Assembly (NCBI GenBank): GCA_964036045.1
Contig: OZ038378.1
Coordinates: 163,184,001-163,248,000 of the forward strand
From: Eutreptiella sp. 'Long Island Sound 2002'
Taxonomy: Eukaryota > Protista > Euglenida
Length of the DNA: 64,000 bases
Direction: 5' to 3'
This document shows positions 1 to 64,000 of this stretch, in pieces. A model generated the notes under the pieces. That model was given only the letters and a program-made list of their open reading frames with translations, was not told the DNA's origin and did no database searches. Position numbers and translations under genes: made by a program. The stretch's first letter is position 1; each line of letters starts with the position of its first letter.

Positions 1-416
1 GCTGGCCAACAAAATTACGAATAACTCAGCGAGCGCTCCATAAGCTTCTTCGAGGAAATGAAGAGAAAATCGCCCAAGACAAATTGTCTGCTTGCACTGC
101 TGTGCAGCACCTGGATCCGTGACCCGGCTCTTAGAGTTCAGTGGCACCACAATAACCCCGGACTTGAGGTACAGTATTCTTTAGTCAAGTTTGGCGGCAG
201 AGCTGAATTCGCCCTGAGAGGTTCCCTGAGCATCTGGGAGGGGAGGTCACCGTGCGGGGGGGCGGCAGCAGACTCCACTGCAAAGCATAGGGTTTCCAAA
301 AACGGAGTTACGGCTCCAACGCCACTACTCCAAAATCTTTGCCCCCGCAAACACAACACATTCGCACTCCTGACCTCACCTGAGTCATGTGGTAGAGCCC
401 CTTCAGTCCAACATAC

Positions 417-509
417 TGTCGGTAGCATTGACGAACTTGGGGTCCTTGTTTGTTTGGATGAATCGATCAACAGCACCGGCATCACCATCTTCGACACATT
501 CCATCAGAG
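417..509 (-). CDS. Ankyrin-like exon (93 nt, phase 1-1)
   Basis: ttcatttcAG acceptor and GTATGT donor; LMECVEDGDAGAVDRFIQTNKDPKFVNATD. Confidence 0.55.
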
Positions 510-3500
510 CTGAAATGAAATCGAGGTGATTTACGCGGATTCAGATTCATGGGCGAGAACAGAAAAGTAGAGAAGATGGTTCAGGGGAAGAGGCAGGCAA
601 GGAGGGGAGGAAGCGGTGCAAAGAATGAGCACTGGAGAGAGAGCACTGCCGCACATTCCTCGTCCCTTCCTCCCTCTGCCTAGGGGGGGTCCTTTAGGAA
701 CAATAGTCCTTTTTTTTTTGTTAAGGACCCCCCCTAAGAATCCCCGGAAGGCCCTTTTTCCCAAGGTCCGATGCCGGCCAACCCTAATCAAGACTGAATA
801 TTGGGACCGAGCTGGTGGGGGAGGGAACATCAGCTATGACTGTTGAGGGACATCAACAATGATTCACACATTGATGGCTCTTGACAAAGTGAAATCAGCT
901 TGCAAGTGAACCCCATCACCACGAGGCCCACTTTCAAGGCTTTTTGAACTTCTCAGGGGCCAAAATGCCCCAAAATGGGCTCAAAATGGGCTCATTTCAC
1001 CCGTTGGTGCACCCCAAATGGTCTAGAATGAGGTTTGGAAAAATGCATTTTTGACCCATTTTTGACCCATTTTTTGTCCCAAAACAGCCCATTTTCAAGG
1101 CATTTTGGGATTTTCGGAGGACCAAAATGGGCCACCACAAGCTCAAAACGGTCCAAAAACACTTGAGCTTGCAGCTTGCCGCAGCCTAGTGGGCCTAGGT
1201 ATTGGGGTCTAGGCGTTCGTTTGGGCAATTCTGAGGGGTGGAAACCACAAAACGTGGGGGGTTGCGGGTGGAGTAGGTGCCCTCGGAATCGCATTTTGAG
1301 CCATGTAGCCAAAGATATGGTCTATTCTTGGTTTGTGGCTGTCGGCATTTGGAGCTTTTGGGGACCTTTTTGGGCCGTTTCCGGGACATATCATGGAGTT
1401 AGAGGGCCGCAAAGGGCTTGTTGACACGGGGAAGTCAAGCCGCACATGAAGTGTACCCACCGTTTCCCTTTGTTTGGCCGCTTTGAATGTGTTCCAGGGC
1501 TTTTTTGGCCCAAAAATGGCTGTATTTGGCCCTAAACTGCATTTTTTGAAACCGAGGTCCGCCACTTGCGAATCCCGTTCCCGGCCGCCACCGTTGAGTT
1601 TCTTGCTCAAACTTTGTGTGATTGTACTTCACACCCATAGGTATCATCCACCAAAATTTCACCCGGATGTGAAGCACCACGACGGAGATATGATTTTTAC
1701 CCATTTCGCGCGTGCTGCCTGCCTGCTTGCTTGCTGCTGCTTTTTTTTGGCTCCTTTTGGCCCCCCCCCCCCCCCCCCAGGCGGCGCAGAGTTTTTCGAG
1801 GCGCCAAAGGCGCTCAAGAAAATTTTTTTTGGTCTGAAACAATTGGCGCCAAAGAAATTTTTTGATAGGCTGAAGGCCCAGAAGGCCCGATCTTTTTGGG
1901 GGGGGGACCCCCCCTCCAAGCCCCAACCCCCCAGTGGTGCCGAGTCGTCAAAAGGAGCCCTGCCCCCAGCGCAATCCCCCATTCATGCACTATTTCACAG
2001 GGTCCTCGTCCGTCTCAAGGTATTCCAAAAGGTATTCCATACCCCCTGATACCGCTGCTAACAGCCGCATCACAGTGTCCCCATCGCTAGGGGCGCCAGC
2101 ACACGTCTGAAACAACCCAACCGTGATAGTTCGAGGGTGCGTGCGACAAAGGACGGAATGATGGCCGGGGGGGGGGGGGTCCAGATCAAGTTTTACTCAT
2201 CAGGGGGGGACCGCAGTAATCGAGTGATTGCTGCATCTCCATGTTCGGCGTGGTCCCCGGCTCTTGCGATACTTCAATCTGCTCCCTGCGGTCCCCCACT
2301 GTTCATCTACAGGCACACTTATTTTAGATAAAGGTGCTGAACAATATGCCTTGGGCACCCATCCATCATGCAAAATTCCTCTCTGGACGCCAGCCAGCAA
2401 CAAAGCAACACGTTCAGTCACACTTGTTCAGGGGATGCAAACACCTTGCCATATTGCAGTGTACAACCGTGCGAAAGACATTGAACATTTCAAAACACCA
2501 ACCCAAGGCTCTGCTTGTGAGAGGTTGTGCGGCCGAAAGCCCACACATAGCACCGAAAGCACACAACACCGCTTGACACCTCCCCCACGGGATGATACTG
2601 CATCCGCCCTCGCCATGCACCATATCTTATCAACGAGAACACCCACGCCCCCCGCGAGAGCCTGATTCCCCCAACTTACACCCCCAAGTCGATCTTCCGA
2701 ATCAAACCGCGCCCACAGCATGCGCATCACAGCATACCATACACAGCGTCCGTAACAAACAAGGACCTTTCAACAAACCTGGTGCGAAATTTACCCCCGC
2801 TTGTATAATCCACACCTCGTGGATCTCTGACATTCGCAGCCCCTTGCATTTGTATGCGTGTTGGACACATAGTGAGTTCATCGCAAAAGATCCTTACTGT
2901 AGATGGTACTCAGAGTTTTATGAAGACAAACCCCTGGCTGATCTTGCGCCAAGTGCGGGTTCGACAAATGGTAGTAGCCGTGTGGTCCTCTGCGCCTACA
3001 ATGGGTCTGGACATTGAGGTTGCCTGGGGCTGAGGTGCTGCTTAAGGATCGGTGCTGCGGGATCTTCTGTCGTTGAGCTGTGTGTGGTGCAGAGGATATT
3101 TTGCTATACTGCTTGCAGAAGCATCTATTCCTTTACTAAGTCGATTGCTATGGATGGTTGGACCACCTCTGGGCACTTTCTGGTGCATTTTTTTGCCAGC
3201 CGCATGCTTGCACCGCACCAGATTGAGACACGAGGCAATTCGGATGGCATCAATCTGGACCCTCCGACTGAGTCATTCACCACGTTCGAAGAGTCAACAG
3301 CACTCCATACTTGTATAGCTCTTTTTCATCTCATGGGTCTGCATAGAGTACCCCTTGGAGGCTGCCAATTCCGTAGGTGTGATGCCAGCATCTGGGCATG
3401 AAGACAAGAGGTCTGGTACGACATCAAACTAGCGTATGCTTTACACCGCTGCAAGTACCTCCATTGAGAATGCAACAAACCTTCCCCAAAATGGTGAAGA

Positions 3501-6500
3501 TACGAATTGGACAACTGCACGATAATTTAGCAACTTGGAAATCCACGAAATCGTGAAATTCCAAGAATCTCATTTGCTGCATCGACCACCATATGACACA
3601 TTGGGGCCCTTGCCCTTGCTTTCCTTGCTGCCTGCCTGCCTGCCACCCCATGGGACAAGCCTGGTTTGGTAGCTGCACCGAATCCAGATGTATTTGGTGG
3701 CTCACCGTCCAGTTGACCAGCTGAGACCCACATGAGTTCAGTTTGGCTCACCGACGTCCAACTGCACAACTATGCCACAAATCCCAACATCTCACACCAA
3801 CACCCCGTCTACACACAGCAACCATTGGCTTGGGGAATCGTGCATACGGTTAGGAGCATTCGGGGTGACGCCAGCATCAATCAGCAACTTCCACAAATCT
3901 GCAAATCCCTTGTCGGCGACGGTGTGCAATGCTGTATCGCCAGTCACTGCGACAGAAACAGCAGTGGAAGCATTGAAATCTGTTGCCCAAGGGGATTCAA
4001 TGGTGTCTGGGCGGAGGGGGACGGGTCCCTGACACACTAACCCACTTACACACTGAGGAATGCGGATGCATAGCAACACGGATCTCAACAATGTGGCACT
4101 TTGTCGCCAAAAAAAAAAAGCTCGTGCGACAATCAAATTCACCTTCCGAGGGTCGATTCACCCCCTTCGCTGCAAAAGCGGGGCCTTAACAAAATTGACA
4201 CTGTCGTGCTGCAGAGGAGGTGTTCTCTCTTTCAATGCCGTGATGCCAGGTGAACCGCAGGTGGATCCTGCGCAATCCAGAAGCCTTTCAATGCTACTGG
4301 CGCCAAAAACAATGCATCAACACCGTATTGCACAAGAACACTTGATCATTCTGGCCAAAACAGGCTTCTGCTGAGATGCTACATGTCTCCCAATTCTCCA
4401 GTTGGTCGTACCAAGCCAACAGGTCTGTGTCTCCCAAAACCAACGAGTCGTCCGGAGGTGGCCCTTGAAGGTGTGCCCATGCAATGAGAGTACTGGGCAT
4501 GCCAGCATTCAACGCCAACACAAAAGTGGGGCTCCAAAAAAAGGGGACAGGAATGGCCAAACTGGGGTGTTTGGATGAAATTTGTCCCTTGGCAACGGGT
4601 GCCCAACAGATTGTCCACAGGACTTTTAACAGCCGCAGGTGCAGAAAAGCAAAAGTGGGCAGCCCCAACAGCAGCACCGGTAAGAGCTCCACCCAAGCTC
4701 CCAACAATGGTATCAGCAGCACCAGAGCCAGCCACACCAAAAAAACAAAAACAAAAACTGACACAACCGTAAAACAGGCAAAAAATAACAATGGTCAGTG
4801 GCAGAAGCAACCAACCAGGGCGAAGGAGCATGGGACCTCCGGGTGGAAGCAAAACGAAAAAACCCAAAAACAGCCGCACACGCACCAGAGGCAGAGTCGC
4901 AAGCGACTGCGGCCAAAGCAGCAGAAAGGCGCAAATCTAAAACGACACAAAGCTGCGAGAGCAAGAGCAGCACTGTCGTCCGCCCTGGCTGCTGGCGCGT
5001 GCTGTGGTCTGCTGCAGCTGCCTCACGTGGCCTGCTGCGTCAGCTGCTTCCTCCGCTCGCCTCGGCCACCTCTGCTTTCCGCTGCTGCCCGCAGCCATTG
5101 CTTGTTCTTTGTGTGTTGCCGTCATTTCTTTTTTGTGTGTGTGCTCCTGCTCTTGCTGTGTGTGCGCGCGTCTTGTTCCTGTGCCCGGTATACACTGCTT
5201 TTCTGGATGGTTCAGAAAATGCCTTAAAAAATGGTAATACACTCACCTGGGGTTCTGCTGCCCATCTTGGGCTGCACTGCAATCCAGGGCGTGTGCCGCC
5301 TGGCGGTTTCTTTTTTTTTTTTACCCGTGGGTTTGTCGTGCACCTTGATGCCACTTGTGCCTATTGGGCCATCGTGGCTGTGCCGCCATTCGGTGCCTAG
5401 CTTTTTGCTATTTTATGTCATCATGCCATATGTGCAGGCCCGTCAGGGCCTTCCGTAGTGTGCACACGTGCTTTCTCTGGAGTCACAGTACATGGCAAAG
5501 CACATGGTGAACACATGCATCATCATATTTTTCTGCGTTCAGCGCCGCTGGTGTCTCCCCTTAGCCCCCATACAAGGCACACGTGTCAGCAGGCAGTTGT
5601 AAGGACACGGCGCAAGCATTGCAGCACAATCACGCAGATTGTCGCACGTCACGGCGAGTTTTTCTGATTCTATTCGGCGCTGCTAACATTTCATGAACAA
5701 TCCAAACGTGACCTCCAGTGTGCACGGCCAGAGAGTGCTTCTGGCAGACATCTACTATGCACAGGGGGAAAAAATGTCTGTCCGTCCACCAGCTTCGTCT
5801 AACACATTGCAAATACGTGGGACAGTGTTCTTGTTGGCTTGGCTTAAAGGCCGAATCGATTTCATGGTGTTGGGGATGAGTGAGGAAAAAAAAAGGAGAA
5901 GGCCCAGCTGCTACTATCCGCCCCAACTCGTGTTCTACCCAGCTACATTTTGCTCAACATCTACTACTACTACGCCACAAAAGGACCACGTGGGCCACAA
6001 TCCGCCGCACTTGGGTAATACTTGCTCTGCGCTAAATACGCCCCAAGTTCCGTCCTCAGCTTACACTGCTAACTGAACCCTTTAAACGTGCGCTGCGCTT
6101 CATGGTAAACATCAGTGCACATGCAGGTCAAAGAATTTCCCTCTCTTACATCTTTTCATGTCTCTCTTTGGGACGGAACAGCGGTCCTTTTGGCCAGTAA
6201 TCAGGAAATGCCATCAGCACTGCTGCCTGCTTGCAAAGCAAAATTTGACCTATGCTACGTGCAATGGACTGGGCAAAGCTGGCTCAGCCTGATAAGTTCG
6301 ACGCCCCCATGGATTTAGGAGGCCCCCCACAAGGCGGACATGGAGCTACAGTCTTGTGCTGGTGGAACACACACCACGGTTTGCCTGAGTGGGGTGCTGT
6401 GTGGATTCCTGTGCTCTGCTGGCTGGTTTCGGATAGTGATAGGGACGAGCTCCCTTCATCAGTCGGAGCTCCGCGGAGAAATTGCGGGAGGCAATGGTGC

Positions 6501-9500
6501 AACATCAACTATCAAGTAAAATTGGCTGCTTTCGCATCAACCCCGGAGCAGAAGCAGACATACGTGTTGCACAGGAAGCATCAGCACCAGCCTTCAACAA
6601 AGTTGACACGACGTCTGAACAATTGTTCTCACAAGCAATAATCAGGGCAGTGCTGCCACCATCTGAAAAGCAGAAGAGGGACATCCGACACAACAGGATT
6701 GCCTTTTTTGGTCACAGACCGTCACAGACCAGTGCAGCACACTGCCATACATGAGCATCTGGACAGGTGGGGACAGCACAACAAAATGCAGTATCGAAAA
6801 TGAATTATTTGGTTCTACTCAGGGATGCAAACCCACCCCCGCCAACTGGCTTTTGAACCACGTAGCCCAAGATATGACCCATTCTTATTGGGGGCTCTTT
6901 GTAGCTAAATTGCACACATTTTGGGGCATTTTGGGACACTGCCATGGAGTTAGGGGCGAGCTGAAGGCTCTTTTACACAAGGCAACCAAGTTGGTCATGG
7001 CATATGCTATCTGGGAGGGCACATCCCAACTTTGGTGCACACGCTCTAGGCCTCCATTGTTGGGGGTTTTGGCTCAAACTTTAGATTTGGGAAGGCCATA
7101 TGTCAAGGGACAAATGCTCCAAATTGTAGCCGGAACTGGATTGTTCTTTTTGCAGTTAAAAAAAAAGGATTCAGGATGTGCTTGTTGTTGCTTGCTTGCT
7201 CGGTAAAAGCGGAGGTGTTGTAATTTTTTTTGGGTGTAATGCTTTGGGCAGTGGCATTTTTTTGGCCATTGTTGGTTTTCGGTCATGAGATCAGTTAGGT
7301 GATATGAAATGCTGTAATCCCCCTTATTTTGGATATGGAGAATTTGAAAATCAAATTTCAGACCAGAAAAAAGGAGGGGTTTGCAGGTGGACTAAAGAGC
7401 TGGATTCTGAGCCGCATAGCCCAAGATTCAGTCCATTTTTGGTTTGGGGTTCTTTGCAGCCAAACTGCGCGGATTCGATTTGAGGCTGTTGTTCGGGCAT
7501 TTCTCTGGCATATCGTCAGGGGCCACCAAAGGGCTCTCTGACATGAGGAAACGAAGGCGGTTGCGATGTGCGCTCTGGCTTTTTTTGTTTGTTTGGCTGC
7601 TTTGAGGGGGTTTGGGGGCTCTTTGGGCAGACACATGACCATTTTTTGGCCTACAGCTGCGCAGATTGGGGGGGCACCTCCCAACTTGGCCCGCACGCCA
7701 GGGCCCACCGGTGGGTTGGGGACTCAAACTCTGGATTTGGGAAGAGAACGGCTGGAGTAGAGTAAGCCCAGAACGTTGGGACAGAGATAAAAACGGAAAC
7801 TTGAAGTGCTTTTTATTGCTTTTTGTCTGTCGTTAGCTATCGGGGAGGCAGGGGAACCACAAGAACACTTGCCCCAAGACAAGCAGTCAGGTCTGGCACG
7901 GACCACCCCCGGCTCAAGTGCCCGAATCCTGAAATTGACCCATGGTTCACGCTTGGTGTTTCACCTCACTCAATCTCTGAGGTTTCCAGCTCACCATGTC
8001 TGTACCAAGGGTTCAGGTAGTTTAGCCGCCTTAGTCGCATTTGCAAGGCTACAGAACCTACAGAACGACAGTGCATCTGGTTTATTTGGTCTGAAGGTCT
8101 TGACAACTTGATTGTCAAGCAGTTCACATGCCGCCCATTTCCCACCGCCAGTAACGATTCAGGGTTCAGGTATGCGTACCAGTGCGAATATCCTTGTCCA
8201 CTGCCTTGCGGCTCACCAGTGCCTTCACGGCTTCAGTATGACCTTGGCCTGCTGCCAAGTGCAGCGGTGCAAATCCTCCATCTACACACACAACCAAAGG
8301 GTGTGAATGCATGCAGCAGACCTGCCCGAGACATCATGCTGCAAAGATGCTGCGGAGCGCCAATCTCCTAATCCCCATTTGAGCGAATTACTTTGCGGTG
8401 TGCTCTCATAGGAGTCCAATGGCATCTCTAAACCTCATATCATACCATGGCGTTTTGGTTCTGTCCATTCAGCGTTGTTCCAAGGTGCACAATTCACAGT
8501 GCCATACCTGGGGCATCTTTGTGCAGTTCGCTGGTCAATTGGATGTGTGCCCTTGCGTGTCGCGTTGAATTTATGAGCCACACCACACCACTGGCCAACC
8601 ATCGACGTCAACTGCACCATCCGCGTGCTGCAGCAGTAACCTGACGCCCTTGAAGAGGGCTCCAATCACACCCTACCATGCTTGTATGTGGGTATGCCCC
8701 TACCACTGCTTGTATGTGGGTATGCCTCTGCCACGGCAACACACAAATCATTCACGCTTCCCTCTCGACTGCAGCCCCTATTCAAGGTGGATTCGAACAG
8801 TGCATGCCAGCTGGTGTTGAAGAGAAAACGTGTGCTAAGGGAAAAAAAGGCTCTTTCGAGTCTCCGCGCAGAAAGGGTTGCAGGGTTTTTAGCCAGAAGG
8901 ATGCGGAAATCTGGCAGGTGCTGAGTAGGCCCTTGCAGCTTTGGGAAGCAGATGCATAACAGCTAGCCACAACTACCTTATTCTCCCTTGCAAAGTTAGC
9001 TAGCACATCACATCACATCACATCACATCACATCACATCACATCACATCACATCACATCACATCACATCACATCACATCACATCACATCACATCACATCA
9101 CATCACGTCACATCACATCACATCACATCACATCACATCACATCACATCACATCACATCGGGTGCAGTGGGCAAATGAGACCCTGTGTGACTGCGCGCAG
9201 GCGTCGGCAAGGCAGTGTCGGCCAAGTGCGAGAGTGCACTGGTCCGGCTATGCCACAACACACTTACACACAGCGCGCACACAACACACACAGCCCAGCC
9301 CGTTTACCTGTACCCGTGGGTAGACATCCCGGCCTTTGCCTTTTGGTAACAGCGCCTTCGGCACATCACATCACATCACATCACATCACATCACGTCACG
9401 TCACGTCACGTCACATCACATCACATCACATCACATCACATCACATCACATCACATCACGTCACATCACATCACATCACATCACATCACATCACATCACA

Positions 9501-12500
9501 TCACATCACATCACATCACATCACATCACATCACATCACATCACATGGGACATAAAGCAATGCATATGGGCATGCAAATCTCAACCAGCATTGCTATGCC
9601 AAGGCACACAGCACAAGAATAGCTGTCCCTGTCACCTCATCCCAGCACAGACATACAAGCTTTGTAATTGGCATCAGCCTCACCACACATCAGCAATAAC
9701 AGCATGATCTCCACATGGCCTTCATCGCAGGCGAGGTGCAGAGGTGTCCAACCACAATCTGCATAACGAGAAAACGATTTCAAAAATCCAAATAGATTTG
9801 GTTGTCACACGCCTCACTCCCTCACTGACTGGTAGTGTCTGGATGACCAATGAGATGGAAAAAAGACCTCTGTGTGAAGAATTGCTCCTGTCGTTCGGGC
9901 TATGGCAATATCAACAATGCAACGAGCACACGCTGAGGAAAATCCATTGATTCTTCCCACATGGGTAGGAACTTCCGGTTGAATATACCAACCCTTTATT
10001 CCTTCCCACCCACCCGACCTACGGTACCAAACATGGACAGCAACAGAACAGTGTTACCAAACGACAGCAACACAAATAAAAACCCAGTATTTTCGGCGCA
10101 TGGTGAGCTGCAGTGCGGATTCCTCGGACACCCAATCACAGCGGTGGTGCATGCACCCGCGCAAATCTGTGCCGAGCAAAGCCTATCTACAGACATTCCA
10201 ATGCATACAGAAAACGCTGTTGAAATCCCCCTGCACCCGGGACTAGAGCCCCCCTTAGCCCACCCCGCAGCAGACAGCGGATTTGTCGCCGTACTCGATA
10301 TTCCTCAAGCACCCAACGGTCCCTCGATCTTGGTAAACGCACGCAATGAAATGGTCCGCGCCCGACAAGTACGAAAGCAAGGGCCATTGAACACTCAAAT
10401 GCCAGGTACAGGGGATTCAAGCCATGAACCCCTTCACGTTGACATTCAAAACGTCAGCTCCCGATGCGCTGTACAACAACATAAAGGTGAAAGAACACAC
10501 TTGGGGCGTTGGCATCGATACCCATGGATTTGTTCCACTTGATGTACCTGAGAAGATGCAAAACCGGCATCATCAGGGTTGCAATGAGGGGTCAGATCAC
10601 TACAGCAGAGCGCTGTTAACATTATGGACAAAAAGGGATTCCAGGAATCAGCAGGCGGTACCAGACAGCCCAAAAAATGAGACGTAGGAGAGCCGAGGGG
10701 CATTCCGTCCTTCAGGGATCCTTGCTGAGGAAAATACAAATCCTCAAAATGCACCACAAAAAGAATCCAACAGCTGCACTCCAGACTTCTTAGATCGCAT
10801 CAGGCTCATAGACGGACAGTGTGAATGGAACATGTGGAAGAATGATATTCATGCACAAACCACTTCTGAAACCACTTTACTAATAATTGTTGCGCATTGT
10901 TCTTACCTGGAAGCGCTGGAATGCGGCTGGCAGGTCACCCCGAAAGCCCCTGCATTGCTGTTTGTGCATAGGGGCTCCCCGCCCCTCTTCGAGGGGCCTT
11001 GCTAGAGGCAGTAGAATTCCAGACGGCGTTCGATGGGAAACAAAGCAAAAGATAGCAAGCGGCACCATCGACAGGATCCACTCGTGCTAACAGACGTAAA
11101 GTGTGACTATGGCCTAGCCAGCGTTTAATTCACCCTTGTGTTCTGCTGGGGCCCCTGAAGATGCAGTCATCTGAAGTGCACCCAGGTTTGGGGGTGGGAA
11201 CAGAAATGAATCAACATGATCCGCACGACACGCTGATCATTTTGGAGTGTGTCATGGGGGTGATTTTTTCCCCTCAAAAATCCCTGTCCAAGCGAAGCGG
11301 CCCAATTTCAAGCTGGTTTGCTGAGTCAAACATGACTTTGGTCACAGGAGCCCCTCTACCAGGCCCCTGTCCGTTTATGGGGGGCTTGGATGCAACCCCC
11401 CCCCCCCCATGAATTTTCACTTGCCGTGGACTACTGAATGGCGCACCCGCTTGGCGAGCAACTTACCCCTGCGTGGGACAAATGCCCATTCCGCCATGTG
11501 GGAGTGTGCGCCGTGCATTATTGCAGGTGACCACCTGTCTTCTTTCTACGTCTGCCATACCAACAACGTACCTCACCTGTTGCCGGCCTCTTAAATTGGC
11601 CGATGCACCAGCAGACCCAGGGTTCTTGCAATGAGCAATGCTCGCTTTCTCCGGGTGGCCCTTTTCTGCGTCCCTTACTCTGCGTCCCTTACTCCAAGCT
11701 TCTCAGAGGGCGCGGCGCTTTTGGAGGGATTAGGAAGTTAAAAATAGTTGCAGTCCAAGCCTGTACGAAGCATACCACAAGATGAGCTCGACAACATCAG
11801 TATGGCCATGCTCTGCAGCAATGTGCAACACATTCCATCCCATAGCTGAATGAGACGTGGACAGGCGTGAGCTGACATGCCGGGGCTGCAAACGAAAACG
11901 ATTCACACCCTCGGAAAAAAAAACGTCCCTCATTGAGAAAAATCGGGGAGGGCTCGTGGGTTCAGTTGATGCTTTGTTTCTTGAGGGGTCAGAGAATGCC
12001 TGTTGTCCAATCTTTCTTTTGGACTTCCTCTCGCAGTTGGTTTGGTTTCATCAGCATGGCCTTCAACATTCTACACCCCTGAACATTGTGCTGCGCACTC
12101 AGCACCCCAAGCTCCCGTTTACAAGCTAGCCTGCCGAGGTAACAACTCCGGCAGAGGCTATGTCTTACCAATCGTTTACCAATCTACCAAATGCTCACAA
12201 ATATCCAAACCTCCGCTGTCGTATGCATCAAAAACCTTTTGCAAAAATCAACGAAAAAACAAAAATAACTTGTAACTTGTAACTTTGCAGCTGAAACTTT
12301 TCCTGGCGTCTGGGAGAATGCCATCTGCTATGAATACAGTATCCCCATGCGGGCGCTGTATCTTGGGACGACACACGTAGGAAGCAATGCCCAGGAAGAT
12401 AGAATTGCAGAAAAAATACTTGGCGACAGAATCTCCAGCTGAACCAACCAGTGCAATGCAGACCTGCACTGCCAGTCGAACCGCACATGGCCAGCACCGT

Positions 12501-15500
12501 CCCCGCCCTTGCTCTCACACACACACACGCACGCGCGCGCGCACGCACGCACATACTCATGCACACACCCGGGGAGCCGACTGCTCCGTCACCGTAAGAG
12601 ATCTCACCACACGATGCGTCCAGAAACACATGCGCCACACCTCGTCAAAAGCAACGCACCAACTCTTCGGCCACAACACAAACGAAAGTTAGGGTGTCTT
12701 TCCGGGTCTGCAGAGCGCAACCCCGCACTGGGTTCCAGCCAAATTGCAGAGATTTCACTGGAGTGTCACGGCGTTCGGGTGGCACCTGTTACTGCTGTGT
12801 AATCCGTCTTGGCATGCCGCAGCAGGATGTCCATACAGTCAAACGAACCGCCCAATGCAGCCAGATGGAGCGGTGTCTCCTTACCGTCGTTCACGGTGCG
12901 GTTTCCCACTGCGTGCAACGAAAAAGATCAATCGCCGCCTGGACGCATACTTACACGCAAACATGCACGCATACACGTGCATTGCACGCACCAGTCGACA
13001 CACACTGTGCGCAAGGTGAGGTCAGTGCCCATCTTTCCAGCCACTCGGTGATGCAACCCTCCCCCCATCGGCTCGACAGGGGACTGCCCCAAGACCAATG
13101 TGGTACACGCCTCGAGAGCGACCAGCCGAAACGCAACGTCCCGCATAATTGAGGTACGTACAAACGAAAAGTGCGCTGAGTCAGGCAAGGCTCAGGCCGC
13201 CATTGGAAACAAGAGGTCAACAGCAACAAGCGGACTGAATGTGAAGCATTCTGGCGCCGGCATGGACGCAAAGGGGAAGAAGCAGCACGTGGGAGAAGAC
13301 GCACAGTGTCCCACTCTCACCAGCCAAAAACATTGCTTGTAATGGCTTGGCACGAGCAATGTAAACAAGTATTCCGACCAACTCAAACCGGCGCGTACAC
13401 CCAGAGGTACCAGCCGGCACGCTTCGTGAGCCTGTATGGCACACCCTCTTTCTGGCTTGCAACAGGCTTTGTACAACCAGGGGGGAATCCTATATCTCCT
13501 TTGCACCGATGCACCGCAAAAATGCCCTTCATATGTCGGTGGGTGCGTTGGGGCAGCAGCCTTCTGTCCTGTTGACTGACTGCTACAAATCTGGAAAGAG
13601 AACCAGTTTTCCATTCAACTGCTCGTTGCTTCCTGCCGTCGGTATTGATGCAAGAATCGGCAGCCATGGCATCAGCAGCTTGAGCTGCTGCTGGTAGAAC
13701 CAAAGACTCCCGTGCAGTCAACGGTTAGACAGACCAGATCTTGGCAGGCAGACTTGCCAAATAGCTGCTTTGGGCATATTGAGTGCTTGGGTTCAAAGGC
13801 TCTTCAGGGCCAGTCAGCTCTCTATTTCGCCCCCCCCTCCCCTTTCCCCCCCGGAAGACTGAGCCTCCTTTTGCAAGCAACGAGTGCTGTCCTGTTGTCG
13901 TGAACTTCAGCCACACCTTCTTGGGGCAAGGGTAACACAAAAACTTCATGTGCCCTCTGAACGCAGTGGACACCAGGGAACACCTACTGAAAATCCTTGG
14001 GGGATCCTTGGGCCAAGCAGCAGAGAAATTTTAACAACCTGGGCGGCTCGGCAAAGCGCTGCAGTCGTTTCAATGCACAGACGCACACCTAGCGACGACA
14101 TCTGCCCAGAATACGAATGGACGGCGGGGAGATTGCCGACGACGAGCTCGGTCCCGAAAAAACGGGAGCTGTCGGCGCCGAAACCGGCGATGCATTTCAC
14201 CAACGAAAACTGACTGCGGCCTTCCTTGCGTTCCCATGAGGTCTAACAGAACTGGATGACGAATTCGTCCACCAAACCTCTTATTTGTTTCACTTTGGAC
14301 TGACGTTATGCGCAGGACCCTATTGTCGTCGTCGGGTGCACGACAACGACCAAAATAAATCATCTGGAATCAACGACATGATCTGCAGCCGGCAACATAT
14401 CTTTATTGACCCCCTTTGCCCTGGCCTTTTTCCCCTCGCAGGAGCAAACCTGTCTCGAGATTAACGTCAACGTCATAAATGAGAACGAGTTCCTCGACAA
14501 CTGGTGCTTGCATTTTCAAGCAGGCAAGATGGACTGGTGTCATCCCGCCCTCTGGAAAAGCAAAGCGAGGGTCAGAGCGCAGGAGCATGGGCTTGCAGTG
14601 GTGGTGTTGGGCCGGGTTGGCGGGCTTGGGCACCGTACCCTTTAGAGAGCACGCCCTAGGAATCATGGGCAGCATATACAACACACGCAGCCAACGCATA
14701 GCGCGGTGTCAGCATCCTTGAGCGAAAACGCATCCCCTACCAAGCATGTTTGCAAAGGGTGCGAGGGCTGTCGGCGCGTCTCATCCCGAAACCCAAGACC
14801 CTCACAAGGCCAAGCAATGTGTAGCTGGCCCCGGCATGATAGCATTGCGTGGCATGCAGCCTGTGGGGGGTCATATCGCCTCTATCTTTCCCCACCTGTA
14901 CGTGGATAGTGTGGTTTGCATGGCGTTTGCGATGTACGCGGTCAATATGGTCTGCCTGGTGTGTGTGGTGTGCGTCGTTGGTGTGGTTTGCATGCGTCAG
15001 CGCCTCGGCTGATCAGCAATCTACCGATATCTAAATCTCCTCGATCCGCAGCTATGTGCAGTGGTCTCCACCCATCATTTCACATGGAATGCAGGGGGGG
15101 CAACACACACACACACACACACGCACAAATGTTTCTTTTTTGTATTTTGAAAAAATACCTCAATGCGAACTACTTGCCCAACCTGCTGACTGCTGCTCTC
15201 TGCATTCCGGTTAAAAAGAAACTGGACCTCGCCGGGATTCGGTCCCCGTGGCTCCTTCCTGAGCAGCAGGCTATCAGCTAAACTACAAGGCCCCTGTGCA
15301 CTGTAGGTAAGCTCATTGTATATAATCTGGACTACCAAATACCGGAAATGCCGCGAGGATATCTATGAACATCCCAAGAGCACGCCTTAGGAATCACGGG
15401 CAGCAAAAACAACACGCGCGGCCAACGCATAGCGCGGTGTCAGCATCCTTGAGCGAACCCGAAACCCAAAACCCTCACAAGGTCAAGCAATGTGTAGCTG

Positions 15501-18386
15501 GCCCCGGCATGATAGCATTGCGTGGCATGTGGCCTGTGGGGGGTCATATCGCCTCTATCTTTCCCCACCTGTACGTGGATAGTGTGGTTTGCATGGCGTT
15601 TGCGATGTACGCGGTTAATATTGTCTGCCTGGTGTGTGCGTCGTTGGTGTGGTTTTTGCATGCTTGCGGTGCGCTCTTCAGCTCTTCAGCGTACAGGCGT
15701 GCATGCTTTGACACAAAGAGCGTAGGGGGCGAGGCAGGAGTTTTTGGCAACCCACATACGTCCGATCGCATTCGGGTCAGCGCCTCGGCTGATCAGCAAT
15801 CTAACGATATCCAAATCTCCTCGATCCGCAGCTATGTGCAGTGGTCTCCACCCGTCATCTAACATGGAATGCAGGGGCAACACACACATCGGCACGCACA
15901 GATGTTTCTTTTTTGTATTTTGAAATATCCTCAACGCGAACTACTTGCCCAACCTGCTGACCATCTCGACATGAACATCTCAACCACTTCAACGCAGGGG
16001 CAGACATTATTTCGGAGGCTGCTGCATCGTTCACAAGGTGAAATTGATGCGACACACCATCACGTGCTTGCCCTTGATGGCGCTGTGACCTGCACGATCA
16101 CCAATCAACCCGCAAACCAATCCAGAGCAAGCACAAACCAACCCGGAACCAACCCAGAACAACTCGGAACCCCAAAGGCACAATCGATCCATTGTACGGA
16201 CTCATTGGTACAATGGAAGGAGATTAAGGTTCACCGGATATACAAGGTATGTCCCTGAATCCACGTTATGATTGACAGTGTCACCTCGGTGCGAACAAAT
16301 ACAAAAAGGACAAGCAAAAAGGGAAAGGATTGGCGAAATGTTGGTGCAAGGACACACTCTCGAAATTGACATCCGTAGCGGGGCAATCCAGCAAAAGGAT
16401 GACGACATCGATTTGGCCATGATGGCAAGCCGCGTGTAGGGCAGTGTCTCCAACATCTGCGACAAAGTTTTCGAATGAGCACGACAGTCGCACTCCCTTG
16501 CACAACTCGACGCACAAAAGCGGCCGGGACAAATTTGCCAGTTTTCGTTACATACCATTAATAGCGTTGACATCCCAGTTCGGATACTCCTCCAATATAC
16601 TTGCAGCGTCATCCACAAGACCGCAACCACATATCGTGACAAAATCGTTCACTGCACACACGAAATGATTGATATTCTTTCCCCTCGTATGCAGCGCGAT
16701 TCTTGCCACCCCTTCTTGTTTCCTGCCGCTCTTTCATGGTTGCGTATTGTTTGGGCGTCTGCCGGTGGACTTACACAAGCACACAAAGGTTTTCTAATGA
16801 GGAACTAAGTAAGCAACCAGCACCCAAACATTGTTACAGCCTTTGTGAGCCATGGATCACCCAATCGTTGATTTTTCCGAAATGATTTCTGTGTTAATGG
16901 GGACTGCAAGGACCGCAATTTTCAGAGGTGGCAGTTCGGGGGTGTTTTGTTTGGGCAAGAGAGGGGAGCCCCCGATAATCTACTGCATGAAACGGTGGAA
17001 GTGTTGGAACCAACCGAGCATAGGCAAATAACACCTGGGCAACCAACAAAGAGCCCAACCATGCAATCACCCAACTAGTAAGTGAGCACTGACACGATAG
17101 TGGCACGTGTTGGCACGTGTGGAGCCGATCGTATGCTCATACACCACTCATTAAAAGAATAATTAATACCTTATTGGTGTGCAATCTTTTTGTACTAACA
17201 ACATTGTTCCGGACACGCGTTTGAAAATCCATTTTCGCACTTTGTTTTGCGGGCCGATCCTACATTCGGGCTATGCAACCTGCAAGCTCTATGCCAACTT
17301 GCCCATGCACAAAGCACCCACGCATGTATTCACCAAGCACTAGCACCAATTCGTCCACCACACACAAACACCTAAATACCCATCACGTCTAAGCGCTCTA
17401 GCACAGTGTCTCAGCATCGAAGCAATCATGCAACCACGCCAAGCCTGCAAGCAACGCGCATCCGCACCCAAGCACCCACGCAACTACCAAAAAAAATACT
17501 CGAACACCAATCGGTCAACCAAATCATTTCGTCAACTACCCAAGGGCCGAGCAAGCACCCAAGCCCAGGCGCCAACACACACCGGCGCTTGTACAACACG
17601 CAAATATCGAGGCAACCAAACACCCATGAGCAACTCAACTACCCAACAACACCAAGGATCTACGGCAGGCTATACCACGGCAGAACAAGAATGCAAAAGG
17701 AGGGTACGAACGATTGTGCTAATCCTGGTAAGACCGTAGTTCTGTTTGCAGCACGTGGACAACAACATTCTGCGTTACAGAGACTGTGGCACAAGAAAAA
17801 CCCCTTCTGTTGCCGCGTGTGGTTGACCTACTGATACAACTATTGTTCCCTATTCCGTTCCCGAAAGTCAAAAAGAAAGGAGAATATGTTAGTACCCAGA
17901 TAGCCCCTAGGCGCGCGCCTTCTTGGCCACAAAACACGGCCTTACACAAACATACGCGTGAATACCAGTCTCGTTTTCGAATTCCCTTTTGGTAAGCCAT
18001 AAACGAAGCGAGTGTGTACGATCAAAGACTTGCCAAAGATGTTTTTGGCCCTGTCGCAGGACAGACACAAACCTGTCACCAGTCGAATATCAATATCCAG
18101 ATCTGGAAGCGCCCAAGTCACTTCGGGTTCGCGGGGTCGGAGGAGGGATTTCGGTTTTGTATCTGCGGAGGCGAAATCAAGCATCAATATGTGAGCGTGG
18201 TGGGGAATCGGAAGACTGGGAGACATGTTGACACTGCGGTGTTCACTTGCGTATGCACACCTAAGCGGGTCGTCCAATCTTCCTCCAACAAGAGCGTTGC
18301 CAGGGATTTGGTTCCCAGTGCGTTGGACATGCCACTCACGCTTTTCGTTTTCGTCATACTTGAGGTCCGTTGGAGGTAATCCTCCT
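417..18386 (-). CDS. Multi-exon ankyrin-repeat protein gene (5' exon(s) not identified; may continue past window start)
   Basis: GT-AG bounded exons that splice in frame: 18386-18261 (EEDYLQ...LLLEEDWTTRL), 16456-16358 (VGDTALHAACHHGQIDVVILLL), 15858-15760 (DGWRPLHIAADRGDLDIVRLLISRGADPN), 14551-14450 (GGMTPVHLACLKMQAPVVEELV), 12908-12786 (GKETPLHLAALGGSFDCMDILL), 11845-11776 (GWNVLHIAAEHGHTDVVELIL), ~10468-10394 (ASGADVLNVNVKG/LNPLYLA, frameshifted), 8281-8180 (GGFAPLHLAAGQGHTEAVKALV), 6662-6564 (GGSTALIIACENNCSDVVSTLLKAGAD), 3946-3848 (TGDTALHTVADKGFADLWKLLIDAG), 509-417 (LMECVEDGDAGAVDRFI...VNATD). Ankyrin consensus G-x-T-P-L-H-x-A recognised by eye. Confidence 0.85.
850..1430. repeat. Dispersed repeat family member (diverged relatives at ~6820-6970 and ~7390-7550)
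   Basis: Shared segment ttttgaRccaYgtagccMaagatatg...catggagttag...aaggg(c)t in three places; internal CCCAAAATGGG / TTTTTGACCCA repeats. Confidence 0.55.
3848..3946 (-). CDS. Ankyrin repeat exon (99 nt)
   Basis: ttctgtcgcAG / GTATGC; TGDTALHTVADKGFADLWKLLIDAGVTPNAPN. Confidence 0.85.
6564..6662 (-). CDS. Ankyrin repeat exon (99 nt)
   Basis: ctgcttttcAG / GTATGT; GGSTALIIACENNCSDVVSTLLKAGADASCAT. Confidence 0.85.
8180..8281 (-). CDS. Ankyrin repeat exon (102 nt; absent from the ORF track)
   Basis: gtgtgtAG / GTACGC; GGFAPLHLAAGQGHTEAVKALVSRKAVDKDIRT. Confidence 0.85.
9004..9546 (+). repeat. (ACATC)n microsatellite arrays (9004-9159, 9362-9546) enclosing a 210-bp dispersed repeat
   Basis: Direct reading; the core 9160-9369 is nearly identical to 34579-34788. 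Confidence 0.95.
11776..11845 (-). CDS. Ankyrin repeat exon (70 nt, phase 1-2)
   Basis: ctcattcAG / GTATGC; MGWNVLHIAAEHGHTDVVELIL. Confidence 0.85.
12786..12908 (-). CDS. Ankyrin repeat exon (123 nt; absent from the ORF track)
   Basis: gcacgcAG / GTGCCA; GNRTVNDGKETPLHLAALGGSFDCMDILLRHAKTDYTAVT. Confidence 0.8.
14450..14551 (-). CDS. Ankyrin repeat exon (102 nt)
   Basis: gcttttccAG / GTTTGC; GGMTPVHLACLKMQAPVVEELVLIYDVDVNLET. Confidence 0.85.
15001..15078 (-). pseudogene. Dead duplicate of the ankyrin exon at 15760-15858
   Basis: Same DGWRPLHIAADRGDLDI sequence, but the acceptor reads gtgAA instead of gttAG and the 3' end with its donor is missing. Confidence 0.75.
15190..15293 (-). mobile_element. 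tRNA-derived SINE-like / tRNA-pseudogene repeat, copy 1
   Basis: GGGCCTTG...CGAGGTCCA acceptor-like stem, A-box-like TAGTTTAG, B-box-like GGACCGAATCCC, T-rich run, and a tail shared with 26046-26154. Confidence 0.6.
15760..15858 (-). CDS. Ankyrin repeat exon (99 nt)
   Basis: ccatgttAG / GTATGT; DGWRPLHIAADRGDLDIVRLLISRGADPNAIG. Confidence 0.9.
16358..16456 (-). CDS. Ankyrin repeat exon (99 nt)
   Basis: ttgtcgcAG / GTGTGT; VGDTALHAACHHGQIDVVILLLDCPATDVNFE. Confidence 0.9.
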
Positions 18387-18863
18387 CTGAAGGCACCAAA
18401 GGAAAACAACGTGATGGCGTATTTCAAACGACGAAACAAGAAATCTTTCGGAGGAAATCAACCTGCAGTCTCTACGGCATTGCTCAACCTCAAGACGCCG
18501 TCAGCTGCAGGCTTCAAATAAATTGTCTCTTGAAGTACCATCTTGGTGCCACAAAACAACCAAGGCACCTAGCAAAAAGACACAAAAATGACACGTTCAG
18601 TCAGGAATTCAGGGGGATCGAGATTCCGGAGAATTTTCTATTGCCCAGTGTGAGCGACAGTTCTACTCGCGGGCAGAATTGCGCCGGCACTGCCTTCACT
18701 ACCTAGGGGAACTGCGCGCGAATTGCGAGCTGATGCGCGCGCATATTCGAGCTGCTGTGCTCGAAGATAGCTCGCAAACCGCTGCGCCACGTGTGCCCAA
18801 AAATGAAGACAATTGAGAAAGAACTGTTTCATTGCACATTTTTCCTGCAGATATCTCAGAAAA

Positions 18864-19297
18864 ATGAATTATTTGCAGATCTTGCTGCTGTTGCTTTGTT
18901 TGGCAACAGCATTGGGTGCGCCAAAGAAGGACAAAAAAGCTTGTCCAAAGCTTGTGGGCAACCTAAAAAAGCATTGGCTTCAATGCCGTGAGAAATATGG
19001 AAATGATCCTCCACAGCCGATACCACCACTGGTGCCAAAGGAGCCACGTATGTGAATTTGATCATGAAATGCTCTTTTTTTGCCACATGAAAAGGAACTT
19101 GGCCATACTTCCCAATAGAATTTGAGCTTTGGCCGCATCTTTGCTCCGAAGCATGCAACCTTCCGGACACTAACGAGGTGTTTGGGGTTCCCCAAGACCT
19201 GCAAGAAGACGCGCCGGAAGAGGTAGATGAGGACCAACTAGTGGAATTTTGGGATGCAATATGTGCCGCCGATGAGGTGAAACTCCCACGGTGGTAG
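18864..19297 (+). CDS. Small secreted protein, 120 aa, two exons (18864-19047, 19119-19297)
   Basis: Signal-peptide-like MNYLQILLLLLCLATALGA; the GTATGT...caatAG intron (19048-19118) joins in frame to QFELWPHLCSEACNLPD...VEFWDAICAADEVKLPRW*; pyrimidine tract + AG just upstream of the ATG. Confidence 0.65.
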
Positions 19298-21421
19298 GTG
19301 ACGCTTAGGGAGGAATCAGGGGCTCCAATTTAGCCCGAATCTCTTGAGTGAGATCAACAACAAGTTGAGAGGTGGCTCCTCGGAGAGCCTCTCGTATCTC
19401 CGACCGCGTCAGGGACCTGTTGGAGGATCTTCCAGATCCTCTACTCCTTCCACCAAGAGACTCAGGGCCACGTAGGCCACTCAGGGAAGTGACACCAGGT
19501 GCTGGCATAGTATAGCCCACTGAAGGCAGCTCTAAAGCCTTCCAGAGAATCATCCTCCAGCCCACTTAAGGGCACTGAAGGTACAGGCTCCTCAGGTTCA
19601 GGTTCACCAGCAGGTTTGGGCGCTGGCGCTGGCTTGGCTGGTGCCACTGAGGGCGCTGTCGTCTCGGCAGTGTCCTTGGTGTCCATATTGTATTTCTTCG
19701 CCCTTCAGTGGAGTCAGTCTCGACGTACTGGTTGTACTGCACGGGGTTGCAAGTACGCAAAGACTGAAAATCTCTGCTACCAGAAAGTTAGAACAGGCTT
19801 TCATTGTTGATTGCTTTGATGATATTGCTTTGTTGATGCCCCTGCTTGCTCCTGATGCTTCTTGATGTAGTTCAGGTATTCCAAACAAATAAGTTTTGAT
19901 GAAATCAACCCAAGTACCCACAGTTGCAAGGCAAAGGACCACAGGATCAAATCCACAACATGAAGGGCTGCAGTCAAAGGAGATAATGTAGCAACAAAGG
20001 AAACTCACAATAACTACAGATTTATGAAAAGATAGTTAGAAAATATCCTACAAACATGGAAAAACCGCCCACATGGGCATCCTTTCTTTTATAGTGCCAT
20101 CAAGAGATGTGCACTCTTTGTTTTGGGTCCCATAGGTGCTGAGGTGGCATGGCTGGTGGCGCTGAGGTCACTGCCATGTCACATGGGATATTCCTACTTA
20201 GCTAGGCTGACTGGGAATTGAACCCAGGACCCAGGACAAAAAGAGGTGCCACAGCTCCCTAGGGTGCAGACCACTAGGATAGCTAAGCATTCATGAGAGT
20301 ACATAGAAAAATGTATAGGCTCTGGATCAATGTCAGCGCCTCAGTCAGTCTAGGAAATGGTGTATGACATCAATCAGTTGGGGGGTCAGGGGTCCACACA
20401 ACATCCATAGATCAATGCTTGGTTTTATAGGTCAAAATGTCTTGTCACCCCTTTTTGGATAGGCCAATACTAAGATAAAAATGAGTTATGCCTTTAGGCC
20501 TCTTTATAACAACTAAAGCTAACCTTTTGGCAGGGAAATACACTTTTTCTTACTGTTACCCTACGGGAGAACTAAAGCAGAAGAGGAAAACTTACAGGGG
20601 AACTAAGAAAGAAGAGGAGAAACAAGAGGAAATCTGGTCTTCTACTTTGTGCCTGCTAACATGCATGCTACGTGCCCATCTTGCATTGTTTATTTGTGTG
20701 CATTCTTAGTGCCTTGCCCATCATGCAATACTTATAGAGTTCCCCAGGTAGTGAAGGTAGTGCCTAGTGTTAGGTTCCTTCACTACCTAGGGATCATCAT
20801 AATGGAAAAACATTCATTTTGCAATCCTTCCTTAAAAGGGAAATCAAGATTCCTCCCTTCCATTTCCCCCGATTTCCCATCCCAAATCGCCCAAAAATCC
20901 TAATTTTAGCCTTTTTTTTTCATCCCGCAATCTTCCATTTATAGCCTTTTATAAGCCGCAAATCCTCCTTTCATAGCCCTTGGGACATGTCGCAAATCCT
21001 CCTTTTATACCCCTTTGTCGCCCATTTTTCTCCCTAGGCAGCTTCTTCCCTAGGTAGTGAAGGTACTCCCATTGCGCCAGGACTGCACGAGACTCGAGTT
21101 TCCAACATCCAGTGCGCCATGTCAGGTACAGACAAATGGCGAGGGACCGATAAGCGGGGCGTAATGTCAGAGGGCTTTCCTTGGGCTGCCAGCGTTTGTG
21201 TTGGGTGTGTAGGTATGCGAGAGAGATTCTGAGTTCTGTCTGGTTGTGGAAAGATATCATGTGGGAAAGTCCCGGAAAATCCGTTACCGACATATGGTCC
21301 CGGTACGCAACACAAGAAACACAACCCTCAAGTCTATTACTAGCAATGTTGTCCATGATTCTCCACCTCCTCCGATAGTTGTGTTGCTTCAGAGTACTTC
21401 CATGGCTATTTTCAACACTTA

Positions 21422-24400
21422 ATGGCATTAGACCGCTATAGAAGTCGAGAGTCATTAGCAGATGACCCAGCTCTATCCTCTCTCGATGACCCGCCCATTT
21501 TCCAAGGGTATATGGACAAGAAGGGAGAAAGAGGATTCAACCCCCAGATGAAGCGACGCTACTTTGTGGGGTTTAAAGGTGGTATCCTAAGATATTACGA
21601 AGAAAAAGGTGTGGTTTGCCAGGCAATAGCACCTTGCGTGAATGAGTGCGTGCCTTGTTCGGATCTGAATTCTTGCACGTTTGCTTGCACCTTAGTTGGA
21701 CGTCATTCTTTGTTTGCTGTCAACGCAACAATAAGACTGGCCGGATAGTGCATGATATTTCGAAATCACCGATACCCACAAACATGACTTGTCGACTAAA
21801 TGACGCGGTTTCGCACTTCGGTGGAGTTTTCCATCGATCGAACGAACGTCACATCGGAACCATTGGTGGCCCTAGAAAACCACACGTAGCCCACAAACAC
21901 GTGGTGCGACTAGTGGCCTTGCTTTTGCATATCCAATGCCTTGCAACCCTGAGACCTTCGACTCATGTTTCCTCCGTTAGGGGCCATTGACGTTCGGGGA
22001 AAGAAGATTAGGGCGGACCCCACGAACCCAAGGCTATTGGAGATCAGAGATTCCGGCCGAACTTGGGAATTGGTTGCAGAGTCTGCAGCAGAAAGAGATC
22101 AGTGGATGGAGAGCTTGGATCGCATGTCCAAATGCCATGTCCCCGTCCTTGATGCGGACGTGTACCCGAATCGGTATATGCACCTCCAAACACTCACAGG
22201 TTGGGTGCAAGTGCAGGATGACGTAGCGGTCGCCGCATGAACCTGTACGGGCATATGCTACTAACATTTGCATCAAACGGGGCCAACCATTGATATGTTC
22301 ATTCTTATACAATTGAGGTTTGAGAGAATAACGGTATCCCATTCGATCATTCGAGCGGGGCTTAATAACATACAACACTTGGACATGTTTGCTCTACCGA
22401 GAAATGTTTCCGAGACGTCTTTGTCATTATTCGCGCGCCTTAGAAAGCCGCACGGCTAATGGCATTTCGTTTTCACGAACTCGAACCTTGCAAATGCCTA
22501 GCCGAGCCACCCGACGAGTTGTGAGAAATCCATTGAGGGAAATGGAAAACACGTTGCACCTTTAAATGTTGCCTACTACGTTTTAGGTCTTCTGGCAATT
22601 TCGAGGAACAAAGTGTGGAGGAAGTTGTCTACGAAAATCAACAGTATTTCATTGGGCCGGGATGGTCCCCGAACGTCACGCAAACCCACAAAGTACCCCG
22701 TTGGTCATCTTTCGATGGCACTATTGACCTTAATCCAAACCACCTCATGCTCCCCGACGACAAATGGGAGTGGTCAGGGGAGTGGTATGTCAACCGCCCG
22801 CCAGATTCAAATGAAGGTGTGCGCTTCACTAGAGCCCCACGGGTGGGGTTGAGGAAGGATGCGTTCGTAGTGTGTTTCCCTTATGAAGGCATGGTGTCCA
22901 TTGGAATTGGGGAGCCTTGAGAATTTCGGTCATCCGAAGGCCGGGCGCTCCGCTGCCGAGATGCCGGTCGGACGCCACCCACCTGTCTAACAACCCCATT
23001 TGGGATCTCGGGAACAATTGGTGGTTCTTGCGCCCCCTATGTGCAATAGCATTGGGCAACACGAGATATGATAAAACGAAGACTTGGTTTGTTTTTGCCT
23101 TCAGCCGTGCACTCCCTCCAACAACACGGAGAAATGTATGGCACATGTGAAGGTAAACATGGGGTATTCGTATGGTATAAACGAGTTGCGACTACAATGC
23201 AACGTTTTTCCTGTGGGGTAGCAAATTTTTTAGAAAAACGTCGAATTCATTCAAGGGACCCGAAATGGGAGGCCGATTTTAATTACACAAACCAAGACGG
23301 CCCACCCCTAAGCAATGGCCGTATATCAGCTGGCTGCCCCGAAGTGGGCGGCCCCGAGAGAGGCGGGGACGTTCTTGGTTCGGCCGGACCCGTGCGTCTA
23401 CGATACGGTTCATCTTTTCGAGGGGTCACAAGAGAGCTCATGGCCACAATCCCAACACCTCGTACTTTGAGTTGGAAAACTGCACCGAGCAGCAAGTCCC
23501 CAACTACCATACATTGCTCCCCAAAGGAAGCCGCCCCGGCTATGGGAGCCTCCAGAAGCTCATTATGGGCCGTAGGTCCCTCCACATCTCCGTGCTCTGT
23601 GCAAAAGTTGGGTTTGGGGGTGTCAGCCACATGTTTGGTTGCAGAGGGTCTTCTAATCCCATCCAATGCGTATTAGTACCATCCTTTCATGCCGCAACCA
23701 CATTCAAACAGCACCACACCCTGCACACCACACCTTTTTCATTCCCCCGCCTCCCTTTCTCTTGTGGCAATCTTGCAGTGCTCTAGTGGTCACCACTACA
23801 CAATTCGGAGATTTTACACTATGCATTAGAATAGTCTTGCTTGCTTGATGATTGAGGACTCAGATGCATGCAGCAAACAGCCACGACAAATTATGATTGT
23901 GGAGAAGAGGGTGTACTTGTAGGTTGGCCAAGCGCCCCCCCTCCCTTGGGGCTTGTCAGCAATCCTTCGCGTACCTTTTAGGTTGGCAATATGCTGCGGA
24001 TTTTTGCGCTACTGCCACTTGGAGCAGCCAGGCGCCACGTCCTTTGTCGGGCGTGCGTCGTAGGGAGTGGAAGCGTTTGCGGGTTCGGAAGTCCGACGCA
24101 TCCCCCATCATCTCGGAGCCCTGGCATCGTGACTTGTTGAGGTATTGACTTGCTCATTCATGTGATTTCTCGCACTCGCTCAGCTTCGGGGGTTTTGGGA
24201 GGTTGATTGCGGTCTGTTCTCTTCGCCATTTTGAGACCTTAGTCAGGCCCGCAACCAGCCACAAATATACACTTGCGATGATATTGGCCGTACGAGCGAC
24301 GAGTCATTTTTGGTCAATGTCATAGAGGCGACGTTGTTCGCGTGCGCGTCATCTTTCGTGTTGACGACACATTGGCCCAGAAATAGATTGCATGACGCTG

Positions 24401-27400
24401 AAGTCATTACGGCCCCGTACTCCGAGTAGTCGACCACCGCTCCCCAACACACCACAGTCTATTCATTGATGCCACGCGCCCTGCGAAACCCGCGGCCGTG
24501 TACACCCAGACACTCTGCACTTGGAGAGCGCTGCAATCTCTTCTTCCTCTGCCTGGCGTGCCGACCCCCGGCTAGACACGGCGAAAGCTGATATTTAGGG
24601 GAGGGGTCGTCGCAGTCCATCACGTTGGTCCCCCGGCCGTGGACACACTGGCAAACCAATCGCACTAGACGCAAGGTGGCGGAATCATATCATATGGACA
24701 TCCACATCCGTTTCTTGTCACATGGCCGTTGCTGTGCTTCGATGCGGTTCTGCAGCACGACACCGATGATGAACGATTATCATCCTCCTTCAGCCCCCGA
24801 ACAGGAGACGGTTTTCATCAGGAACATTACACGGACACAATGCGAACAAGCAGAACACAGGGGCACATGTGTCGAATGGTTTTGCAGCGATTCCTCCGAG
24901 CAAACTGGACCATCCTCCGGTCCACGATTTCATTCCGAGATACACTCCGTGAAGTCCAAACTCTGACAGGGAGCATGTATCGGTTTGCGCAGTCGAATGA
25001 ACAGGTGCACAAGTGCATGCCGCAGTCTCCACAGTCACCTGTCCAACATGGCTTATGCCGGCGCCACAAATGGGGGTTAGGGTGCATAATAGCAGGGGTG
25101 AGCTCGAGCTTCTGATGAGCTGCCTTCGCAGTGCTGCCAACCTTGACACGTTAGGCAAGTCAAGGAGCTCAATGAGGAGATGGATCGCTTCATTGCTGAG
25201 GACCCACAGAAACGCTGGCAGCCATGGGGTACCGCCTGCAACATGTTCTGCCTTGGGGGTGTGTGCTACAACGAGCTGACCCTGGTCTGCGGCCACAAGG
25301 CCTGTCAGGAATGCGTCCATCGACTCGTCAAGTTGCAAGAGGAGTTCAATTGCCGAGAGGCGGACGGAGACAACCAATGTATTGCTGTGTTGTGTGGATG
25401 CTGAGGGGAGGGGCTTGACATCAGTGTTCAGGTTGATGGTGCCTGCTCGCCGCTGGTGCCGTCCCGCTGTAGCATCGTGGAGTTCTTTCTGGGGAACCGC
25501 CGCCACCAATCGAAGTCCACTGCGGGTCAACGCTTCGCAAAACAGGCACTCCTAATTTTCAGCAGGAGGGGGCTGGGGAAACAGCCCCGTCCCCTCTTTT
25601 TCCGCCGGAAAAAACAGGCCCCTCCATTTCCCACCCATTTTGGACATTTGCGCTCTGCATGCACGAAGCACGGCATCAAGAGAGTGCAGAGGACACCATG
25701 CATTGCAGGCATGGCCGCAAATAGCTTCCCGCCGCTTACCAGCTGAGAAAATGAGGACGGGGGGCTGTTGCTCTGCAGAAAAAAGGGTGGCGCCTCTTTT
25801 CGCAGAACTGGGGGCCTGTTATTGCATGAGCAATGTAGCGCCTGTGCTGTGCTGTGCTGTGCTGTGCTGTGGAATGTGGAGCCCAACTGTCCATGCGAAA
25901 TGCGGGGGCTTAAGCTTTCACGGAAAATGGGGGCCTTTTTGCTCATCACACAAGTCCAAAATTGCCGAATATGCTGGCATCATTTCTGTCTGTTGGCATT
26001 TGGTGGTCTAGATTGTATACAATGAGATTACGTGTAGCAGCAAAGGGGCCTTGCAGTTAAGTGGGCTTATAGCCTGCTGCTCAGGAAGGAGCCACGGGGA
26101 TCGAATCCCGGCGAGGTCCAGTTTTTTTTTCCACCGCAATGCAGAGAGCAGCAGCCCTAATACGTGCTGCCAGCTTCAGCTGATGCTCCCTGCCCTGACC
26201 TCACTGCCCCTTCCCTCCATTGGTCGGGTGGCGGGGGTCGGAGGGCGGGGGGAAGGGGCTGTTTTTTCGGTGGAAAATCGGGGCCGTGGGCTACGGAAAA
26301 TCGGGGCCGCGGGCTTCGTTTTGTGGATTTTGGTGCCAAGGAAAAAAAAGGCACCTCGATTTTCCATGGAGAATAAGCCCCACCCAATTTCCTGCGAAAC
26401 AGCCAAGGGCAGTATTCACGCGTCGTTACCACAATGCCCCTGCGCCTCAACGTCGCTTTGACAGAACGTTTTCGACAGTGCGCGTTTCACACACCAATTT
26501 GCATCATCCCTCCTTCCCACTCCTTTTTGAAGTTATGTGCCTTTAGGTGGTTGAAACCCTCTAGCCCTTGGTATCTGGCTGTGTAAAACAAGGTGAGTCT
26601 ACCAAAGGTTCCACGTACACCGTCGCTTAGCTCACCTCATGGTTAGGTTGTGACCCCCCAACCCATTTTCCGTGCCCCCCCAGAGAATAAGGTGCCCACA
26701 TTTTTATGTGGGAACAGGCCCCTCCACATTTTCTGTACCCAGGTTTCTGTGGTTTTTTCTGCCAATGCTTCAGCTTGCACAACAACTTGAGACAACATGG
26801 GGTAAATCAGCTCTCGAATGGACCAAACACAGCATGAAACGAGGCAGGACGGGGTTGAGGGGTCTGGAATGGCGCCGGGGGTCCGGGGGGGCATTCCGGG
26901 ACCCACCATCACCATCACCGATCACCATTGGTTTGGGCACCGGCCCCCGGCCCAAGTGGACGTGAACGGCCTAAGCCAACAACAACCGCACCCATCGCTG
27001 TCGGGCGGGGGGTTTGGCATGACCCCCTGAGGGCGGAGGGGGAGGAGGAGGAGGAGGAGGAGGAGGAGGAGGAGGAGGAGGAGGAGGAGGAGGAGGAGGA
27101 GGAGGAGGAGGAGGAGGAGGAGCTGTGACTTGCGGCCACTAGGCCGGGGTATTTGACGCTTTTTGCAGATCACTCTCCACCTGTGAGATGGACTGGTTCG
27201 GGATTATCGTGCACTGGGGGCACGCTGGTGTGTTCAACCAGCCTCCACTTGTTGCAGACATGCACCCTAGATGTCCACGATGCTCCTCAGTGCCGAAGTG
27301 TCCATGGTGCACAAAGTCAGAGCACTCCAAGCCGTCAAGTTGTCCTGTGCCTCCATAGTTTTCAATGAGTAAGGGGAAATTCCCACGTTTCGTGTTTTAC

Positions 27401-28935
27401 GGGCTGTACACCATTTTCTGTGGGTTTCTGTGGATGGTGGTACATATGCTGTCAATCGAAGTAGGTTTACGGATGTGCCCCTCCTCTTACCCAGTTTTTT
27501 GGTATTGTTCTTAGACAATAAAAACACTACACCTTTACCATTGAACAAAAAGCATCACATTCATTCACACTGACACGCTGTGCTGTGCTGCAGGCTTAGA
27601 CATTATGGATGCCATCATGCCAATGATTGTATGCATCCAGTGCTTTCGGCCAACGATGTTAAAGGTCGCTGTTGGCCCCAATGGCGAGGACCAGTACCGC
27701 ACCGATTTCAAGAAAAGCAGCCCCAAGTGTGTGACGCTTCCTGAGGCCCTGGGTTACTCTGCTCTGCTGCGTAGTATGGGTGTTGTTCACCCTATGCGCC
27801 CTCTCCCAGAACCCATGCCGCCACTCCCGCACCCCATGCCTCCTTTCCTGCTCCCCATACCCCTCCCCCTCACACACTGCCCCCAATGGCCCCACTAATC
27901 CCACGGTCCATGCAGTGTATTTTTGGTGATGGCAGCTGTGGGTCTGCGAGGTTGGGGTGCGGGGTCGCATTCCTGGGCAGTTGTTTTGTTGCAGAGGAGG
28001 CACCGCAGAAAGATGCACAGTCTGGTTACTCTTGTGGCATAGGTGCTTTGAGGGCTCCGTAGCATTTTGCACAACCATGTCTTCAATTTGCATCCCTGTT
28101 CACGCTTTAGATCCTTATTTTCAGGGCACATCCCCACCTGCACTGCATATGTATTATTCGGCCATTATGGGACACCCCCCATCCCCACTACCGGGTATTT
28201 TGGGGGCGGCTGGGGTATTTACCCCCCTTTTTGCGGGGTGGAGAATGAAAAGAAGGTTTTTGGAAGGTTTTTGTATTTAGTCCTTTTTTTAGGGGATACT
28301 GCATTTTTCAAAATAGGAAGGGACAATACTCCAGATAGTCCGATTTGATATTTTGTGCGCCCCGGGGTGGCTGCTTTGAAGGAAAACTGTCTATGGAGCT
28401 GTAGCCGTGTCATAGGCCAAGAAGACGGCATTGTGTTCGTATCGCGGCGTTGCAGGGCACTGGCATCAGTGCGGACAGGTGCAGCCAAGTTACATGCAAA
28501 CGCATCCACCATTGCCAAGCATCTGCCTCTCGCCTTCCCCAACCAATCCTCTCTCTGTCCGTCCAGTCGCAGCATCACATTCATATCCCCGGAGAATACC
28601 CCTATCCTATCCTATCATTTCAGGGCGTTCATCTATCGCTTGGAGGTTGCTTATGAATACGAGCGGAACTGGCAATCCTCAGGGCATTCCGACCATCAAC
28701 CGGTTTGGTGCGCAGAAGATGGCAGCCCGGCATCTCGGTACCAAATCCCGCGCGGTGACCCCTGGGTCTGGATTATGGATTGGACCATCGACAAAATGAG
28801 GGCGGTCGATAGCCAGGGGTGGGAGTATGCGTACCACTGGGGAACTGACAAGAAAGAGCGGAAGTGGTCGCCGAGCAGCCACAATTACTCCGGCAGAATA
28901 CTGCAGACGTTGAACCCAATGACAACAGAGCGCAG
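21422..28935 (+). CDS. Multi-exon PH + DysF + RING-like + DysF domain protein (3' exons likely continue near 32.8-33.2 kb)
   Basis: In-frame GT-AG exons 21422-21608 and 21981-22173 (PH: GYMDKKG...KRRYFV...LRYYEEKGAIDV...WELVAESAAERDQWMESL), 22587-22816 and 23982-24141 (DysF: VYENQQY...GWS...WEWSGEW...GWQYAADF...VRRREWKR), 25155-25378 (C-x3-C...CGHKACQEC...C RING-like), 27594-~27726 (less certain) and 28624-28935 (second DysF: AYEYER...WVWIMDWTID...GWEYAYHW). An extra exon between 24141 and 25155 is possible. Confidence 0.8.
26046..26154 (+). mobile_element. tRNA-derived SINE-like repeat, copy 2
   Basis: 75-nt tRNA-like fold 26046-26120 (GGGCCTT/GAGGTCC-type stem, GGATCGAATCCC B-box) with imperfect anticodon and T arms, followed by T9 and the shared tail aatgcagagagcagcag. 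Confidence 0.6.
27041..27123 (+). repeat. (GAG)n trinucleotide microsatellite
   Basis: Direct reading. Confidence 0.95.
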
Positions 28936-29539
28936 GTGCTTCGCCGACCAGTTTGTGCCGTTGTCCAATGGTTCGTCGTGTTGGTCAGCCTCCCCAACAC
29001 CTTTTATCCACCTGCTCTCACTACCCCCCCAGGCCGTATTGGATTGATGGCTGCACCTCTCATTGAGTTTTGTCTGCTATGTGTGGTTCCTGTGTCTTTA
29101 TGGTATCTGTCTGCTTTCCTATTTGAGGTTTACATGGGATGCCACACATTTTGCCACACATGTTTCTTGGGGTGCACTATTCGCATGCTTTGCGGCAGTG
29201 CCATGTGTGCGCTGAGCACATTTTCATCCCTTTTTGCGTCCCAGGGTCCCTACCCCCCATTTCACCAATATCCTTCTATTTCGGCCAGAAATTTTACGGC
29301 GGAAGCGCCGTAAAATGCATGAGCACATGCTGGAGCAAGTGCAGTGAAGATGATAAATAACATTACAGAAAAGAAAAGGTATGCACGAGTGAGTTGCTGT
29401 GTGGGTTTTCTGGAAATAGTGACATCAGGTTTCCTGGAGAAGATAGGGGTTTGGGAACAACTGGTTTTACGGCGGAAGCGCCGTAAAGTTTACTGCAGAA
29501 GCGCTGTAAAAGTTTCACAGACAAAGCTCCAGAAATTGG

Positions 29540-30801
29540 ACCATGGCCACACACAGGCCGTAAAATTGGATGTAAAATGTAGTTCAACAGTTTGCCGTGC
29601 ATAAGCTGTAAAACCAACAAGGACCTGGGCAGAGGAGCGTGTATAGCTGTCACGTATCATGTAAACATGCGTCATGCTGATACGAAGGTGACCCCAAAAG
29701 GTTTGCACACAAGCCCAACGGGATCCAGTTGTCACACTATCTTGGGGGTCGTTTGCAATGGGCTGTGACAGCCAGAAATTTGTCCAAGTGGGGATTCCCC
29801 CAGTCCCACAGCAGCGCCCCACTTTCCGGAATCTCTTGTTTCCAGCGATTATCATGACAATGGGGTTTTGGTGGCACTGCCCGTCACCAGCACCAGCGAA
29901 AATGTCTGGCTGCATCTAAACGGAGTGAAGACGTTAAAACTGCAAACTGCACAAAGCTGCCATAAAAATGGTCACAAAATATTGGGGTGGACCACAAAAG
30001 ATTTCCACACAAGCCCGATGGGATCCAACAGTTGAAACTGTTTGGTTGTCTTTTTTTTTGGTTGAAACAGCCAGCAATTCTTCCAAGTGGGGAGCCCCCC
30101 TGTCGCACTGCAGAGCACCACAATCCATCATGAAACTGGGGTTTTGGTGGCACTGCCTGTCATCAGCACCAATGATAAATGTGACCAGCATGACCTTGGA
30201 TGTCCTTGGGTGTATCCCGAGCCCATGTGCGCTGCAATTGTGTGTGTGCAATCTAGCTGAACCTGGGGGGCTGGCAGCTCTGACTTTTAATTGCACTGCC
30301 CTGCAATCACACATTTTGCTACAACAAGTGCACTTTTTGCAACATTTTTATGGTGTTTATGTGTTTTTATAGTTGTAAAAGGGGTGCTGTACAGCTTGGT
30401 ACGACATTGCAATGATTTCACAAGTGACCCATGGAGATGGAGGTGGTGATCACATTTTCTCGTTAGTACTGGTGACGGGCAGTGCCACAAAAACCCCATT
30501 GTCACGATAATCGCCGGAATCAAGAAATTCAGGAATGTGGTGTACTGCGGTCCCCCTTTGGGGCTCACCACTCTGAAGAATTGCTGGCTGTTACAGCCCG
30601 TTCAAGCCACCCCCAAGACAGTCTAACAGCTGGACCCCGTTGGGCTTGTGTGGAAACCTTTCAGTTCACCCCCACCTCTTACATGATGCATGTTTACATG
30701 ATACCTGACCCCTGCCCAGGTCCTTGTTGGTTTTACGGCTTATGCATGGTACAGTGTTGAACATTGCTTGCGTTTTATGTTACGGCCTGTGTATGTCCAT
30801 G
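29540..30801. mobile_element. Foldback/MITE-like element with ~360-bp imperfect inverted arms (29540-29905 / 30453-30801)
   Basis: cataagctgtaaaaccaacaaggacctgggcag (29600) is the reverse complement of ctgcccaggtccttgttggttttacggcttatg (30712); further matching blocks lie along both arms; no ORF. Confidence 0.7.
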
Positions 30802-31222
30802 CAAGGGATATACACAAGCTGATGGATCTGCTCCTATGCCGCACCTCAAGGGGTGACACATACGTGATGTTTTGACCTTCAAGTTCTCGATGTTCTTGAT
30901 GTTCTTATTGCCTTGTCATGTGGGACGGTGTGTGTGTGTTCTTGGTGGTAACACCGGGACCCTGATGGTCATTTGAACTCAGGTGGCTGCTGCGATGGGC
31001 TGAATCCCGTGTCCATGAGGGGGTGGGTGGAATGGTCAGGGGGTGTCATCCAGAGGTCACGTGATTAGGAGGAGACTCTGTCACATGGAGGGATCGCTGG
31101 CCGACGACCTTGCAAACACACCAGCCCCCAATTGACATACAGGGCCACGTCATGAAGGACAATGACCGGCCTCTTCCATGAGTAGACTGGCAGCCGTCGC
31201 CCATGTGGCTGGGCTGATTCCT

Positions 31223-31276
31223 TCTCCTCCTCCTCCTCCTCCTCCTCCTCCTCCTCCTCCTCCTCCTCCTCCTCCT
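31223..31276 (+). repeat. (CTC)n microsatellite
   Basis: Direct reading. Confidence 0.95.
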
Positions 31277-33081
31277 TCTGTTTGTATGCACGGTTCCCAT
31301 GTGTGTAGAAAAGCATTGGGCCACCGCCTCTTTCCCCCCGGGTCAAGGTTTACCAGCGCTTGTAGTACACTGGCATTCCTTCCCTTCATAAGTGCGTGTC
31401 TCGGCTTTGCAGGAGACGCTGGGTGCGCGTGAGGCTGTGCTCAAGACAGATGCACGAAATGAACACTTTCAAAGTGGGCCGCTTCCGCAAGTCGCCATCA
31501 ATGAATGGTCTATCATTCAGTTCTGTAGGGATGTGCTTATCCATAGCCTCATCCGATGGGTCTACACTTGGCGGCAGTTTTTGCGAGGTACAAACCACAT
31601 CCTTGTGTCATAGTCAGGCTGGCCCTGGCTGTGGGCCATTGTGCTTATCCTCCATTTTGCTGACCCACTGATGGAACTGGTTATGCACACCACGAGTGAT
31701 GCTGAATGGATGTAATTTGGGTGGTGACAGATACGAGATAAGCTTTATGTGGCAGAGATGCGCAGGCATGGGGACGCTCTGCACCTGCACATTGGAAATC
31801 TGCCACGTCAGTTGCTTTTGTGATCGTACATCTCGTCCCGTAGTGTTGCTGCCATCTTGAACCCTGCCTGCACATTTCATGACCACATGTGCTTGCGGAA
31901 GATTGTTTTTCCACTTGTGCTCATAAAAAATGATGCTGAGTGATGTGGACGAATAGGTGATGTGGGGGAGATGTACTGCAGATCTGTGGAGGAGGTGCAA
32001 TGTTGGTGATGCTGACGGCTTCCATTTTGCCTGTACTTGAAGGCGAGGTTGTACCTTGCGAACGATACCGGGCACGGCACCTGCAAAGGAGAATATCACA
32101 TTGACAGTGAGACCGCCTCTAATCGAGTGGGTGGGCCCACCCCATTGCCAGTGATTGCCATCCCCATCTGCCAAAACCAACTGCCCTCCAACCGTTTTCC
32201 GACACCCAGAGTTTGACCCCCTCCCCCGTTCCTGGGACTGGTACTGTGCAAAGGGGCTGGATCAGGCACCCACTCGTGTTTAGAGGACGGAGGGGAGGCG
32301 AGGTATGGTAGCTGGCTGCGTTTGGGGGGTGAGTGTGGTAGTGGGAGGGTCTTACCTTGGGAGCCCTTTTTCAGATCATGGGAGTGCTGTTGGGAGTGAA
32401 GATGCGAGTGCAGGTGGGAGTGAAGGTGCAATGGCAGTGTGGGTGGATGCAACGTGGGAGTGGAGGTGGGAATGCAGGTGGGAGAGGAGGTGGGAGTGTC
32501 GGTGGTCTGTAAAATTGAAGGAGGAGGGCTTGGAAAACAGGCTTGTGGGGTTAGCAGTTCCTTTTCCCGGTTTGAGTGCTCACGTTGCCCACTGGATCTG
32601 GCCTTCGATACAGGAGCCAAAAACTGACAGTGCGCTGTCTGCAACCGGAAAAAGAGGGTGGCCTTGCCAGCCCTCTCCCCCAAAGCGGGATTCATCGATG
32701 GCAGTACCCAATGAACCAGCCTTTCTGAGCGTTTACAGGACGACAGCACAGAAAAATGGCAGAACAATGTGTTCAGCGTAGGAGGCGACTTCAGAAAGAT
32801 ACCCGGAAAGTCCACGCCCGAGTCTCAAATTGTCGGATGTGAATACCAAGCCGCAATTCTCTGCCGACTGTGCACTTGTGGGTACCTCCCTGCTTTAGAG
32901 CGCAGGTCTGACCATAAGTGTGCTGCGCACCAGTGTTCTACCCGAACATTTGCACCGATGAGAAATTCAGCACGTTTGCCGAGGTAGCGATGCATCACAA
33001 GGCAGGAAAGCCCAGGTGTTGCACCGGACCCGAGATGCTGACACCTCAACACAGACCCGCACTACCTTCTTCTTCTTCCAG

Positions 33082-33214
33082 GATACGCAGGATAGTATGC
33101 TGAGGTCGTTGATCAGGACTCAAAATCACGACCGGATGATTCTTGAGCACCAATGCGACGGAGAGTATAATGAGATCCGCAGCAGTTTCAAGAAGGAGTG
33201 CGGGCAGATGGGGG
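33082..33214 (+). CDS. Candidate downstream exon of the PH-DysF gene
   Basis: Strong ttcttcttcttccAG acceptor, one open frame (DTQDSMLRSLIRTQNHDRMILEHQCDGEYNEIRSSFKKECGQMG), GTAACG donor; linkage to the gene not proven. Confidence 0.35.
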
Positions 33215-33835
33215 GTAACGGCTTCCGGGGCTCGGCACAGAGGGTGTCCAGCAGTGGCAGTCTCGACAGGCATACCGATTGCAGTAGCAGCAGTCTGGAA
33301 CAGAACAGCAGTCAGAACCCAGCAGCAGACAGCAGCACTGACAGTGCACCTGCAGTCACTTGCAGTTCCAGACAGACGGTCAAAATCGTGGTTGACAACG
33401 AGTGATGAGTGCAACCAGATGCAGGGGGTCTTCAAGGTGTTCAGCTTGTCTCTTGGTACTTTTTGTACCTTGAGGACTGATTGGGGGAGCGGTTCGCTAG
33501 AGGGCCGTTGCTTATGGTCAATTCATCTTGTTCAATGATGGCAGATGATGCAGCAGCTGGCCAGGAATTTACAGCTTTCGCCCTCAACTAACCTGGGATG
33601 GGATGCCATGGTTTGCCAAACTGCATTGAACCAATTGCAGGTCAATGCATGCAGGATGTTACAGTGCCATGTACTGTGTTGGCACCAAACACTTTCTGTA
33701 CATGGGGTGGAGTGCTGCAGATGATTATCACAACTCCCAAAAGACAGACTGTCTCCTGTCTATTTTGTGCACAAGATGATAATACAGTGCAGGGCAAAAG
33801 AGGAAGGTGCCTGAATGCAGCGCAACTCAGGTTGC

Positions 33836-34200
33836 ACACCACACCACACCGCACCGCACCACACCACAGCATACCACACCACACCACACCACACCACACC
33901 ACACCACACCACACCACACCACACCACACCACACCACACCACACCACACCACACCACACCACACCACACCACACCACACCACACCACACCACACCACACC
34001 ACACCACACCACACCACACCACACCACACCACACCACACCACACCACACCACACCACACCACAGCACACCACACCACACCACACCACAGCACACCACAGC
34101 ACATCACACCACAGCACAGCACAGCACAGCACAGCACAGCACAGCACAGCACAGCACAGCACAACACAGCACAACACACCACACCACATCACACCACACC
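33836..34200 (+). repeat. (ACACC)n/(ACAGC)n pentanucleotide array followed by CCCACTGCCC-type repeats (to ~34480)
   Basis: Direct reading; it generates the spurious HHTTP / VVWCG ORFs. Confidence 0.95.
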
Positions 34201-35279
34201 GGGGGCAGTGGGCAGTGGACCTCCTTCAATGCACTGCCCCACTGCCCCCAAGCCGTGGCGCAGTCCGTTGCAGGAGTACCACTGCCCACTGCCCCAGGCA
34301 AGGCGGCAGTGTATTGCAGGAGATGCCCGGCCCACTGCCCCAAGGGAGGGAGGCAGAGAGCGGCGGGAGGTGCACTCCCCACTGCCCTCAGGCAATGCGG
34401 CAGTGCGAAGCACGATTTCCACTGCCCACAGCCCCCAGGCTGCCTGGCAGTGCGTTACACTGCCCACTGCCCTCTGCCCACAACAACAGCCAGCAGGGCA
34501 CACACAGTGCAGTGTAGTGCAGAGCACCAAGCAGTGCGGCACCACACAGAAGGCACTGGTGGTGCAGCGCGGCACGCAGGGTGCAGTGGGCAAATGAGAC
34601 CCTGTGTGACTGCGCGCAGGCGTCGGCAAGGCAGTGTCGGCCAAGTGCGAGAGTGCAGTGGTCCGGCTATGCCACAACACACTTACACACAGCGCGCACA
34701 CAACACACACAGCCCAGCCCGTTTACCTGTACCCGTGGGTAGACATCCCGGCCTTTGCCATTTGGTAACAGCGCCTTCGGCACATCACACCACACCGGCT
34801 GTGTGTTCCCCACAGTCCCAGGTGGGACAAGATGTTCACCTCCAGTGGTGAGCGGATGTGTGGCGCTAGGTTGCAAGTGGTGAACCCCATATTCCTTTGG
34901 CTACAGGCGTGGGTACGTGTGTATTTTTACCCGCGAAATTTTTTTTTGTGGGTTTTCATGAGTTCGGAAGTGAAATAGGGGTTTTTGATGGTGCTGAACA
35001 CGATGCCAACATTTTTTCTTCTTGGTTTTGCCTTTTGGCAAGGTTTCTAGACTACGGGTTTTTTGTGCCGTTTTACCCACAAATGTACCCGCGCCGGTAC
35101 ATTTGCGGGTAAGTGGGTAAGTGGGCAATTTACGCAAATGTACCCGCGCGGGTACATTTGCGGGTAGGTGGGTAAATTGTGTAAACTATGTGGGTAAATC
35201 TCGTGAGTTGGCAATCCATGTACCATTCGTAGCCAAAGGAATATCCGTCCTCTTGCTGGCGGACACAAACTCGGCAGCA

Positions 35280-36600
35280 CGACCGCAGGATAGAAGCAAG
35301 CCTTGGGCGGACGATATTGGCTACCGCACCTTCCTCGGGGCTTTCGACCTCTGAGACTTGGTTGACCTGCACCCCGTCCCCCCGGACACCTACTCCCGTT
35401 TCCACCGGTGGACACTTCGGATGAAGACCCCAAACCGCCCGCCACGAGCCCCCTAGGCGATGGGAGCCAGCAACAATCCCGCCTTGCGGCCCTCATCGCC
35501 CACACTGCCCTAGAGGAGGTAAACCCTTGCAGGGCCATGGACGTCGCTGTGTTCGTGGACAGCGAACGCCTGTCCGCTGTGGGGCGCCGCATGCGTGCGG
35601 CGGGCCAAGAGGCCACCCCCATCCCCGGCCCCCACCCCCCCGAGAGTGACGGCCTCTCTCCCCTCTTGGCGCAGTATGCCAAGAGGACACGCGAGCTGCT
35701 CCAGCTCGTCGACTTCACCCTGGGGGTCCCCTCTTTCTCCCTCTCTAGCTTAGCTAGGATCCCTGCCAGATCCCTCCGCCGACACCCACTCCCACTATCG
35801 TCCACGCCCCATACTCGCCCATGAGTTGGAGGAGGCGCCATACGATTGCAATGACGTCAATTTGGGGTCAATCGTGGGCGGGGAACTAGCAATCCCCCCC
35901 GCGGTAGTGCACATCGATATGCGATCTCTGGATCGCACTCAAGTGTGCTGCCGCAAGGGGTGGAGTACAAGGCTGTGGGTAGGGCTGTAAGGGGGTGATT
36001 CTAGGATTTTAGCCCTTTGGCTTTAACCGGGGTAGAAGACGGTGGAAAGCCTTTTGGGGCTGATTGGGGGTTAGGGGCAGGGTAAGCCCTGGGAGGGAAT
36101 GTGCAAGGTGTTCCCGGTGGACAGCCTTGTCACCCTCATGCTGGGATGTGACATGTTGCCCTTCATGAATTTGACATTCATGAAAGGGAAGATCACTCCA
36201 TCCTCCCCTTCCGCTGGCAGATCTCCCAACCAAACTGGTGGGATGATCTTGCCATCACCCCCACCCACCCATGGGTTGCCCCCGAACACCCCCTTCTTGA
36301 CCTCACCACCCCCACCGTGTACACCACCAAATCCCAAGACCGGGCTCGAGGCTTGGCCCTCCCACCCCTTCATCACCACAGCCCCCCCCCCCCCCTTGCC
36401 CCGCACGGTACACACGATGTCCTGTATCAGGGTCTGGAGGGGGGTATGCGGCCCCGTGCCACCACCGTATCCGGGTCACACAAGCAAACGTGCACAAAGC
36501 GGGACACACATGCCTCATGCTGGTGCCTTCGGCATTGATGACGACATCAAGCCCCGGCGTGGCACCCTCGTACTTCGAAGTGTGGCCAAAGGCTAGGGCG
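35280..36600 (+). pseudogene. Probable decayed non-LTR (LINE) endonuclease/RT relic
   Basis: Fragments YRTFLGAFDL*DLVDLHPVPPDTYSRF (APE-endonuclease-like) and K-G-D...F-S-P-L-A-L (RT xxRPIxL-like), broken by stops and frameshifts. Confidence 0.3.
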
Positions 36601-37269
36601 TGTGCCTAAGAACCGAGGGGTGCCCCCCCAAACCAAGTGAATAAACAAAACCCGTTTGTTGCCTCAAATTCTGTGCTGATAACACAAGACACCCCCCCCC
36701 CCCCCTGGTGCCGCCGGTCGTCCCGTCGCGCATGCACATCCCTTTGGGGCATGGGGGCATATGATCAATGGTGCCCCATTCTGTTAAACAAGACTAGGTG
36801 CCGCACAAAGCGCCGCACGACCCGGGGGTTGGTTGTTGCAGAGTGGTCCGGCTAGGGGAGGGGGGGGGCAGACCCCCCCCCCCCCTCCCCCCAAGGTCCA
36901 CCCCAACGGCCGGCGCCTCTGCCCCGCACCCTCCCCAATACCTGTGGGGTGTGGTACTCGGCTTGAAGTTGAACACCGGGGCCTTCCTATTGAGGGACTG
37001 GAGGTGAGACTTGGCCGCCCCGAGCTGATACTGCGCCAGGGCATGCGCGGAGGAGCTGGGGGGCCACCCCTTGTTTTACTTGCCCACTTGTCTTTCTTGA
37101 ACAGGGGATCACATCTATTGTTGTGTACATATTTGTTGAAAATTTATTGTGTTGTTGTTGACACAGCATGCAAGTCTTTAAGTCCCCTTTCAAAAGCTAG
37201 TCATCTAAAGGCCCCAACCAGGACCCATTGGGCGCTAGGAGCAGCTCGGCACTGCCCGACACCAGCTAG

Positions 37270-37873
37270 ATGACTGCGGATGAGATGAGAGCTCTCCTGC
37301 AGTCTCAACAGGAAGCTATTGGACATATGCAGGCACGCTTGGAGGGTTTGGCGGTTGCTGAGCGCAACACTGTACCAGACCTGAACGTGGCGGCAGTGGG
37401 GCAATTCTTGGGAGGCGGACAGAGTGGCGAGTTGGATGCGGCAGTCGGGCGAAGCCTTGCGTGACTACGTGCGCTCGGCTAATGCTGCACCCGTTCGGCC
37501 GTCCGATGTCACGGGCAACACCATGGAATGTCCACGAGGAGACCGCTTGGCATACAAGCTCTAGGGAATCATCCTAGGCTCGCAGCATGCGTACGCGCAG
37601 TGCTATGTGTCAGATGACAGCGGCCGAGCAGACCCAACAAACCCGCTGGATGCGTTGAGCTGGTCGGAGGCCGTCCAGAGGGGTGGTCCGTCTTTCAAGT
37701 ACAAGGGCATTGATTTCGCCATGCGACAAGGCGTCCTTCATTGGATGTCGAAGAAGGGGAGGTGGATACCGGTATCCGCCAGGCCATCGGGTACCCGTCA
37801 GAGATGCGTCAAAGAAAATGTCCCACAAGAGCAATTGAGGCATTGGCATTTCCAATGCCCCCACTGGTCCTGA
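37270..37873 (+). pseudogene. gag-like ORF remnant with a zinc-knuckle-like C-terminus
   Basis: Coiled-coil-like start MTADEMRALLQSQQEAIGHMQARLEGL; C-terminal RC...HWHFQCPHW; stops and frameshifts. Confidence 0.55.
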
Positions 37874-38025
37874 CGGGACTGCGGCCTCTGCGGCCGGACC
37901 GGACCAGGTGGGGGTGGCCCTGCTGGTGTTCGGATTCGCGGTCGGTCGCTGGGAGCTACGCGCCAATGCCCTCCCATGCACCAGGACCGACCTTCCGGGC
38001 GGCGGCGGCCTGCTAGGCCACGGCG

Positions 38026-38830
38026 ATGGCGGTTGTGGGCTCGTATTGGGTGGCAGCCGTGGGCGGGCGGGGATGGGCACCCAAAACCCAGACGAGGTAC
38101 CAATCCGCGTTGTCCGCACTGGCTAGCTTGGAGGGGTCAAGGACACTGCAGTCGTCGCTTATTGACATGCTGTCTCAATTCCTGGCGTTAGGGGTTAGTA
38201 TGGGGCCGGCCAGGTCAACCCTCTGTGCGTACGTCTCAGCCGTTTGGGCTGCTGAGGATGTCCGACTGCTTCCGGAGTGTGTGTGGGCCATCCACAGGAG
38301 GCTTGCAAAGTCGGGCAAGCCCACACCCGGGCAACCGTACATGGGACTGTCCGGACTCCGTCTCCTCTAGTCCAGAGCGTTGTCACCACAGAAACAAATT
38401 GTGGCAGCCCTTACTTGCCTTAGTTGGTTGCTTTTCCTCAGGGTATCTGAAGCGCTGTCCATCACACCAGCAGGCCTGGCGAGCGACTCCGTGGTCCTGT
38501 TTGTCACGACCAAATTCGGCGGTCATCGCGAGGTGCGGAGGCCGCTCTATGGGTGGGGACGGTCTTGGGTCCGTTTCCTCAGGGCCTATGCCTAGGCCTG
38601 TTGCATCCCTGAAGGTCAACCGTTGGCTCGGGGAGGAGTTGAGGCAGTGGAGAAGACCTTCGCGAGCCTGCTCCGCGATTCCTCGTACACGGGTCACCGG
38701 TGGCGCAGCCTGCGGCGGGGGGGGCGCCGCTGCCGCCTTCCACCGCTCCCCCAACGTCCTCTATTTCGTTTGGTGGGTGCGGTGGCGCCGGCTGGCCACG
38801 GCTCTGGATTACGCTCTGGGGTACTTTGAC
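38026..38830 (+). pseudogene. Tyrosine recombinase remnant
   Basis: Box I FLRVSEALSI, box II-like WRSLRRGG (HxxR position), RWRRLATALDY (catalytic Tyr codon ~38810); in-frame stops and a frameshift. Confidence 0.8.
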
Positions 38831-39842
38831 CCTTCGGTGGTTGGGGCACCAGAGTTGCCGTGGCCTGTTGACGTCCAAGCTGCTGATGCGGGACTGGTTG
38901 TGCTCTTAGCGGACCTGTGGGGGGAAGCCATGTATGCCAAATCGGAGAGGTCCACCAAAAGTGCTGCGTCGGATGTACTTGTACCTGTCCGTGCGGGGCC
39001 TACTGTATCTCTTGCTGATATGGATGTAGCGGAAGCTCAAAAGGAGATGGGCGACACTGGGTCTAATTCTGATTCTACGACCGTTTCGTCTGCATCGTCT
39101 GGGTCTGAAGAGTCTCCGGCGTTTGCCAGGAGTGCACCAGCTGCCCCCGCTGCCACCACAACGTCCGCTTCCGTCCAAGCCGAGTTCACAGTAGGATCCC
39201 AACCTCCGACCGGGGTTGGAGGAAAGCGTGCGAGGCGTGCCGGGACGACTGTCCATGCACCAAGAGTTGGTACGACAGGTGGAGCTGACACCAACACGCC
39301 AAGGGTCAAGAGGAGGGTTGTTGGTGTGGGCCGTTCCCTACTTATCCGACGGCATCATGCGGCGAGCGCGGCGGTAGGCTTGGGTTGTGCGAGGACCCGC
39401 CGACGTGCCCCCAAGCGACAGCATCCTGATGGGCTTTCAGGCGGGCCTGCCCGCAAAGCGACTTCACATCCCCAAAGTAAGCTGCATGGCTAGGGCACGT
39501 ACAGGGCCGGGGTCCAGTGAGGGAGGTGGAGGGGTCTCTTGGAAGTTCGCCCCTAGAGGGAGTGATTCGCGGAATCCCATCTGCCTGTGATCTAGTGCTC
39601 AGATCGGCGCGGGGGTCCTTGCAGGTGCTTGCCCCGTCGGATCAAGGTCTGCGACCGTTGCGTCGATGTGACCCGCTGTATGTTATGGGGGGGGGTATGG
39701 GGCTGTTAACACAAACTTGTGTGGGGGGGCGTGGGGCTGTTAAAACAAATGTCCAGGCCGGGTATGGGGCTGTTAGCACAAATTCGTGTGTGGGGGTCTA
39801 GGGTTGGTAATACAAATGTGTGTGGGCAGGGTCTAGGGCTGG

Positions 39843-39980
39843 TAGCTCCATGACAAGGTGCCCGCTGCTCCATGACAAGGTGCCCCTTGCTTAATGAAAA
39901 GGGACCCCGTGCTCCCTGGCAAGGTGCCCCTGCTCCAAGACAAGGTGCCCCTTGCTCCATGACAAGGTGCCCCCTGCTCC
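39843..39980 (+). repeat. ~21-bp tandem repeat (ctccatgacaaggtgcccc..), ~6 copies, between YR and RT
   Basis: Direct reading. Confidence 0.85.
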
Positions 39981-41823
39981 ACGTCAATTTGTTGGTTTCT
40001 TGAGTATGTTCTTTTCTTTCTTGCCCTGGCTTCACCGGGTGTTGTCTTGTAGTGTGTTGTTGCTTATGCGGCGCGTGCATCTGTTTGTCTTGCGAATGTT
40101 CGTCACGTGTGAAGATTTTCGACTCAAGTCGGCGCCGGATGTCATTTTTGATGTCCTGAAGGATTTTACTTCGGACTCCTTGGATGCGCTGTTGCACCTA
40201 TCCACATCCCCCGTACCTCAATTGGGTAAGGTGGATCCCCAGTTGGTTGGGCGCGGGCTGGGTACCGTATGTAATTATGAGATATCTGATGAGTTGTGGC
40301 ATGAGTTAGCCCCTGTGGAATTTGAGGCCTCTGTTGCGGAGTTTTCCTTGCCTCGCGATGTTTACTCCCCGACTCGGGAGGACATGGTTTTACCCATGGT
40401 TCGTTGGCTCTTGAATGCGGGGGTGGCGAGCATTATGGATAGAGGCTGCCCACTGAGGGCAACGTGCTAGCCTTTCATAATACCTAAAACCACCGAGAAA
40501 GTGTCGCTAAGTTTTAATTTGGTGGACTTGAATGAGGGTTTGCAGAGGCCAGCGTCGTTCTCTTTGGATGGGTGGGAGCAGATTTCGCGCAAACTGGCGG
40601 AATGGCCGGCTGATAGACCGTTGTTCTGTACGCATGTTGATTTGTAAAACGCCTTCTGGAGCTTTACATTGCCGCGACGACATGCGAGGGCTTTTCGTTT
40701 CCGTTTGCGGTGGGAGGGTGAGGATAGAATTTTTTGTATGTCTCGGGTGCCTTTCAGGTGGAAACACTCTCTGCTGTTTTGCCAGATAGCCCTAAGCCGT
40801 ATAGTGCGGCCCGTGATACCGGACGGTTACCTACTTTTTCACTACCTCGATGATTTTCTCATCCTGGGACCAGACCCGGTGCGGTTGCGCGCTATCATAG
40901 GGCGTGTGGTGCGGGCCTTGGAAGAGGCGGGGTGCCTTCTGTCGGCTAAAAGCACCAGGAACCAGGGACTGAGATTTTTTTCCTAGGTAAATGCGTAAAT
41001 TTAGGTGTGTGCACGATCAGATCCCACCCACGGGCTTTTCTACAGATGTTTAACATCTGGTTGCGTTTGGCCACCCGGTCCCGCACTTCGTCCCGCTTGC
41101 TTTCTAAGGCCTTAGGATTCATCCACTGGCACTTCCGACCGCGGTTGGGAGGGGCCCCCCTTCTTGCACGGACCTACTGCTGCGACTGGTGGGGGGGGGG
41201 TTTGAGCACCCCACGCCTTGCAAAGTCCTCCATGGGCTATGCACTGCTATTGTCCGGTGTATGGAACCATGGGAGCCGCCCGCGTTGGCGCATATTGTGA
41301 TTTACCATTCTCAGTTGGCGGTGAGTGATTTGTGGGCGGTGCGTCATTGTGTGATGTTTGGTGATGCGGCGCTAGATGCTATCCGATACGGGGGGGAGGG
41401 GGGGCTTTTATGCTGAAGCTGTCGGGTATTCGTTCGCAGGTTATTCTCCCGGAAAGACATACACAGCAAAGTGCTGAGTTTTGGGTTTTGGTGTGGCTCG
41501 TGAGGTTGGCTGTGCGGCTGGGCTGGTGTTATGTCGCTTTGGTGACGGATTCACAAGTAGCAGCGTGCCAATTTTTGTCCTTGAGGGCTTCCACGTGGTT
41601 GAATAGGCAACAGCGTCTTTTGCGTGCCTTGGTGTTGCATATGATGCAGCATGCATTGATTGTGGAGGTGCGCCTGGTGCCGGGGGTATTGCAACCGGCT
41701 GATCCGCCAAGTAGGTTGGATTCGAATCATCAGTCTAGTATGCAGCGTGCGTGTAGCCGGGCTTATCGTTTGTGGAGGGTACTGCTTCTTCATCCACGGA
41801 AGTGCAGCAGGTGGGTGGTTTGA
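39952..41823 (+). pseudogene. Reverse transcriptase / RNase H remnant (DIRS-type)
   Basis: FIIPK, HVDL*NAFW, RVPFRW and HYLDDFLI (40843-40854); RNase H motifs FGDAA, QSAEF, LVTDSQVA and QPADPPSR; stops at 40468 and 40645 plus frameshifts. Confidence 0.85.
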
Positions 41824-41850
41824 TCCTGTAGTGCCTATTCTTTTGGGTGC

Positions 41851-42384
41851 TTGTTTTTGTGCATAGCGTCCATTAATATGACACGTCGTGGCTGGAGCCG
41901 CTGGCACCGCAGGGGCCGCCAGCACCACCGCCGTTCGGCGCAGGCCCTGGAGCGTAGGCGGGAGCGTGTGCGTCTACACATGTGTGCGGTGCGCACCAGG
42001 CGATTGGCGTGGAGACTAGCGCACCACATTTGGTTAGGGACACAGGCGCGGTTGGTGTTTGATCGGGCGTGTCCGCGAGACAAAGTGCCTGGGCCGTTGG
42101 AGTTGGCAGCGAAAGACTTGGGGCAGCACCTCCAGTCCCACGCCGAGCAGGTGTTCACAGCTTCGGGGAGCCCCGATGTTAAGGATGCCGGCAACCACCT
42201 TTGTAGGCATCGCTGGCGCGTGCGTGTAAATAGTCGCGCCATATATCTATCAATATCCTCCAACCGCCGGATTGGGGGTATTGCCATACATTTGGGTGCA
42301 AGGCACTCAACTGCTCGTGCGCCGTGTGGCATACATGTTTCATTCGATGTGATCTCATGTGAGCATGTTGGTGTGTTGCTCTAG
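41851..42384 (+). CDS. Arg-rich ORF of unknown function at the 3' end of the YR retroelement
   Basis: Uninterrupted 177-codon ORF between RNase H and repeat B1; no recognised domain. Confidence 0.3.
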   Translation: MFLCIASINMTRRGWSRWHRRGRQHHRRSAQALERRRERVRLHMCAVRTRRLAWRLAHHIWLGTQARLVFDRACPRDKVPGPLELAAKDLGQHLQSHAEQVFTASGSPDVKDAGNHLCRHRWRVRVNSRAIYLSISSNRRIGGIAIHLGARHSTARAPCGIHVSFDVISCEHVGVLL

Positions 42385-43382
42385 CATGTGGGGGCCGCGC
42401 GCCGTGGCTGTTTAGCTGCTGAGCGACCGGCGCTCATTTCCAACATGAGCAGTGGTTTTTGATTGGTGTCGTAACATCACACTTTGTTCGTGTGATATGG
42501 CAATAGAGGATGAGGAGTACCAGAGGTGTATTGTTGAACTAATTTGGTGCTTTGTCTGGTGTGTTCCCCTGTTTTACTTGCCCACTTGTCTTTCTTGAAC
42601 AGGGATCGCATCTACTGTCGTGTACAAATTTGTTGAAAAATTATTGTGTTCCCACCACCCGCCCCACCCCCGCCTTTTGTAATGTGGTATTCAGGCGTGT
42701 GTGTCAGTGGCGATAGCCGATGGAATTTGGCAGAGTGGATTGGGTTTTATTTGTCCGATGCTTTCGGGGATTGTAGCGACTTGCATGCTGTGTCACATGT
42801 GTGTATGCCAGTGTGAGTTTTGGTTGGTGTGGTGTCCCGAAGGCCCGGCGGGGTCGTTGGAGAGTGTCCACTAAGGTTTGTGGCGCTTTTGGCGTACATT
42901 CTTATGCGATTGTTACTGTTGACAACGCTGAGGGCGCTAGCAGCACTCTGAATTGTTGATCTGCCAGAGGTGTATTGTTGAACTGATTTGGTGCTTTGTC
43001 TTGTGTGATCCGGCCTTCTTGAGCTATTCTATGGTGCCCTTGACCTCCTTGATCCGGAGGAGCAGCCGCAAGGCGGCACCAAAGTCCTCGGACCGGCGGG
43101 AGTACAACTGCACCGCGAGGGTGGCCTTGATACCATTGGGCACCATTGTCCGGAAGTAGACCCGGGAGTTGTGGGGCAGGCACCTCCACGCGGCGGCGTC
43201 GGTGTGGCTGACTTGGAGGGCGTGCTCCTATATGCTCCGCCGGATGCCCTGCTCCTCCTCTTGCCAGAAGACGACCATGGCCTGCACCGCCATCCACCTG
43301 CGCTCTCCGTGGGACCGCTGCCATTGCTAGATGGTGTGGAACTCCTAGATGCTGTGGGCAGTGCGTCTCCTTCGGTACACTG

Positions 43383-44040
43383 CTGCACCATAGGGGGCAG
43401 GGGCCAGTGGGTTGTTGTAGTAGAATGGGTCTCCTTCAGCGCATTGCTACACTACAGGGGGCTATGGGCAGTGGGTCTCCTTTAGTATAGTGCTGCACTA
43501 CAGTGGGAAGTGGGCAGTGGATCTCGAATCGTACACTGCTGCGTTGTAGGGGGCCATGGGCCATGGGTCTTCTTCAGTAGACGGCCACACTACAAGGGGT
43601 AGTGGGCAACAGGTATCCTTCAGTACATTGCCACACATTAGGGGACAATAGGCAGTGGGGATCCTTTAGTACACCCCAACACTGCTCGGGGCTGTGCCTA
43701 GTGGGTATTGTTCCACACCCTGCCGCACTGTAGACGGCTGTGGTTTGTGGGACTCCGTTTGTACATTGCCATACTTAAGGAAGAAGTGGGCGCAAGGGCT
43801 GGTGAGCCTTCTTTTGTACATAGCCACAAAGTAGGGGGAAATGGGCCGTCAATATCCTTTTGGAACATCGTTGCATTGCAGGGGGGAACGGGCACCGGGC
43901 ATCTTCGGTGTGCATAGCACAAGGCAATGGGTAGTGGGCATCTCTCTGTGGGCATCTCTCCAAAAACTGCCGCATTGTACGGTGCATTAGGCAATGGATA
44001 TCGTTCAGTATATCTAGTGCAACTACAAAAACAAGTGGCA
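43383..44040. repeat. GGGCAGTGGG...CCTTCAGTACACTG tandem array (~45-bp degenerate unit); second array at 46045-46530
   Basis: Repeated gggcagtggg / tccttcagta motifs, both arrays in the same orientation. Confidence 0.8.
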
Positions 44041-44041
44041 C

Positions 44042-45139
44042 AACACTGACAACCTAGAGTACTGCCTACCGGGGACGAGCAACCAAGCCCTCATGAGGGC
44101 CACGAAGAACAACCTCAAGGGCAATACGACGACAAACGTGCTTATGACCAATGGGAAGACAAAGTACGACGTTGGGTCCTTCCAAATGAAAGCACTGTGC
44201 CAATCTAACAACCACGCGATATTCAAATGGGCGTCCCACTCTAAACACCTGGTACCTGGTACCTAGTACCATGAGCGGTTGTGGATAACAACAGCCTGGC
44301 ACCGTTTGATAGTCAGCTAAAGCACGGTGTCGCCATGATGCTGTGCCTCTGGAGTGTGGACGCCACCAGCCACCGCCTCAGTGTGTCGAAAACACTCGGA
44401 GCTGCAGGTGAGGATGATGGGGAAACGGTCAAAGACCCGTGCACATATGAGCCGGACCTCATCCTGTACAACCTGTCACTCGCCGTATGCGAGTGGTTCA
44501 CACACGGATCTAGGCACAATGCGGGCCTCATCCTCATGGAGGTGAAACTGACGTCCCCAAGTTTTGACACCAAGCAAAAGCTACACAGCGTGTCATGGTA
44601 TAGCCAATCGTTGCTCCTCATGATCGGTGGCAACCCCTCGGTAGTGCTGATGGACATCGAGGAGGACTACACAGGCGGCAACTTGAATTACTGTCGTAGC
44701 GATACTTTGTAAGGGGTAATGACCGGCCGATGGCGCCGAGATGGAGATATGCTTTGATTGGGATGCCGAGGTAGGGCGCGTGATATTCCACCTCGGTGGA
44801 CACACCATCCACTTGATGCTACATGTAATTGTCCGCATGGGACACGCGTTCGCAGGTGCATGGAAAGCGGCCCTGCGCGAGCTGGACGGCACTGAAGATG
44901 ACACCTCGTTGATTGGCCGGCTGATGGTCCTTCTAAGCCCCACGTTCGTGCGCAATGGGCAGAAGCGCAGCCAGGAGAACTACGAGGATCAGGGCGTCAT
45001 CGATGCGTCTGGGCTGCGGGCACGGCTGGTTGCCACGTGTACGGCTCTTGCCAAACAAAATTCATGCCCTCACATGAAGCGGGCGCAATTTCCCTTTTTG
45101 CGCCCGACCATGGTGAAGAGGCGGGAGACCACGTCTTAG
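44042..45139 (+). pseudogene. Disrupted ORF with a PD-(D/E)XK nuclease-like motif
   Basis: YEPDLILY...LILMEVKLT...KLHSVSWY in 44281-44712; flanking coding-like frames 44042-44260 and 44741-45139 are offset by frameshifts. Confidence 0.4.
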
Positions 45140-48100
45140 TCCACCGTGTGTTCCTTGAGAGACGCGTTCCTGCGGACGTGCGTGCGGGTAAGGGTGCAAT
45201 CAAAGCGAGCTAGTAGCACGGCTTGCAGAAAAACCCAATGCGGTAGCACTTGGTGTCCCTAACATGATGACATGACATGACAAATCCGAGTTGCAGGTAC
45301 CCATGTCAGAGAACCCCTTCTCGTGAGCCTGACCGTTCTGCTTGGTTCTTTCAACGACCCCCTCTATGAATGTGTTAACCAATGTGATAGACGTCTCGCT
45401 CATCATCTTTGCTTCTTGTTTCATATTTGGTATTCTGGCGCACGCGGGTGTTGGAGGGGCCTGTCAAGTTTTAGATCGCGATCAGAGTGTGTACTTATAT
45501 GTAAAACTCCCCACCAAAACTATTACTAGCACCACTCCTACTCCCAAAACCAAGCATGGTGAACCACGGACGCATCGCTAACAATATCCCGGATTGGAAT
45601 GCGGTCCTTCCACGGAAGTCCAGCCCAGTGGTGCTAATGCTTGGTAGCATGCACCAAAAGTACGCGGAGTCATAAGCCGTGGGCGCCTATGTGATGAATT
45701 GGGGCGAAATCGCAGTGCCGAGCAGGTGGACTGTGCCCAAGCTGGCAACGTCTACGGACGGCAAGCCGGCATTTGATGTTACTGGTACCAGTTCCGTGGT
45801 GATCGGCAGCATTGTCTATGAGATGGAACTAGCCGGTGACGTCGTTTTCTTGGTCTTCACTGTGACTGGGAGCCCCACATCGCCTAAGGTGCTGCTCGGA
45901 CATCGGACAGGGGCTTATCTATCCGGATGTGTCAAACACAAAGAACCACATCATGGATGCAACCACGAACGCCGACTCCACAACCAAGGTGACCGTGCCA
46001 TCTGCCGCCGCCAATGCCCCTAGCAAGTCAATCGTACTGCTATGTGCCGCGCCCGTGTTGGTGTGGCCCTTGCTGCACTGCAGGGGGCAATAGGCAGTTG
46101 GTATCCTTTAGTACGCCACCGTACTGTGGGCAGTGGGCAACGGATATCTTGCACAACAATGCCGCACTTTTGGGGGCATTTGGCGTCCTTTGGTACATTG
46201 CCGTGCCGCATTGAGGGGGCAAGCGGGCAGTGGGTGTTCTTCAATACACTGCTGCACAGCACGGGGCAGTGGGCAGTGGGCATCTCTTAGTAAACTGACG
46301 CACTGTTCGGGCCAGGAGGCAGTGGATATCCTTCAATACACTGCCGCACTGAATGGGGCAGTGGGCACTAGGTATCCTTTAGTGCACCGCCTCACTGCAG
46401 TGGGCAGTGGGCAGTGGGCTGTCTTCAGGACACTGCTATATTGTAGTAGGGGGCAGTAGGTGGATATCCTTCAGTACACTTCCACACTGTAGGGGGCAGT
46501 GGGCTGTGGGTATCCTTCACCCACACCACACCACACGACACCACCCTAGAAGACACCACACTGCATATTGTCACTACAACTACCTGCCGAACGCATATTA
46601 TCGCATCACTAGCCTCTTTACCTTGTGCATAGTGACCAGCTGTATGCAAAGTATCTGCACATTTTGCATCTGACCGTATGTATCCTGACTAGACGGCTAG
46701 CATGAGAAGATTTGTCTCAGCTGAGCCAGCATGACCTGGCCCAAGAGTGTGTAGTGCTAGAGTGTGTAGATTCCACTTGATACGATATGCTGGTAAGTAG
46801 GGTCTAAGTTTTGTGGTTGCACAAAGGAGCCTGAGTTTGACACTGGTGGCAAGAATTCCAGTGACATCCCTGCTCAATGCAGTTCTGCCCACATCTTAAC
46901 CTTGTAAAGTGGCACGTTACTCTTTGAATATCTCCTTGAGACCGTGTTACCAGCCTTTGGCTGAGGTGGATAGGAGGTGTTCCTCGCACAACTGACGTGG
47001 AGGCTGAGGTTGCGTGGAAGGTGCGTCGCGGATCAATAGGAGGTGGGAGAATGCAATGGCACAAAAGGGGATGGGCGGTGCATAGGATGATGAGGCGGAT
47101 GAGGAGGCGCGGTGGCAGGTGGATTGCGGGCGCCCCCAACATAATCCACAGATGCTTGGTAGCTACAATCCCCTGGTGGTGACCAGTGGAAAAATGTATG
47201 CGTTTGCTGGTCAGGAGCACAGTACTGATGCAACCCCCCGCCCCCCTCCAGCACTGATGACCCCTGACCTGCATACACGCCCCTCACCCTGTAGAGGCAC
47301 GGCCCAGCAAGCTGATCGACCAGGCACGCAGGCGTACACCTGGCCGAATGTTTGCCACGCACACAGCCCGACAGGCGACAGCTGACCTGGTGAAGTGGAG
47401 AAGGGAGAAAGGGACCTTGACCCTGACCCCAGCCATTGAACACTCGGAAAGCGAACACAGAGAACATGATCTGGCACACTGAACTGAGAGAGCAATGAAG
47501 ACCGGTGGTGGCAGGTGCGGTTGGAGCTAATTGCGGTGAAGCAAACCTGACCCATTGTGGCCCTGCGCCCATTCCTGCCAGCCTTCGGTGCTGTGAGAGG
47601 CACTGCCTGGAGGCATGGCATGGGAGTGCAATGGAGGGGCTGACCTGATCACTCACCAACGGGAGGTTTGTTCTCAACGAGGGGGGGAAGATAATATGAG
47701 AGGGAGTGGACCGCCATTGGGCTCTGCTGGCGCGCCTTGGACAAGTCTGACCCTGTTTCGGTGCCTGCTTCGTGCTGACCCATACTGATTGCCGTGACTT
47801 TGACGTGAGTGGCAGGTGGGTTCAGGGCCACGGGTGGCGTTTGTGTTTTGTGCAAGTGCAGACCCCCCCCCCCCCCGCATCCAGACCCCCAAAACCTACG
47901 CCTATGGGGTACAGCCGACACAGTGAACCCCCGCTTATGTGTACGTAGGTGCACTGCTGAAAACAAAGGAACAAAGGGAAGAATATGCCAGGCAAAAAGC
48001 CTCGAAACCCCCCCCCCCTCCCCCAAGGGACTCCCCCCCCCCCTGCCCACACCGCGGGTGTTGGGTTCCAGAACAAACTGAAGCACCCTCCCCCCCCCCT

Positions 48101-48995
48101 CTCCCCCTCCCCCGTTCAGGCACAGGGTGGCCTGATTTCTATCTCCACCGCTAACCCTCTTACGCACCACACGCTGATGGTGCTCGCGCGGGGGCAGTTG
48201 TTGGCAGAGCCAAGGGTCACAAAGGGTGCGCCGACTGAACCCAGCGAAATCACAGGGATGTCCGCGGACGCGCCCTCAGGCCGTGGACGATGGGGAGGGC
48301 TGAGGGGCTGCGTGCCAAGGGGCAACCACGGCGCTGCATCGCTCGCTGGTGCTGCTGTGCTGCCTGAGTCCGGAGATGTCCATCACCAGCCCAGAGTGCT
48401 GGCCCTGGGGAATGTCTTGAGGTCCAGGGGGATTTGCTGAGGCCCGGGGGACTTCTTTCTGGCCACGAGAGCCTCATGTGGCCCTCCCATTGTGCCCATG
48501 GGCCTCTGGCTTTGAAACGGTCGGGAGAGATGGCCCAACCGCCGTCGCATGCACCAGCGCATTGTGCCCCCACGTCGTGGAGGACGCCAGTCAATCCTGC
48601 ACACATGGTGCCAATAACTCCGGTCGCTCAGTTGCAGGTGGTGCTCCCGTGATGTTCAACACGATGCCCCCAACAGAAACCATGCCACATTGGAGAGGCG
48701 TACAAGAAAGGACACATAGCCCTCCCCCCAAATGAGAGTGCCTTGGCAGGGCAAGCACGTAGGTATTGGCTGCAAGGGTGCGACCCCGCCGGCAGCATTG
48801 GGAGGTCTTTTGCAGGCCCTCCGTGAGATAAGGGGAGACCTCCACCCCCTTCAAGGTGAACGGCCAAGGATTCTTGTTTGACGGAGAAATTTGTGGATTG
48901 ATGCTTGGGGATTCTCTGTGGAGGGTGAAGGTAAGATGGTCAGCCCCTTCCATCACACCCCTTCCCTCCTCCCTCCAAAGAGCAGGAGGTCCAAG

Positions 48996-49088
48996 AGGCC
49001 ATGGTGAGTGCCTTCATGAATACATGTTTGTTGGGTGAGTCCATGGCGGCTGTTTGTGATCCCACAAGGTGTACATGCTGACGCTCTG
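48996..49088. repeat. ~93-bp dispersed duplication (second copy 51034-51126), within probable LINE-derived debris
   Basis: aggccatggtgag.gccttcatgaa.acatgtttgttgggtgagtccatggcgg.tgtttgtgatcccacaaggtgtacatgctgacgctctg in both places. Confidence 0.85.
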
Positions 49089-52000
49089 CGGGATTGGTGC
49101 CCACCGTGGTGGGCGCCTCGCTGACAAGCAGGCCACAAAGTACCGCTTGACTCTCCCCATGTGTGTGGCAGGCATCCGCTATGCTGGTCCGCTTAGAGCC
49201 AAGGGATTGCAAGTGGGCAACATCATTCAGGAACAGATTTGCGATTGCTGTTAAATTTTTTGTTTGACTGCATTACTTCGGGGGACGAACTTCAATTTCC
49301 TTCCCTGCCTTCCTTTATTCCTCCCCAGGCGCAGTGCTGGGGGGACATGTGCATTGCAAGATTTGAGGAATGAAAATTGGTTTCTTGCGCAGGGTACGAG
49401 TCGAGGATTTTAGGTGGCACAAGTGGGCCGCTGATGGATACCCACCCCAGCCCCTCCAACCAGCCCCTGGTTGGGTGGCACTGTTTTCACTGTTTGGCCC
49501 CAGGCTAGCACCAGAGAGCAACGAAGCCCTACCTCTAGGCACAGCGTCTCTTGCTTGGTGCCCACCATGCATAGGGGGCGTACTGTGCGCTGTGCGCGCG
49601 CTGTGCGAAAAGTTGGCTGTTCTCCACCACCGGGAGTTCGGTAAGTTCAGAAGATTGAAAGGACGTCATTGAATGGCTGCTGCAGTGGACGGGGCTATAG
49701 GGGGCAGAATTTAGGTCCCTGGGACCCATGGCAAGCATCTGATGTTTGAATTTTTGAGTTTTGAATTGATTGTGCATGATTCCGCAGGTGGGTGGTTTTC
49801 AGGGTTGTTACCTGGATAATCACCGCAATAATTGGCGCTGTGCGCGCGCTGTGCGAAAACGCCCCCATAGCACCAGCCCTTCCAAACGATGTGGTGTCCC
49901 CTTGACCAGTGGGATTGCAGCGATGGTCATCGTCTGCTTGTGGATTACCAGGCTTCCGTTGCCCACAGGGAGCCTCTGATCAAAATCCATGGTGGAGTTG
50001 AACCTCCACATGAGGAACGGGGGCCTCCTTCCTGCCTCTAGAATCCTTTTTCGTCCAACCAAAATGTTTGCCCCCAGCACACCGCTTTTCAACCAACACA
50101 TGTTGGGCCAACAAAATGGGGTGCAGCATGCACAGAAAATCAGGTACATGCAGGACCATGCAGTACAAAAGCAGGGACAGGGCATATGCAGCTGAGACTG
50201 GCGATGCTATTCAGCAAGTCACAAACCAATATGTGTGACACATGCTCAGTTCCTTGGTGTGGTGCACTGCAGGTGCACACCAAAATCTGGCTCAGTACGG
50301 ACCTTGGTGCAGTGCGGTGAAGTGTTTGAGTGTAGTTGGATGTGCGGCCCTTGGGCCCGCTTGCCCCAACACCCTGCACCACTTGTTGCACTGGAAGTGT
50401 TGTTGTTGCCCCTCCACTGCCCAGGGTAATGATTGTGCTATTATTGTTTTTCTGCTATTTTCTCTGGTACATACATCTTGTACTTATAACCGCCTGTGTT
50501 GACATCAGGGTGATCACACAGAGAAACACTCGTCCAGTAGCGTGTGTGTTTCCGTCGTCTGGGTGTGGGTGTGGTGCATGTGTTTGGATACCACACAGCC
50601 CATCCCTCGTTTAGCGATCAGGTTTGAGTCACAGCACACTTGCAGGCAGTCTGACACGGGGCGTTTTTTATTTGAAGGCATCGGCATTTGGCCTCCACCT
50701 GATTTCCGCATTTGTTTGTTGCCTCCCTGTTTTTTTTCCCGGACATGGCGACTCAGTGCCCCTTGTTGTGGTTGTGAGATAATGTGCGAAAAAGCAGTTC
50801 TATACTCGAAGCAACGGTGGTGAAGTACAAACAGCAAAGGAGGCAGAGGGACAGCAAACAGTCGGTCCATCCGATCGCCCACACGCATGACATGCAGCTC
50901 ATGCTACAATCCTGTTGAAGGAGCCGCCTGCTGTGAAGGCTCTGATAGGCTAGGGACCTTGGCCCACCAAAAGGCATGGGTCTGGGACGCCGAAACCACT
51001 GTTATAGGGCATAGGGCATGGTACACAGGGCATAGGCCATGGTGAGGGCCTTCATGAACACATGTTTGTTGGGTGAGTCCATGGCGGTTGTTTGTGATCC
51101 CACAAGGTGTACATGCTGACGCTCTGTGAGCGAGGCAGGAGACCGAGCATCCCAGGGACATGATGTCATGTGGAAGGCCACATACCATGTCATAGTGCCC
51201 ATTGCTGTCGGGCTGTGGATGACAGTGTGGCAGTGACCGTTGGTAGTGCAGTTGGTGGCGCAGCACCGCTGTCTCGAACTGAAGTCTGCCTGGAAGTTCT
51301 GAGAGTATAAAAGAATTGGTGCCGTACCACGCAGCCATCTCTTGATACCACTGCGCAGTATGTTCCCAGCAAAGAAGAGAAGAAGAGAGCACGATTTGGC
51401 TTCATTTCGCTGACATTGTGTATTGCAGCCTCACCCACGTGTCTGACTGACGAACTGCAGATGTACGGCAGCTGCTGTTGATGTCCTGTCACCCATCAAT
51501 GCCCGACTATGGGTACCAGACGCATTGGTCCGCAGCAGGTGGGGGCTATGCCATGTCTGGGCCGAACGACCAATTGTGACAAGCCCGTCACAAGTCCCTG
51601 TGGACATTCTGCACCTGTTTCAGATTTTGTACACAAAATATGACCTTACGAAAAAGGTGCTTGCATGAGCACAGCCGTCTGTCTCTGAAGTGTCCCCCTC
51701 CCCACTTTGTTGCCAATTACCAATTACCCCCCAAAACGAGCGCCTTTACCCCCCAACTCTCAGCAATTTACCCCCTTTGGTGTGTGACAATTACCCCACA
51801 ATTTTGATGCACATTTACCCCCCCCCCCTTACTGCCAGACAACCCCCCCCCCCCGCATGCATGATATTTACCCCCTTGTAAAATACCCGCACTGAATGAC
51901 ACCAAATAACCCCCCGGCATCCCAACAACAAAAGACAAACACACAACACACATCCAAATGCAATAATGGGACAATCGGCCAGGCACCTGTGATGGTGAAG

Positions 52001-52127
52001 CATCCCAGCCTGTCACGACACAACGGGCCTGATAATCCTTGCCATCACTTATCTTACCCCTGCATTTCAAGTAGTGGCTGTTCCCCTTTCTTTTCTCACC
52101 TTGCTGCCAGTAGCGATGATCCCCATG

Positions 52128-52735
52128 GTGGGTGGAAAATTGCACCCCAAGGGGGGGGGGGGAGGCATGAGCCTCCCGAACCCGGCGGGGAGTGGAGTAC
52201 CAAAAAGGGGCTCTTCTGTCTGGTGACTTTGTGACACCTTCTGGGGAGGGTGGCGTTGCTGTTTTTTTGCCAAATGTGTCGGCCACAAAGAGTGTCATGG
52301 ACTGGCATGCAGGCACCAACGGTTGTAGCATGCCGCAGCATGCTGCAGCACAGCATTTGGTGCCTGCTGGCATGATACCCCCGCCAATGGTTGAGCGGAT
52401 AATAGGCATGTGGCATGGGGTGCGCAACTCTTCAACTCTTCAAGCGACTCTGACTCCAGCTCATCTACCTGTTCCTCGGACTCTGACATAGACTCTGAGT
52501 AAGCCTGATTATTCATTATGTGGCAATGGGAGGCCTTGGTGGGGTGCTGTCACCACAAACAGCCGGAAATGACCGGGATGTCCTTAAACACAAGTACCAC
52601 TACCGCCGCCATGTTTGCTGAAATTGGCACCCCGACAGAAGAGCCCACCCCCCTTTGGGGGGGGGGTTGGAAAAAGGGGCCCATACCCCCCGCCCCCCCC
52701 CCCCCCCTCGGGGTGCAATTTCCCCCCAGCCCATC
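52128..52735. mobile_element. MITE-like foldback with ~100-bp imperfect inverted ends
   Basis: gaaaattgcaccccaagggggg...gggctcttctgtc (52136-52220) versus gacagaagagccc...ctcggggtgcaatttccc (52630-52725). Confidence 0.5.
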
Positions 52736-54098
52736 CTGAGTGGCGCCATAAATGGCATTGGAACAGGTATTGAATAGCACGGACTCACCTCTTGCCACTG
52801 CAGGTGCACAAATTCTCTCAATGTGTTGGTGACAAACACGAGACATTTTACCTGTTTTGGCTGTCACTGTTGCATGCTTTGCACTGGGCAGCCAGTAAAA
52901 CATGCAGAGCAGGGTCTGGGCCACAACACACATCACACAAGAGATGTGGGACGTCTGAAATAACACAGTCAAACAGCTTTTTGTAGGGGTAGCACATACT
53001 GAGGAGCCCTCTCCTATCCCTGTGTCACCCTGGCCCGACCCTGAAGTGCCAATCTACCCTCCCCAGATGATGATATTTACCCCCCCCCCCCCGAATCCGC
53101 AGTGGGATACATGTAAACTGCCAAATCCCCCTCCCCAACCATTGAATGACCAATACCCCCCTGAAATGGAACATATACAATTACCCTCCTAGTGACCACA
53201 AAGTTACCCCCCGCAGGGTAAATTTGCACAAGCTGGTGGGTAAATGTGCACATCCAGGGGGGGCTAATGGACAGGTCACCAGTCTTTGTAGCGGGTCCCT
53301 ACCTGCCGACTGTAGTCCTGACCCTCACCCTTTGACACATGACCCCTGACCTCTCCATACTGCGAACAAAATGATCCAAGTTCTTGATGCGGCTCCCCAG
53401 TGGATTTGGCCGAGAGCCATTGAGGCCTAGCAACCCGACACCCCATCTCTTATTTTACCACCTCACCGCAGGCATCAAGCCTGCTGTAGGGCATCATACC
53501 TGTGGGGCATCTTGACATCCTGCCTGCAGTTGGGCATCATGCCTGCTGCAGGACATTGTGCCCACTGCAAGACTTCTTGGATGTGGTTGTTACTCCGGTG
53601 ACGCTCCTGAGGGGGACGGGGGGTTGCATTCCTGGGCGAAAGTGCGTACCAAGTTTAAACTGGGTTGCAGAGTACTAGGGATGCGGTGCAGCATGTGAGC
53701 CGTGTTTGTTTGCTCGTCACCATCCAGGCTGCCAGTGTTCAACAACTTCACCTTCAGACGGCTCTTACTTTTGAGCATAGGACATGCACATTGGGATTTT
53801 GGACCAGGGATTGCATTGGATTTTGGTGTGCGTTCCTGTGCCTTGTGAGCCTCCGTCTCAAGGCGGTGGCTGGCGATCCACTCCGCGGCGACGCGTTTGT
53901 GTTGCACCTGGTTGCACACTTTGTGGCGGATGTCGGCGTCGGAACATTCGTGCGTGGGTCGGCGGTGAGCGCATTTTGTGACAGCCATGTTGTCGATATA
54001 TTGGGGGCGCCTCAAGCGCAGTGCGCGCGCAGTGCAACTATTTGGGCGTCTGGCCGTACTAGAGACCCATACTTTGAGATACTAGGGGCCCCTAGGGG

Positions 54099-54523
54099 CA
54101 TCATGGTGACCCCTAGCGGAGGTTTTGAGTTCTGATTTTGTCCCCCTTTGTTGGGGACCCCCGAGAATGCAGGGGTGATGTAGCATTTCCGCCCTCTTTT
54201 GGGCCCCAACCGTCCGGTGCTATTGAGGAAACCGGGACAATCTTTGAATCCACGCTTTGTTGCGTGGTGCATCATGGTGACCCCCGGCGTAGGTTTTGAG
54301 TTTTGATTGTGTTCCCTTTGTTGGGGACCCCTGAGAATGCAGGGGTGATGTAGCATTTCCGCCCTCTTTTGGGCCCCAACCGTCCGGTGCTATTGAGGAA
54401 ACCGGGACAATCTTTGAATCCACGCTTTGTTGCGTGGTGCATCATGGTGACCCCCGGCGTAGGTTTTGAGTTTTGATTTTGTTCCCTTTGTTGGGGACCG
54501 CCCAGAATGCAGGGGTGATGTAG
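54099..54523. repeat. ~171-bp tandem repeat, 2.5 copies
   Basis: catcatggtgaccc recurs at 54099, 54270 and 54440, with near-identical intervening sequence. Confidence 0.95.
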
Positions 54524-55269
54524 ATGTAGCCAATTCGCCGAGACCGGCACCTGAAGATCCCTGCCTCGAGCTTTAATACCCCGGCTCGAGGAGGAGGCAA
54601 TCAGGGGCTTGGAGATCCCTGCCTCGAGCTTTTCCCCGGCTCGAGAAGGAGGCATTCAGGGGCTTTCTTTCTTCCTTTGCTTTCACGAGGCATAGCAAGG
54701 CGTAGCACGTTTGGGTCAAGGCATGGCAAGGGGTAGCATGGTTGCGTCATGGCATGGCAAGGTTCAATGCTCGTGTGCGTACATTGATCTATTGTGCTTG
54801 CACATTTGCTATGGGACTTCATACCCCCCTCCTCCTTTCTTAGACACATGGATTTCATGGATTTGAGTCTCGGCGATCGGGTGTTCTACACCCGCTCCAA
54901 TGGCATGCGAGTTCCTGCAACGGTCGTTGGGATGGCGGGCGATGGGTTCATCCACTTGGAGTACTACCAAGATGCTCTACGGGTGGTGAATCGCCAATGC
55001 AAGATGGAGTCCATCTCTTTCGCCATCCCGAGTACGTCCTCCCCACCTCATTGCACCCCACCTCCGCCTAGTGCCCCCCAAGAAGCCCCAAGTAAGAGTC
55101 CCGAGCCAAGTGCCCCGGGTCCTTTATCTCCATCCCCGCCATGCGACACGGAGTGGAGTCCCGAGCCAAGTGCCCCCGAAGAAGCCCCAAGTCCTTCAGC
55201 TCCATCCCCACCACCCGACACGGAGCCGAGGGCCTCCACACCACCTTTGTCCCCTCAAATTGAAGACAA

Positions 55270-57986
55270 CCCTAGTGACCCCTTTTGCACACCATGGTGC
55301 CATGTCCTATGTTCAACCGGTGTTCAACTGACTTCACCTGGGCCCTTGAACCACCCCTGAACAGCGGTTGAACACCCCCACCGCGCGTAGTGCAATTTTA
55401 CCAAAAATTAAACTTTTGACGTATCACCATGCCATTCCAAACCATCCATGACGATGTACCATGCTTTTAACAACATACTAATGCCCAATGCACTATTCCA
55501 TGCCATACCCCTCACATTGCCACTCCCTTTCTATCATGTCCAAGAGTAGCGTCAACGCCGCCTTGGTGTTCAACCATGCGGTTGAACACCCCACTTGACA
55601 CATTCCCCTAAGCTTTGACCTTCATTGTGGTCCTTTGGCTTCCATTCTATCGTGGATGGTGTTCAGAGGTTTTTGCAGTGTGCACCTGCCTTATCCAAAT
55701 CAATTATAACCACAAAACCATGGATTTTCTGCTACTTTCATATTGCCGCCCATACGCGTTCGGCCATGTTCAACTGCGTGTTCAACCGCGCGGTTGAACA
55801 CGGTTGAACACGGTTGAACACGGTTGAACACACACTGGAGCGCGTTAGGAGAAATGCCGCACGTAATCGCAATCACACAACAATGGCACCAACAATTCAC
55901 GTCAAATTGGATGAACAATCTCAGTGCCTGTCACCATGGGAACCCCAGGTCCAGGAGTTCAGTGCGCATCGGAGCGGGAAGGCGGTGCCACGCGATAGAT
56001 GTATACGCCACGATGGCATACCTTTCACCCTCCCATCGCTCCGGCCCATGCGTACGCCACGCATTGAAAATCACCCCCTTTCGTGCATCCACAACAACCC
56101 CTTGCACAATTTGACGCCCACATTGCATCCATGCTTGACGCTGCGCCCCCCCCTCCCCCCCACCACCCATCCACGCCGTAGTAAAGAAACCACCACCACG
56201 GAAATCACCCACCGCCACCACCCCACTCAACGCGGAGTCATCCCTTGGATGTTTGTGTACATCCATGGGTGCACATCCGTTGCCCCACACGATGGAAATT
56301 GCGGTGTAACTGAGGGACGGTAAACAAACCGTGAGGAAATTATTTACAAGGCGCACAACATGTGCATCATCATGTGTCCTCTTAGACATGCCCACGTGTG
56401 TAAACGTCGGAAACTTCCTTGTTGCTGCCCATAGGATCCGGCGGTACTCTCCTCCATGTTTCTTCTTGTGGAGCCATCCCTTCAAGCCTTGTAAGGCTTC
56501 ATGGACCTTGTCGGCTAGTCACTTTGAGTCCACGGCCCATAGCGCTTGCGTCTCCGGTCCGACCTCCTCCTTCCCATCATCGGCACACTCCTTCTCCCTT
56601 GTGCTCGCCATTGCCCTTTCGCTCCCACCTTCGTGCATGCCGTCTTGAGGTCCACCTTCCTCCTTTGCATCATCTCCAACATGAGGTCGTTCATTCTCCT
56701 TGGCATCGTGCTCCACCTTGGGGTTGTTGAGGGCATCGGACATGCCCTGCTTGTTGGCATCGTCCACGGACGTGCCCTCCTTGTTCGAATCCTCCACGGA
56801 CATGCCCTCCTTGTTGGAATCGTCCACGTCATTTGAAGTGCTCTCCTTCATGGGATCCTCGGAGTCCTCCTTGGTGCCATTGTCCGACGCATTGGTGGTA
56901 CTTCCCGCGATTGCTTCCGTGCTTGCGATTGCTTCCGTGCTTGCCCCATCTTGACCTCCATCACTTGTATCTCCGCTCTCGGTTGCCGCGTCTTGGCCTC
57001 CATGTTTTGCATCTCCGCTCTCGGTTTCCTTGTCGTGGCCTCCATGTCTTGCATCTCCGCTCTCGGTTTCCTTGGTCGCTTTCTCCATGTTCTCCTCCCA
57101 CTTCGCCAACATGGCCTTTGCCTCATCCATGAACACTCCTTGCATACATGCAACGCACCATGGTATGCATGTAGGACATGTAGAGCACCTATTTTTCGGC
57201 ATTTCCAAGTCAAGGATCAACCGGACGGCATCCTTGGGTGTAAACACCCTTTCCATGACCTTCCGGTCATTGCGTCGACTACGCCGCCCACTACCCATTC
57301 TAGTCTTGAGGCGTTCCCATAGTGTACGACCACCCTTGGATGCGGTGAACAAGTTGACCAAATCACTCATCAATTCATCCGATTGTAATCCAGTGTAGTG
57401 ATCTGCAATACATTGCTTCAAGTTTGACGTTGGCATTTTTGATTGTAAAATGAGAGGGATCCTTGCATACAAGTAAGAAACCACAATGGGGAATCTCTTG
57501 GTGCTCTAATTTGTTCTTATTGTTACGTTATTTTTGGTGACACTACCATATTGCACAAAGGTGAAATTAAATATTCTTCAATTCAATGCGTCATGTATAT
57601 AGTAAAAAGCGAGCTGGTGGCAACTACTACACACCATGTGCATTCCCTTTACCGCCACGTGTTGGCCACCACGTGCCGGCTCCAGTTTTCATGTATGTGG
57701 TCACCACACCGCCACCTGCCCATTGGTAGTAGGTTCCAGGTTTTAACTGGGTTTTAGGGAACAGCTCAAAACCAAAATTGTGGGACAGGCTACATTTACC
57801 AATTAACCACTGTTGAACGCGTGATCGCGCGAGCACGCGCCACCGATTGGCGCGATAGGCCAGTTGAACTGTTCAACCGCGTTCAACCGAGTACAACTGG
57901 GGGGTTGAACAGCAACATGCTGTTCAACTGGGTTCAACCGCTGTTCAACCGCTACGCTCAAAGGTGTGCAAAAGGGGTCACTAGGG
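55270..57986 (-). mobile_element. Non-autonomous CACTA/CMC-like DNA transposon carrying a 2OG-Fe(II) dioxygenase gene
   Basis: Perfect 24-bp TIR CCCTAGTGACCCCTTTTGCACACC (55270-55293 / 57963-57986), AA duplicated on both flanks, and roughly 20 GTTCAAC/GTTGAAC subterminal motifs clustered at 55311-55830 and 57813-57952. Confidence 0.85.
55931..57484 (-). CDS. Cys-cluster + acidic repeat linker + TET/JBP-like 2OG-Fe(II) dioxygenase; one in-frame TGA at 56519-56521
   Basis: ORFs 57484-56519 and 56485-55931 are in one frame (...VDSK*LADKVHEALQGLKGWLHKKK...). The C-terminal domain has YTAISIV...VHKHPRDD.ALSGVVAVGDFRGGG...VIFNAWRTHG..RWEGERYAIVAYT...LGFPW. Likely start MPTSNLK at 57436. Confidence 0.75.
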
Positions 57987-58391
57987 AAACATGAAGATGA
58001 CGCCGAAGCTCCCCCTCCCGTAACGGTTCCCGCCGGTAAGCGCGCTTCGCAGTACTCGTCGCGCGCTCGTGCATCGGACAAGGTGCGCCGACAAGCCACA
58101 AAAGATGTGACCATCAACCTCACGGCCGCTCAATGGGAGACAATCACAAAGTGGTTGGAGGATCACAAGGTACTTTCGTTGAAATTGTACTTCGTGTCAT
58201 GTATATGCATTTCAGCCCGCCACTACCAACATATGTGCTCATCTTTACCCATGGTATGTCCCCACTTTATTTTAGGACCCAAAAGGGCGGTACCAATATA
58301 AGAAGGCCGCGGATGCATACTTGGTAGAGCTCAAACCAAATTACGGTATGTGGCACTACACGCAATGCCGCTTTCGCCTCTTTTGCCTTGA

Positions 58392-59891
58392 TTGTGTTTA
58401 TGCTTTGCGTTATATCTCTGCAGAGTCGCAAAGAGCCATTTCCACTCAGGGGGACAAGCACGCATCGGACGGCCAAAGATTCCATTGGGAAGCGGAAGTA
58501 TTGAAGCAAGTCCGATCATCCGATACAAGGACGCGATTAAGGCTCGTGTGAGTACCATGTACGCAAGGGAAAGGGCATTCATGGATCAACTTACATGCAA
58601 GTTTGCCCCCACCCAACCTCCATCCCTAAAAACGGCCTGGCCAGCCACAAAAGGCGCCGTTCAGTGCAAAAAACCTCCATCCCTAAAAATGGTGCAGCCC
58701 ACGCCTTTGGAACGTACGGTGTTTTTATGCCGGTTCCGAACTACGCACATCAATTTTTGGCGCAAGGAGCGCGCAAAGTATCCGGAGCAACCTGTCACGG
58801 GTGTGCCAAAGGTGATTGAGCAGATCTTGCGGTTTGGCAAGGGTAAGCACTTACCAAGGGATGAGGAAAGCGTAATTATCCAGGATGGCCTTGATGGCCA
58901 AGCTTTCCCTAAAGGCGGCAGTGAAGCACCAACATTGCAGCCTGAGATTGACCGTTTGCGCCGGGAGAAAAGAGAGAGAGAGGCCAAGAAACAAGCAAAA
59001 CGTGCCCAACAGGTCGTAAAAAAGCGGCAACGCACACTTGATGCTTTTTGTGTTGCTGCGCCCCTTCGGGCCGATGTGGCTTCGTCAAGCTCCAGTCTCC
59101 CTCAACCCTCTCAATCCTCGCAACCCCCTATGGCTACTCAATCTCAACCCCAATCCGATTCTAACCGCAAGGGAAAGGAGAGAGCCCCTTCCTCACGACC
59201 GAAACCACCGGCTGAAAAAACCAAGAAAAGGAAGCAACCCAATGAACCTCAAACATTCACCGAGGAGGAGGTGGCAAAAATGAACAAACAAACGGAAGAC
59301 AAGATCGTGGAGATGTTGCTCCATGTGCATGAGAAAAGCACCGGAGGTCACCCTCTTGACCCGCAAAAAGATGGTGTTGAGTGGTGGATTAAGCGTTGTG
59401 GTGGAACTCGGTCCCTAAGGACGCAAATCAGTTATATGGGTATTGATGCCCACTCTGCCGAGGAGTTTTGGCTAAAGTATGGGCATGATGATTTACTTCC
59501 ACGCGAAGATTTGTTCCGCTTCTTTTTCTTCCTCAAGCACACTGAACCTCAAAGGTGTGCTCATCTCCTCTCCGGAGCAACAGGGTGCTCTGAGGAGGCT
59601 TGGTGGGCAAGTGTGCATCGTGTTCGTTCTTACTTGAATGGTGTTGTCGCTGAAATTCGATGGACGGAAAGATTGTCGGAGTGGAACCACGTCCCACACG
59701 TTCCATATTTCGTGACGCACTACGTGGATAGCAGGCCCATTGCATCCATAGGAGGCATCCTTTGCGATGTCTTGTTTAATCCTAAATACGCCGGGTGCGT
59801 ATACAAAGTTACGGTTGCAATTGACAGCTTGGGCAACATCGTTTGGATTTGTCCGTTGGCCCCGGGGACATCGGGCACTAGGGCATCGTAA
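58392..59891 (+). CDS. DDE superfamily transposase (DDE_Tnp_4-like), C-terminally truncated
   Basis: 499-codon ORF; first catalytic Asp in YVDS, followed by the K...KV.vaiD..G.i.w...PGT pattern typical of this family. Confidence 0.75.
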   Translation: MCLCFALYLCRVAKSHFHSGGQARIGRPKIPLGSGSIEASPIIRYKDAIKARVSTMYARERAFMDQLTCKFAPTQPPSLKTAWPATKGAVQCKKPPSLKMVQPTPLERTVFLCRFRTTHINFWRKERAKYPEQPVTGVPKVIEQILRFGKGKHLPRDEESVIIQDGLDGQAFPKGGSEAPTLQPEIDRLRREKREREAKKQAKRAQQVVKKRQRTLDAFCVAAPLRADVASSSSSLPQPSQSSQPPMATQSQPQSDSNRKGKERAPSSRPKPPAEKTKKRKQPNEPQTFTEEEVAKMNKQTEDKIVEMLLHVHEKSTGGHPLDPQKDGVEWWIKRCGGTRSLRTQISYMGIDAHSAEEFWLKYGHDDLLPREDLFRFFFFLKHTEPQRCAHLLSGATGCSEEAWWASVHRVRSYLNGVVAEIRWTERLSEWNHVPHVPYFVTHYVDSRPIASIGGILCDVLFNPKYAGCVYKVTVAIDSLGNIVWICPLAPGTSGTRAS

Positions 59892-61527
59892 GGAACACAT
59901 GGAGGGGATCTGGCACGGAGTTGCATGAGTACGTGTGTGTACTCTTGCATTTGCAGCAATTTTTGATTCGAAGACAGGTACGGTACCCTCCATATGGTCC
60001 GTGGGAACATGTACCTGCACATGTATGGACAGCACCTACACAGGAGGACAATGATGATGAGGATGTTGTGGGTGATGATGGGGATGTGTGTGGCCTTTGT
60101 TGCACCAAGTCTGACCCTGAGAAGATGTCCATGTGTGACAAGTGTGAGCTGCAATATTTTACGGATTGCATTGACACACATACATGTGACAATGTGAATT
60201 TTGTTTGATTCTGCAACTGTGTCATGTTGTACACACAAGTTGCCTATTCTCAATGTGTACTTAGTTGACAATGGACCAGAGAGACAGGTGTGTGTTCTTG
60301 AGGGTGGAGACCAATGCGCTGTTCATGGCCTTTCCAGTTGTGCATGATGTGTGCTATGTGAAGGGAAGGTAGTTTGCAACTTTCTTGAGCTAGAATAGTT
60401 TGGGTCACCTAATTCTAAGGGCGTTTCCAAGGGGTGTGCTTGGGGGCTCTTCGGGGGGAACATAGTCTAAAAGTAGCGCGCAATGCGCGCGCAGTGCAAA
60501 GACTCCCCCATTGAGTGTTACCGCCGGATGCGATGATTTAGGAAAATGGGGGAAAATGGGGGAAAGTGTGGGGAGTTTTGGATGATCGATGGAAAACTGG
60601 AGAAGTTTGTGGCTAAAAAGGCCCAAAAACATGGTTTTGATTGGCAGCAAGACTATGGTGGGGGTGCATTGGTGAAAGCTCCCAAGCTGTGCCAATGGCT
60701 GCTCCGTACATTTCAGCCCTGTAGGACTACTGTGGGCCCGCCTCCCGGGCGAGGATGCGAAGACGTCCTTTTGTCACTGCTTGCGCCCGCTGCCTGGTGT
60801 TCCGAGCCCGCAATCTCAACTGTTTGAAGGCTGCTGTCGGAGTATAGGGCCGTTCCGGTTGGCGGTTGCTGGTTTTGAGTTGCATGGTATGCCCGCGATG
60901 GTGACAGGGCGGTATCCAGCGGGCACTATGCCCGCCGATGGGGTCTTCGTGGCACCGGTGTGGGGCAATGTAGTGGCGCACGTGGAGGGCATCCCCCACC
61001 TATTCTTTGTGGGTTGACAGGGGGACGCCGTCATCGGAGTTGTCGCTATCGATGAGGTTGGACCCCCGGCCGGCCGCGGCGGAAGTGCTATATGAAGTGC
61101 GGTGCGAGCACCCAGCTGGGTGAGTATGGCTAGGTAGTTGCGGATAGGCACAGCTCGGGAGGCCAAGTCTTTGCTGAGGTTGCAGCCAATGGATCCCGGA
61201 CGTGAGCATACCGTGTTCTGTACCATTGTGATGATGCGTGCGCTAGGGAATGCCATGCACGCAGTGCGAAGTTTTGGGTGCCGGCAAATACTTGAACCCT
61301 AGTTTCGGCCGCCTTTGACAAGTTTTCACAAGTTCACCCGGGGTTTTTTTACCTTCTTAAGCATTTGGGATGTGGCATATTTGAATTGTCAACTATTTTT
61401 GCCCATTTTCAACCACCTGCACCTCCCTACCTAGGCAGTTTTTCTGTCAATTTGTTTTCAATGAGTGCCAAGGACCGGCATGACATGCAACCACTTTTAG
61501 ACTCCCATTAGCCTCCCGCCACAGCAG

Positions 61528-61812
61528 AGGAGAGGATTGCTGAACAAGCCAGAAAAATTCAGCCGCTACGTGAGCAACTGGCCAGAGCATCGGTCAAGGA
61601 AAGTCCGACCCTCCCTCCCTTGTCCGTGCCGGAGTTGAACAAGGCCCTCGAACGACCCCAGCCGCAGTGGATGAGACTTATCGTCTCTAACTTGAAAGCC
61701 TATGTCACGCTGAGGGCTAGAAAAGTTGCCGAGGTCCCGAGACTCTCGCGGCCAGAGGAGTTCAAGGGCACAGTTGTATTTTACAAGGCTGAGTGGCTTC
61801 TTCATAACGACA
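61528..61812 (+). CDS. Candidate orphan exon (coiled-coil-like) of an unidentified gene
   Basis: ccacagcAG acceptor and GTTGAT donor; open frame EERIAEQARKIQPLREQLARAS...WMRLIVSNLKAYVTLRARK...YKAEWLLHND. Confidence 0.4.
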
Positions 61813-61859
61813 GTTGATTACCAAGTTTGAAGGCAGTTTCGTTGTTCTCATGTGGGCTT

Positions 61860-62970
61860 TGCTGCTTCGTTGTGCTACTAGACAGGTGATGGGTATTCTT
61901 GGGTGAGTATGTGAGCCTTTGCTTGTGCAGTATGCACGCAATGCACACACAATGCGAGATTGGCCCTATGGGCTGAAAACAGTTGGTGCAACCCCATTCC
62001 TCCTAGGCAGTGTGGGGAAGTGACATGGAAGACGCTGTATGATTTGTGAATGTCAACCTTATTGGGTTCCATGCCCTCTGCCATAAGCACGAACCGCAAG
62101 CACTTGGAGTCCATGGCTTTGAACATGGAGTCGTTGGAGAGAAACAAGGTGCATTACGTCTACTTTGGGATCAGGACAGTGTTTAGCAGCTGCACCTGCT
62201 CGAAAGCGTTCAGTGGTAGGTATTGGTATCGCACCAGATCAGCTGCAGCCGTCCCCACGAAGTCATCGCGTGCCTTTTGTTCCCACGTCGGATAAAATTT
62301 ACCAGTAAGCAAAATATTTATGTGGGTGTAGCCATAACAAGTATGGGTAAATATAGAAACGAGTTTGAATCCGTCGGTTTTCCGGTTCATACGGTGTGAC
62401 ACAAGCAACACACAGTGTAGAGGAAAACCTATTTTTTTTGTGAAACAAAAATGCCCTAAGTGGGTACCATTAGCTAAATTGCTGCCTTCAGCAGCTGTTG
62501 GCAATTCCAAGCACTGATTTGCTTGAGAAGTAGAAAATGAATTCATTGTAAAAGAAAACAAGATGTTGATAGCTCGAATATGTAAATGTGTCTCGGGAAT
62601 TCCAGCAAATCTAATAGTTAGGAATCACAAATGATTGCAATATAATGTGGCCCAAGATTTTCTTTTTCAACATACCGTACACCGGGACACATTTTTTAAA
62701 TTTTCCTCAATGCAAAGGGTTGTATGGTGTTTTGTAAATTCATTATCAAAAATGATTTGAGGCACATAAAACTTTTCAAATGACATTGATTTCATTAGAA
62801 GCACAAAAGGATACTAACAAAAATGTAATGAATTTCGATTTCACAAAATGAGCAAATGACACATGACACATCATTTTGAAAAGAGTGGTGGTGCTGGGTG
62901 GGGGAGATGAACTAGGGATGGAATTTTGACTTGTTTGCCACAAAAGGAATGAATGGCCGGATGACATAGG
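61860..62970 (-). pseudogene. Decayed non-LTR retrotransposon (L1/Tx1-like RT C-terminal region)
   Basis: YQYLPLNAFEQVQLLNTVLIPK and PHCLGGMGL (GGLG-like) segments in consecutive minus-strand frames. Confidence 0.5.
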
Positions 62971-64000
62971 TTTTGAAGGTAAGAGGCTGTATGAGTTTAC
63001 TTTTTAAAAGAGAGGTAGGTGTTTATGTTTTCAAGCACTATTTTTTTTTAGGCCTCTTTTGCAAAAATTTCAAAGACAGCTTCTTAAAATTTGTTACCAT
63101 TTTCACAGAAAGTTAACAAAAAGTAATAGCCCTTTTGACAAGTAAATTTTGTAGGGTGTTTGTATGGTTGTATTTACGAATGATGCAAAGGTTGTACTAT
63201 GCACGAATAGTACAAATTGCCAAAGTTATCCGCATTCTTAAAAATAAAATTCAAACACGCTTTCTACTGATTTCACGTGCTTCATAATCGTACTTGATGA
63301 GTTCTCTTCCGTGATTTGCCTGTTGCTTTGCGTATCAGGGTATCTGCAATTTGTTGTTTGGTGAACTGTCACAATGTAAATGTGTTTATTTATCCCCATT
63401 CTTCTTTGTGGTGCTCAAGAGTTTTGGCATCCTTGGCTACTGACCATTCAAATGGCTTTGGTGATTTTGGCAACTCAATTCGTGGAAGTGAGAAAGAAGG
63501 TAGAGCTCTCAAAGCACATGTTGGTATTTTTTTTTGTTTGCGCTGTGTGTCCCCGCATTACCCCCGGGGCAGTAGGGTACATGTTGGTATTTGTCTCCAA
63601 GATAGATTGAATCCACCATGTTCAAAGTAATGCAAGGCTCTACAAGAATTAAAGATCTAGTCACCAAAGACGAGCTGTAGATGGCGGCAAAACAACGAAC
63701 AAACAAAAATTGATTAAGCAAACAACATTGCAAAAGCTTTTATTCAAATTTTCTTGTGCACTCTTTTTGATGAAATTGCCATTGGTTAAGCATATAGGAC
63801 ACTGTGTATCTCGAGACGCAGAAGTTTCTATGGCTAGGGCTTGGGCAAGTAACTGCATGGCAATTACCTCAAATTTGATTCATAGACCACTACATTTCAC
63901 CCGCATATTCCAAACAAGGAAGGGTGTATATTTTAATTCGGTACACACTCTTTACATGACTGATGATACCTCCGTCCTCATGAGTGGTAGGAGCGAATTT

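Follow-up and report, generated by a model that had tools for sequence, protein, structure and literature searches.

Enzymes that modify DNA are known as cargo of transposons, but the known range is narrow: fungal elements carry TET/JBP genes, and retroelements of dinoflagellates and charophytes carry DNMTs. Canonical Transib elements, for their part, have CAC... ends and a 5 bp target-site duplication (TSD). The association of KDZ/Plavaka elements with TET/JBP genes is said to have been noted in basidiomycetes in earlier work. In fungi, TET/JBP genes have been found in EnSpm/CACTA elements, in the RAG1-like ESTA elements, in Plavaka and in other transposons, and a role in escape from silencing by base modification was proposed for them (Kojima 2025, PMC12730594). 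According to the same study, ESTA transposases are RAG1-like by HHpred and ESTA insertions have 2 bp duplications, while Plavaka has duplications of 2–3 bp; C(2)C and H(3-4)H motifs are listed for transposases of the CMCT clade (PMC12730594). TET/JBP dioxygenases are also known from dinoflagellates, as CryTJ1 and AmpTJ1 (PMC11572971). The original prediction for the locus described here, a CACTA-like transposon carrying a TET/JBP-like dioxygenase, came with the remark that no description of this pairing was known. As the fungal examples show (PMC12730594), transposon-borne genes for TET/JBP-type oxygenases as such are already described.

In the 64 kb window (the whole stretch of DNA analysed), the element occupies positions 55270–57986 (2717 bp) and has its genes on the minus strand. 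It is bounded by perfect 24 bp terminal inverted repeats (TIRs), CCCTAGTGACCCCTTTTGCACACC, at 55270–55293 (plus strand, the 3' end in gene orientation) and 57963–57986 (minus strand, the 5' end). This exact 24-mer occurs precisely twice in the window, where none is expected by chance, and it terminates every fetched copy that extends that far. The TSD, AA, lies at 55268–55269 and 57987–57988. With the element and one copy of AA removed, the frame of a host ORF is restored (plus strand, 54794–55267, resuming in frame at 57987–58169); this ORF is proline-rich, contains a 72 bp repeat and belongs to no Pfam family. An empty site, with 55267 joined to 57987 and two shared letters, was present in a single read contig (X7) with a depth of 2.9, and the joint was not recovered in a second read-contig comparison (X9/X10). 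The 3' subterminal region (55294–55840) contains 11 GTTCAAC/GTTGAAC sites, including a 10 bp tandem run at 55791–55830, and the 5' subterminal region (57485–57962) contains eight, at 57812–57949. Of the 30 GTTCAAC sites in the window, 20 are inside the 2.7 kb element, and 11.6 would be expected in the whole 64 kb. Inspection of ORFs found no transposase in this copy, and Rfam had no matches in the whole window. The TIRs, the AA duplication, the dense repeats and the missing transposase had all been noted before. They support a genuine TIR transposon that is non-autonomous, moved recently, duplicates a short target and has repeats next to its ends.

The family has tens of copies that are ~99% identical, and its full-length parent, seen in the copy at L011:8942–15993, is 7052 bp long and includes six ORFs in the conserved order ORF-A, ORF-B, ORF-C, ORF-D, ORF-E and oxygenase. 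Clusters of GTTCAAC separate all of the ORFs and also lie at each end of the element. TIRs in the family are 24–27 bp and begin CCCT; family 1 has the termini CCCTAG...CTAGGG, and those of family 2 are CCCTGC...GTAGGG. The target duplication was 2 bp in 4/4 complete copies (AA, CA and TG, with AG in subfamily 2). None of the six ORFs has a match in Pfam, a PHROGs search returned nothing useful, and the conserved part of ORF-C found no credible family in the Atlas.

Comparison of the window copy with the L011 copy revealed a single internal deletion of 4.3 kb. Against the L011 copy, element positions 1–857 have nine mismatches and positions 859–2717 have ten (~99% identity), and the one filler base between these segments, at 57129, replaces 4335 bp of the full element (L011:9800–14134). 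Contigs assembled from other read runs part from the window sequence exactly at 57128/57130. The deletion removed ORF-B, ORF-C and ORF-D together with parts of ORF-A and ORF-E, and fused what was left in frame. The N-terminal 118 codons of ORF-A (57130–57484, minus strand), which are Cys-rich (CxxCxxC...CxxC), now run into about half to two thirds of ORF-E, its acidic, low-complexity C-terminal portion (56522–57128, minus strand) with internal repeats of 42, 30 and 18 bp. The frame above 57129 is thus an artificial fusion of the two. In the reads, word depth over the block 56221–57108 was roughly 20–80 times that of the right-hand flank, which is the less repetitive one, with still higher values in some of the subterminal blocks. 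As both ends are shared with the full-length element and the interior is missing, 55270–57986 is a young copy, non-autonomous through internal deletion, that belongs to a ~7 kb multi-gene class II transposon family. We infer that it must be moved in trans by full-length copies, which would supply the transposase.

The oxygenase had been described as the element's only cargo, and as captured by it. The first description is an artefact of the deletion: four of the six ORFs of the parent were lost from this copy, and the lone gene does not reflect capture of a single cargo. Nor was the gene picked up in one isolated event. The six-ORF order is retained in L013 at 38–48% identity, and in L015 ORF-B (27% identity) and the oxygenase (32% identity) are linked. 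In these sequence comparisons, the oxygenase is an integral part of the autonomous element, conserved in synteny across three diverged subfamilies (27–48% identical).

ORF-B is a 501 aa DDE protein with the conserved motifs RGDGFPCG, GGDSPW, CxxH and GD-VESLN, placed in beta1, after beta4 and in a C-terminal helix. When its predicted structure was used to query the PDB with Foldseek, the top 49 matches, with E values from 5e-9 to 7e-5, were all to RAG1, BbRAGL or HzTransib, and Hermes came next (E 5e-3), although the model is poor (mean pLDDT 53, TM about 0.3). The feature neighbours of ORF-B in the Atlas were RAG1 clusters (0.95). At the sequence level, ORF-B and 17–18 paralogues had no match in Pfam, including the RAG1 domains and Transposase_21, and profile and phmmer searches of PDB sequences found nothing significant and no RAG1 chain. 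Its conserved Cys/His pattern is C278...C296-x2-H299, and the C(2)C and H(3-4)H motifs are not evident. A DDE transposase with a predicted RAG1/Transib-like catalytic core is, for a weak model, well supported by the fold matches. As RAG1, BbRAGL and HzTransib are its sole matches among solved structures, we conclude that ORF-B is not a CACTA transposase.

The family therefore lacks the transposase that defines CACTA/EnSpm elements (Transposase_21/TnpD with C(2)C and H(3-4)H), and neither family 1 nor family 2 has the termini of that group (CACTA/CAC...GTG). The 2 bp duplication is within the 2–4 bp range of CMC elements and is not the 3 bp of EnSpm; the subterminal repeat arrays at both ends are a CACTA/EnSpm-like trait. 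The assignment to CACTA, which had extended to the expected autonomous partner, is not supported, given the CCCTAG ends, the missing Transposase_21 match and the RAG1/Transib matches of ORF-B. The family also differs from Transib, RAG1 and ProtoRAG, with a duplication of 2 bp rather than 5 bp, no CACxxTG heptamer-like terminus, C...CxxH instead of C(2)C and H(3-4)H, no sequence-level match to RAG1 and no recognised RAG2-like partner. A close parallel is with the fungal TET-carrying CMCT elements (EnSpm, ESTA and Plavaka), which are likewise cut-and-paste elements with a gene for a double-stranded beta-helix (DSBH) dioxygenase beside the transposase. In contrast to these, the host here is a protist, the duplications (AA, CA, TG, AG) are not TA-specific, the termini are CCCT... 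rather than CA..TG, there are six ORFs with intergenic GTTCAAC clusters, and the oxygenase has H-x-H, a sub-threshold relationship to Tet_JBP and a conserved UGA ahead of it.

The DSBH 2OG/Fe(II)-oxygenase-like domain is 195 aa plus stop (55931–56518, minus strand). Its AF2 model is confident (pLDDT 94.9, pTM 0.91) and the top fold matches are all DSBH oxygenases. This part of the prediction stands, as do the motifs VHKHP, RTHG and RYAIVAY in the C-terminal part; the single minus-strand frame does not, as it is broken by a TGA at 56519–56521 and is a deletion fusion above 57129. The putative ligands are H88, H90, H157 and R166. The metal motif is thus H88-x-H90 and not H-x-D, a replacement of Asp by His that is common to the paralogues within the genome, while distant relatives have H-x-D. 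H88, H157 and R166 are nearly invariant in 43 aligned relatives. We infer an iron/2-oxoglutarate enzyme with an unusual three-histidine site, in which loss of the acidic ligand could have altered or abolished catalysis.

Placement of the domain in a family is less simple. The window protein had no match in Pfam at E values up to 1, and so reached neither Tet_JBP nor 2OG-FeII_Oxy_2, although structure prediction did bear out the DSBH fold. Searches of PDB sequences by phmmer and profile gave nothing significant, with CcTet at just E 0.85, and a profile search of a 5.8-billion set, restricted by a length filter, brought no additions. A total of 75 sequence relatives were found; among 43 relatives compared with Pfam, Tet_JBP (PF12851) was the commonest weak match (6/43; relatives score 15.9–18.1 bits against a cut-off of 34.9), 2OG-FeII_Oxy_3 was about as frequent, and 2OG-FeII_Oxy_2 (AlkB, PF13532) was found in 0/43. 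As no Pfam model is reached at threshold and H-x-H replaces H-x-D, membership in TET/JBP, and with it a role as a TET/JBP DNA-base oxidase, is unproven. The family label of the original prediction is not supported, as TET, AlkB-family and prolyl-hydroxylase folds are near-equal matches. Compared with NgTet1, CcTet, JBP1/2 and CryTJ1/AmpTJ1, the domain, seen here as sequence and model, has H-x-H and does not reach Tet_JBP.

The best structural matches are mostly to nucleic-acid base oxygenases, and within that group an AlkB-like demethylase or repair enzyme, removing 6mA, 1mA, 3mC or RNA m6A from element DNA or transcripts, has to be weighed. ABH2 and AlkB head the Foldseek PDB list (E 5e-6 to 5e-5) and, with PiuC, stand above CcTet; ALKBH5, NMAD-1, AlkB, FTO and ALKBH6 are all within 1 Z unit of NgTet1. 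The same domain also occurs in retrotransposon polyproteins, which pass through an RNA stage, and AlkB domains occur in some plant RNA viruses. Against this, the Pfam counts among relatives are six for Tet_JBP and none for the AlkB family, and in the Atlas structural search AlkB clusters had TM values of 0.58–0.61, whereas a Tet_JBP cluster had 0.65. The value was 0.71 for a cluster carrying PF20691 (TAGT), which we take to be the TET-associated glycosyltransferase family. The C-terminal R-Y-A-I-V-A-Y is also unlike the AlkB-type motif. On balance, an AlkB-like activity seems unlikely. A protein hydroxylase of PKHD, PHD or OGFOD1 type, with a host or transposon protein such as ORF-E or a chromatin protein as its target, would fit the Swiss-Prot model matches, which are mostly PKHD-type hydroxylases, and PiuC, PHD2 and OGFOD1, which are of protein-hydroxylase type, score nearly as well as the base oxygenases (PHD2 is also within 1 Z unit of NgTet1). 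We consider this improbable too.

The TGA at 56519–56521 (minus strand), followed by CTAG, adjoins the first helix of the domain and is a candidate programmed readthrough site. Directly after it come an N-terminal helix and strands, modelled with confidence and themselves upstream of the first ATG, and no ATG precedes the domain. The TGA is kept in 10/10 fetched family copies; as these are ~99% identical, a stop common to family 1 proves nothing. However, three families that are only 31–42% identical all have TGA followed by CT at this domain boundary, as TGA CTA G here and TGA CTC in both L013 and L017, with open frames on both sides. L014 and L016 have another layout upstream of the domain, and decay of the L012 (P0005) copy has gone too far for this comparison. 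UGA CUAG is a known leaky stop context (bioRxiv 10.1101/2021.04.18.440353). One metatranscriptome contig crosses the TGA unspliced; RNA support amounts to two low-depth metatranscriptome contigs, in which DNA carry-over is possible. An intron that excises the TGA was considered and rejected, as the only nearby GT...AG would be 8 nt, homology of the domain extends right up to the stop and the contig is unspliced. Conservation of TGA-CT before the domain in three families, together with its context, suggests programmed readthrough as the apparent source of the oxygenase.

The same features could instead mark a dead passenger, with a nonsense TGA inherited from the founder and a decayed H-x-H site, spread by the full-length transposase; its product would then lack any catalytic function or would not be synthesised at all. 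The near-identity of family 1 copies, the missing ATG, His where H-x-D is expected, the minimal RNA evidence and the extra stops in the L012, L013 and L017 copies are all in keeping with that. With the TGA-CT boundary shared between diverged families, H88, H90, H157 and R166 retained in P0050, P0051, P0052, P0055 and P0065 (30–50% identity), a domain that folds with high confidence and gene order kept across three subfamilies, it is very unlikely.

A deleted copy of a RAG1/Transib-like family, with UGA readthrough and a three-His oxygenase acting on nucleic-acid bases, is in our judgement the probable explanation as a whole. The domain would be made without a start codon of its own, added to the C-terminus of the acidic ORF-E protein through the leaky UGA-CU, and would act on bases in the DNA of the element itself or on marks that the host has set there. 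Base oxidation might help the element to evade silencing or might mark its DNA, as has been proposed for fungal transposons with TET/JBP genes. The family would extend transposon-borne DNA modification to protists, with a RAG1/Transib-like transposase, a different, uncharacterised oxygenase clade and a conserved leaky UGA, and its 2 bp duplication widens the diversity of RAG1-like transposases. With its abundance of near-identical copies, its naturally deleted derivatives and its compact 195 aa domain, it is a tractable system for asking how a transposon benefits from such enzymes.

More tentatively, and with considerable doubt on our part, the oxygenases could form a so far unnamed clade of nucleic-acid base oxygenases almost confined to protist mobile elements: RAG1/Transib-like transposons, dinoflagellate Copia-type retroelements and giant-virus or virophage genomes. 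The transposon lineage would combine the three-His site with low-level UGA readthrough from an acidic partner, and the enzyme would protect the element from silencing by writing or erasing a T or C mark, either hmU/base J or oxidised 5mC, in the DNA of the element itself. The closest relatives beyond the genome are inside Copia/TNT1-94-type polyproteins of Symbiodinium (phmmer E values down to about 1e-7; AFDB clusters at E 1e-13 to 1e-10 and TM 0.7–0.83), which suggests that one enzyme family has been recruited repeatedly by unrelated mobile elements. The Symbiodinium domains are similarly borne by a mobile element, but they are part of a retrotransposon polyprotein, have the canonical H-x-D and share 20–30% identity with the domain described here.

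The element at 55270-57986 of the window is an ordinary deleted copy of a real, interesting transposon family. Its ends were correctly described in the original prediction. There are exactly two occurrences of the 24-mer CCCTAGTGACCCCTTTTGCACACC in the window (55270-55293, + strand; 57963-57986, - strand), and none is expected in shuffled sequence. These perfect 24-bp TIRs are bordered on both sides by AA. The dense GTTCAAC repeats are also real, as 20 of the 30 sites in the window lie within the 2,717-bp element (11.6 expected across the whole 64 kb), and a 10-bp tandem run of the GTTCAAC arrangement is at 55791-55830. The insertion is inside a host open reading frame: without the element and one AA, ...gaagacaa reads in frame into acatgaa.... 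At 55066-55230 this ORF has proline-rich direct repeats of 60-99 bp (families D7, D11 and D15). As word depth is greater in the host-ORF (left) flank than in the right flank, the host sequence around the insertion may itself be multi-copy.

Many contigs of one assembly encode a protein identical to that of the oxygenase ORF. When ten such loci were compared with the element using BLAST, only the last 1,859 bp (gene orientation) were contiguous in other copies, while the first 857 bp lay kilobases upstream. The proposed genome check for copies and an autonomous partner yielded a full-length 7,052-bp copy, at position 8942-15993 of a locus designated L011, with TIRs that match those of the window copy exactly. 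Base-by-base comparison placed the deletion breakpoint at window position 57129, where a single filler base stands in place of L011:9800-14134; the breakpoint on the left falls within a GTTCAAC site. Contigs from four other sequencing runs part from the window sequence exactly at 57128/57130. Because the internal deletion joins distant parts of the full element, the 321-aa ORF reported previously is chimeric, with the first 118 codons coming from ORF-A and the remainder from the C-terminal two thirds of ORF-E. VHKHP, RTHG and RYAIVAY are present in the minus-strand frame, as originally stated, but this frame is chimeric and interrupted by an in-frame TGA at 56519-56521. A further copy, at L008, has three internal deletions that differ from that in the window, and the protein P0053 is a deletion chimera from a second subfamily. 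An abundant variant without 200 bp at window 57600-57801, with a T filler, is present in runs X7, X9 and X10. It coincides with the first of the L008 deletions and appears to be a deletion sub-lineage of its own that has been amplified.

The full element contains six ORFs in one orientation: the Cys-rich ORF-A (132 aa), ORF-B (501 aa), ORF-C (257-321 aa), the Lys-rich ORF-D (390 aa) and the acidic ORF-E (301 aa), followed by the TGA and the oxygenase domain. GTTCAAC clusters are found at the element ends and between every pair of ORFs (GTTCAAC/GTTGAAC at L011:9794-10031, 11603-11640, 12253-12492, 13746-13813 and 15434-15495), and such clusters are also present in subfamily 2. Their role could be that of transposase-binding sites, of signals at gene boundaries or of hot spots for deletion. 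The L011 copy is surrounded by a long tandem satellite (L011:7856-8962 and L011:15932-17155). On both sides all frames give a periodic peptide-like repeat (...PLGQELCLQYPWAKNSVFSTPGPRTLSSV...), and a repeat array was therefore the insertion site of the full element.

This transposon family is real and has recently been active. The four complete copies have 2-bp target duplications, namely AA (window), CA (L008), TG (L011) and AG (the subfamily-2 copy, L013:9231-15349). Copies are approximately 99% identical, and the window copy departs from the majority sequence at seven sites. In the organism's runs, word depth over the element is far above that of the flanks: the 56221-57108 block reaches roughly 20-80 times the depth of the right-hand flank, the less repeated of the two, and the depth of some subterminal blocks is higher still. 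In two estuary metagenomes the element was assembled as single 6.5-7.1-kb contigs. A precise empty site was found in a single, low-depth X7 contig in which 55267 abuts 57987, with two letters common to both sides, and this joint was not found again in X9 or X10. In X10, one contig of depth 39 runs from 55197 directly to 58053 and so lacks the element along with 73 bp to the left and 66 bp to the right; it may represent a paralogue or allele of the locus that lacks the insertion.

ORF-B has 41 paralogues in the same assembly, at 32-60% identity, and their alignment conserves RGDGFPCG, GGDSPW, C...CxxH and GD-VESLN-LK. In a weak AF2 model (mean pLDDT 53), these motifs fall on beta1, after beta4 and on a C-terminal helix of an RNase H-like core that is interrupted by a helical insertion (~230 residues). 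The first 49 Foldseek matches in the PDB were exclusively RAG1, BbRAGL and HzTransib (E 5e-9 to 7e-5), followed by Hermes (E 5e-3), and an independent language-model search placed ORF-B adjoining RAG1 clusters at 0.95. As these structural matches are RAG1/Transib-type and the termini are CCCT, the original assignment to CACTA was rejected. Transib has a different duplication and termini. Membership in Transib proper was also rejected, given the 2-bp duplication, the CCCT ends and the lack of support for a RAG1 assignment from Pfam or PDB sequence searches. A full-text literature search for Transib together with Euglena returned only an unrelated paper. Because the structure matches RAG1-type proteins but the sequence, duplication and ends do not fit, we call the predicted ORF-B product RAG1/Transib-like and place it in the broad CMCT grouping of Kojima 2025.

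In the second subfamily (L013), the TIRs differ yet begin CCCT, and the six-ORF order is kept at 38-48% protein identity. At L015, a 27%-identical ORF-B is linked to a 32%-identical oxygenase. That this linkage is kept between such deeply diverged subfamilies speaks against a recent capture by the element in the window, for which capture had originally been proposed. The oxygenase is an integral gene of the transposon family.

The 195-aa oxygenase domain (55931-56518) had no match in Pfam, PHROGs or PDB sequence searches. An exhaustive phmmer search found 75 relatives, and an AF2 model built from an alignment of 43 of them is a compact double-stranded beta-helix (pLDDT 94.9, pTM 0.91), as originally predicted. 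H88, H157 and R166 are nearly invariant in the alignment; distant relatives have H-[RK]-D-x-H-N at the active site, and in the window protein and its paralogues from this genome the residues are H-x-H, then D-[DE]. Foldseek matches in the PDB were spread over several 2OG families (ABH2, AlkB, PiuC, NMAD-1 and CcTet; E 5e-6 to 1e-4), and Swiss-Prot model matches were mostly PKHD-type hydroxylases. By shape, the ESM Atlas returned unnamed clusters (TM 0.75-0.80), a cluster with PF20691 (TAGT, the TET-associated glycosyltransferase family; TM 0.71), a Tet_JBP cluster (TM 0.65) and AlkB clusters (0.58-0.61). Among the 43 relatives, Tet_JBP was matched by six and 2OG-FeII_Oxy_3 by five, all below threshold (15.9-18.1 bits; cut-off 34.9), and the AlkB Pfam model by none. 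The oxygenase fold and 2OG-oxygenase ancestry are established, and it is reasonable to lean toward an oxygenase of nucleic-acid bases; the TET/JBP membership originally claimed is not established.

The TGA directly precedes the first helix of the domain (pLDDT 97). As 43 N-terminal residues of the fold are encoded before the first ATG, the whole domain cannot be made from an internal AUG. The TGA is common to all family-1 copies, which is uninformative at 99% identity. It is also present at the matching boundary in the subfamily-2 L013 copy (42% identity) and the L017 family (31%), with open reading frames either side of it. The contexts in the three families are TGA CTA GCC, TGA CTC TTC and TGA CTC GCA, with CT after each stop, and UGA CUAG is a recognised leaky context. 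No plausible intron spanning the TGA was found, and one RNA-library contig crosses it unspliced. From its conservation and context we infer programmed readthrough of the TGA, which would yield a minor ORF-E-oxygenase fusion.

The pairing of a transposon with a TET/JBP gene, of which the original prediction knew no description, is known, as TET/JBP genes have been documented in fungal EnSpm/CACTA, RAG1-like ESTA, Plavaka, hAT, Harbinger, IS3EU, KDZ and Helitron elements, with a proposed role in escape from methylation silencing (Kojima 2025, PMC12730594). Fungal ESTA elements generate TA duplications and Plavaka 2-3-bp duplications; those seen here are 2 bp and not TA-specific (AA, CA, TG and AG).

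The best AFDB-cluster matches to the oxygenase (E 1e-13 to 1e-10, TM 0.7-0.83) are long proteins, as are many of the phmmer relatives. Those with names come from Symbiodinium and are labelled 'Copia protein' or 'Pol polyprotein from transposon TNT 1-94'; rve and RVT_2 domains are present in these long proteins. RVT_2 was found in P0080 and P0088 and rve in P0077 and, weakly, P0080, while the cluster of P0075 includes a protein named 'Copia protein'. As the domain is also in these Copia-type polyproteins, one domain family has been recruited by unrelated mobile elements. We found no mention of the domain in PMC5890265, which deals with the cargo of dinoflagellate retroelements. In dinoflagellates, functional TET/JBP homologues, which need not belong to the clade of the window's oxygenase, make 5hmU and silence repeats (PMC11572971). 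Separately, Ty3/gypsy-like retroelement genes (RVT_1, RT_RNaseH, rve and Chromo) adjoin copies of the DNA transposon at several of the loci fetched (L012:1668-4625, L015:10670-14113 and L001:8471-10459).
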